A program made the position numbers and the translations under genes. Under the pieces are notes generated by a model. It ran no database searches. It had not been told where the DNA came from and saw only the letters and a program-made list of their open reading frames with translations. A stretch of DNA of 46,308 nucleotides from the NCBI GenBank assembly GCA_002269645.1, contig NIVC01004430.1, forward strand, positions 1 through 46,308. The letters run 5' to 3'. Positions 1-46,308 of the stretch are shown one piece after another. The stretch's first letter is position 1; each line of letters starts with the position of its first letter. The DNA is from Macrostomum lignano. Taxonomy: Eukaryota.

Positions 1-205
1 GCAATAGTGTGAACGCTTAGTTACACGACTGTGAATCCTTATGTAGCAATAGTGTGAACGCTCGGTTACAACTGTGAATCCTCGTTACAAACACTGTGAA
101 CGCAATATTTACAAATGTGAATTTTTGGCAGTGAAACATTGTGAACAGTCAGTTTTAACATCGTGACGCTTGGTTTAAAACTGACTCGTTAGTGCAGCAG
201 CTCAC

Positions 206-474
206 CTTGCGACAGTTGCTAGTGCGGATGCCGTGAATCATGCTCGCGTGATTACCGGCATCGGACAGAAACACCAGGCCGGGCACCAGCTGGCCAAGGT
301 GTACAGAGTCGCCTCGTTGGCCACGTAGCACGAGGTGAACAGCAGGGCGGCCTCCTTGCCGTGCCAGTCGGCCAGCTCGGCCTCCAGCGCCTCGTGATGG
401 ATGGTGTTGCCCGATATGTTGCGGGTGCCGCCCGAGCCCACACCGTGCTGCCTGGCCGCCTCGATCACCGCCTC
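206..474 (-). CDS. ALAS: 5-aminolevulinate synthase, second coding exon; 1-nt frameshift at ~289-293; gene continues beyond window start
   Basis: ccacag acceptor at 475-476. [61 protein letters not shown], then in the shifted frame [28 protein letters not shown] followed by a GTGAG donor at 205. Confidence 0.93.
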
Positions 475-510
475 CTGTGGGCGGTCACCGATCAGCACCG
501 CTGATCTTCT

Positions 511-870
511 GTGCTCAGCCTACTTCTCCCCCGTTTCTCTCAGCCTACTTCTCCCCCGTTTCTCTCAGCCTACTTTTCCCCCGATTCTCTCAGCCTACTT
601 CTCCCCCGTTCTCTCAGCCTACTTCTCCCCCGTTTCTCTCAGCCTACTTCTCCCCGATTCTCTCAGCCTACTTCTCCCCGATTCTCTCAGCCTACTTCTC
701 CCCCGTTTCTCTCAGCCTACTTCTCCCCCGTTTCTCTCAGCCTACTTTTCCCCCGTTTCTCTCAGCCTACTTCTCCCCCGTTTCTCTCAGCCTACTTCTC
801 CCCCGATTCTCTCAGCCTACTTCTCCCCCGTATCTCTCAGCCTATTTCTCCCCCGTTTCTCTCAGCCTCT
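511..870. repeat. 25-bp minisatellite in ALAS intron
   Basis: Tandem unit TACTTCTCCCCCGTTTCTCTCAGCC; starts at 521 and 546 give a period of 25. Confidence 0.95.
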
Positions 871-987
871 AACATCTCACCCTTCTACCCCCATCACACC
901 TCAGGATCTACTTTCATACATTTATTGTACTCGTACGATAAGACTAACTAGACAACAATCCCTACTAGAAGCAGAAATTGCCAATAC

Positions 988-1559
988 CTGCACCACGGGA
1001 TGCCAGCTCATGCCCAGATAGTCATTGCTGCACCACACCGTGATGTCCTTCCTGCCGCCCGTGTGCTCCTCGGCCAGGGGGAAACTCGGGCCGCGCCTGT
1101 TTACTTTGCGAAACACCCGATAGCTGTGATCGTCGCGTTTCCGCTGCAGCTGGGCCTCGCAGCGGGCCTTGTAGTTGTAGAGGTTGGGGGCTCAGCCTGC
1201 GGCACCAGCGGCTCGGCTGGCATTGGAGCCGCCTGTTGCTCGTCCATACAGCAGACGGTCAGCGGCCGGCCGGCCATGCGGCTGTACGGACACTCGCTGG
1301 GCGGCGACAGGCCGCAGACGGCGGCGTCGCTAGCAGCTAGGCGGCCGCTGAGAAACGGGCACTTCTTCTCAGACATTGGCGGAGGCGGCGGCGGTTGCTG
1401 ATGACGCTGCGACTGCGTAGATTCCTCAACGCCGGCTGTCATGGCCCGCTGGATGTGCTTGCCGATCACGGGGCAGCGCTGGGCGAAGCGCAGCAGAGAC
1501 CAGGGCCGGGACTGGATGAGGCCGCTCGGCAGGTGGCTGAGAAACGGGCAGGACAGCAT
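988..1559 (-). CDS. ALAS: 5-aminolevulinate synthase, first coding exon (mitochondrial presequence with CP heme-regulatory motifs plus start of catalytic domain); 1-nt frameshift at ~1186-1190
   Basis: ATG at 1559 (MLSCPFLS...QRCPVI...KKCPFLS...ECPYS). Restoring one C in the C5 run gives PNLYNYKARCEAQLQRKRDDHSYRVFRKVNRRGPSFP...ITVWCSNDYLGMSWHPVVQ, the ALAS catalytic N-terminus. GT donor at 987. Confidence 0.93.
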
Positions 1560-1680
1560 GGCTGCCGGGCTGCGGGCGGGCGGGACTGCGATTTGTGGAA
1601 AATGCTTGGATTAAATATCCCCAATGCTGAGCTAGGCCTGACCAATATGAGCCCGAGATGTGTGTAAGGTGGGGATGGCA

Positions 1681-2080
1681 ACTGGGGATCTGTGAGGCTG
1701 GCACAGCAACTGAGGATCTGGGAGGCTGGCCCAGCAACTGAGGATCTGGGAGGCTGGCCCAGCAACTGAGGATCTGGGAGGCTGGCCCAGCAACTGAGGA
1801 TCTGGGAGGCTGGCCCAGCAACTGAGGATCTGGGAGGCTGGCACAGCAACTGAGGATCTGGGAGGCTGGCCCAGCAACTGAGGATCTGGGAGGCTGGCAC
1901 AGCAACTGAGGATCTGGGAGGCTGGCCCAGCAACTGAGGATCTGGGAGGCTGGCCCAGCAACTGAGGATCTGGGAGGCTGGCCCAGCAACTGAGGATCTG
2001 GGACAACGGCTTGGCAATTGAGGATCTGGGAGGATAACTTAACAACTGAGGATCTGAGAGGCTGGCGCAGGAACTAAGGA
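1681..2080. repeat. 28-bp minisatellite upstream of the ALAS ATG (probable 5'UTR intron)
   Basis: Tandem unit ACTGAGGATCTGGGAGGCTGGCCCAGCA. Acceptor-like ttttccacaaatcgcag on the minus strand ~26 nt before the ATG. Confidence 0.93.
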
Positions 2081-4014
2081 TGTGTGGTAAAGGCGGCGGC
2101 CTAGCAGTGCAAAAGACATTGCAAAGTCTTTCATGTAATAAAGAGGTTTCTTAAAGAGCAGCGGCACGGCAGTGTTGGTAGCTAATCTTCAGTTAATTTT
2201 TACATAGAAAGTTTCACATAAAAATGTCTGACTCACGCAAAGCACAATACAAGCGCATGCCTGTGCTACACACACACACACACATACAGTACACATTCCT
2301 ACAGAACAGATAAGCGGTGCAAAAACACGGTCAACAGAATCAACTGACACGTGACAAACAAGCTTCCTCAATCAAATTTAGTGTTGTCACAGGAATTCCA
2401 GTTACAAAGCGAAATTTATAACATTGAACAGTTTATCTAATCTAAGTTGAAATCAAATCTGTTTTTTAACTCTATTTTTGACACTCCAAGCTAAGCACAA
2501 ACTGTTGCACATGAGAAGTCTCGCATTACAAAATAACAAGTGAAGGTAACTAATAAATTGTTGTTAACTCACGCTGAAGAATAGCTCGAGATGAAATAAT
2601 TTAACAGAGAAGCAGTTTGTATGATGGGTTTTGCATGTCTAATTTATAAGCTGTGCACGGTAGGGGCGTTGCTCCGTTTGCACTCTTTCATTGTCAGCTC
2701 TTCGCAATCTCTTCTCCTGCAATTTGCTTCTCACGATCTGCTCGCTGCGCCAGCTCAGGGACCTCTGGATGCACATGGACTGTTTGAATTCGTGCAGAAA
2801 TAATAACTAGAAAAACCAAAATAGCATTGGACATTGCTAAAACATTTGGAGTTATGATATTTGGTTTTATGGTGGGGAAAGCGCTTTCATAGTTGTGATT
2901 TTTCGGGTTTTGTGATGCCTCTCCTCCAGAGCTCTCGCGCTCTATATGAAAAATATGAAAAATTATGGCATACATGTACAAGTAATTATAACACAAGAAG
3001 CGAAACTCTGCTACAACTTTTGGTACCAGTCCAAGTGTATTCACAGTCCAAGTGTATTCAGAGGTCCCTGGTCAAACTCTTTTTCAATTCATTCTCTACC
3101 AGACTCGGGCACTGGGTGGGTACCGCGAATTCAGTGTTGGTTGGGGCTTGTCATTAAAAAAGGCCTTGTTGTTTGTCTTTATACTAGGAAGTACGAGTAT
3201 ATAATTAGCAAACTTACTGTTCCAACTTACCGCATTCGAGATAGCAACATGAAAACTTCTACTGCTTCTTATTGACAAACAAAATCAAAAGAATTTTTTA
3301 CGGATTTTTTTATTATCAAAAACGAATACTTCGAGAGCTCATGCAAGCCACAGTTTTATAATCGAGAGAGGGGAGGAGGGTAGGTGGCGTGACGTGCAGG
3401 TGCATAAAGACTGACTCGAGGGGGGAGACAGAAGAAGAAGGCGGGTGTTTTATGATTTGTCAAGACGACCCGGACCGGGAACTGGGACAGCAGGCAAGGC
3501 AGGCCTCAGTAATTAAAGTGCCAGTTCGCTCCGTTTCTATAATCACCCAATCTTTTTCAAGTTGCCAATAGCAACCGAAAGAAGTGGAAACGAGAAGGCT
3601 GGGCGGAAATAAGCCTGTCACCTCTCTTCCCCCCTACCGTCGGGTCCTCATAAACCAGGCTGTCTGGAGAGAGAGATCCCATTTCCTTAAGGCATTCCGA
3701 ATCCCCCTAGTCACCTTGTATGCATGCTAATCTAAAAGCTGCAGAAACTAATTACTTGGATGGCTGCACTTCGCTCGGTGCGATGGGACTCTGCTGCAAA
3801 CAGAAATTTAAAACAAAACAGTGCGAAGATTTCTTAGCATCACCGAAAACAGTGCGGTGCAATGTTTTATTTATCAACCATTTGGGAGGGAGCTGATCAA
3901 CAAACAGTACAGTTTATATTGACACTGGATAGCGACATCAGTTATGACTGGCTTGCAGGGCGAACAGGGAGATGAACTCAATGGGACAAATGGGCTGACA
4001 CTCAGACACAGAGA

Positions 4015-4015
4015 C

Positions 4016-4066
<51 letters not shown>

Positions 4067-4141
4067 GGCAGACAGACAGGCAGAAGGACAGACAGACAGA
4101 CAGACAGACAGACAGGCAGACAGACAGTCAGACAGGCAGAC
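4015..4141. repeat. (GACA)n microsatellite
   Basis: Direct reading of GACA/GGCA tetramers. Confidence 0.97.
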
Positions 4142-4273
4142 AAAAACACAGCAATCGCATCTCAGTGATCCAGATAGAAGACTCAAAAAATCATTTTCAT
4201 AACTCTGCAGGCCATTGGATTGGCAAGCAGAGACGCAGCAATGAAAGATGGGCAGAGGACCCAGAGCCAGCAT

Positions 4274-4645
4274 CTACTTGGGATTCTGATCCCTGAAGTG
4301 TTTCTGCAGCCGATTGGCGCCCAAGCCGAGCTGCACAGCCGCCCGCTGCCGATGCCGCTGCACGAAGGCCCGATCGCGCAGGGTGGCCACCTCGGCCTGG
4401 CCGCGGGTCGGGCCGTGCCAGCCAATGGATCTGTACTGAGCCAGCAGGCGCTGATGCTGCAGGCTGCCGCCGGCCGCAGGCAGGGCCACCGCCCGGGAGG
4501 GGGCCGGGCTCTGCCTGTAGTAGCGCATCAGAGAGCGGTGCCCGACAACGGCGCCGGACGGCAGCACCAGCTCGAATGTCTCCAGATCGGTTGGCGCGTC
4601 TTCTTCGCCTGAGTCGGCGTCGTCTTCGCCGGCGTTGGGATCGAG
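4274..4645 (-). CDS. ZNF622: ZNF622/Rei1 pre-60S maturation factor, last exon
   Basis: Phase-0 acceptor cccccag at 4646-4647. LDPNAGEDD...FELVLPSGAVVGHRSLMRYYRQ...LLAQYRSIGWHG...DRAFVQR...KHFRDQNPK* matches the ZNF622 C-terminus (ELILPSGARVGHRSLMRYYKQ). Confidence 0.92.
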   Translation of the reverse strand, partial: LDPNAGEDDADSGEEDAPTDLETFELVLPSGAVVGHRSLMRYYRQSPAPSRAVALPAAGGSLQHQRLLAQYRSIGWHGPTRGQAEVATLRDRAFVQRHRQRAAVQLGLGANRLQKHFRDQNPK

Positions 4646-4719
4646 CTGGGGGATCCGATCGGCAAGCAGAGGAATTCTGCTTGAAAATTCTGCCCGAGAT
4701 TATGCAATACTAATAAGAT

Positions 4720-5350
4720 CCCATCGCATCTAAACTGATGTCATCCAGTCTGATCAAATCTAATTTGATCCCATTTCATTCTATCCTATCTAATCCTATC
4801 CCATCTAATCGGATCCATCCAATCTGATCCCATCTAATCTGATCTTTTTCCCATCAAATCTGATCCCATCTAATCTGATCTTTTTCCCATCAAATCTGAT
4901 CCCATCTAACCCGATCCCATCTAACCTTATCCCATCTAATCTGATCCCATCTAATCTGATCCCATCTAATCTGATCCCATCTCATCTGATCCCATCCAAT
5001 CTGATATCATCTAACCCAAACCCATCTAACCCGATCCCATCTAATCTGATCCCATCTCATCTGATCCCATCTAAACCGAACCCATCTAACCCGAACCCAT
5101 CTAATCTGATCCCATCCAACCCGATCCCATCTAACCCGATCCCATCTAACCCGATCCCATCTAACCCGATCCCATCTAATCTGATCCCATCTAACCCGAT
5201 CCCATCTAATCTGATCCTATCTCATCTGATCCCATCTAAACCGAACCCATCTAACCCGATCCCATCTAATCTGATCCCATCTCATCTGATCCCATTTAAC
5301 CCGAACCCATCTAACCCGATCTCATCTAATCTGATCCCATCTAATGATCC
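4720..5350. repeat. 15-bp minisatellite (CCCATCTAATCTGAT variants) in ZNF622 intron
   Basis: Direct tandem repeats of CCCATCTAA(T/C)C(T/C)GAT. Confidence 0.95.
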
Positions 5351-5386
5351 CAATCCGCACTCAATCCCAACCCTGATGCTGCTCAC

Positions 5387-5925
5387 CCCCAGACTGCTAT
5401 AGTCGTAGAAGTCGGCAAGATCAAAGGCGTGCTCCCCGGCCAGGTTATACCGACAGTGGCCCTTGTCCAGCATGTGGCTGCGCACCGCTCGCACGCTGTC
5501 AAATCGTCTGGCCCCGTGGCACCAGAGGCACTCGCGCCCGACGCCAACTTTATAATCTAGCAGAGTGATGAGGCCCTCCAGGTCGGACAGCAGGTCCGGG
5601 TCGGGGAGAGCGAACCCGTGCTCGCGCAGCATGTGCGCGCAGTTGGCCTCCAGGCTGGCGGCCACATTCGGGCAGAACAGGCACTCCTCCTGGCCGAGTG
5701 GAGACTCGCCATCGAGTTCGCCCGAGTCTGAGTCAGAGTCGCCGTCAACGCTGAGCCAATCGGGCGAGTCGGAGCGGCCAGGCGTCTCGCGCTGCTCCAG
5801 CTGCTCGGCTTCGCGCTGCTTGTGCTTCTTCGAAGCAACGTGATTTTCGAAAGCTTTAGCGCTGGAGAATTTCTTGTGACAGGCGGAGCAGTAGGGCTGC
5901 GGATTAGCGGGCATGGGGATTGGGG
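5387..5925 (-). CDS. ZNF622: ZNF622/Rei1, middle exon with C2H2 zinc fingers
   Basis: YCSACHKKFSSAKAFENHVASKKH; ECLFC...NCAHMLREHGF; VGRECLWC...AVRSHMLDKGHC...DFYDYS. Phase-0 GTGAGC donor at 5386; ttcag acceptor at 5926-5927. Confidence 0.92.
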
Positions 5926-6198
5926 CTGAAGGACAAAGTGCACAATTCCAGGAGGACAGACTAAGTCTATTCGATAAAATTAAAATGCCAATCGAAAGTT
6001 TTTTTATTATGACTTTTTAATCATTCGCGAAGCAAGACAATTTACAGGATCTACAGGGGTAAACTTGCTAATGCATCTCTATTATGGTGCCAAGGTACAT
6101 TCAGACCTGGGATTGATTGCGCCTTGGCCGCTATACAACCTGTGTAAAGCTATCCGCATGTGTAACACAAAATGCACATGCATCCTAGAATAGACTGC

Positions 6199-6560
6199 GA
6201 GGGGGCCGTAGCCCAGCGTAGCGCAGCTGCTCTGGTGTGCCGCGACCCAGGCTCAATTCCAAGTGCAGTCACATTAATTTGGGGCTGAATTGGAATCTCA
6301 GCTTGGCTCCGCTTGTGCAATTAATGACCTTGAGAGCCAACCCCCCAAGGTGCAATGAAGTGTACATGCCTAACGATAAAATAAAGTTAGGGCTGCTGTA
6401 CACTCCTGTGTGAGTGTGTGCCTGCGTATGTATCCGCGCGCTTGTGTGCCTGCTCAGGGGAGTTGGCGGAATGGGCAGTAATGCCTCTCGCCGGTTGTGT
6501 GCCCATATCGCTTAAAGTGCGATAGGGTACACACAACCCCCCTGCCTCTAATAAAAAAAA
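6199..6560 (+). mobile_element. tRNA-derived SINE, full length, in ZNF622 intron 1
   Basis: Exact 13-bp TSD TAGAATAGACTGC at 6186-6198 and 6561-6573. A-box-like TAGCCCAGCGTAG (6209-6221), B-box-like GGCTCAATTCC (6250-6260), 3' stem-loop (6495-6536) and A-rich tail. Confidence 0.85.
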
Positions 6561-6936
6561 TAGAATAGACTGCAGCTTGGGCTACATGTATGTCGCTAGG
6601 GGGTGGCAACGCCTCGCTGTTTCTGGACACACAGAGCCCCCTGCAGCTAAGTCAAAAGTAAGAGCTGCATGTGTGTACTGCATAGGTTTGCAACTCGAGT
6701 TATTTATATAAATTAATAACCATAAAGCAATAGGGAAAAATAGCTTTCTGTCAAGAACTAAGAAAATCTATAGCGATTATAGTTAAACCAGTGGGCTAGC
6801 ACAAAAAATGTAGAAAAAAGTCAAAATTATAAGTGAACAGGACCAGGTGCAGTAATATGCACAAATTGATCTAATATTGTCTAAAATCTAGTAAGATTGG
6901 ATATATGATCACTATTATAGAAAATCAAAAGCATTT

Positions 6937-7466
6937 AATCATTTAAATGGAAGAAATGTATAGAAAGGGATTAGATAACAAAACTTAAGCTTTTCATCAA
7001 TTTTGTAATACGATCCCTCAAGGCAAAATTTGTTTGGAGGGGATTGTGTACCTAACATGCAAAAAAACACCTTGTAAAAATTTCAGCAATGGCCAATAAA
7101 AAGAAGTCTCATAGGTCGTTCTATACGATTCACATATCATATCATATATAATATGATATGATATTCATCTATTTTTTACCCCCCTCACTTTCATTATATG
7201 ATCCCCAATAGCATGAAACAATACTCTCCATACTGTAAGGGGATCATAAAACAAAAGTGAGGGGGGTGTCAGGCGGGCATCGAACAAGTTGTATGAACTA
7301 TTTTTACTTCATATATAATTAGTAGCCTACGATATCAAATTTCACTTTTGATATACGATCCCCTGCAAAAAAATTTCTAACTTAAAGGATCATATTACGA
7401 AATTGATGAAAAGCCTAAGTTTTGTTATCCGATCCCTTTCAATACACTTCCTCCATTTAAACGATT
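6937..7466. mobile_element. Degenerate fold-back/MITE-like element with 80-bp inverted arms and a central hairpin
   Basis: 6937-7016 is the reverse complement of 7387-7466 at 71/80 by hand alignment. Central inverted pair CCCCTCACTTT...GATCCCC / GGGGATC...AAAGTGAGGGG at ~7170-7264. Confidence 0.75.
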
Positions 7467-8965
7467 GTATAATGAAAGTGAATATAGGGAGGCTCCTATA
7501 CTGTTCTTGCGAAGACTCTTGTCCAGGCTTTGTTTGGTTGCCTTCAAAATAGACAGCTTTTGAAACTGCCTTAGTGCAGTGACTTTGACTCTTTGATGGA
7601 TATGTTTCTAGTCTTTTGGTGTCTATATTCTTTCACTGTGTCTTTTACATAGGGATCGTATAACGAAAGTGCCTAGGAATGGGGATTGTAAAATGAAAGA
7701 ATGCCAAAAAAACTCTGGTATACATTAGACATCTTTGGCCTTTCTGATAGTGGCATATAATGTTTAATACTTTTAAAAATGAATTGACAATTACATTTGG
7801 CCTAGGCCTAATTGTAGGCCTAGACTTTAAAAAATTATTATTGCTTAGAATATAAAGTCTTTTTGTATAATTTTTGATAATGATAACCTAGAAAGGTTTC
7901 TAACTTCATAATCATAATAGATAATGCCATATTTAAATTTATTATCTAGTGTACTAGTGCTATGCCTTTATCATAGTATACTCGAATGTTCTTTCAATGT
8001 AATAACTGTATATTCGAATCTTTCTTAGAAACTGAATCTACGCGAACGCCAAATAATAGTTTGTTTTAATGCGCGAAATAAATTGGAGAATTATTTTTTT
8101 GTTTTAATCGTATGTGGGGGAAATCACTATATATAGGAGCGGTTTTGCGACAAATATACTCTAACTGTCTTTTACTCGTGAGCAAATAATTGCGAACAGA
8201 ATAAGCAGTTCAATCTAAACCATTTCAAAGTCTTTGAGCTAAATAGCGACTTATTTATTTGCAAAACCTGTGAAACGATTCTAAGAAATTTGCTAAGAGA
8301 AGGGAATTGGGACTAATTCTTGGAGATATACCAAGAGAGGCGCCGTGACCCTCTAGTCTCGGTGAACGCCCGATTAGGACTATACACTAATACATATACC
8401 AGTACTAGACCGCTCAGGCCATAAGCTACTAGAACGCTACCAGAAAGCAAGCCATAAGCTACCAGAAACGCTACTAAGAACGCTACCAGAAACGCTACTA
8501 AGAACGCTACCCAGAAATATTTAAATGAAATTCTAAGAAATAGTTAGGGAGTAAAAGCAAGTATAATCAGGATAACTGTAGTTGGCAAATCGGTGGGATT
8601 AAAATTGATAAAGTAAGAGGTGAAAGGCCTGTAGTAACAACTTTGGTGGCAGCTCGTAGGATATTTAATAAACACTAATAGTTAGAAGTTTAGAAAGACA
8701 GAGCCAAAAGGCCTGTCACACTAGGAATTTATATCCAAATATACTAAATCACTAAGGTTTGTCATGCTTGCTTGGATAGGCCTATAATGGTCTACAGACT
8801 GCAATTTATTATACTAAACCTAAGCCTTCTCAATAAATAGAGGAAGGGCTAATATATAAATATCTTTTAATTCTAAATGATATTGATAAGCCTTGCTTTT
8901 TTGTTAAATGTTTGCTTAAAAATAAATTAAAATTAAAATTAGGAATCAAGCCTTGAGGTACTTAC

Positions 8966-9193
8966 CAAGCTCTTTTTAGATTTCTCTTCTCCACCACTCC
9001 CAGTTGGATTGTGAGCCTCATAATCTGACTTAGCAAACAATGTCTTTTTCAAATTAAACTCATCAATAGGAATGGGGGGTAGATTAGCTACTTTTCTTTT
9101 CAGATTATATCTGTGCCATTCACTTTTATAATGCTCTCGCTGTTCAGCTGAGCTGGCGAGTATAACTCCACAAGAAATGCAAGGAAAAGACAT
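8966..9193 (-). CDS. ZNF622: ZNF622/Rei1 first exon (N-terminal zinc finger); splice phase to the next exon unresolved
   Basis: MSFPCISCGVILASSAEQREHYKSEWHRYNLKRKVANLPPI matches the ZNF622 N-terminus (CITC...QRAHYKTDWHRYNLRRKVA). GTAAGT donor at 8965 is phase 0, but the 5926 acceptor needs phase 1. Confidence 0.8.
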
Positions 9194-11688
9194 GGCCTGA
9201 TCCGACCTTAGTTAGCTTAGCTTATTGGGCAGCCAAAAATATTAGGAGGCCTATAGAAAATTGATTTCGAGAAATTTAAAGGTTAAATCTTAACTACGGT
9301 CTGAGGTGAGGCCTGTCGATTATTTGTCTGGCTGATCCCTTTCGCTTGTAATTTTAAAACCGCATAAGTGTTTACACTGCTGACCAGCCAAGTGCAGGTT
9401 TTAAAAAATATTTTAACAGCAGATATTCTCTCTCTCTGTTTAACAGATTTGATTTGATTTGATTTTAAGAGAACAAACTGCAGGCCTACTACTTTCGAGG
9501 AAAACTTTTAGCGTAAAGCAGTATAAAAAATCTTAAGTTGCAGCTGGTGTTCTCTTTCTCATGCATAGTATTTAAAGCAGAAAACTGTTTTTACAGATTA
9601 TCTTATGTTATAAACTGCTTTTGTCTTTTGCTAAATGCGAACCCATTAATTTTTTTCCAGAAAATTGCATCAATGCATGCATCCTGGATGCAATATTATT
9701 AATGCATTAATGTATATTACAGTTCTGTTGAGATCCAGTTGGAAAAGAAATCAAATTTATTTATTTTATATTTGTTCTGACTAATGGTTAAAATTCATGG
9801 AAAACATTCTTCAAATTTTCAGCCTGATAAACGCTTGTTTCATTTCATATACAAGCAAAAACTGAGCATTTCTGCGCAAACACAAATCATGATGTGATCG
9901 ATCATATTCACTAATTTGTGGGGCCTTAGAAAGTTTTTTATTTTCGGTCCATCAATATTTCAGTTTGCATTCCTGCCGAATTTCATTTCAAGGTCATTGA
10001 AAAAGGTGCTGCTTGCATATGCAACTAGGGAATACAATTAAATCCCTAGATTTGCCAATCACGGACTCGGGATCGGGATATCCCGGACTTCGAAAATCCC
10101 GGGATTCTCGAGATCAGGATATCCTGGACCTTGTCAATCCCGTTAATCTTTGTTGGTGCGATTTCGGTTTACAAAGCCATCTAATCTGATTTTAAAGGGC
10201 TTTCAATAGAACAGAATAAAATATTTTGCAAACCATAGAACTGACGGTGAGCTCTGAATTGGAGTGTGATGTACATGTTCGGCCTACGGGCTGGCGTAAT
10301 AGACGTACTTTTTTACATGCCAGTATCAACTCAGGAAAATCACACTTGATTGTGATGTAATCTGAGGAATGATATAGCTTAATGAACAGAGCTATGGCCC
10401 GAGGTACTGATACCAGGGCAGAAGGGGACCATCATGATTCAGACCTCCACCCTCCCAAGGGCACCCCATTGGAAAATAGGTAGATTTGGTTGTGTGTGGT
10501 CAAATGAAAAAAGTCCAACTGTTCTAATCCCAACTAAGGGTACGGCCAAGGAGTTTTTGAAGGTAGGGACTGCCTTGTAGTTGTGCCACACCCTGTGCTG
10601 GACATCTAAAGGGTGTCCTCACAATGCTGAGAGTGAAGTCTTTCGCATAAGGGGGGCTTCTGATCTGCGCAAGGTCGAGACCACCTGGCAAGCGCTGTGT
10701 GATCGCAAACAATGAGGAATTAAAAAAATTATCATTATACATTAATATGCGAGTACCATATGCACAGAGAACGTTCATTACACCTTAAAATCTCTTTACG
10801 ATCTGCCAGCAGCTTCTGTTTTGCATCCCTGCAGCCCCATAGCCTCCCGGGGCCGGCGGTAAAAGTCACTGACGTCGAAATTCGCCTTTCAAAAACTGGC
10901 GACTACTTCTACTCTCTAGCCTGCATACTTAAAACATTAATAAATTAAAGCAGGACAACTAGGTTATGATTTTCACCTGACAAGTACAGTATCTCAGCTG
11001 CAGATACTACTACTCGAGAATGAATGATTGAATTATGAAGCGGAATCGGGATCCCGATGGTCAATCCCGGGATTTTCGAATCCCGGACTATTGTGATCGG
11101 GCTCTACTCGTATATTTTAAACTATGCCGTTATTTTATATCTTAGCCTATGCGGAACGGAAAGTTAATACGCGTTTTTGCCACTTTTGCACGCGCTAAGA
11201 GATAAGATAAGGTTTCGAGCAGCACGCAGAAAACGCTATAGAATATCAAACACAGCATAATTATTGTGTATTTATTAATTCAAATTACTCATTCTTTTTG
11301 TATGATAAGTGAAGTAAATCCAATCCAAAAACTCTAGCTGTAGCGTCGTTGCCTGACAACAGTCACAACAAACAATAGGAGAGGGAGTGGAATGCCTTTA
11401 ATGCAGCAAAATTAACGTACATACTACATGCGGATACCTGACGTACTTGGCCGAAGTACCTTGTAATCATACTCATAATCATAATGAGTATTTTTAGAAC
11501 TGCAACTGCAAGCGCCATAAACATGCACTGTGAAGTATGCTCGTAAACTGACTTAGATTTTATAATTTCAAGTGGAATAAAAATAGAAATAGCAATAAAC
11601 AAGATATGTTAATAAAAAAGCATAAATAGCAATAAAACAGCAGACTAAATCGCCGATCCGGTAAGTAAAGTCTAGCTGACTCCAGCAG

Positions 11689-12860
11689 ATGGAATCCGAG
11701 CTACACCGCGCCTGCCGCCATCGCCATGAAGACACCGTGAAATCGCTGCTGAAGTCCGGAGCAGACCCGGACACTCGAGACTCATTTGGTCGGACGCCGC
11801 TGTGGGTGGCTAGTCAGCTTGGTTTCGTGGAAGTGATGACGCTACTAATAGATGCTGGGGCTCAGTTGGATTGTCCGCAGACTGATGGAGCAACTCCTCT
11901 GTTTGCAGCGGCTAAGGCAGGAGGCGACGCAGCTGTTGAGAAGCTACTGGAAGCCGGCGCTAATCCGGACCTCCGTTGTCTGGACGGGTCAGGTCCGCTG
12001 CTGATCGCGGTTCAGACAGGACACGTTGACGTTGTTCGGTGCCTGCTAGCGGCCGGAGCTGACGTCGACTTGAGGAGAAACGATCTCTCGTCGCCGCTGC
12101 TAATCTTGGCTCAATATGGACAACACAGCGTGCTAGAGATTCTGCTGCGGGCGGGACCTGATCTTCACTTGCCTAACAGAAATGGTTCGTGCCCGCTCTA
12201 CGCGGCTTGCTGGTTCGGCTACACCTCTGTCGTTGAAAGGCTGCACCTGGCTGGAGCAGAGGTGAACCACTGGAACAGCATCGGATTCACACCTCTGCAC
12301 AAGGCCGCTGAGAACGGGCATCTTGATCTGGTTCAGTTTCTAATTAAAATCGACGCCCAAGTCGATGCCCTCAGCAACACAGGTGCAGCACCGCTTCACC
12401 TGGCCGCCGAGAACGGGCACGCAAGCATAATCCAAGTTCTGCTTCAAGCCCGTGCATCGGTAAATGCACAGGATGAGGCTGGAGATTCGGCCATTCACCG
12501 TGCTGCAAGGCGGGGCCATAAAGATGCGCTCAGAGTGCTGCTGATGGCCGGGGCCGATGTGAACTTGGAAAACAATGTAGGGAACACTCCACTTACTGTG
12601 GCGGCTGGGCACTGTACTCAGCCTGAGGTATTGAGCCTGCTACTTTCCGACGCTTCTGTGAACTACATTGAAGCGGCGTTGTCGGCCTCTCTTTTCTACG
12701 GTCTCTCCGGCAACGCCCTGCAATTCTTAAGCGTCCTGCACGTTGATGCAAAGGCACTGAGACGGATTGTGCCAAAGTCGTGCATGCAACTGGCAACTAG
12801 CTGCTTGCATCGAGCCACAAAGAGAAACTCGAGTTTCAACCATTCTTCGATTTTGACAAG
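11689..12860 (+). CDS. Ankyrin-repeat exon (~10 repeats); probably the N-terminal half of an ANK-cGLR protein
   Basis: Repeated G-x-T/S-PL-H/F-x-AA...G-x-x-x-V/I-x-x-LL-x-AGA-x-V-N/D units. The ORF ends at AAG|GTATT (donor at 12861, phase 2). Confidence 0.9.
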
Positions 12861-13268
12861 GTATTAAAAAGGACACGGTCCTCTGGAATAGTAAGAGGGT
12901 ATAATTTAGTTATAGCTTGAGTAATTCGTAGTAAGAATTTGAATAAGTATGAATGAGTAGTGAGTATTTGAACAGGGGTCGGCAAGAGTAGCTCACTCTC
13001 GATTCTTGCGCCAGACCCACTGGTTGATTCCGTGCAATATTTATTTGGGGCTTGTGTGCACAACAATTGGCGGGAGGTTGGCGTGCAACTCACATCCATC
13101 CATGAGGGCCAAACCCAAGGCCAAGGCGTGTGTACGACTGTGTGTTTGCGTACAGTATTCGCGTGCTTGTATGTGCTCAAAGCAGAATGGGCAGCGGACG
13201 CTGCCCGGTGTTCCATGGTGCTCACAACCCAAATTACTATTACATACGAGTTATTTCAATCATTATAG

Positions 13269-15168
13269 AGCCAAAATTTCGGATGATCATCAGTTTAGTC
13301 AACTGCTATTTGAGTCTCTTTGCTGCTCGGGCTTTACAAGAGACGGCTCCGTCACTCAACAGGCGCAGGCAGATGTTCTACAACAAATAGTTCGGAAATT
13401 AAAGCCCAATACCTGTATAAATGTAGTTGGCAGCTACAGCGAGGGTTGGGGAAGCTCTCTAACAAGTCTGGACGGTGGCATTGACGAAGATTCCGACATA
13501 GACTATACGGAGATTCTGCCAGTTGAGCTGCATCTTGTTGGCTACTGCCAGTGCCCGGCGCCTGATTCCGAGAAACTATTGACGTACGAAGGCGGCTACG
13601 CTCGGTTTCGGGCTGCTAGTAAGCTCATCCACAATCAGCTTTTTTATCGTATAATGTCCTGTTTATCCTGTACTGTTGTACCCAGACGTTTTAAAAAGCA
13701 ATTACATTTCATATTCTGGCAATTTCTCTGTCTTTCAGCTGCGAACCCCAGCAATCCTCAGTTGCGAACGCTGCAATCGCCAGCTATGGATTACGTGAAT
13801 TCAGTGAGGGCTTGTTGCTATCCAGACATAGACGTGCTGACACCTGGTCGAGCCACTCACATTCCAAAGGACATGCTTGAAGCGCTACGAAACGAAGTAC
13901 TTCAAGCCAAGGCCCGTCAAGCATCACCGGCTCATTCTGTTCATAAGCCTGCGTCCCCGTGCCACCTGGTCAGAGCGGCGCCTCCGGACAGAGAGGGTGA
14001 ATGGCTGAGACTCAGCACAACATTTTTGGAGAGGCTGATGATTCGCGGCTTCAGCACGCTGCAGGGTCAACTATTCGTTATACTGAAGTTTATCATCAAG
14101 CGACACCTGTCCAAGACAGTGAGCGGGCTCAAGACTTACGTCGCGAAGACTTTAATGTTTCGCATGATACACGAGAGTCCAGCTGAGGAATGGCACCCAT
14201 CAAATCTGCTGCAACTGATCAAGAAGGCTTTGGGAATTCTGCTCGCTGGTCTGCAGCAGGGGGGAGAGCACGAGTGTCTGCCGCACTTCTTTGCGCCCCA
14301 AGCCGCCGTCTACTTGCGCAAAGGCCACTCGACAAAGCAAGACATATATAAGGCGATAGTTAGCACAACAAACAATCTTCGCCAACCATTGATAACGCTC
14401 ATGGACCAGCTGGTACCTACGAGTCACTCGGACTACCATCAGTTTCACCCATTCACATTGATACCTGTAACCTACGAACTGCAATCGGATTTTAAGATAA
14501 CCAGCTTTCTGGATCTTTATCCAGCGGCTTGGACTCTGCTGCGAGGTTTAGCAAGCGACTCGCATATATCGATGTCGCTTATCAACAGCATACCAGACTT
14601 TGCATTCGCTATGCGAGAAAGTTTTCGAGCGATGGCCCAACTGAAGAATGACAAGCGTGAAGATGCCTTGCACACGCTGAGATTGGCGCTTCACCACAGG
14701 GTCAGCCGAACTGTTGTCAAGAGACAAAAAGAGGCCACTGTGTCGGGCGTTTTTGAGTATTTGGAAAAGAAATTTGTCGCAGTGGATGCAAGCTACAGGT
14801 TCTGCTTTCGTTTCGATAAACGACCCGAGCTGAGTTTTCTCCCAGCTTTGGCTCGAATAAACTTTCCGCAGAAAATGCTTTTTTATGGCAACAGGTTCTT
14901 CATGAACTTTGACACCCTGCTCAAGTGGCTCAGCCTGGAACTCATCCCCAACCAAGCTCAAGGCGAGTCGCAGCGCTGGTTTGAAGAACTGCTGCACGAC
15001 CAGCACATTGACGCTCTCGACTTGGCGATGGCCTTGCAGTTCTGCTCAGACGGTAACATTCTGGCCGCTATTATTCAACGAGAGCGCAGTGTCATCGCTG
15101 CTTTGCCGTCGCTGCGACAGGGCTTGGAGGATTGCAAGCGCCGATTGGTGAGTCACCGAAGCTTCTGA
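13269..15168 (+). CDS. Mab-21/cGAS-like (cGLR) nucleotidyltransferase with helical C-terminal extension; exons 13269-13618 and 13739-15168
   Basis: Pol-beta NTase motif VVGSYSEG...DSDID, third acid in AMDYV. Mab-21 core WLRLSTTFLE...LFVILKFIIK...LKTYVAKTLMF...EEWHPSNLL...CLPHFFAP. Phase-2 acceptor tatag at 13267-13268; internal GTAAGC...TTTCAG intron 13619-13738. Confidence 0.85.
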
Positions 15169-16428
15169 AACAATCCACTGCCAACTAGGCAACTATCTTT
15201 CGGTATACTATTGGTACTGTTTCTGATATTGTCACAAAAATTTCGTTGCCTATCTCTGAATTCTGCAGCCAAACCTCAGCGACTGCTGCATCAGGCGGAC
15301 GCTCACAAGCGTGAATCGCCAGCTCCGAGTGGAGACTCGCTGCCGACGGCGGCGTCGGCGAAGTGGCCGGCTGGGCCAGATGGACCCATCGGCTTCTAAA
15401 GCCTAACTAAAAATTATACAAACTGGTCTTACGAGTATTACTATTAGTAATACGGTTGGAAAGCATAAAAATTAAGTATCACTGTCATCAGGTTTCAATT
15501 CAGTTCCGTTCTAAGACCCGAATTCGTCCGGTTCGTCCGGCTTTTTTGAGAACTCTTTCAGTTGAATAGCTACATGTACTGACCGCAAACCAGCATGGCT
15601 GATGAACAACTCAAGAAAAATCTGGATCGGACTGGAACCTGATGGTTGTGAACTCAACCCTATAATTTAGCGTTATTTTTGCGTGAATTTTGATTGCCTA
15701 TTCAAGTCCGTTAATTAACGTTTTTATTTAGGCACTTTTGGCTCCCTCCAAATGGTGTACGTCTTGAAAATTCAGAAAAATTTCTAAATCTCGTTTTTTG
15801 GTTAGAAAATGTCTTAAAAGCAACAAAGGGCATCCATTTTCAGTCACAATTCATTTTTAAGTGTCAGTTTTCGTCGTGTAATTTTACTCCATAATTCCGT
15901 GATTCGTGACAGAAATCAGCCTTTTTGCGACATTGATTTTTCTATTTCAATTATACTGACAGGAAATGCGTCTTGTCAACCCCTGCGAATACAGCGAAAT
16001 TCTTTACACAGCGTCTATAGATTGAAGACTTCTAACAGTACAAGCTGTGCGCTTTATTCCATTCAATTTATCTCTTATAAGAAAAACTTGGCTGCCTCGC
16101 CGTCTTCATTAATGGCCTGCTCGATCGGAGAGGCAAAAGCTGGCGATGCGGATGCAGTCAGTAGAAATTGGATTAGCCATTGGCTGACGGCATAGCTGAT
16201 TCAATCTGAGGTCTCTGATTCCGAGAACGGGGCCTCAAACTCGGAGACGATAGATTAATTGGCTTGCCAGCCGCCTCGGCACTCAGACAGGCGGAGCGGC
16301 CGTGCATTTTTCTGCTGCACAGTTTCAGTCTGCGTCAAAATTTTATCATTGCTTGATCCGTTTTGTTTCTAGCAGACAAGACTGCCCATTCATTTTAATT
16401 GTGGCGTGATTTTTGACGGCTTATGGAA

Positions 16429-17297
16429 CGAGGGCTGTCGTAAAAAGTAGAGTTACAATTTTGATTTTATCTCTATTTCTGTTGATACAAAAAACATTAC
16501 TTCGCACAATCTCGTAGCGGAAATTCTCTTCTTTGCATTAAATTTAACATCTTTTAAAATAGACTATGAAAACAAAAGTTATGAACAAAAATGTAGCAGG
16601 AACTTGACCATAGGCTTACAGTAGGTCAACAAGTTATCGGAAAGTAGCGAAGTACTTTTTATTGAAAGCACTCAGACTTCTTTGTTTGGCTGCTGTGACA
16701 AAGACATATCTATGAAAAAACTTGAAGAAACAGAGAACTTTTATAGCAGCAGAATATTTCCCATTGTTGACTTACTATATAAGTCAATAGTCCAGTTCCT
16801 GTTACATTTTGTTCATAGCTTTTGTTTCCATTGTTCAAAATGTCTATGGTAATTTACGTTTAGCCAATGACATTCAAGCAATGACCGGTCATTGTTTGAA
16901 ATTGACAATAAAGCATTTTACCGTGATATCATTTTAGAAAACGAACGAGTCGATGAGCGTCAAATAAAATAGTCTATGGTTGTAAGGGGGGGCTTCGCCC
17001 CCACACCCCCATTCCCCCTACCCACTCGAATCCTGATGGACAAATTGACCAATGAAGTTAGCTGGAAGTGAGAAACCATGGTAATGGTCAAATGCTATCG
17101 CCGCTCGTGTCTATCTATGGCCATTACCATGAATTCTCACTTCCAGACGACCCCCATTGTCTGTTTTAAAAGATGTTGGGAGCGTAAATTTAATAAATAA
17201 GAGAGTTGACGTAATAAAATTGTGCGAAATTATGTATTTGGATCATCAGAACGAGAGATATAATCAAAAGTAACACTTTACTTTTGGACAGCCCTCG
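16429..17297. mobile_element. Tc1/mariner-type non-autonomous element (MITE) with ~135-bp TIRs and two internal hairpins
   Basis: CGAGGGCTGTC...GACAGCCCTCG|TA termini; 16429-16563 aligns to the reverse complement of 17158-17297. Internal inverted pairs at 16566-16632/16765-16831 and 17062-17090/17118-17146. Confidence 0.8.
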
Positions 17298-18304
17298 TAG
17301 AAACTTACTAAAAACTCTCACCCCTGTTTGTACTCAAAATTTCTTTGCCAATAAAGTGCAGGTCGTGTGACTTTCGGTCATGCTTCAATACAAGCAAACA
17401 GGAAACTCAGTCTGATTGGAAAACCCAGTCAGAAGCCTGAAGATGAGGAGAAGTTAAAAGGGGCCAGGCAAGACAAAAATTCCACTCTTCCTTCTTCGGA
17501 AAAGAGTCAATTAAGTCCCGGCTTGTGCCTCTTAGTTGAAATCCTGCGACTACATTTGCCTGGTCGAGCTGTTGATACGCAGCCTCGCCTGCTCCACTGA
17601 GACAGCCGCCGCTATTAGCGGCAGAGGAAATTCCGATCGCCATGCCTGACTCCGGGCTCGGGGCTGCCGGGGAGCTGCTCCGCCGTGTCCCAGATTCTCG
17701 AGGCCAACTCTTTCTAATTTGTTTTTCTTTACTTGCGACCTCGGCAACCTCTGTAGCGAGAAAAAAATAACCTTGAAAAAGTTTCATTCATCTCTACGGC
17801 CTTCTCTCGTCCCAGGAAACCGGATGGAAGCAGGGCAAAGAGGACGCAAAGCTGAGCACTAGCCTGCGGTGCTCCTCAGGATACTGACAGGACTGTCTGT
17901 AGTTCCATTTCTGTGCACCAATTAGTAAACAAGGTCTGACCACAGGTATTTATTATCTGTGGTCTCTACAAATATAGATTCTGCACGACTTCTGACTGCC
18001 AAAAATTGACTTCTCACCCTCGCAACCTTCAGTTTATTCTAGCAATGCCCAAGATTTCTCCTATTTGGTAATCTCATCAAACCCAGACTTTTACCCTTGG
18101 TCTGATCCATTTGACATTTAACAGAAAGATGGGACACTTTGATTCTTAGAAAAAATACGTTCGCATTTTATCGCTGAATTTGTGTGAAAAAAAGCAAAAC
18201 GGAAATAGAAACTTATCGGAAGCAGACCACAGCAGATGAAATGAGAAACCAATTGTAAAATGGACTTTGGCGTCGCTCACAGATTTTTTGTCTAGAGAAT
18301 GTTT

Positions 18305-19275
18305 ACGTCACTCATTAATGACACAGCGTCACTCATTAATTACACAGCGTCACTTATTAATGACACAGCGTCACTCATTAATGACACAGCGTCACTCATT
18401 AATGACACAGCGTCACTTCTCATTGATGACACAGCATCACACATTGATGACACAGCGTCACTCATTAATGACACAGCGTCACTCATTAATGACACAGCGT
18501 CACTCATTATGACATAGCGTCACTCATTAATGACACAGCGTCACTCATTAATGACACAGCGTCACTCATTAATGACACAGCGTCACTCATTATGACACAG
18601 CGTCACTCATTAATGACACAGCGTCACTCATTAATGACACAGCGTCACTCATTATGACACAGCGTCACTCATTAATGACACAGCGTCACTCATTAATGAC
18701 ACAGCGTCACTTCTCATTGATGACACAGCATCACTCATTAATGACACAGCGTCACTCATTAATGACACAGCGTCACTCATTAATGACACAGCGTCACTCA
18801 TTAATGACACAGCGTCACTCATTATGACACAGCGTCACTCATTAATGACACAGCGTCACTCATTAATGACGTCACTCATTAATGACACAGCGTCACTCAT
18901 TAATGATACAGCATCACTCATTAATGATACAGCATCACTCATTAATGACACAGCGTCACTCATTATGACATAGCGTCACTCATTAATGACACAGCGTCAC
19001 TCATTAATGATACAGCATCACTCATTAATGACACAGCGTCACTCATTAATGATACAGCGTCACTCATTAATGACACAGCGTCACTCATTAATGACACAGC
19101 GTCACTCATTAATGACACAGCGTCACTCATTAATGACACAGCGTCACTCATTAATGGCACCGCGTCACTCATTGATGACACATCATCACTCACTAATGAC
19201 ACCGCGTCACTCATTATGACATAGCGTTACTCATTAATGATACCGCGTCACTCATTGATGACACATCATCACTTA
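18305..19275. repeat. 21-bp minisatellite
   Basis: Tandem unit GACACAGCGTCACTCATTAAT with occasional 20/23-bp variants. Confidence 0.97.
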
Positions 19276-20750
19276 ATAAAGCATTAATAAATGATAACAA
19301 CTCGATCTGCTTCCCGTGAAAACATGAAAACTTGAAATATCTGCCGAAATATTTGTCTAGGGAAATTGAGTTTTCCATCATTCTACTTCAGTCGTAATTG
19401 GCTTGATCTTGAATTACAATGGCATGTACAGGAGTCATCACCCGAAAAAGTAAGATACGTATAAATAACAGAAAATTTGTCTCAAAGCAAGCGAATTGCT
19501 TCATCGGCAGTGGCTCCCTCACAAAAATGCAATAGGCGTGGCAGCTCAGTCTGCTTTGGTGACCTTGTAGAGTTATTACCGAAACCATGGAAACGAAAGC
19601 AGCTTAATCTGCTAACACCACCTGCTTCAGTGTCCGAACTGACACAGCAAACCCGACATTGCCTCCGAACTCATCATCGCATCCATATAATCGAATCTCC
19701 AGACAAAAGCCTATGAGTATACTTAACGCTAATCCTCGAGCCGAATTAGCATACCATCCCGTTCTAATCCGCGTGGACACGAGCGGATAGTCAAGCACAT
19801 ATGCAGGAATGGGACCGGGCTAGCGTTAATACCTTTATTCCCGGTGCGTGCCCAAGTGTGTGCAGCCGGATTGCGTTGAGCGGAGTCTCAACTCTGCAGC
19901 CTACTGGAATCTTTTGTACACAGTAGCTTCTGGGACTTCTGGGCAGGATTTGGGATTGAATCTAGAACGGGAGATTTATGGATAATCCTCCCAACTCTAC
20001 TCATGCTCACTGGCAGCCAGTTCCGGACGGCCTGTGGACGCGCGCTGAAGAACAATGTTACCTAAATCAAGAAAAAATGAATTTGATCCAGCTAAAGCAG
20101 ATTTAAACTTTATAGGCTCTCGTAATTAACGTCGAGTCGTTAGCGCTTGAGTGGTGATGATGCGGGAGGCCAGCAAGGACTTAGAAATGCTAGAAATCGA
20201 ACTCAGGCTGTATTTGGCACGAGAGACTCAGACGTGTTACCGCTGAGCTCGTTGAATGAACTCTCGTCACCAGCATTTTTAATCTTGAATTGAAAAAAAT
20301 AAAACGACGAAACACCGTTGTTTTTCTCGTTCGTTCTTATTGTTGCTGACAGACTATCTATAATTAATTAAAACAAAAATTATTAGACGTAGAAAATCAA
20401 GAAAATCTACGAGATATCTCATTTTGAATATTCTTTAAACTTATGAGTGGATAGATTTCTAGGAAAATGAGATTAATAGGTCAACATGGGTCAATATCGA
20501 CCGCTGTCATCCATCGGGGAAAAGGTCTGATTTAGCTCGGATACACAGATATACACAGACAATTTTTCCTAAAAGCTCTAATTGACTTTGCTGCAGCAAA
20601 CAAATTTTTAAAATATCCGGAAACTGCTCAACTATTACAGCCAGAAATTATGCGCTTGTCTGCTTTCGCAACGGTTAGGAAACAATGGAACACGCGATGA
20701 ATTTATAAAGTACATTTTGACCGTAATTTCACGGACCATGCAGTTTTAAA

Positions 20751-22199
20751 TCAATATTCAATAGTGAACCTTGGCGGCTTTCGTTCGGAGTCCAGCAGCG
20801 GCTCGCATGGCCGAATGGCGACCAACTCGATGTGGTCCGGCCTGATGGACTGCCGCTCCAGACGGTCCAGGCCGCCGGCCGCCGTGCGCACTGACGGAAG
20901 GCGGCTCTGTCTGCTTAGCCGCCTGTCGGCGTACACTGGATTGGTGCCACCCAGAACTGCTGGGCCGCCGGACAGGCAGCCAAGCGTCTGGCGAAGCTCC
21001 TGACGAAATCGTTGAGCGGAGGCAACGTAAAGAAAGAAATTAGCCACGTGGCTCAGGTACATAATCATCTCGGCGATAGCTTCGATCAGATAGAAGTTCG
21101 CTATGCTGGCCATGTCTCTCGATCGAGTCAAATCGAATAGGAAAATTGACAGTTTCAGCAGAGCGATGGGCAGAGTGCAGAGCAGGTAGCAGGCGCAAAT
21201 TGTGCTCAGCATCACAGTCACCTGGCGGGCCGATCGGCTGCGCGGCGGCTGATTCGCCTGGTGATTGTTGCGCCAGCCGCTGAGGCAGCGCGGACGCAGC
21301 AGTCTGATCACCATGGCAGCGTTCAGCAGCAGAATAATGCCAAACGGCGTCAACAGGTAGCAGACGGTGTCTAGCCAGTAGACAGTGTAGTCAATGCCAA
21401 GCGAGGGACGCAGGTCGCAGTCGTTGTAGGCGTACTCACGAATCTCTGGGAGCAAGGAACCGTTAGAATCGTCCGCAGCAGCTCTGTGCGTGTAGTTGAT
21501 TAGCTTTGGCTGCAGCGCCACGGTCCACATCCAGTGCGAGTTGAGCACCAGGTCGGCGAGGCAGATGACCAACGCCGTGGCTCGAATCCTCATACCGCTG
21601 TCGGTGCTCGTGCTGGCTCGCAACGGAAATACGACGGCGTAGAAGCGCTCAATTGTCATGGCAACAATTAACCACACGGACGCGTAACTAAAGGAGAACT
21701 GCAAGTAGGAAGTGAGCTTGCAGCCAAACTCGCTGATTGTTTCTATTCGAATGCCGAACATCTCCTTGAGCCACTTCCAGAGCAGAGCGGTGGAAAGAAC
21801 TAACTGGTCGGTGATGGCAATGAGGATGAGGTACAGGTACACCGGGACAGTCTTGGAGTGCCGCCGCAGCACCGCCAGGCCCAGCAGGTTTCCAACGGTG
21901 CCCACCGTCAGCAGGACTGGCGGGACGGCGCACTTCACCAGCTTGCTCAGTCTGTAGGCCCTGTAACGGTCGTACATGGCCTTCTCGTAGGGAAAAATGT
22001 GCATCTCGCCGTTTTTTGCCGGGCTATAGGCGACCAAAGTGATTGACAGAGCGGCCGAACTCTGTGTGCAGCTGGAGACGGATAGAAGTATGCTGGATTC
22101 TTGTGGGGGGGGGGGGAATCGAAGGCAACTCGCTATTGAGCTATTCGCCCCGATCCTCTGTGCCTCATCGCTTGGATGAAGCTCAGCAGCCAATGGCAT
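20751..22199 (-). CDS. Intronless class A (rhodopsin-like) GPCR, neuropeptide/FMRFamide-receptor-like; true start may be the Met at 22004
   Basis: Seven hydrophobic segments: TM1 GTVGNLL, TM2 IAITDQLVL, CKLTSY, TM3 MTIERFYAVVFPL, TM6 YLLCTLP, TM7 ANFFLY followed by FRQEL. Confidence 0.92.
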   Translation of the reverse strand: MPLAAELHPSDEAQRIGANSSIASCLRFPPPPQESSILLSVSSCTQSSAALSITLVAYSPAKNGEMHIFPYEKAMYDRYRAYRLSKLVKCAVPPVLLTVGTVGNLLGLAVLRRHSKTVPVYLYLILIAITDQLVLSTALLWKWLKEMFGIRIETISEFGCKLTSYLQFSFSYASVWLIVAMTIERFYAVVFPLRASTSTDSGMRIRATALVICLADLVLNSHWMWTVALQPKLINYTHRAAADDSNGSLLPEIREYAYNDCDLRPSLGIDYTVYWLDTVCYLLTPFGIILLLNAAMVIRLLRPRCLSGWRNNHQANQPPRSRSARQVTVMLSTICACYLLCTLPIALLKLSIFLFDLTRSRDMASIANFYLIEAIAEMIMYLSHVANFFLYVASAQRFRQELRQTLGCLSGGPAVLGGTNPVYADRRLSRQSRLPSVRTAAGGLDRLERQSIRPDHIELVAIRPCEPLLDSERKPPRFTIEY

Positions 22200-25100
22200 G
22201 GAGGCGCATCAAGCGTTCGGAAGAAATGTTTTTCTATACAGCTGAAAATTGCCGGTGCAGATAGACATACAGGGCGATTACATTAATTTCGGATTTACTC
22301 GAATACTCGTTAGCATGCAGCATTACCGATTGGTTTTGGGTCAGTGCCGAAGATTTCAAAAAAATGTCTAAGGAAGGAAGTAAGCGCAATTTTCTAACAA
22401 TGACCACTGTATTATCTCTGCTTGCAATGCAATAACAAATAAATAATAGTGTGTTTCTTCAAGCCGAGTGTCATTTTCCTGGCAAGGACTACTGATCAAG
22501 TAGAAGTACGTATTTTAGGAGGCAGTTTTTAAAGAAAAAATACACTACTTTTCAGCACAAAAATAGTTATTGCCTTTGATAAAAAGCAGACCCAATGTTC
22601 ATATTTTGATATGTCTCGCCTTTCTTATATCAGATAGCTCTATTGATTTTATAAATCATTCTTAGCTTAATGACTGGTGTAAAAATGTGCAACAGAATTA
22701 TAAAAATCGATTCATAAAACCAATGAGTCGAGCTGTGCCATTCTTACGACTTTTAGGCACAGCATGCACGGGAAATCGTAGGTAGGATATAAAATACGAA
22801 AGCCTATTATTGAGGTAGGACTAAAAAGTGAACTTTGTATTCGGTGGAATTATCCAAACGGCAGTCAGAATTGTATAAAAACCTGATATTATAGCTCAGC
22901 GATCAATCATGCATACGAGAATACTGATAGGGATCTGCAGCCGATTCCTGTGAGACCCACAGAGGAAGAGGAAATCAGTAACTTCCATCTAACAGTCGTC
23001 GCCGCCATTCCACGAACTTCCTTTTCTTGTGTCCGACCGCGATCGAAACCGTGCATTTATAGTCGGGAAGAATTCGGGCGAACTTGAATTCAATCAGATT
23101 GCGGATTCGTATCTTAGTCGTCGCCATGGCAACTAAGCTCAACAGACTCAGAGTGCAGCGCGTTCTGACACATGGATTCTGAGATTGCTTAGGTCTCGAT
23201 AAGATCTGATTGCAGACATCAAATTGCAGTGAATGAGATTCTGCACTTCCGATCTCTGCCACTGTGAATATGGGTTCGGAGAGTCAGCCAGGCGTTCGCT
23301 AATCACAAAATTAGCGACATCAGATTGTGGCTGCATGCTGCAAATCAGTTTGACTCAGACAGCAGAGCTCAGGGAATATCATGCACACGTATATTGCAAT
23401 ACATGTATCTATAAAGTCCTGTGGTCGTCTGCAATACGCACAGCCCAGAACTAGTCATTTGAGGCAGAAACATCTTTATAAATAGACTCTCTTTCTCCCA
23501 CATCCTGGCCTTAGCTGCAGACCATGCCAGGACGCCATCTAGTTCTCTAATTATCTTCGATTCACTGACCCGACCCTTAATTGCAGTCGATGTGTGCAAG
23601 GTCTCACAAGGTCTCAAATTTTCCTGTTTTTTGCGATGTCCGTATCGGCATTTGCCAAATACGGCTCAAGTCCTGCTCTCTTTTTCTTTTTGCAATCCAA
23701 TTGCGTTGCGTCTATTTGCCTTTTATTGCAGTTCCGAAATCCCGGGATTGGGCCCGAATCCCGGGATAAACAAATTTTTGTTCTTTTACAAAGTGTTGTA
23801 AAATTAACATATTGGGCCCCAAACTACGAAGTAGTTAAAATAATTATACTGCGCTCATTTCCGTTAATCACCTCGCGTCGCGTGGCGTCTAATTAAACCC
23901 GCGAGTGTGCAGAAAACAAAAAGTGTTGTCAGAATTTTCGTTTTCATTTTTTCAAATTACCTTATGGATAAACTTAGTATTGGCAAATTGTCTTTAAAAA
24001 TACATTAAAATAATTCTATTTAACAAGATAAAAGTTGGAGCTGACTATAACAGATCGTCTAAGGACTACCGGAATTGTAGCGCGCAAGAGCTAGAGATGG
24101 ACGACACACGTTTTGTTGAAGGAACACATTTTACACAAGGATGAATTATTGCCTTTGGATCCAAGGATTGAACATTATTTTTTCAACATATGAACATAGA
24201 TTAAATTATGGGTGTTGTGTATTAAGAGGTGCCTGGAAAGTCGAATGTCAAAAGATATCATGGATTAAATTAGTGTAGATAATTCCATATAGCTCGTACA
24301 GGTACATGTACATGTATGCATGAAGTGATTGATTGATCTTAATTAAAATTGATTTTATTCATCACACAATCGCTCTGCTGTACATAGTACGATCGTGTCC
24401 GTGAAAATTTAGTCTGCTGGCTTAATTGGGTTTATTAGTATGGGACATCATATTGTCATTAGTTCGGATCAAGTCGGGCTCGCCAATTTACATATGTAAT
24501 TCGCTCGAGCGAATAAATATTGTTAGAAATTTTAAGAAGTAGTAAGCAAAAATGGATGATCGAGTTCATTTGCCACAAATTAGCTTTATGTACATGTAAG
24601 CTGTGCATGCAATTTATACTCGTACATGTAGTCCAGACCAGCAATGCAATTAAAGAGACGTGTAGCGCTATCATCGAACTCGTTGCCACAAGCAAGACCG
24701 CTAACCGCAGATCCTAAAAAATAACTACATTTACAGACGAGGCATATATACTTATTAGTAAAACAGGTTTTTACTTTCAGTTCAGTAGCAAAGAATGTAT
24801 AAGCTATTATATAAAATAAAGGCAGCTGAAATGACTTCGAGAGTTTAGAAGTTTTAGAGTTTAGAAGCCCAAGCTTGCAGGCGTAAACAACTTGCTATAA
24901 TTGGTTCAGCAATATGTACAGTAGCCACGTCCCCTGAAATTTACATTGCAGTTTTAGGCTGGAATTCCGAGAAAAAAGTTGGGGCGGGTGGGGTGTGTGA
25001 AAGGCGGGGGTCGGAGGGTCAATAGCTGCATGGGGGTACAGTATACATAAGAGCCAATAAATGATCAGCCTTGGCTGTAAATTAAGAGGCTTGGCTTTTA

Positions 25101-26924
25101 AAATACATTACAATGCTTCTGTTTAACTTACTACTGAACTGAAAGTTATGGCTTACACGCAAATGTGCTGAGTGGCCCATCTAGTCATTCTAGTATCTGT
25201 GCCGCTAACACAAGCAGACCTGCAATTTCGCTAACACAAGCAGACAACCGCGGCTAACACACTAGGAGTCGAAATCATGTCGTTCATTTCCGATACCGTT
25301 TGTCAGCTTCTTTATTGAATAATCAGTTTGTTATGATTCTCGTTTACATTAATAAATAGGCCTTCTCTACCTTTCAATTGGAAATGCCGAACCGGGTGAA
25401 TCTTTTATGCTGAAAATATTGTCGACTGCGTATTAAATCGTAGAGAATAAAGCAGAGCAGAACTACAAAGGGCAAAAAATTATGTCAAAAAAAAATGTAC
25501 AAAATTTTTATATATACCTTAGGGAAAACAAAGTCTCAATAGATCTTTCAGCCAAAACATTAAATTTATTTGTTTTAGAAAAAGATTCTAGGAATAAGCT
25601 CGTCATTGATGATGCCCAGTCAAAACATTATGTACCTTAGTAATGTACGAAAGCTGGTAAGGCGGGGTAGACATCTTGCACATAAAATATTAGTCAAGCA
25701 AGTAGGCCTAAAGTAATGAATATTTTAAATGTTCAATAAATGTAAACTGTGCCTGCAATTTAGCTTTAGATGTCACTATGGCCTATCAATATAAATAAAA
25801 CTAGACTTGAAATTAGGCTTCAATCATACTACACCGAGCAGCGAACTAGCCTATCGCACATTATTATTAGAGCATTGTCCTTGACCTTCTGTTGTGATTG
25901 ATTTGTAATTAAATTAGGTAGGCTGAATTGGCTACCGGCCTATTTGTCTGAATAGTCCAAACTGAATAGGCCTAGTTTAAAAATCTTAACAAGAAGCAGC
26001 AACAATCTGCAATGCAAGGAAGTTTGTAGGGCCTATTGTATAATTTGATGTATTCTATCCATATGATTCAGATATAGTGTGAGTGCAATTAAATTGGTTC
26101 CAATACTCCACTCCACTACGATTGGCAATACCATTTAGGTATTTGATTTATATATTTATTTGAAAGTATTGGACTTCAATAAGTTTTTATAATTTTTTTC
26201 AAATTTCTCAATTGGTAGGCCTAGCCCTAGTTGTTATTCAACTTATTGTTACAATGACCATAGAAATAACAAAATGGTTATTTTTACAGGTAATGTATAA
26301 GACACTACACTATCTGGGCCTATGGTCTTTACTTATTATAACTGTATAAATAGCAAAACTGTTAGCCTATCTTTACAGTCATTGTAAATAGGAAGCAAAA
26401 TGGCTATTTTTAATTTTATGGTCATTAGGTCATGTAGAAGAAATTTCAGTTAAATTATAATGTAATAGGCCTAGTTAACAATTACCTAAAGTAAGCTAGG
26501 CTACTATGGCAAGAACCATTGGAAGTTACCATCATATTTATTAATAACATGTTTCTTAATTTTTTAAACTTAGGGCCTAACTATCTTAATATTTGCATAG
26601 GCCTAGCAAGTTTGTCACTTCATTTAGATGGTAAGTGTTAACATAAAAAACCATCTTGCTATTTAGTATTTATATGGTCACCATAACAATAACAACTGCC
26701 TTCTTAATTAGTCCAATACTAGGGGCCTATACTATTGATACTGTTGCATTGAAATTTGAAAATGCAAACTATTGATTTTTTAAAGGAATGAAAATTTAAA
26801 ACAATTAAATTCAAACAATTCAAACAATTAAAACAATTTGAAGTAATTGTTTTCTTTTATAAAACAAGTTTTCATAAACCTAGGCCTATTTTTTTAAATA
26901 GTGTAGGCCATAGTCCAGAAGAAA

Positions 26925-27840
26925 GTATATATGGGTGCAGCTTTTTTGGCAAAAGACTCTTCAGCAAAAGTGAATTTTAAGTTTTAATAGATGTACATTT
27001 TGGCAAAAAAAAAGTAACCAGTTCGGCAAAAAGATGGGCTACGTATATATTGCAAATATACCACTTTGGTGATTGAAGCTTTTAATAAATTGTTCATTGC
27101 TACAAATTATTTGCAGTTAGAAAATTTAAAAACTCATGACTTAGCTTGTAGCTATGTTATGTGCATGCAATCTATCAATATGCAGTCAATAGATTAAGGA
27201 TGATGACGGTGTGGTTTTTCAGATTAAATCCTGGCAGGCTCCTAAAATCGTACTTTGAAATTCTGCCATAATGGAAGGGCATCTAATGAAACAACTAAAT
27301 TAAACTGCAACAAAAGGAAAACATGTCACGACATACATGCACAACCTCCAAAATTCGGTCGGCCATGCGACTTAGTTTTAACAAAAATGTGACATAGTTT
27401 TTGGCTAAAAATGCAACTTACATGTAAAAAAACCCTAAAGCAAAATTAATGCAACTTTGGGTAAATGGCAGGAGTAACTATAACTGTCTTATTAAGCCAA
27501 AATGCCTCGTCAGCTACTTAGTACTACTACTTCGGTTTTTGGGTGGGCATTTTTGTGACTTCCTTGGTTGGCCACCGAATCGGTTGGCCAGATCGGCCAA
27601 GTCGGCCGATTGTTGCGCATGTATGTGTCACAATAAAATAAAATTAGTATTTTTAAAGTTGGTTGTTTTTCTTTTTAACTTTCTTCTAAAACAAAAAACT
27701 CTTCAGCAAAGCTTAGAATAAATTTTTCGCCAAAATGGTGAGCTTTAGACAAAATGGTCATTGCAAAAGTTATTTTTTGCCGTTATTGACTTTCGCTAAA
27801 AATTCTTTCACCAAAGTAGGTTGAAACTGTATATACACTA
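26925..27840. mobile_element. Highly decayed TIR element with TTTGGCGAAA-type subterminal repeats
   Basis: 26945-26970 matches the reverse complement of 27790-27815 at 20/26; further TTTTGGCAAAA/TTTCGCCAAAA motifs lie inside. Confidence 0.5.
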
Positions 27841-28239
27841 GAAATTTTCTGGGTATAGGCCTACTCAAGAAATTTGGCATATATGTTGGGGTAATAATCC
27901 ATTTCAGTAATAAACACTTTGGTAACAAACCATGACCAGTTTTGTAATAGCCACTTTGGTAATAAGTATTTGCTATATGCATTGATTAATATATTCCAAA
28001 AATGTGCAAATGAACTTAAAGGAAATAAAGACAAAAAATAATTAAGATACATTCTTGCACATTTTGAAAGATTTTGCTTAATGCAAAAAACTATTTGTTT
28101 AAATGTTTTAACCAATTTTTTAATTACTAGGTATATTAGATGCATGTACCAAAAGCATATCTTATAATTGGCAAAATATTATATACATTATAATATTTAA
28201 GTTAAAATTACAGAATCTACTTTTTTCTTTGTTAATTAT

Positions 28240-28823
28240 TTACAGAGTGAGAAGATGGTATACCCATTGAGTGCAAGTCTTTGTGCACCCTAGTTGCTCA
28301 TGCATGATGTTAGGCTTAGGCCTATGAGCATTACTATAGCTGATACTAAGCTCATAGGCAAGGAATCTTAGTGTAATGCTCTATTCCTCACAAATTATTG
28401 CATTAGCACAGGCTATAGCATCTTTAGTCAAGGATGTCCAAGGTTGGCTAGACCTCGATTCATTGTTGAAGCTGTCCCGGCCTTCTAAGAAATGGTGTAG
28501 CCAGCAGACAACATGTCAATTGATAGAGCAGAGTTAGCTAAAATATTCACCAGATCAATATGAATCTTAGTTGCTTTGAAACCAAGTTGCATGCACATAA
28601 AGATATAGAAGCGAACACTGTCTTTTGATATTTCCATCAGCTACTAAAAAGACAAAGAATATATATGGCTGTAAAATTTTATTGGAGCACATTTGGAAGC
28701 CAAAAATGCATATAAATATAGCAAACAGATATAGCTACATATGTATAAGTTTTTGGCTTTTGCCAATTCTATAACTAAAAGCTATAACAAGAGGTTGTAG
28801 AACTATTATTTGATCACCCCTCC
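28240..28823 (-). pseudogene. Fossil mariner transposon: 5' TIR plus N-terminal (HTH) part of transposase, truncated at a WVPHLLT-like motif
   Basis: TA|GGAGGGGTGATCAAA TIR-like end at 28823. ATG at 28637: MEISKDSVRFYIFMCMQLGFKATKIHIDLVNIL... then frameshift VVCWLHHFLEGRDSFNNESRSSQPWTS...EE*SITLRFLAYELSISYSNAH...HEQLGCTKTCTQWVYHLLT. Confidence 0.85.
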
Positions 28824-30096
28824 TATTAAACTAATTATTGCTAAAGTTAACTACCATAAAGATATACTGCTGACAGTTGTAAATCTGCTTTGTTATAGAA
28901 GTGGAAATTACCAAAGTGGTCATTTTTGTTAACAAAGTGGCAGTTACCAAAGTGGATTGTATTTATATGTTGATATATGAAGAGTGATTTTGGGCATTTT
29001 GTTGTATATGTTTGATATGCACCAAAAGTTGAAAAAAATATATCTATAATCCTATGTTATATGTATTAGTAAAAGTCATAATAGTTGGCCATATATCATA
29101 ATTGTAAAATTTGATTAACTATTTAATATAAAACTGAAGTTTTGTTTTTTTAAATGTAACCATTTAAAATTTTAACAAAAATCAATTTTGTTTTTTTTCT
29201 TTATCTTTATTATTAGGCCCTACTGAAATGGCTATTACTAAAGTGGCTATTACTAAAGAAGACTATTACCTTTAGTCTAGAGCTAGCAAAATATTTGTAC
29301 TTACTGAATAGCAAAGTATGATTAAGTGGCACTAGTAACAATTAAGCCTATACAGTAATGAAGTTATATTAGCCTATTTAGATAAGGCCAAGGGTTTGGT
29401 TTAATTGAAACTAGGCCTAGGGATTATCTAATACTCATGTAAATAATATATATTCTCTATAATTCAATATGTCTAACTTCCAAATTTAACTTGGCTAATA
29501 TAACTTTGTTTTATCAAAAAGCAATTTATATTTTAGTGGTCATAGCAATAAATGACTTTTGGCAAAGGTCATAGCAATAGTTGCCCATTGCCCCTTTAGC
29601 TTTTTAAGGGTTATAATAAATTCTAATTACCATTGTTTTAGGTTGTTTAGGTAGATTGTTTTAGGCCCACATATTTTTGTTAGAATGGAAACCTGACTAG
29701 GACAAATTTATTGTCTTTGACTTGAATGTTTTTTATTGCTACAACTGGCTCTATGTTTTTTATATTTCTCTTTCTTAGTCTTCAGTTTTCTTTATTTTTC
29801 TAACTTTCTAACTAATTGTTCTAACTAAAAAGATATAATTTTCTAAAGTCTATATCTTTAGATTGGCATTTTCTGTCAATTATCTTGGTTAAGCCTCTTG
29901 CCTAACTCTAATTATTTTTTTCTATTTTCTTAATAAGCTATTTAGTTTAGAGTTAGCTTTTAATTTCGTCTTAAGACATCAAAGAAGAAAATAAAACTGA
30001 TGATTAAATTTCTGTGAGTCCAAGTTCATCATTAATTCTTGACTAAATAAATTTTCAAGTAATTTGGCATTGTTTAATGAGCTTTTTGCTGGCCAG

Positions 30097-30210
30097 CAAA
30101 GAATGACATCAATACACAGAGCCAGGGATCCTCCTGTGACAGCTGAGAGACGTGGCTCTGCTAGCTACATACCTCCACCCCCAAGCAAGAAAGATGTATT
30201 GCAGCAAAAG
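30097..30210 (+). CDS. Candidate upstream exon of the REPS1/2-like gene
   Basis: ccag acceptor and AAG|GTAGGT donor. QRMTSIHRARDPPVTAERRGSASYIPPPPSKKDVLQQK resembles REPS1 SYSGVIPPPP. Its phase-0 end matches the phase-0 acceptor at 31086. Confidence 0.5.
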
Positions 30211-30261
30211 GTAGGTTTGCATAGGTGTGATAAAATACTTGTTTTCAGGTTTTTGTCTACT

Positions 30262-30940
30262 GGGGAATTGAAGATATTATCTAATGAAGAATTGGGATAT
30301 TATCTACTGAGGAATTGGGATATTATCTACTGAGGAATTGGGATATTATCTACTGGGGAATTGAAGATATTATCTAATGAAGAATTGGGATATTATCTAC
30401 TGAGGAATTGGGGATATTATCTACTGAGGAATTGGGATATTATCTACTGAGGAATTGGGATATTATCTACTGAGGAATTGGGGATATTATCTACTGAGGA
30501 ATTGGGATATTATCTACTGAGGAATTGGGATATTATCTACTGAGGAATTGGGATATTATCTACTGAGGAATTGGGATATTATCTAATGAAGGAATTGGGA
30601 TATTATCTACTGAGGAATTGGGATATTATCTACTGAGGAATTGGGGATATTATCTACTGAGGAATTGGGGAGGAATATTATCTACTGAGGAATTGGGATA
30701 TTATCTACTGAGGAATTGGGATATTATCTACTGAGGAATTGGGATATTATCTACTGAGGAATTGGGATATTATCTACTGAGGAATTGGGGATATTATCTA
30801 CTGAGGAATTGGGGATATTATCTACTGAGGAATTGGGGGTATTATCTACTGAGGAATTGGGATATTATCTACTGAGGAATTGGGGGTATATTATCTACTG
30901 AGGAATTGGGATATTATCTACTGAGGAATTGGGATATGCT
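30262..30940. repeat. 23-bp minisatellite (in REPS-like intron)
   Basis: Tandem unit TGAGGAATTGGGATATTATCTAC. Confidence 0.97.
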
Positions 30941-31086
30941 ACTGAGAAGAAACTGTCATTCTGACTCATTTAGACTACAGATACATTAAATTTTTTTATC
31001 CTCTACTGCCTTCGTCCCGCTCAGTAGAAAAGCGCGCAAATTGTAACTATTATTTAACTCACATTTAAAAACGCCCCTCCCCTAAG

Positions 31087-32418
31087 GTCGCCGGCGCCGC
31101 CACGCCTGGAGACGCCAGGGCGGCCAGTCTGGACCGCTCGGCGCTACCGCCGCCGCAGCCGAAGCCAAAACCGAAGCCCAAACTGAAGCCGGGCTCCTCT
31201 AGCGCCGACGCCGACGAAGCACCTAGAGTTGTCGACGCTGCCGAGGCCGGCGGCGGAGTCCGGCGCCACTCGGACGAAGACGCCGATCCCGGGGCCGGCG
31301 GCGGCGGCACTGACCAGTCTGGGCGCGGCAGCGGCGGCGGCTGGGCCCACTTCTCGGACGTCGACTCGGACACTGGCCTCATCAGCGGCTCGGCCGCTGG
31401 CCGCGAGCCTTTGGCCGGCTCGACCGCTGCCGCAGCATCCACTGGCGGCCGCGGCGCCTCTCGCCGACGTCATCGTCGGGCCGCCTCGTCGTCCTCGGCA
31501 GAAGGCGGCGTCGGGGGATCCAAAAACGACGACGGCGACGATGTCGATGATGACGATTCGACGTCGGATTCGGACGACTCCGACAGCCAGGCTGGCGACG
31601 CGCCCGACGACCGGCACAAGTACGTTGAGGGCAACGGCGGCGGCGCTGGCGGCTTCGAGGATGAAGAGGACAGCTCGGATCCGCTGGCCATGACCCGCGA
31701 GCAGCGCGAGTACTACGCCAACCAATTCCTCACCCTGTGCCCCAGCCTCACCGGCCGCATCACCGGCCCAGTGGCCAAGCAGTTCTTTGAGAAGTCCCGC
31801 CTGCCCCCGCCCGAGCTGTCCCGCATCTGGGCCCTGTCCGATCGCGACATGGACGGCCAGCTCAACCTGGCCGAGTTCTCCACCGCGATGCACCTGGTCG
31901 TGCTGAGGCGCAACAATGTGCCGATACCCGACAGGCTGCCCCCTGTTGCTGCCGGCTACGAGCCGCTGTCCGACCAGGACGAGGCTTCGCCGCCTCCGAC
32001 GATGCCGCCGCCACCGCCAATTCACCAGCAGCAGCCGCCGCCGGAGCCGTCAGTCTTTGGCGGAATTCCTCCAACCGGTGTTGGCGTGCTTCATCCGACC
32101 CCTAGGAAACCGACAGCGCATCAGCAGCAGCATCTCCTGCAACAGCACGCCGACCCGTCCGCTCCGACTGTGCCGCCACGAGCTGCCAGCTATCAGCTGG
32201 CGTCCTCCGCTGCTGCCGCCGCCGCTGCTGCCGACGCCGCCGCTGTTGCCTCCGGCCAGCCGCCCAATCGGGAACGCCTGCTAGCGGCGGTGAAGGCTCA
32301 GAAAGAGAAGAATCACACCCTGGTTAGGCTCAACAATGAACTGGCTGTCGAGCTCAAGGAGGTCACCGAGCAAAGGATTGCCTTGGAATTGGAGTTGGAA
32401 CGGCTGAAACCGCTTTAA
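31087..32418 (+). CDS. REPS1: RalBP1-associated EH-domain protein (REPS1/REPS2-POB1-like), terminal exon
   Basis: cctaag acceptor; frame open from 31087. EH domain DPLAMTREQREYYANQF...AKQFFEKSRLP...IWALSDRDMDGQLNLAEFSTAMHLVV and C-terminal coiled coil KEKNHTLVRLNNELAVELKEVTEQRIALELELERLKPL, both matching REPS family motifs. Confidence 0.9.
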   Translation, partial: VAGAATPGDARAASLDRSALPPPQPKPKPKPKLKPGSSSADADEAPRVVDAAEAGGGVRRHSDEDADPGAGGGGTDQSGRGSGGGWAHFSDVDSDTGLISGSAAGREPLAGSTAAAASTGGRGASRRRHRRAASSSSAEGGVGGSKNDDGDDVDDDDSTSDSDDSDSQAGDAPDDRHKYVEGNGGGAGGFEDEEDSSDPLAMTREQREYYANQFLTLCPSLTGRITGPVAKQFFEKSRLPPPELSRIWALSDRDMDGQLNLAEFSTAMHLVVLRRNNVPIPDRLPPVAAGYEPLSDQDEASPPPTMPPPPPIHQQQPPPEPSVFGGIPPTGVGVLHPTPRKPTAHQQQHLLQQHADPSAPTVPPRAASYQLASSAAAAAAAADAAAVASGQPPNRERLLAAVKAQKEKNHTLVRLNNELAVELKEVTEQRIALELELERLKPL

Positions 32419-32599
32419 CAGTCCCCAGTCCTTAGTCTCCCGTCACTACTCACTGCCTCTGTTATTTTTTGCCTGACAACCAGAATATTAGTGCGGCATA
32501 ACCTAGATCCTAGATCAATTGATTCTTATTGTACAGTTTGTAGCTGCTCTCTGAAAATTATATTTTCTTTCTGGAATTCCTCCTAGTGTGATGGACAAA

Positions 32600-33327
32600 C
32601 TACGGTTGGAATTCTGCTCGATTTCTGCTTTGAATTCTGCTTGATTTCCGGTTGGAATTCTGCTTGATTTCCGGTTGGAATTCTGCTTGGGTTTCCGGTT
32701 GGAATTCTACTTGATTTTCGGTTGGAATTCAACTTGATTTCGGTTGGAAGTCTGCTTGGGTTTCCGGTTGGAATTCTACTTGATTTCCGGTTGAAATTAT
32801 GCTTTGATTTCCGGTTGGAATTCAACTTGATTTCCGGTTGAAATTATGCTTTGATTTCCGGTTGGAATTCAACTTGATTTCCGGTTGGAATTCAACTTGA
32901 TTTCCGGTTGGAATTCAACTTGATTTCCGGTTGGAATTCAACTTGATTTCCGGTTGGAATTCAACTTACTTGATTTCCGGTTGGAAGTCTGCTTGATTTC
33001 CGGTTGGAAGTCTGCTTGATTTCCGGTTGGAATTCTGCTTTAATTTCCGGTTGGAAGTCTGCTTTGATTTCCGGTTGGAAGTCTGCTTGATTTCCGGTTG
33101 GAAGTCTGCTTTGATTTCCGGTTGGAATTCTGCTTTGATTTCCGGTTGGAATTCTGCTTTAATTTCCGGTTGGAATTCTGCTTTGATTTCCGGTTGGAAT
33201 TCTGCTTTGATTTCCGGTTGGAATTCTGCTTGATTTCCGGTTGGAATTCTGCTTTGATTTCCGGTTGGAATTCTGCTTTGATTTCCGGTTGGAATTCTGC
33301 TTTGATTTCCGGTTGGAATTCTGCTTT
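32600..33327. repeat. 23/24-bp minisatellite with internal mini-palindrome
   Basis: Unit GATTTCCGGTTGGAATTC(TGCTTT/AACTT). Confidence 0.95.
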
Positions 33328-33977
33328 ATTGATTCATTGTCTTGCTGCTAATAATAGATTTTGAAAAATATTTGCATCTGTAGCGGTAAACTCTGACTGT
33401 ATCTGTCTGATTTATCTGGTCTAGTTAATCATAAAAGTACAAGCTGTCTTTTTAGATCCGAATGAAAATCGTGCTCTTGGTATTCACCGTGTGCACGTGG
33501 CCATATGGCCATGCTTTAGTCAGATTTTAATCCATCCCTTGTCTTCAAACTTGCAATGCCAGTCTGTAAATTATTATTTATATTATCTTGTTGAATAAAT
33601 GCGTTCACCTAATCAGCTAATTAATCTCACTTGAGTTGTTTTATTTATTGAGTTTTTTGAACTGATAAATATTTTGTCATCAATTGTACTGACTGTACCT
33701 CACACCTGATCTCACGTTGTTAATTTGAAGGCCTATTTTATTTTGATATCCGTTGATTGTTGCATTAATTACCCTGTCATCAAGTTATAAGTGTTATTGC
33801 TGCAACCAGCCACCTGTAGCTGTCTTGCAAACAATTCAGCGCATTGCCTTCAATATATAATTTGTCTTTTGTCTGCTTTTGCACCCCAGTGCGCAGTTCT
33901 CCATGACTAATTGTGGGCAGTGCGCTGGCACGTTAATTTGTAGAATCAATTTGGGGTCTCGTGAGTTTTATGCCATT

Positions 33978-34100
33978 CTAATAGTACTGTATAGGGAATT
34001 ATTAATAGTACTGTATAGGGAATTATTAATAGTACTGTATAGGGAATTATTAATAGTACTGTATAGGGAATTATTAATAGTACTGTATAGGGAATTATTA
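33978..34100. repeat. 24-bp tandem repeat (~5 copies)
   Basis: Unit AATTATTAATAGTACTGTATAGGG. Confidence 0.93.
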
Positions 34101-35149
34101 TGCCATTCTACTCGTAATAGTACTAAAAGTACTTTAGTATGGACAATTCCCGTTCCATACTCCAGTCCAAATTTTAGATTGTTAACTGATTTCTGACGGG
34201 CGGGCTAACAAACTAACCATTGATTTTTTGTGCAGTTGAAATTTATTTTGTTTTGCAATCTACTGAATCACACGTTCTCAGTAGTCACTATTGCACTCGA
34301 TTCAACTAATAATCAAATGCCCGACACTCAAATCTCCCAGCTACAGTCACCGTACTCTCTTCCTTCTCTGTGTGTTTCATAATAATATTTCCAAGTGTAA
34401 GATTTTGGACCAGGATAAATTCAGATTCTCGATTGTACGCGGCGGTAGCGGCTTTCGCACCTTATTTATTATCCTCATCAATGCAAGCACTCTCTCGTTA
34501 AGATTTAATTGAACTTATTACATGCTTATTATATTACAGTACTATAGTACAAATATATACATATAGAGCTCAGATAGAGACTATAATTATAACCCTTGGA
34601 ATGTTGCGCAGACCTGCGCGAAGTCTGTGCAAAGCTTACTTTAGGCGTTCACAAATAGCGTAACTGTTATTACTTTGACAAACTTTTATTTATTTTGATT
34701 CTTCGTAATAAGAAACACTATCTGCTCTACTTATGAGTAGCACCCATTGTATGGGATGCTTGACCTTCAAGGCTTTCTGTATCAGCGTGTTGTCGCCAAT
34801 GCTGCTTCTTAGTGAGTTACAATTTAACGCAAGTGGAACTCTACATCTAGCAGAAATTGTAAAATTTCTAGCTCTTTGCAAGGATATCTTCAACTTTAAA
34901 AGATTGACTAGCAATCTAGTGCCCCCTTCGTGGCGCGCAATATGCAAGGAGCAAAAATCATTCATGGAAAACAGTTAAAAAAGCACATTTTCTTAAGAAT
35001 TCTTCAGTTTTAAAATCACCTTATTCGAGTAAAATTGTCACGGTCAAAGTCAAAGATGTTTGTTGGCTATGAAGTTTTTTTTTAAAAATTAACAAAGACG
35101 ACAAAATGAAGCTTTCACAATGATAACAGACATTCCCCCTAAACAGAAA

Positions 35150-35942
35150 ACATCCCAAGACAGCAAGCATCCCCCAGCTGATAGCAAGCATGCCGCAGAT
35201 AACAAGTATCTCCCAGATAGCAAGCACCGCCCTCCAAGAGTAAGCAACCGCATATCATCCCCTGATAACAAGCACCCCCCCAGATAGCAAGCATCCCCTG
35301 ATAGCAAGCATTCCCAAGATAGCAAGCATTCCCCAGATAGCAAGCATCCCTGATAACAAGCACCCCCCCCCCCAGATAGCAAGCATTCCCCAGATAGCAA
35401 GCATCCCCCAGATAGCAAGCATCCCCTGATAGCAAGCATCCCCTGATAGCAAGCATTCCCAAGATAGCAAGCATTCCCCAGATAGCAAGCATCCCTGATA
35501 ACAAGCACCCCCCCCCCAGATAGCAAGCATTCCCCAGATAGCAAGCATCCCGCAGATAACAAGTATCTCCCAGATAGCAAGCACCGCCCTCCAAGAGTAA
35601 GCAACCGCATATCATCCCCTGATAACAAGCATCCCCCAGATAGCAAGCATCCCCCAGATAGCATCCCCCAGATAGCAAGCATCCCCTGATAACAAGCATC
35701 CCCCAGATAGCAAGCATCCCCCAGATAGCATCCCCCAGATAGCAAGCATCCCCTGATAACAAGCATCCCCAGACAGCAAGCATCCCCCAGACAGCAAGCA
35801 TCCCCCAGATAGCAAGCATCCCCTGATAGCAAGCATCCCCCCTGATAGCAAGCATCCCCCAGATAGCTAGCATCCCCCAGATAGCATCCCCCAGATAGCA
35901 AGCATCCCCCAGATAGCAAGCATCCCCCAGATAGCAAGCATC
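35150..35942. repeat. ~18-bp minisatellite, left part of the array split by the pPolB element
   Basis: Unit GATAGCAAGCATCCCCCA, with a ~357-bp higher-order duplication (cagataacaagtatctcc at ~35196 and ~35553). Confidence 0.93.
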
Positions 35943-36675
35943 ACTACGTAATGCGCAGATAGAGCAGGGTTTTCAGGCAGATTTGACGCAAAAAACGCAA
36001 ATTATACTACTATCTGAAAATGAAGTAAGTAGTATACAAAAACGCTATCCTAAGCGTGATGTGGCAATATGTAGTTGTAATAATCCATGTGCTCATATTA
36101 ATACCATGTACATTAATCCCTATCTATCTCAAATTGTACATTAATTCCATGTACATTAATCCCTATCCCAAATTGTCTATCCCCAATTCTATATGTACAT
36201 GTGCATTAATCTACAGTGTCATCCCCAGCGCGCGCGCACCAACATTACATGTACAATGCTACATGTACACAGAGGCGAGAATTACTAATCTCATCTACTA
36301 CCAAATGAGTCAACTAACCGTGTAGCGTACATCATGTATAAGTATTTACAATGAAGATATATTTACATTTAATCAGTAGCATATTACAGGAAATAATTTA
36401 TGTACAGCATTACCAGCAAATAGAATATACAGAAAATTTTACATTGTTTTTCATTAATTTTCTTTTCATAAATAATTTTAAACAAGTTTGACACGCAAAA
36501 TATGTACAATAGATTTTTACATTGGCAATTTCGCTGCATACAATACAAAAATGCTTTATGTACATTTGTATAGTAGTATGTAACTCTTCATTAATTTAAC
36601 ATGCAAAATATGTACAACAATAAATAGATTTTACTCAGTCAAATTTAACAAGATATTTATTAAGCAAGGGCCACA

Positions 36676-39511
36676 TTATTTATAACCATAAGGCCTGCTG
36701 CAGGCCCCGTACACGCGCTTCGTCAGGACGCGCTGAAACGTCTTGTCCATATTGATTGTGTGTATGGTACAAGACGCCTTGTCGCGCCTAAACTGAAGCT
36801 GCGGCAGCTGCAGGGAGCCGCCGTGTAGTAGGGCACTGCGCAATTCATCGCTGCGCTCCCGAATCTCCGGAGTCAGGCGGATGCCCTTGCACTTCAGGAC
36901 CTGACTCCGGGCACCGGCCGCATCCTCGACAATGTAAGTGTAGAGTTTGGGCCCCCCACTTACAAAGTCGGTCATCCGGCTGCCTGCGGGCACCTCATCG
37001 GTCCACATTCCGAGGCTCGTGCCATGGGGCGGCTCCCATTGGCCCTCGGAATGCCGGTAAACGACCCTGTGTGGGAGAGAAAACGAGATAATTGCTAACT
37101 ATTTACATGTAATCAATTCTAAAATAATTTTCCCAATGCAATACTTACGAGTCAGTGTCGCAGTAAATGGCCCGTTCGCCGAGCCCCTCCAATGCCTCAT
37201 ACAGGCGCAGCCGGGCCTGAGTGGTCGTAAAGACCCCGATTGGCACATTGGAGTACCGGAACGGCCGCTGATTAAAATAGCGGTGCCGGTACTCTAGCAG
37301 CATAAACTCGCTGCCAATCGGTTCGCAGGCCTTGACTTTGAGGTTGGGGTCGGTCAGCCGGGCGAGCCAGTCCTCGTAGCTGGATACAATTTCTGTCGAT
37401 GTCAGGTCATCACGCTGACAAAATTTGCCCCAGAGCCTGTGTGTTGTGAAAAGAAGTGCTACTGTTAGTAGAAGAAGAAAATCATTTAAAATACAAAAAT
37501 TTATGAATACTTACGAATTCAAAAAGATTTTCGCTACAAAGCGAAGTCCTGGGTTGGGCTCGACCTTGTCCAGCGTGACGCCCTCCTTGGCGTAAAAATC
37601 GGCAATGTAGGCGGCCTTGTCTTCATCCGACATGCCGGGGGAACCGCTCGACTCAGCCTTCAGCTTGAGAAAGGTGCTGACATAGTCACTGAACAGACCG
37701 GTCCGCTTCTCTGTCCAGTAGGCCAGCGCGTGCACCGCCTGCAGCCGGTAGCCCAACTGGAAGGCCTTCCGCAGCTCCGGCGTTGCCCAGGTACCAGTCA
37801 GTGCCCGCTGCTGGTCAGAGTGGTCGCAGCACTCGCCGCACTGCTGCTCCATACAGGTGCGGCAAAGCCCAAAAAAGAGCTTCTTTTGCACCCTGTAGGG
37901 CAGCAGCGGAATGTGCAAATCTGACGGCGGCAGCACTGTCACCTTGGCAATGCCAAAGTAGCTAGCCAGCGCGTCAGAATCGAGCACTTGCGGCGTCGGA
38001 TGTTGCACCGGGTGGCCAATCGGGTATGGGTCTTTCGACTGCACCGTCGGGTACAGAGAGACCTGCCAGTTGAAATAAAGCATTATTTTTTTTTCATAAA
38101 CTGTATTTTTTGCAAAATATTCTACTATATTAGTAGTATCGCTACTCACCACATCCCGATATTTGAGAGTCTCAGTCTCGCTGGCCACAGCATGCGGGAT
38201 AAAGCACTCTACGCGGCCACCGTAGAGCGCATCCTCCATCTTGAGCGGAGCGCGCAGATGTGCAGTTGCGGCGATAAAGTCGGCCTGCGACGCCAATACA
38301 GTGTCGTACTCATGCTCCCAAATGACTCGAACACTGTAATTGTGCCGCTCCAACTCGCGAGTGAACCACTCAGTCTCGTGGCGAATATGGCTCAGAGGCT
38401 GCCGTTTGAGCGGGTGGACGACATCCTGATCGGGCATACACTGCTCGCAGCCATGGTAGAAACAGCCATGAAACTGCAAAACAGTGTTGCTCGCCTCATC
38501 GAAGCCGTCCACCTTGCGGCCGAGAATGACAGCCTCGCCGCCAGTCGAGTCGCAGGTTCGCAGCCGCCCGCCAAATTCGGTGGCATTCAAATAGGCCAGC
38601 CACTTGCGCGCCTTGAACGACTGCTGGTCGGCCTGCCGGGCAATCACGCCGACCGAGTTGGGCTCCATAAACCGGGTGGTGAAAACGGCCATTGCCAAAC
38701 TGGCAATCGTATTGGCCTGAACAAATGGTTCCAGGCCGTCGCAAATTTCACCAATTATTGCCCTGTACTTGATGCAGCCCTCGCGAAGCAGGACTGTGTC
38801 GCTCAAACAATAATCGAGATATTCCCGATTAAAGTTGAACAACTCGCCCTGTCGCGAGGCTAGCCAAGCACAGATTGAGTCATAGTCCTTGTTCGCTTTG
38901 CCGCCATAATATTCAATAGCCGGGTAGGGGCCAACGTAGTTCCAATTAGCCGGCTTGTTAAACTCGTGGGGAAAGGTCCCCTTGGCCAGCTTTGTGTTAG
39001 CGAGCCCCAGAGCTTTGGGGAATTGCGCAAGCGGGATTGGTATAAAATTTAATGAATCTTTAAATACCAATTTATCCACCGTCATGCTCATTAGCCGGCT
39101 GCCCTGGAACAGTACTTGTGGCCGCTTCTTGGCCAGGCCGTTGAGTAGAGCGCCAAGCAGTAGGAACGAATCGTAGCCTGATGCATTGTGCGCTACAACA
39201 ATGGCGCCGCCTCGGAAAGCTGTGCTCAGCCAGGTGAAAAACGCATTCAGCGAGGCCGGGCCCACAGCCACAAAATCGGCCATTTGGCAGGCGCAGTCTG
39301 AGTGGCTGACGCAATTGGAGAATTCCTCCCCCAGATCGCGGCCAGTCAGACAATTGGCGGCGCTATGCAGGCCATTGCAGAGGCGGCAAGTCTCGCGCGG
39401 AAACGCCCGGCCGGAGCAGGTCTCGCAGCACGTGACGGCAGTCACCAGGTGCACGTGATGCTGCTTCTCCTCGTCCGTGTATGTTTCCGTATCGTAGAAC
39501 ACGTACGGCAT
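36676..39511 (-). CDS. Protein-primed family B DNA polymerase (Polinton type), 4 exons: 39511-38150, 38062-37515, 37436-37149, 37066-36676 (862 aa from the Met at 39511)
   Basis: ExoI FYDTET, ExoII HNASGYD, ExoIII YCLSD, Vsr-like insert (KVDGFD...QFHGCFYHGC...VIWEHE). After splicing: DV|VSLYP, KIFLNS|LWGKF, YCDTDS|VVY, GGPKLY, KCKGI, C-terminal RPYGYK*. Exon sum 2589 nt is divisible by 3. Confidence 0.93.
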
Positions 39512-39603
39512 AGTCGAAGCTTTCACTTTGGGAGCCTTGACGGAGCACAAATGCGGGCATGTCAAGTGCCCACTGTGTAAACAGTACGACGAGGCCGGCT
39601 CGC

Positions 39604-41170
39604 AGATGGAGGATGCGCTCTACGGTGGCCGCGTAGAGTGCTTTATCCCGCATGCTGTGGCCAGCGAGACTGAGACTCTCAAATATCGGGATGTGGTGAG
39701 TAGCGATACTACTAATATAGTAGAATATTTTGCAAAAAATACAGTTTATGAAAAAAAAATAATGCTTTATTTCAACTGGCAGGTCTCTCTGTACCCGACG
39801 GTGCAGTCGAAAGACCCATACCCGATTGGCCACCCGGTGCAACATCCGACGCCGCAAGTGCTCGATTCTGACGCGCTGGCTAGCTACTTTGGCATTGCCA
39901 AGGTGACAGTGCTGCCGCCGTCAGATTTGCACATTCCGCTGCTGCCCTACAGGGTGCAAAAGAAGCTCTTTTTTGGGCTTTGCCGCACCTGTATGGAGCA
40001 GCAGTGCGGCGAGTGCTGCGACCACTCTGACCAGCAGCGGGCACTGACTGGTACCTGGGCAACGCCGGAGCTGCGGAAGGCCTTCCAGTTGGGCTACCGG
40101 CTGCAGGCGGTGCACGCGCTGGCCTACTGGACAGAGAAGCGGACCGGTCTGTTCAGTGACTATGTCAGCACCTTTCTCAAGCTGAAGGCTGAGTCGAGCG
40201 GTTCCCCCGGCATGTCGGATGAAGACAAGGCCGCCTACATTGCCGATTTTTACGCCAAGGAGGGCGTCACGCTGGACAAGGTCGAGCCCAACCCAGGACT
40301 TCGCTTTGTAGCGAAAATCTTTTTGAATTCGTAAGTATTCATAAATTTTTGTATTTTAAATGATTTTCTTCTTCTACTAACAGTAGCACTTCTTTTCACA
40401 ACACACAGGCTCTGGGGCAAATTTTGTCAGCGTGATGACCTGACATCGACAGAAATTGTATCCAGCTACGAGGACTGGCTCGCCCGGCTGACCGACCCCA
40501 ACCTCAAAGTCAAGGCCTGCGAACCGATTGGCAGCGAGTTTATGCTGCTAGAGTACCGGCACCGCTATTTTAATCAGCGGCCGTTCCGGTACTCCAATGT
40601 GCCAATCGGGGTCTTTACGACCACTCAGGCCCGGCTGCGCCTGTATGAGGCATTGGAGGGGCTCGGCGAACGGGCCATTTACTGCGACACTGACTCGTAA
40701 GTATTGCATTGGGAAAATTATTTTAGAATTGATTACATGTAAATAGTTAGCAATTATCTCGTTTTCTCTCCCACACAGGGTCGTTTACCGGCATTCCGAG
40801 GGCCAATGGGAGCCGCCCCATGGCACGAGCCTCGGAATGTGGACCGATGAGGTGCCCGCAGGCAGCCGGATGACCGACTTTGTAAGTGGGGGGGCCCAAA
40901 CTCTACACTTACATTGTCGAGGATGCGGCCGGTGCCCGGAGTCAGGTCCTGAAGTGCAAGGGCATCCGCCTGACTCCGGAGATTCGGGAGCGCAGCGATG
41001 AATTGCGCAGTGCCCTACTACACGGCGGCTCCCTGCAGCTGCCGCAGCTTCAGTTTAGGCGCGACAAGGCGTCTTGTACCATACACACAATCAATATGGA
41101 CAAGACGTTTCAGCGCGTCCTGACGAAGCGCGTGTACGGGGCCTGCAGCAGGCCTTATGGTTATAAATAA
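39604..41170 (+). pseudogene. Inverted duplicate of the pPolB C-terminal half (same three introns; extra G at ~40888-40894 breaks the frame)
   Basis: MEDALYGGRVE...RPYGYK* identical to the left copy where translations are given. G7 here versus C6 at 36952-36957. Confidence 0.88.
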
Positions 41171-41903
41171 TGTGGCCCTTGCTTAATAAATATCTTGTTA
41201 AATTTGACTGAGTAAAATCTATTTATTGTTGTACATATTTTGCATGTTAAATTAATGAAGAGTTACATACTACTATACAAATGTACATAAAGCATTTTTG
41301 TATTGTATGCAGCGAAATTGCCAATGTAAAAATCTATTGTACATATTTTGCGTGTCAAACTTGTTTAAAATTATTTATGAAAAGAAAATTAATGAAAAAC
41401 AATGTAAAATTTTCTGTATATTCTATTTGCTGGTAATGCTGTACATAAATTATTTCCTGTAATATGCTACTGATTAAATGTAAATATATCTTCATTGTAA
41501 ATACTTATACATGATGTACGCTACACGGTTAGTTGACTCATTTGGTAGTAGATGAGATTAGTAATTCTCGCCTCTGTGTACATGTAGCATTGTACATGTA
41601 ATGTTGGTGCGCGCGCGCTGGGGATGACACTGTAGATTAATGCACATGTACATATAGAATTGGGGATAGACAATTTGGGATAGGGATTAATGTACATGGA
41701 ATTAATGTACAATTTGAGATAGATAGGGATTAATGTACATGGTATTAATATGAGCACATGGATTATTACAACTACATATTGCCACATCACGCTTAGGATA
41801 GCGTTTTTGTATACTACTTACTTCATTTTCAGATAGTAGTATAATTTGCGTTTTTTGCGTCAAATCTGCCTGAAAACCCTGCTCTATCTGCGCATTACGT
41901 AGT

Positions 41904-42210
41904 AGCATCCCCCCAGATAGCATCCCCAGATAACAAGCATCCCCAGATAGCAAGCATCCCCCCAGATAGCATCCCCCAGATAGCAAGCATCCCCTGATAA
42001 CAAGCATCCCCCAGACAGCAAGCATCCCCCAGACAGCAAGCATCCCCCAGATAGCAAGCATCCCCTGATAGCAAGCATCCCCCAGACAGCAAGCATCCCC
42101 CAGACAGCAAGCATCCCCCAGATAGCAAGCATCCCCTGATAGCAAGCATCCCGGCCCCTGATAGCAAGCATCCCCCCTGATAGCAAGCATCCCCCCAGAT
42201 AGCAAGCATC
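41904..42210. repeat. ~18-bp minisatellite, right part of the split array
   Basis: Same GATAGCAAGCATCCCCCA unit and same orientation as 35150-35942. Confidence 0.93.
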
Positions 42211-43009
42211 TTTGGATAGAAAGAATCCCATACATGTAGCTAGTACCCCTCTCTCCCAAATAGCAAGTACACCCCCCCCCCTAGAGAGCCTAAGATATCA
42301 GCATCCCCAGTGAGCTTTGGCAATCAGACTCCCTTGTAAGCCATGGCTTAAACCCTAACTCTCCCTTTGACCTGCCTTTGGCTTGGTGCACCAACAACTT
42401 CCAATTGATCCTTGGCATCTCAGCAACCGGCCTCCATGAGTCAGCCCAGGTGGCACGAAGTACTTTAGAAGTACTTAACTAAGTCTTATCGCAGCAAAAT
42501 TACATTTTATTACTGTGTAGTGAATTAAATATTTTTAAGCAAAATTAATAGAGATTTAAGTGACACGCGCACCTGAGAACAAGAAGAATACGAGCTATGA
42601 ATGGACCTACAATTTGCCAGAGGGAGTAGTTTTGGAGTGCAAGCAAGCTTCGTAAAAGTCAAGGTACGAGTGGTACATGGACCTGATCGGTGGCTGTAGA
42701 GTGTAGACTGTTTGGCTGTCAAATGCATAAAAATGGCCGTTCAACAAACTGTCCTGTCAACCTCCCGAGAATTTCGCTTTAATATGTCTCATAGTTTAAT
42801 GTGAGTTCTTAGAGTAGAGGTTTGCGTTTTTTTCTTGTGAGATTTTAATTTTGACCAATTAGGCTTACCTTAAGTCCCACAATCACTGCTAATCGCAAAG
42901 AACTTTTGGAACTCTTAATTTTAGCTTTAACTTCGAATGCATTATGTTCTTGACTTTGTCCTGCGAATTATTATAAATATCTAATGATAGCAACACTTAC
43001 TTTATTGGA

Positions 43010-43335
43010 TTCCCTTTCCATATAAACTATCAGAGGGTGTCCTTAAAGGGGCCGTTTTACATGTACTCTTCCTATACATGTGCAAACTATAATGCTAGCT
43101 TATTGATGACGCTATTTGTTTGCATTAATCTAATCTAACTTATTTTGTTACACAAAGAAACAACCATCTCATACATCCCTTCCCATATAAACTATCAGAG
43201 GGTGCCCTTAAAGGGGCCGTTTTACATGTACTCTTCCTATACATGTGCAAACCATAATGCTAGCTTATTGATGACACTATTTGTTTGCATTAATCTAATC
43301 TAACTTATTTTGTTACACAAAGAAACAATCATCTC
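43010..43335. repeat. 165-bp tandem duplication, each unit with a degenerate histone-type stem-loop on the minus strand
   Basis: CATATAAACTATCAGAGGG at 43019 and 43184. Reverse complement reads AAAACGGCCCCTTTAAGG(A/G)CACC. Confidence 0.85.
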
Positions 43336-43814
43336 GGGTAAAATGAGATTAACTAGGCTCACAAATCTTTCTTTGAAATTTTAGTCTTACAACTTAAGCT
43401 CCGTCTAGTTTAGGCCTAGCCCAGTTTTACGAGAAAAAATATTTAAACAATACACAGATAATAGAGACCTAACTATATAATCATACTTCAATTCTTAATC
43501 CTGGCTCGTTTATTCGAAGGAAGAGTGCAGTTTGAGCGGGTCTTTAGCTTGCTTTCTTGCTTTTTGTTCTTTTTCTTGTCCAGACTCCACTCCAGACCAA
43601 ACCTACAGCCAGAGTTGTCACGTTCATATCAATTCTGCTTTATCCTGCTTTGTCTGTTGAAATTTGTGTTGTTCGGTTAGTTCATTTCTACTTCTTTCGT
43701 TCGAGTTTGTAGCTTTCTTAGGATTAGCAGGCTGCTATAGAACAAATAAAACTTGCAGTTCTACTTAGAGTAGAAGTGCGCATAAAAAATGATAGAAATT
43801 TAACATAATTTTAT

Positions 43815-43900
43815 CAGCCAATAAGAATACGATTCATAAATTATGATAATAGAAACTGCGCTATATAAACACGCGTTTTCTCATCTCGCCGCCATTCACC
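43815..43900 (+). promoter_or_regulatory. Histone H3 promoter: CCAAT box, TATA box, CATTC cap motif
   Basis: AGCCAATAAG at ~43816, CTATATAAA at ~43861, GCCATTCA at ~43891, ATG at 43960. Confidence 0.65.
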
Positions 43901-43959
43901 ATCCCCTTGTCGTCAGAGGACTATTAAATTCATTTTGCTTTGTAGTTAAATAGGAAGAG

Positions 43960-44369
<410 letters not shown>

Positions 44370-44472
44370 ACTTTCCAATCGTCTCGCAACGTATCCCGGT
44401 GATCCTTCGATTGGTTAGCTTCGTCTCGACATCGGCATATAACAAAAGTCCGTCCATAGCAAACTCAACGCT

Positions 44473-44499
44473 AAAACGGCCCTTTTCAGGGCCACCACA
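44473..44499 (+). terminator. Histone mRNA 3' stem-loop
   Basis: AAAAC GGCCCTTTTCAGGGCC ACCACA, ~108 nt after the H3 stop. Confidence 0.93.
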
Positions 44500-45449
44500 T
44501 TAAATTGATGTCAAAATCGCCTGCTTAGTTTAGTCAAAACCCCCTGCCTAAACTTTTATCGAACAGCTGCTGAGCTGTAATAATCCTTTTTACTCAAAAC
44601 AGGCAATGTGCTACATTACTGTATGTTCGTACAGAAAAATTTACGGAATGTCTATAAAAACCCAACTGTGTAACTTTGGGTAGAGATCGTGATCTTAGCT
44701 TAATGCACATAAGAGTATTTATTGTAAGTTACATTACTTACATTAAAGTTTGTTTAGGATTCAATCCTGTACTTCGTGAACCTCAACGGCTAGTTGACAA
44801 TTTTGCACTTGCACGGTAATAAAACGGCCCTTTTAGGGGCCGTGAAGGAATTGCTATTTAATGGCTGAATTTAGGAATTTAGGGTGAAGGAAGTTAAAGT
44901 AAACATATGTCATTGTTTAGCAATTTGACGATCATTATTCACAATTTTAATGCAGAACAATCCGTTACTACAAACAATGCATTGTCTGTAGGATCGGCAA
45001 ACAGAAAAACAATGCAAAGAATCAGCGGTCGCAGCACGTGACAGCGATTTGTCTATGGCTCGCGCCTACAGGCGCTCGCCAGACAATCGTCACGCACTGG
45101 GACAGCTGATTATTTATCCATGGTGTACGCTCATTTTTCAACGCTTCGAAGTCAATTTAATATAAGGCTACTAAAATTCATTCATGAAACAATGCATGTG
45201 CTTAAGCAATAAAGACTTAGGTAGACAATGATTAATTTTTTCACTAGTGGCGGAGCCACTCGCTTCATGTAGCACTTTTTAATATCAATTTGGTTGATTA
45301 GCCAGGTGTTAAGACGCTGGTCTTGTTCTTCGTCGAACCTTCACAACGTAGAAAACTTAGCAGCCACATTCACAAGATCGAAATTTCGCAACGCAGAAAA
45401 CTACACTGCATGGTTCTTGTTATATCAGGTTTTCGACGTGAAATTTCGG

Positions 45450-46308
45450 GGTCCACCCCAACTGCCGGCCGGAAAACTGCTAGTCGACAACTGCCAGCCG
45501 ACAACTGCCAGCCGGAAAACTGCCAGCCGACAACTGCCAGTCGACAATTGCCAGTCGACAATTGCCAGACGACAATTGCCAGCCGAGAAAACTGCCAGCG
45601 AGAAAAACGCTAGATGTACGCCAGACAAAGCGTTTGTACGCCGGAATTTTCCGGCGTACACTACACCTTCCGCAATATGGCATTCAGGATCTAGCTAGAA
45701 AGTAGACAGCTTTGTTTACTATTTATTAAATCAGTTTATTATTCAGCAAAAACAGGTTGCCATTGCATTGTTACAGAAATCAGTTAGCCTAGCTACAAGT
45801 TGTTTTGTTTTATCGCCAACAAAAGTTTGTAAGCTTGTGCGGCATGTGCGCGAATCAGAGCTGGCAACTTTCGGCTCCTGCACGAACATCTTGGTTCAAA
45901 TTTCGTATTTTAGGTAGCCTTTGCTCTTTCTTTTGAAAGCTTTATTTAAGTAAAGTAATTTAATAGACTTTTCTAGGATTGCGTCATATAGCAATCGCAA
46001 TCGCAAATTAAATAATAAAGTAAATGAACTTTCAATACAAATATATTTACAATAGGCATTACAGAATGCCTTCTCTTTCACATATACACTTCTAATGGAA
46101 ATCTGAAAAAATTAGGGAAGGGAAGGGCGACATTTAAGGCTACCCCACAAGCCTTTTGCTAGCCAAACAGTTTCGTACTTTTTACTTAGCTAATAAGTAG
46201 GCTACAGTAGATTCAATTAGCTAGAACTTGTCGGCTGGCAGTTGTCGACTGGCAGTTTTTCCAACTGGCAGTTTTCTCGGCTGGCAATTTTCGGCTGGCA
46301 GTTGTCGG
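45450..46308. mobile_element. Element with inverted arrays of 14-15-bp subterminal repeats; runs off the window end
   Basis: GACAACTGCCAGCC array at ~45460-45600 and its reverse complement GGCTGGCAGTTGTC from ~46228 to the end. Confidence 0.65.

What the first reader, a model, noticed from the sequence alone, without database searches (positions are those of the whole stretch)
35943..41903. Integrated giant-palindrome 'polymerase-only' Polinton: a candidate copy-back defective genome
Seen: two inverted arms of 2299 and 2300 bp that appear identical except for one G in a homopolymer. Each arm holds the same element terminus and the 3' half of a pPolB gene. The 1.36-kb spacer completes the left copy with exonuclease and Vsr-like domains. 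A 6-bp TSD (AGCATC) flanks the element, and the flanking minisatellite has the same orientation on both sides. No integrase, ATPase, protease or capsid ORF is visible. Known: Polintons/Mavericks encode pPolB plus a retroviral-like integrase and make 6-bp TSDs; viral replicases can generate copy-back/snap-back defective genomes. Inference: the parent element was copied from one end, folded back and regenerated the same end twice. The product has two functional termini and was integrated in trans, like a defective-interfering Polinton that still carries an intact 862-aa polymerase core.
Basis: partly seen in the sequence, partly recalled or inferred. Interest (0 to 1): 0.9.

Follow-up and report, generated by a model that had tools for sequence, protein, structure and literature searches.

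The report
Palindromic defective Polinton in a flatworm
A 6-kb insertion in a flatworm genome is a gutted copy of a virus-like Polinton transposon made of one end of the element duplicated back-to-back, apparently created when DNA synthesis folded back at a 12-13-base hairpin site inside the polymerase gene; it is a rare sequence fossil of how these elements may copy themselves.

Summary
There are two inverted arms, 35943-38241 and 39604-41903, identical except for one 1-nt homopolymer length difference. A 1362-bp spacer lies between them. A 6-bp duplication (AGCATC) flanks the whole, inside an 18-bp minisatellite that runs the same way on both sides. The only gene is a protein-primed family B polymerase (PF03175) with three GT-AG introns and an 862-aa reading frame. 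It is 99-100% identical to Macrostomum lignano proteins.

First, the polymerase is not intact. Relatives carry about 440 further N-terminal residues, a conserved domain with zinc-finger-like clusters, and these are absent here. Second, the spacer is not a simple loop. The strand switch sits at a 12-13-nt sequence that reads EHKC on one strand and HLC on the other. Relatives have both motifs 16 residues apart, so the parental gene holds a short inverted repeat. The loop between them survives. One arm then lost about 1.36 kb next to the centre.

Best reading: a fold-back (copy-back) defective Polinton derivative, probably formed on a linear extrachromosomal copy and integrated in trans. Rearrangement after integration is not excluded. 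No reads or host genome were available. It is a new variant of a known kind, of moderate-to-high interest.

The parts
35937..35942 (.). Left copy of the 6-bp target-site duplication (AGCATC)
35943..38241 (.). Left arm of the palindrome. It holds the element terminus, 733 bp of AT-rich non-coding sequence, and the 3' part of the polymerase gene.
35943..36675 (.). Terminal non-coding part (mirrored at 41171-41903). TGTACA occurs 10 times here. An AATAAA follows the polymerase stop codon.
   Evidence: shuffle mean 0.24, maximum 3
36676..39511 (-). Left polymerase copy, from the first ATG to the stop. Exons are 39511-38150, 38062-37515, 37436-37149 and 37066-36676, giving 862 aa. It has one defect: a 5' truncation. 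The conserved N-terminal domain of about 440 aa and the upstream region are absent. There are no stops or frameshifts.
   Evidence: for the missing N-terminal part
38242..38652 (-). Vsr-like (PD-(D/E)xK) endonuclease domain inserted between the exonuclease and polymerase domains. It is a feature of the whole family.
38242..39603 (.). Spacer. It is the part of the left polymerase copy that has no partner in the right arm, plus the fold-back point and the loop piece.
39543..39555 (.). Fold-back point, a 12-13-nt sequence. It reads E-H-K-C on the + strand and H-L-C-S on the - strand.
   Evidence: Relatives have both motifs in one reading direction, 16 residues apart.
39556..39601 (+). Loop piece. 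It is the polymerase-sense sequence that lies between the two half-sites in relatives, kept once and contiguous with the right arm.
39543..41170 (+). Right partial polymerase copy. It is broken three times: a 5' truncation, one internal deletion of about 1.36 kb, and one 1-nt frameshift.
39604..41903 (.). Right arm of the palindrome
41904..41909 (.). Right copy of the 6-bp target-site duplication (AGCATC)
35154..35942 (.). Host 18-bp minisatellite, left of the insertion. The array continues at 41919-42210 in the same orientation.

Best explanation
This is a real, non-autonomous, palindromic derivative of a recently active Polinton (Maverick) family of Macrostomum lignano.

How it formed, as inferred:
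1. A copy of the element was reduced to its polymerase-proximal end and duplicated back-to-back by a fold-back at a 12-13-nt inverted repeat that lies naturally inside the polymerase gene. Two routes give the same duplex. Either the growing strand snapped back or switched to the displaced strand during protein-primed strand-displacement synthesis, or a broken end folded into a hairpin cap that was then copied round.
2. The first product would be a palindrome with arms of about 3.66 kb, a loop of about 45-47 nt, and the same terminus at both ends, created by run-off.
3. About 1.36 kb was then lost from one arm, starting at the base of the loop. This could be a second template jump, or processing of an unstable palindrome centre. 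It left arms of 2.3 kb and a 1.36-kb spacer.
4. Most likely steps 1-3 happened on an extrachromosomal linear copy. The 6-kb molecule, with two valid termini, was then inserted by an integrase supplied by an autonomous relative, which made the 6-bp duplication.

Shown: the anatomy, the junction sequences, the duplication and the family membership of the gene. Inferred: the order of events, the extrachromosomal stage and the integration in trans.

The element has no evident function of its own. Its only reading frame is a 5'-truncated polymerase.
For: - Arms are identical, the terminus is present twice, and the flanks run in direct orientation with a 6-bp duplication.
- The + strand at 39543-39605 encodes EHKCGHVKCPLCKQYDEAGS fused to the arm. 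The - strand over the same 12-13 nt encodes HLCSVKAPKVKAST and continues into the polymerase.
- Three M. lignano relatives carry the whole stretch in one direction (...EHKCGH[I/V]KCPLCKQYDEAGSHLCFVKAPKV...). Five carry the EAGS|HLC junction. None carries the fused form.
- The amino acids alone force complementarity at 8 of the 12 positions of the repeat (reasoning from the codon table).
- The family is young and multi-copy. There is 1 mismatch in 454 aligned residues and 0 in 263 against P0001, a UniRef100 entry with 3 members, and there are many other M. lignano paralogues.
- Two complete relatives have terminal repeats of only 265-304 bp that exclude the polymerase. Published range: 100-1500 bp terminal repeats, 13-25 kb length, 5-8-bp duplications (PMC10748475).
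- A protein-primed family B polymerase is known to make exactly this kind of product. In phi29 amplification, more than 85% of chimeras are inverted sequences with intervening deletions, joined at 2-21 nt of complementarity (PMC1855051).
- A break next to a short inverted repeat is a known route to a hairpin-capped end and then a large palindrome (PMC3315005).
Against: - There is one locus only.
- No reads, no host genome and no parental DNA could be examined, so the short inverted repeat in the parent is inferred from proteins.
- Two events are needed, not one.
- The duplication would also survive a rearrangement after integration.
- In the two complete but distant relatives (about 40% identity) the polymerase is not next to a terminus. 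The gene order of the true parent is therefore unknown.
- No further copy of the fused junction appears among the 258 collected proteins. This is weak evidence, because gene models need not include it.
Confidence: 0.55

Rival explanations
1. Rearrangement in place. A full-length Polinton integrated here and made the duplication. Later a break or a stalled fork inside it was repaired by copying inward from the opposite terminal repeat, and the new strand re-annealed at the short inverted repeat. A one-sided deletion followed.
For: The duplication and flanks fit this equally well. Host pathways that build palindromes from short inverted repeats near breaks are well known (PMC3315005). The end product is the same duplex as in the main explanation.
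Against: It needs strand invasion between short inverted terminal repeats, clean loss of all other genes, and an end exactly at the native terminus. Run-off on a linear molecule explains the second terminus more simply. There is no remnant of any other Polinton gene in the element or the window; for example, the N-terminal 408 residues of P0001 find nothing.
Confidence: 0.25
2. Assembly artefact: a fold-back chimeric long read, or a mis-join, created the palindrome.
For: The arms are 100% identical. The only difference is a homopolymer length, which is a typical long-read error. No read data were available.
Against: A missed-adapter fold-back would also invert the flank and would have no spacer. 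Here the flanks run in direct orientation with a 6-bp duplication that restores a normal repeat unit. The internal junction sits at a biologically meaningful short inverted repeat, with the loop retained. No other such palindrome occurs in the window.
Confidence: 0.08
3. Ordinary family architecture: members normally have terminal repeats of about 2.3 kb that include half of the polymerase gene.
For: Terminal repeat length varies widely among Polintons (PMC10748475).
Against: The right copy is a rearranged gene, with the loop piece fused to the arm and about 1.36 kb missing. Relatives keep the parental order. Complete relatives have 265-304-bp repeats without the polymerase. The element is 6 kb with no other gene.
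Confidence: 0.03
4. Two independent truncated copies inserted head to head.
For: None specific.
Against: There is one pair of duplications only. No host sequence or second duplication lies at the inner junction. The arms are identical. The inner junction lies at a self-complementary site of the gene.
Confidence: 0.02

Closest known systems
Autonomous Polintons / Mavericks (polintoviruses)
   Same: It carries a protein-primed family B polymerase of the same family as polymerases that sit beside an rve integrase and an A32-type ATPase. It has a 6-bp target duplication and terminal inverted repeats.
   Different: It is 6 kb rather than 13-25 kb. It has no integrase, ATPase, protease or capsid genes. 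Its arms are 2.3 kb and contain coding sequence. Its polymerase lacks the conserved N-terminal domain.
Copy-back / snap-back defective viral genomes, including the adenovirus incomplete-particle genomes with large inverted repetitions. The adenovirus case is my own recollection: Daniell 1976 is listed as reference 143 in PMC12090768, but the paper itself was not held.
   Same: One genome end is present twice in inverted orientation. The internal genes are lost. The junction is a fold-back.
   Different: Here the product is integrated in a host chromosome with a target duplication. A second, one-sided deletion has made the palindrome asymmetric. No evidence of packaging or interference exists.
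phi29 polymerase chimeras in multiple displacement amplification (PMC1855051)
   Same: The enzyme is of the same class. The products are inverted sequences with intervening deletions, primed at 2-21 nt of complementarity on a displaced strand. This matches the 12-13-nt switch plus the deletion seen here.
   Different: Those are in vitro artefacts on random templates. This is a natural element bounded by its own termini.
Large palindromes nucleated by short inverted repeats next to a break (mechanism and references in PMC3315005)
   Same: A short inverted repeat with a small loop defines the centre of a kilobase-scale palindrome. Long palindrome centres are unstable and are trimmed asymmetrically (the centre-break mechanism, cited in that paper).
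   Different: Those cases concern chromosomes. Here the unit is a mobile element with defined ends.
Mu killer of maize (PMC3440606)
   Same: [quoted passage not shown] That is the same architecture.
   Different: Mu killer derives from a cut-and-paste transposon and is known to make a hairpin RNA that silences MuDR. No expression or small-RNA data exist for this locus.
Hairpin and palindromic deletion derivatives of the yeast linear killer plasmid pGKL1 (own recollection; not found in the library)
   Same: The replicon is protein-primed. The derivative keeps one end and is duplicated around a hairpin.
   Different: Those are cytoplasmic plasmids and are not integrated. The comparison could not be checked here.

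Membership tests
Polinton / Maverick (autonomous) | [quoted passage not shown] | tested here: met
   PF03175 at E = 2.7e-28 for the ORF and 2.6e-41 for the spliced product. The family profile hits phi29 polymerase 1XHX. The gene is 5'-truncated.
Polinton / Maverick (autonomous) | Encodes a retroviral-like (rve) integrase | tested here: not met
   No such ORF lies in 35943-41903. It is present next to the polymerase in relatives L002 and L004.
Polinton / Maverick (autonomous) | Virion module (capsid proteins, A32-type ATPase, protease) | tested here: not met
   No further coding capacity lies in the element. An A32 ATPase is present in relatives.
Polinton / Maverick (autonomous) | Target-site duplication of 5-8 bp, usually 6 bp | tested here: met
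   AGCATC lies on both sides. The empty-site reading matches an existing repeat unit, and the reading without a duplication never occurs. The published range is from PMC10748475.
Polinton / Maverick (autonomous) | Length of 13-25 kb with terminal inverted repeats of 100-1500 bp | tested here: not met
   The element is 5961 bp with 2.3-kb arms. The length of the native terminal repeat within the arm is unknown.
Copy-back / snap-back defective genome | The same genome end is present twice, inverted, and the internal genes are lost | tested here: met
Copy-back / snap-back defective genome | The junction shows a strand switch or fold-back at short complementarity | tested here: met
   A 12-13-nt self-partner site with the loop retained. 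The parental DNA itself was not seen.
Copy-back / snap-back defective genome | Arises and is propagated during replication of the parent, and interferes with it | not testable with these tools
   No reads, no host genome, and no copy-number or expression data
Mu killer-like hairpin-RNA silencer locus | Partial inverted duplication of the element's gene plus two copies of one terminal repeat | tested here: met
   The architecture is as described for Mu killer in PMC3440606.
Mu killer-like hairpin-RNA silencer locus | Read-through transcript, derived small RNAs, and silencing of the family | not testable with these tools
   No transcript or small-RNA data
Long-read fold-back assembly artefact | The palindrome includes inverted flanks, has no spacer, and has no target duplication | tested here: not met
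   The flanks run in direct orientation with a 6-bp duplication, and there is a 1362-bp spacer.

The most novel reading that the evidence does not exclude
The locus works like maize Mu killer, but for a virus-like element. The truncated polymerase has lost its own upstream region, so any transcript that reaches it must start in or beyond the right arm. Such a transcript would carry both arms and fold into a perfect hairpin RNA of about 2.3 kb. That hairpin could feed small-RNA silencing of the active Polinton family. The insertion would then be a host-beneficial 'Polinton killer'.
Probability: 0.1. Interest if true: 0.85.

Novelty: new variant of a known kind. Interest (0 to 1): 0.6.

Why it matters
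Polintons are assumed to replicate by protein-primed synthesis on an extrachromosomal linear copy and then to be inserted by their integrase. As far as I know, this has been inferred mainly from gene content. A derivative has three informative properties here. Its second terminus is best explained by run-off synthesis. Its centre is a fold-back at a short hairpin site. The whole is bounded by a fresh 6-bp duplication. Together these are sequence-level evidence for that replication stage, and they suggest that termini alone suffice for integration in trans.

It would also extend copy-back defective genomes to this class of elements. Such genomes are well known for RNA viruses and, from my own recollection, for adenovirus. 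My two literature searches on this turned up no description of a palindromic Polinton derivative.

The inverted duplication of the polymerase gene is also the architecture that silences MuDR in maize, so it may matter for host control of the family.

The finding rests on one locus in one assembly, so its weight depends on read-level and genome-wide confirmation.

Tried and rejected
Searches that led nowhere:
- The search for homologous proteins with the 684-aa ORF timed out twice. The representative search and a shorter query replaced it.
- Exact look-ups of the window ORF and of P0001 found no contig. All M. lignano relatives are UniRef-only. The host genome, and so the parental DNA, other copies and empty alleles, could not be examined.
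- The search for related loci failed with a family alignment and found no relative with the single protein in metagenome contigs.
- Single-sequence Pfam and PDB searches of the Vsr-like segment gave nothing significant. Only the 26-sequence profile worked.
- The N-terminal domain of P0001 has no Pfam or PDB hit as a single sequence. The family profile shows only zinc-finger-like matches there. Its role, for example as a terminal-protein-like primer, stays an inference by analogy with linear plasmids.
- The adenovirus paper (Daniell 1976) and the pGKL hairpin-plasmid paper were not available.

Models rejected:
- A single copy-back with a 1.36-kb loop. The loop piece lies in sense orientation next to the right arm, which needs a second event.
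- Normal long terminal repeats.
- Two head-to-head insertions.
- A missed-adapter artefact.
The reasons for the last three are given under the rival explanations.

Step left out: I did not write out the inferred parental sequence at the junction.


Full report
1. THE OBSERVATION

The window has no ambiguous bases. A repeat search and a global alignment show two inverted arms, 35943-38241 (2299 nt) and 39604-41903 (2300 nt). They have no mismatch and one 1-nt length difference in a homopolymer run. The spacer between them is 1362 nt, at 38242-39603. The complementarity stops exactly at both outer and both inner ends. The terminal 27-mer occurs only at the two ends, against 0 expected by chance. 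No comparable inverted repeat exists elsewhere in the window.

The insertion sits in an 18-bp minisatellite that has the same orientation on both sides. AGCATC abuts both ends. The string expected if there were no duplication never occurs in either array. The flank-to-flank string with one AGCATC removed is a unit variant that occurs twice in the right array. So the 6-bp target-site duplication is supported, and an inverted-flank artefact is not.

2. THE GENE

The minus-strand ORF 37511-39565 is a protein-primed family B polymerase (PF03175, E = 2.7e-28). Downstream of its stop, the frame resumes twice after short AT-rich segments with GTAAGT...ACACAG ends. These splits fall inside polymerase motif B (KIFLNS|LWGK) and just after motif C (YCDTDS|VVY). 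A third in-frame segment of 87 nt (GTGAGT...TGGCAG) interrupts motif A (DVV|SLYP).

Joining the four exons as they stand gives exactly 862 aa. The exons are 39511-38150, 38062-37515, 37436-37149 and 37066-36676. Exon GC is 57%, against 26-30% in the introns. PF03175 then scores E = 2.6e-41 over profile positions 11-193 and 209-461 of 468. An AATAAA follows the stop codon.

A 137-aa segment between the exonuclease and polymerase domains is Vsr-like. It gives no hit as a single sequence. A profile of 26 family members hits the Vsr endonuclease structures 1ODG, 1VSR and 1CW0 (E about 5e-5). Individual members hit the Pfam families Vsr, RAP, MTES_1575 and DUF559. Of 258 collected family proteins, 94 cover most of this segment, so it is a feature of the family.

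3. THE HOST AND THE FAMILY

Other ORFs in the window are a rhodopsin-type receptor, an ankyrin-repeat protein, a Mab-21-like protein, an EH-domain protein and a histone. The host is therefore an animal.

A full HMMER scan found 7888 relatives of the polymerase. The best are UniRef proteins of the flatworm Macrostomum lignano. The spliced product differs from P0001 (A0A1I8FZS5, a UniRef100 entry with three members) at 1 of 454 aligned residues and at 0 of a further 263. The window therefore very probably comes from M. lignano, and the family is young and multi-copy.

More distant relatives (about 40% identity) on long contigs sit in bona fide Polintons. L002 has the polymerase, an A32-type ATPase (E = 1.9e-5), an rve integrase (E = 2.3e-9) and terminal repeats of about 265 bp that are 17 kb apart. 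L004 has the polymerase, rve and A32. L005 has 304-bp terminal repeats that are 13.5 kb apart. In none of these does the terminal repeat include the polymerase. The published ranges are 13-25 kb in length, 100-1500-bp terminal repeats and 5-8-bp duplications (PMC10748475).

4. THE POLYMERASE IS TRUNCATED

The first Met of the 862-aa frame corresponds to residue 456 of P0001. Homology to P0001 starts only 15 codons upstream of that Met. P0001 residues 1-408 find nothing anywhere in the window.

Residues of about 118-436 of P0001 are conserved in 78 of the 258 collected proteins, including distant ones. In the listed relatives of 1200-1800 aa that align from near the query's start, some 400-970 residues precede the region that aligns with the window ORF. 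The family profile gives zinc-finger-like matches in that region. The "intact polymerase core" is therefore correct for the exonuclease, Vsr-like and polymerase domains. The gene as a whole is broken once, by a 5' truncation that removes a conserved domain and the native upstream region.

The right-arm copy is broken three times: a 5' truncation, one internal deletion and one 1-nt frameshift.

5. THE CENTRAL JUNCTION

This is the main new result.
- On the + strand, just left of the right arm, the sequence encodes ...EHKCGHVKCPLCKQYDEAGS fused to the first residues of the arm (MEDALYGG...).
- On the - strand, the polymerase copy begins ...HLCSVKAPKVKAST-MPYVF....
- In the relatives P0001, P0002 and P0009 these two pieces are contiguous and in the same direction...EHKCGH[I/V]KCPLCKQYDEAGSHLCFVKAPKVKASTMPYVF.... 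Five relatives carry the EAGS|HLC junction. Three carry the Y|Z junction (PLK|MEDAL). None carries the fused form.
- At the nucleotide level, the 12-13 nt at 39543-39555 read E-H-K-C on the + strand and H-L-C-S on the - strand.

The parental gene must therefore contain two copies of this short sequence in inverted orientation, about 45-47 nt apart. The window keeps one of them, which serves as both. The amino acids alone force complementarity at 8 of 12 positions.

Written with T for the terminus, Z for the arm part of the gene, Y for the spacer part, a/a' for the short repeat, L for the loop, and a prime for a reverse complement, the + strand reads T' Z' Y' a L Z T. A fold-back at a/a' gives T' Z' Y' a L a' Y Z T. 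The observed structure is that palindrome minus a' and Y in the arm that is contiguous with L. The deletion starts at the base of the loop and shows about 1 nt of microhomology. So the 1.36-kb spacer is not the loop of a single copy-back. There were two events: a fold-back and a one-sided deletion next to the centre.

6. MECHANISM

Three routes give the same duplex:
(i) The nascent strand copies through a', L and a, folds on itself and self-primes.
(ii) The nascent 3' end switches to the displaced strand at the complementary site.
(iii) A broken linear copy is resected, folds at a/a' into a hairpin-capped end and is copied round.

Routes (i) and (ii) are documented for a protein-primed family B enzyme. 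In phi29 amplification, more than 85% of chimeras are inverted sequences with intervening deletions, primed at 2-21 nt of complementarity on displaced strands (PMC1855051). Route (iii) is the established route to large palindromes from short inverted repeats (PMC3315005 and the references in it). That paper also cites the centre-break trimming of long palindromes, which would account for the one-sided deletion.

On a linear molecule, synthesis runs off at the terminus. This explains why the second end is an exact copy of the first. The 6-bp duplication then records an integrase-type insertion. Since the element has no integrase, that step must have been supplied in trans, if the order of events is as proposed.

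The alternative is that a full-length copy integrated first and was rearranged in place. The duplication cannot exclude this. It requires copying inward from the opposite terminal repeat, and it leaves no trace of the lost genes.

My estimates are 0.55 for formation before integration, 0.25 for rearrangement in place, 0.08 for an artefact, and the remainder for minor models.

7. WHAT IT DOES

Nothing suggests a function of its own. It is a non-autonomous derivative with two termini. The 733-bp terminal non-coding part carries the palindromic hexamer TGTACA ten times, against a shuffle mean of 0.24 and a maximum of 3. These could be binding sites. Whether the element competes with its parent (interference) cannot be assessed.

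One consequence follows from the anatomy. The truncated gene has only about 90 nt of unique sequence upstream, so a transcript that includes it must start in or beyond the right arm. It would then contain both arms, that is, a perfect hairpin of about 2.3 kb. The same architecture in maize Mu killer yields a hairpin RNA that silences MuDR (PMC3440606). This is the most novel reading that the evidence does not exclude. I give it a probability of about 0.1.

8. NOVELTY AND VERDICT

Each component is known: Polintons, non-autonomous derivatives, copy-back genomes, and palindromes nucleated by short inverted repeats. My two literature searches on this turned up no description of a palindromic, polymerase-end Polinton derivative. 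I classify it as a new variant of a known kind.

The copy-back idea gains specific junction evidence. However, the polymerase is truncated, the spacer needs a second event, and both trans-integration and interference remain unproven.

Limits: there is one locus in one assembly, and no reads, host genome or parental DNA could be reached. Interest is 0.6.

Noticed in passing
window 38242-38652 (-); alignment A1: A Vsr-like PD-(D/E)xK endonuclease domain is inserted between the exonuclease and polymerase domains of this whole protein-primed polymerase family. It is present in 94 of 258 collected proteins. Invariant residues include the D-G and G-C..H....C positions. What a nuclease does inside a replicative polymerase is unexplained.
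   Followed up: partly
window 38063-38149, 37437-37514, 37067-37148 (-): The polymerase gene of this virus-like element has three short spliceosomal introns (87, 78 and 82 nt; GC 26-30% against 57% in the exons). Each splits or abuts a catalytic motif (A, B, C). The second contains a TACTAAC-like branch site.
   Followed up: partly
window 35943-36675 and its mirror 41171-41903: The palindromic hexamer TGTACA occurs 10 times in the 733-bp terminal non-coding part (shuffle mean 0.24, maximum 3), often within CCATGTACATTAAT-like repeats. These are candidate subterminal binding sites.
   Followed up: partly
P0001 residues about 118-436 (absent from the window): The family has a conserved N-terminal domain, found in 78 of 258 proteins, with a DKRCLIRA-type motif and several Cys-rich clusters that give zinc-finger-like profile matches. 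It has no Pfam family, and its function is unknown.
   Followed up: partly
window 44064-44369 (+): There is a histone H3-type ORF (PF00125, E = 1e-45) about 2 kb to the right of the insertion. In a straight translation, the part upstream of residue ~20 (the PRKQL motif) contains a stop and does not read as histone. It may be an intron, a pseudogene or an assembly error.
   Followed up: partly
whole window, e.g. 514-868, 1678-2081, 4723-5352, 18306-19273, 30256-30937, 32603-33330, 33979-34100, 43011-43335: The window is unusually rich in unrelated minisatellites with units of 12-165 bp and up to 46 copies. GC content swings from 26% to 68% per kb.
   Followed up: no
window 6937-7042 and 7361-7466: A 106-nt inverted repeat pair (82% complementary, 318 nt apart) lies in an AT-rich stretch. 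It may be a small non-autonomous transposon.
   Followed up: no
window 11689-12867, 13006-15168, 20751-22199, 31411-32418, 5282-5914: There are long uninterrupted host ORFs: an ankyrin-repeat protein, a Mab-21/cGAS-like protein (only the HhH domain is detected), a rhodopsin-type receptor, an EH-domain protein and a C2H2 zinc-finger protein.
   Followed up: partly
L003 637-3010 and 7359-10651: A relative's contig carries two polymerase-bearing stretches in the same orientation about 6.7 kb apart, with no inverted repeat of 100 nt or more. This could be a tandem or nested arrangement of related elements.
   Followed up: no
P0003 (UniRef A0A1I8JAK4): A M. lignano gene model fuses a Polinton polymerase with Cys-rich extracellular-type sequence at both ends. 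It is probably a chimeric prediction across an insertion.
   Followed up: no

Follow-up and report, generated by a model that had tools for sequence, protein, structure and literature searches.

The 46,308-nt contig NIVC01004430.1 of the flatworm Macrostomum lignano (here called the window, at its full length) carries a gene for a protein-primed DNA polymerase (pPolB) of the Polinton type whose coding region is broken by three gaps, and the locus raises the question of what these gaps are, what kind of element carries the gene, and how intervening sequences come to lie in the catalytic motifs of a polymerase. Three GT-AG, AT-rich introns had been proposed by the initial annotation, and all three are found where it placed them, on the minus strand (Table 1). 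In the established nomenclature of family B polymerases the interrupted sites are motifs A, B and C, and the exon at 38150..39558 (minus strand) presumably contains a VSR-like insert.

Table 1. Features of the polymerase gene and of the insertion that carries it, in window coordinates
Feature	Position	Strand	Remarks
Left 6-bp target-site duplication	35937..35942	+	AGCATC, within minisatellite
Fold-back (palindromic) derivative of ~10-kb polymerase-only Polinton-like element	35943..41903	.	5,961 bp, ends ACTACGT...ACGTAGT
Palindrome left arm	35943..38241	+	starts with family terminal repeat, ~310-350 bp
Final pPolB exon	36676..37066	-	includes stop codon
Intron 3	37148-37067	-	82 nt, GTAAGT..CAG, phase 2, GC 0.30, motif C Ser codon
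pPolB exon, motif B to motif C	37149..37436	-	
Intron 2	37514-37437	-	78 nt, GTAAGT..CAG, phase 2, GC 0.27, motif B Ser codon
pPolB exon, motif A to motif B	37515..38062	-	
Intron 1	38149-38063	-	87 nt, GTGAGT..CAG, phase 0, GC 0.26, polymerase motif A
5'-truncated pPolB exon	38150..39558	-	exonuclease motifs, start of motif A
Fold-back junction	39541..39604	+	inverted short parent segment at imperfect ~14-bp inverted repeat, then ~1.3-kb jump
Right arm, mirror of pPolB 3' half	39604..41903	+	one 1-nt indel relative to left arm
Mirrored introns in right arm	39696-39782, 40331-40408, 40697-40778		computed from mirror symmetry
Right 6-bp target-site duplication	41904..41909	+	AGCATC

The composition of the gaps sets them apart from the coding sequence, with a GC content of 0.26-0.30 against 0.56-0.60 in the pPolB exons, and none of 2328 exonic 80-nt windows matches the introns in AT-richness. 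Features of U2-type introns are present, namely GT..AG ends, a pyrimidine-rich 3' end and exact removal in contigs that are probably RNA, and intron 2 has a branch-point-like CTAAC at -32. As had been claimed, introns 2 and 3 each bring an immediate stop if unspliced, and intron 1 can be read through in the window copy. When the three junctions were checked in contigs from probable RNA runs, as had been proposed, the introns proved to be skipped exactly. Contigs from runs X1, X5 and X6 skip precisely the 82 nt of intron 3 in the window, and those from X5 and X6 the 87 and 78 nt of introns 1 and 2, with CT..AC ends throughout; in a full-length copy, 85, 74 and 89 nt are skipped with GT..AG ends, all three in X2 and X6 and intron 3 also in X10. 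These five runs belong to four studies and their RNA status is a guess, splice joints having been examined in seven distinct runs among 24 listed, none of which is on record as RNA. Run contigs carry no tissue, level or strand, and their joints show presence, not absence; X14 and X17, from one study whose kind is not on record, cover 30 of 30 bins with no such splice joints. Because the spliced contigs differ in letters from the window copy, their source is sister copies, and in X1 and X5 they lie beside contigs that contain the introns. We regard the gaps in the window as almost certainly genuine spliceosomal introns.

The copy in the window is a relic, both truncated and folded back. Its introns are mirrored in the right arm, as the initial annotation had stated, the arms being 2300 nt long and 99.96% identical with one indel. 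From its terminus to 39558 the copy tracks a 9.6-kb parent (C1485), after which a short segment is copied backwards at an imperfect inverted repeat and a ~1.3-kb jump leads into the mirror arm; the parent arrangement at the junction is seen in contig X14-16, and no contig spanning the fold-back junction was seen in the seven runs. The identical junction occurs on C3085, and C2786 has the same insertion with a further deletion; since the flanks are collinear in both, the window palindrome is one real insertion. Missing from it are about the first 450 codons of pPolB and the upstream region, roughly the 5' third of the gene, so that the window copy is unable to give a full polymerase. Transcription through 35943-41903, if it occurs, would turn the 3' half of the polymerase into a 2.3-kb hairpin, from which small RNAs against the family might arise. 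A flank reading CACTAC invites assignment to CACTA/EnSpm, which is ruled out because the initial C is part of the 6-bp duplication.

Elsewhere the window holds ordinary host genes, including a C2H2 zinc-finger exon (5282-6016, minus strand), a rhodopsin-family GPCR ORF (20751-22208, minus), an EH-domain exon (31069-32418, plus) and a core histone ORF (43974-44369, plus). An ankyrin-repeat ORF and, directly after it, one encoding a Mab-21 C-terminal domain (11680-12867 and 12964-15168, plus) may be parts of a single ankyrin/cGAS-like gene that a short intron or a frameshift has divided, and the contig ends (45473-46308) in short repeats, inverted and tandem, that are perhaps another transposon terminus.

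The introns are shared by related copies throughout the genome. A DNA search gave 44 matches from the 40 scored among 121 candidates, and a search with the exons returned 126, which fall into family A (86-100%) and family B (about 70%) and of which none has an open frame longer than 873 aa. Every assessable intron is kept in the 30 family-A loci, a set that includes the window's two arms and near-duplicates, at lengths of 69-89 nt; GT donors are found at 27/27, 29/30 and 28/30 sites for introns 1, 2 and 3, and AG acceptors at 25/27, 30/30 and 30/30. Family B has introns at the identical three sites in all six copies. The proposed search of related pPolB genes for conserved intron positions is thereby answered, with three sites common to both families, and since the intron sequences of the two families are unrelated the introns must be old. 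The count of three, correct for the 5'-truncated window copy, does not hold for the gene, which in its full-length form has six introns at matching sites in families A and B. The three additional 5' introns measure ~0.75-1.2 kb, ~70 nt and ~60 nt in family A, the last being longer in the family-B copy C491; the first two are each spliced in one X2 contig, and the third comes from genomic comparison. No significant similarity was detected among six introns compared (lowest shuffle p 0.013 in 15 pairwise comparisons), and an origin from introners, that is, from multi-copy similar introns, is therefore not supported.

Judged by patterns of substitution, the pPolB exons are under purifying selection. 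In the 18 family-A loci that stay when identical and partial ones are omitted from the 30, the median exon dN/dS relative to the window copy is 0.08, and 168 indel events fall in 247 intron nt as against 25 in 1378 other nt, although such events are not independent. The pPolB is assigned to PF03175, with 30-42% identity to its relatives. In the nr protein ALD16274.1 (P0190) each of the three motifs is joined, and its predicted model (mean pLDDT 84) finds its best match in phi29 polymerase (E 2.5e-21). Families A and B group with the metagenomic P0052 at support 1.0 in a midpoint-rooted FastTree tree of 62 rows and 762 columns, built without the genome's four canonical polymerases, which failed to align at E 1e-5. 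The only intronless close relative found in the genome is a decayed, AT-rich copy on C234, with 36-47% identity and contiguous motifs, and pieces of integrase, ATPase and capsid genes lie 14-20 kb from it.

What the introns reside in is best seen from the full-length elements, which are 8.8-10.4 kb long, with terminal repeats, 6-bp duplications and ends of the form ACTAC(G/T)...(C/A)GTAGT. Besides pPolB they carry a low-complexity ORF and, in divergent orientation, a gene for a PC4-like protein, with a dUTPase in some family-A copies; the family-A elements on C1485 and C1300 are without PC4 and dUTPase. Pfam recognizes pPolB, PC4 and dUTPase, PHROGs gave nothing on the elements besides polymerase and dUTPase, and an atlas search with the low-complexity ORF returned no usable match. 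Profiles for the Polinton integrase, ATPase, major and minor capsid proteins and protease produced no match under E 0.3 when run on 10 full-length elements, a search that a very divergent or intron-shredded integrase could escape and that, genome-wide, scores the best candidates only. For the integrase no match lay below E 0.83, and tblastn found none either; for ATPase, capsid and protease the best matches were at E 0.36 and 0.93, the protease profile consisting of five sequences. The same profiles detected both an intact and a decayed control. Duplications of 6 bp flank the elements in the window, on C1485 (two elements) and on C157, C491, C24 and C493, both ends with a 6-bp duplication were found in 17 of 28 further stretches, and the terminal repeats are 99.5-100% identical in two family-B copies. 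The element ends are ACTACG or ACTACT, and the canonical 5'-AGTAGT/AGAGAG motif is absent. The lineage works like a Polinton replicon, but with no integrase or virion genes detected and a different end motif it does not qualify as a Polinton. The earlier description of an intron-bearing Polinton lineage needing host splicing accordingly survives in part: the introns are real and lineage-wide, but the element is not an ordinary Polinton, having no detected integrase, ATPase, capsid or protease and reversed ends.

Derivatives with ACTAC ends range from 247 bp to ~10 kb, and are longer where they contain nested inserts; many are non-coding fold-backs. They cluster at or below ~10 kb (L091-L100, L269-L275), and a size limit, conceivably one of packaging, is possible; a fold-back could reach twice the parent length, and C126, at 14.4 kb, exceeds the limit. 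A 247-bp MITE-like element (L287:455-701, on G000:C1368; also on C4195) has the same ends and a 6-bp duplication. One full-length copy is nested in a non-coding fold-back of its own family (L034-L036, G000:C1485:44228-62496), C157 holds a cluster of nested copies, and P-element-like transposase and LINE insertions are found within ACTAC-ended elements at L093, L105, L044 and L107. The first 30 bp of the termini contain two short variable blocks that mix and match between copies but agree between the two ends within each copy, which is what end-to-end repair in the course of replication would produce.

The canonical Polintons of the same genome are 16.4-17.5 kb long, with intronless polymerases and ends AGTAGT...ACTACT; their polymerases have an endonuclease VII domain and are barely alignable to the intron-bearing pPolB. 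A canonical AGTAGT-ended Polinton also exists in fold-back form (L251-L252, G000:C2301), its integrase and capsid genes repeated in both mirrored arms and a polymerase match absent. For each of two canonical families the integrase search gave over 100 matches, the majority of them free of stops, so that candidate helpers are available. Every integrase-bearing element with a locatable end has AGTAGT ends (five elements, plus 8 of 10 sampled loci, the end at the other two not being located), and none ending in ACTAC was encountered. Because the intron-bearing element yielded neither an integrase nor a capsid gene, its integrase, and its capsid too, are likely borrowed from ordinary Polintons, and the best reading of the element is a helper-dependent, polymerase-only satellite of a putative helper. 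The gene in the window is probably, then, the spliced pPolB of a 9-10 kb Polinton-derived element that likely copies itself by means of its own polymerase and likely borrows its integrase, preserved here in a fold-back copy.

Under this reading an integrated copy would be transcribed in the nucleus and constitutively spliced by the host. The resulting pPolB, together with PC4 as a single-strand DNA-binding helper, would replicate an excised linear copy by protein-primed strand displacement from the terminal repeats, a process that would keep the ends of one copy alike and throw off snap-back palindromes, and would thus account for both the matched ends and the palindromes. Reinsertion would be carried out by a retrovirus-like integrase acting in trans, and use of the reversed end motif by a canonical integrase would be a case of hypothetical cross-recognition. 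Linear pPolB plasmids, transpovirons and satellite or defective-interfering replicons are likewise capsid-less, carry replication genes only and form snap-back palindromes; the flatworm element differs from them in being nuclear, spliced and integrated with 6-bp duplications, with a helper dependence that is presumed.

An end motif unlike that of all canonical helpers found, together with the many ACTAC-ended elements that have no pPolB, would also fit a bipartite system, in which a second ACTAC-ended element supplies the integrase (and capsid) and the present element is the polymerase segment. Yet each pPolB-less ACTAC element fetched is a non-coding fold-back, a product of deletion or a carrier of an unrelated insert, and between the ends of these elements, in a survey of family-A-type ends, no integrase, ATPase or capsid gene was found, and we consider such a division of labour unlikely.

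Slightly less probable again is that splicing acts as a regulated gate, comparable to the regulated splicing of P elements, which limits active polymerase to the germline or stem cells, the motif introns being kept since their retention kills activity. The immediate stops in introns 2 and 3, the occurrence of both intron-containing and spliced contigs in X1 and X5, and the non-random placement in motifs are all in keeping with a gate. However, donor sites conform to a strong consensus in nearly all family-A copies, no conserved retained-intron product exists, the intron-containing contigs may be pre-mRNA or DNA, and any frameshifting intron upstream would do equally well. The germline gating suggested by the initial annotation is unsupported apart from the stops themselves, and it finds no footing in intron 1 either, where a length permitting read-through (a multiple of three) is not conserved, occurring in 15 of 27 family-A loci and two of six family-B copies.

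Intron-split pPolBs recur. In 99 related loci, partly selected on intact motifs, the three motifs are contiguous in 87/87, 95/95 and 89/89 assessable cases. Intron-like insertions were found in five of 39 loci chosen by upstream patterns only (35 and the best 4 of 56), four of the five coming from one bin and lying outside motifs A-C; the fifth, in the decayed copy L322, is a 46-nt, GT-started insertion with a non-canonical acceptor at the same motif-A position. L305, L306, L310, L315 and L322 are intron-bearing pPolB genes of eukaryotic type, contaminants in prokaryotic genome bins. Among outside proteins 24 of 142 end early, seven of them in motif B or C as judged from protein sequences alone, and the tails of several of these read like a donor site. 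A pattern scan of viral contigs for an intron at motif C gave five matches and no polymerase, and P0190 as sole query had no match in viral contigs. The arrangement is less unique than the initial annotation implied: no exception to contiguous motifs appears in 99 selection-biased loci, but intron-like insertions do occur in other pPolBs.

In an alignment of 28 outside relatives the three intron sites rank 42, 29 and 2 of 967 in conservation, all within the top 4.3%, and the probability that at least three of six introns fall at such conserved sites is 6e-4 to 1.5e-3, a post hoc value that concerns six introns only. The three 5' introns and the introns of L305, L306, L310 and L315 lie outside motifs A-C. 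Copying of the positions from host polymerases is ruled out, as motifs A-C of host Pol delta and Pol alpha, and motif C of Pol zeta, are uninterrupted. [quoted passage not shown] Among explanations of the placement we favour, with some reserve, a similar survivor bias for the persistence of the motif introns: a DNA-replicating element would seldom lose an intron precisely via cDNA, and imprecise deletion within a catalytic motif would be lethal.

The same preference has a second possible meaning, improbable in our estimation, namely that the introns shield conserved DNA from the endonucleases of competitors, or have replaced older homing elements such as group I introns and inteins. A concentration of intervening sequences at sites that are highly conserved and tolerate no indels is reported to mark homing elements, spliceosomal introns showing no such preference (PMC2814812); the canonical Polinton polymerases of the genome carry an endonuclease VII domain, and the insertion of the distant L322 shares the motif-A position. 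Unlike inteins and group I introns, however, the flatworm introns are short, GT-AG and without an ORF, and their mutual similarity is not above chance. That the canonical polymerases are barely alignable makes a common nuclease target doubtful, and the relatives that stop at motifs B and C appear to do so at slightly different codons. Hardly credible is a domesticated or dead gene, or an assembly artefact, with introns that post-date the loss of mobility and a palindrome that is a read chimera, for although the window copy is truncated and its fold-back junction is spanned by no examined run contig, dozens of dispersed copies with differing 6-bp duplications, the low dN/dS, the near-identical terminal repeats of two family-B copies, the same junction on C3085 and flanks that are not mirrored all argue against it.

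With Polintons/Mavericks (eupolintoviruses, adintoviruses) the window family shares a protein-primed PolB (PF03175), terminal inverted repeats, a 6-bp duplication, PC4 and a trinucleotide-repeat end motif, and it differs from them in being without detected integrase, ATPase, capsid and protease. Published accounts give Polintons a length of 15-20 kb (PMC5718144), as opposed to 8.8-10.4 kb here, ends of (AGT)2/(ACT)2, (AG)3 or (AC)3A (PMC8097293), as opposed to ACTAC..GTAGT, and a definition that includes a retrovirus-like integrase (PMC5499653). The core genes of intact vertebrate and nematode Mavericks are reported to be intronless (PMC8097293; 10.1101/2022.07.12.499685), where the present gene has six introns, and it is cargo genes, not core genes, that carry introns (10.1101/2022.07.12.499685); group I introns are reported in PLVs (PMC12220804). 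Dinoflagellate eupolintoviruses with introners likewise have spliceosomal-type introns in integrated Polinton-like elements, but those introners are described as young, multi-copy and depleted from coding regions (PMC12166617), whereas the flatworm introns are old, mutually unrelated, fixed in two families and placed in the catalytic motifs of a selected polymerase.

The expectation that ORF-based surveys would miss the element was not borne out, since an 867-aa read-through ORF still matches PF03175 and UniRef already includes automatic spliced gene models among 39 homologues, the top 36 of which are labelled Macrostomum lignano. Surveys that demand a linked integrase are the ones that would drop such elements, and one large survey kept integrase-linked polymerases only (10.1101/2023.08.22.554363). 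Neither the family nor the fixation of spliceosomal introns at pPolB motifs was found described in a literature search that lay mostly outside subscription journals and took in related work such as PMC8502044, PMC4604429, PMC5173321, 10.64898/2026.07.28.741278 and 10.64898/2026.10.13.758929; Repbase or the supplements of papers may already list it.

We tentatively propose, short of calling it probable, that the element represents a class of polymerase-only Polinton satellites, each a selected minimal replisome (pPolB, PC4, dUTPase) that would parasitise resident integrase and perhaps capsids despite the reversed end motif and whose spliceosomal introns would behave like inteins by persisting in the motifs, a pattern that possibly recurs in other Polinton lineages. 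Published descriptions make the core genes of Polintons intronless and tie them invariably to an integrase, and with surveys restricted to integrase-linked polymerases such elements would be screened out as a class. A polymerase that is both selected and spliced points to nuclear transcription and host processing as obligatory steps, and the interruption of motifs A, B and C alike is at odds with the reported absence of conserved-site bias, making the gene a test case for intron survival in DNA-replicating elements. Stem-cell, germline and piRNA data exist for the host, which is a laboratory model, so that the expression and silencing of the family can be read from existing datasets.
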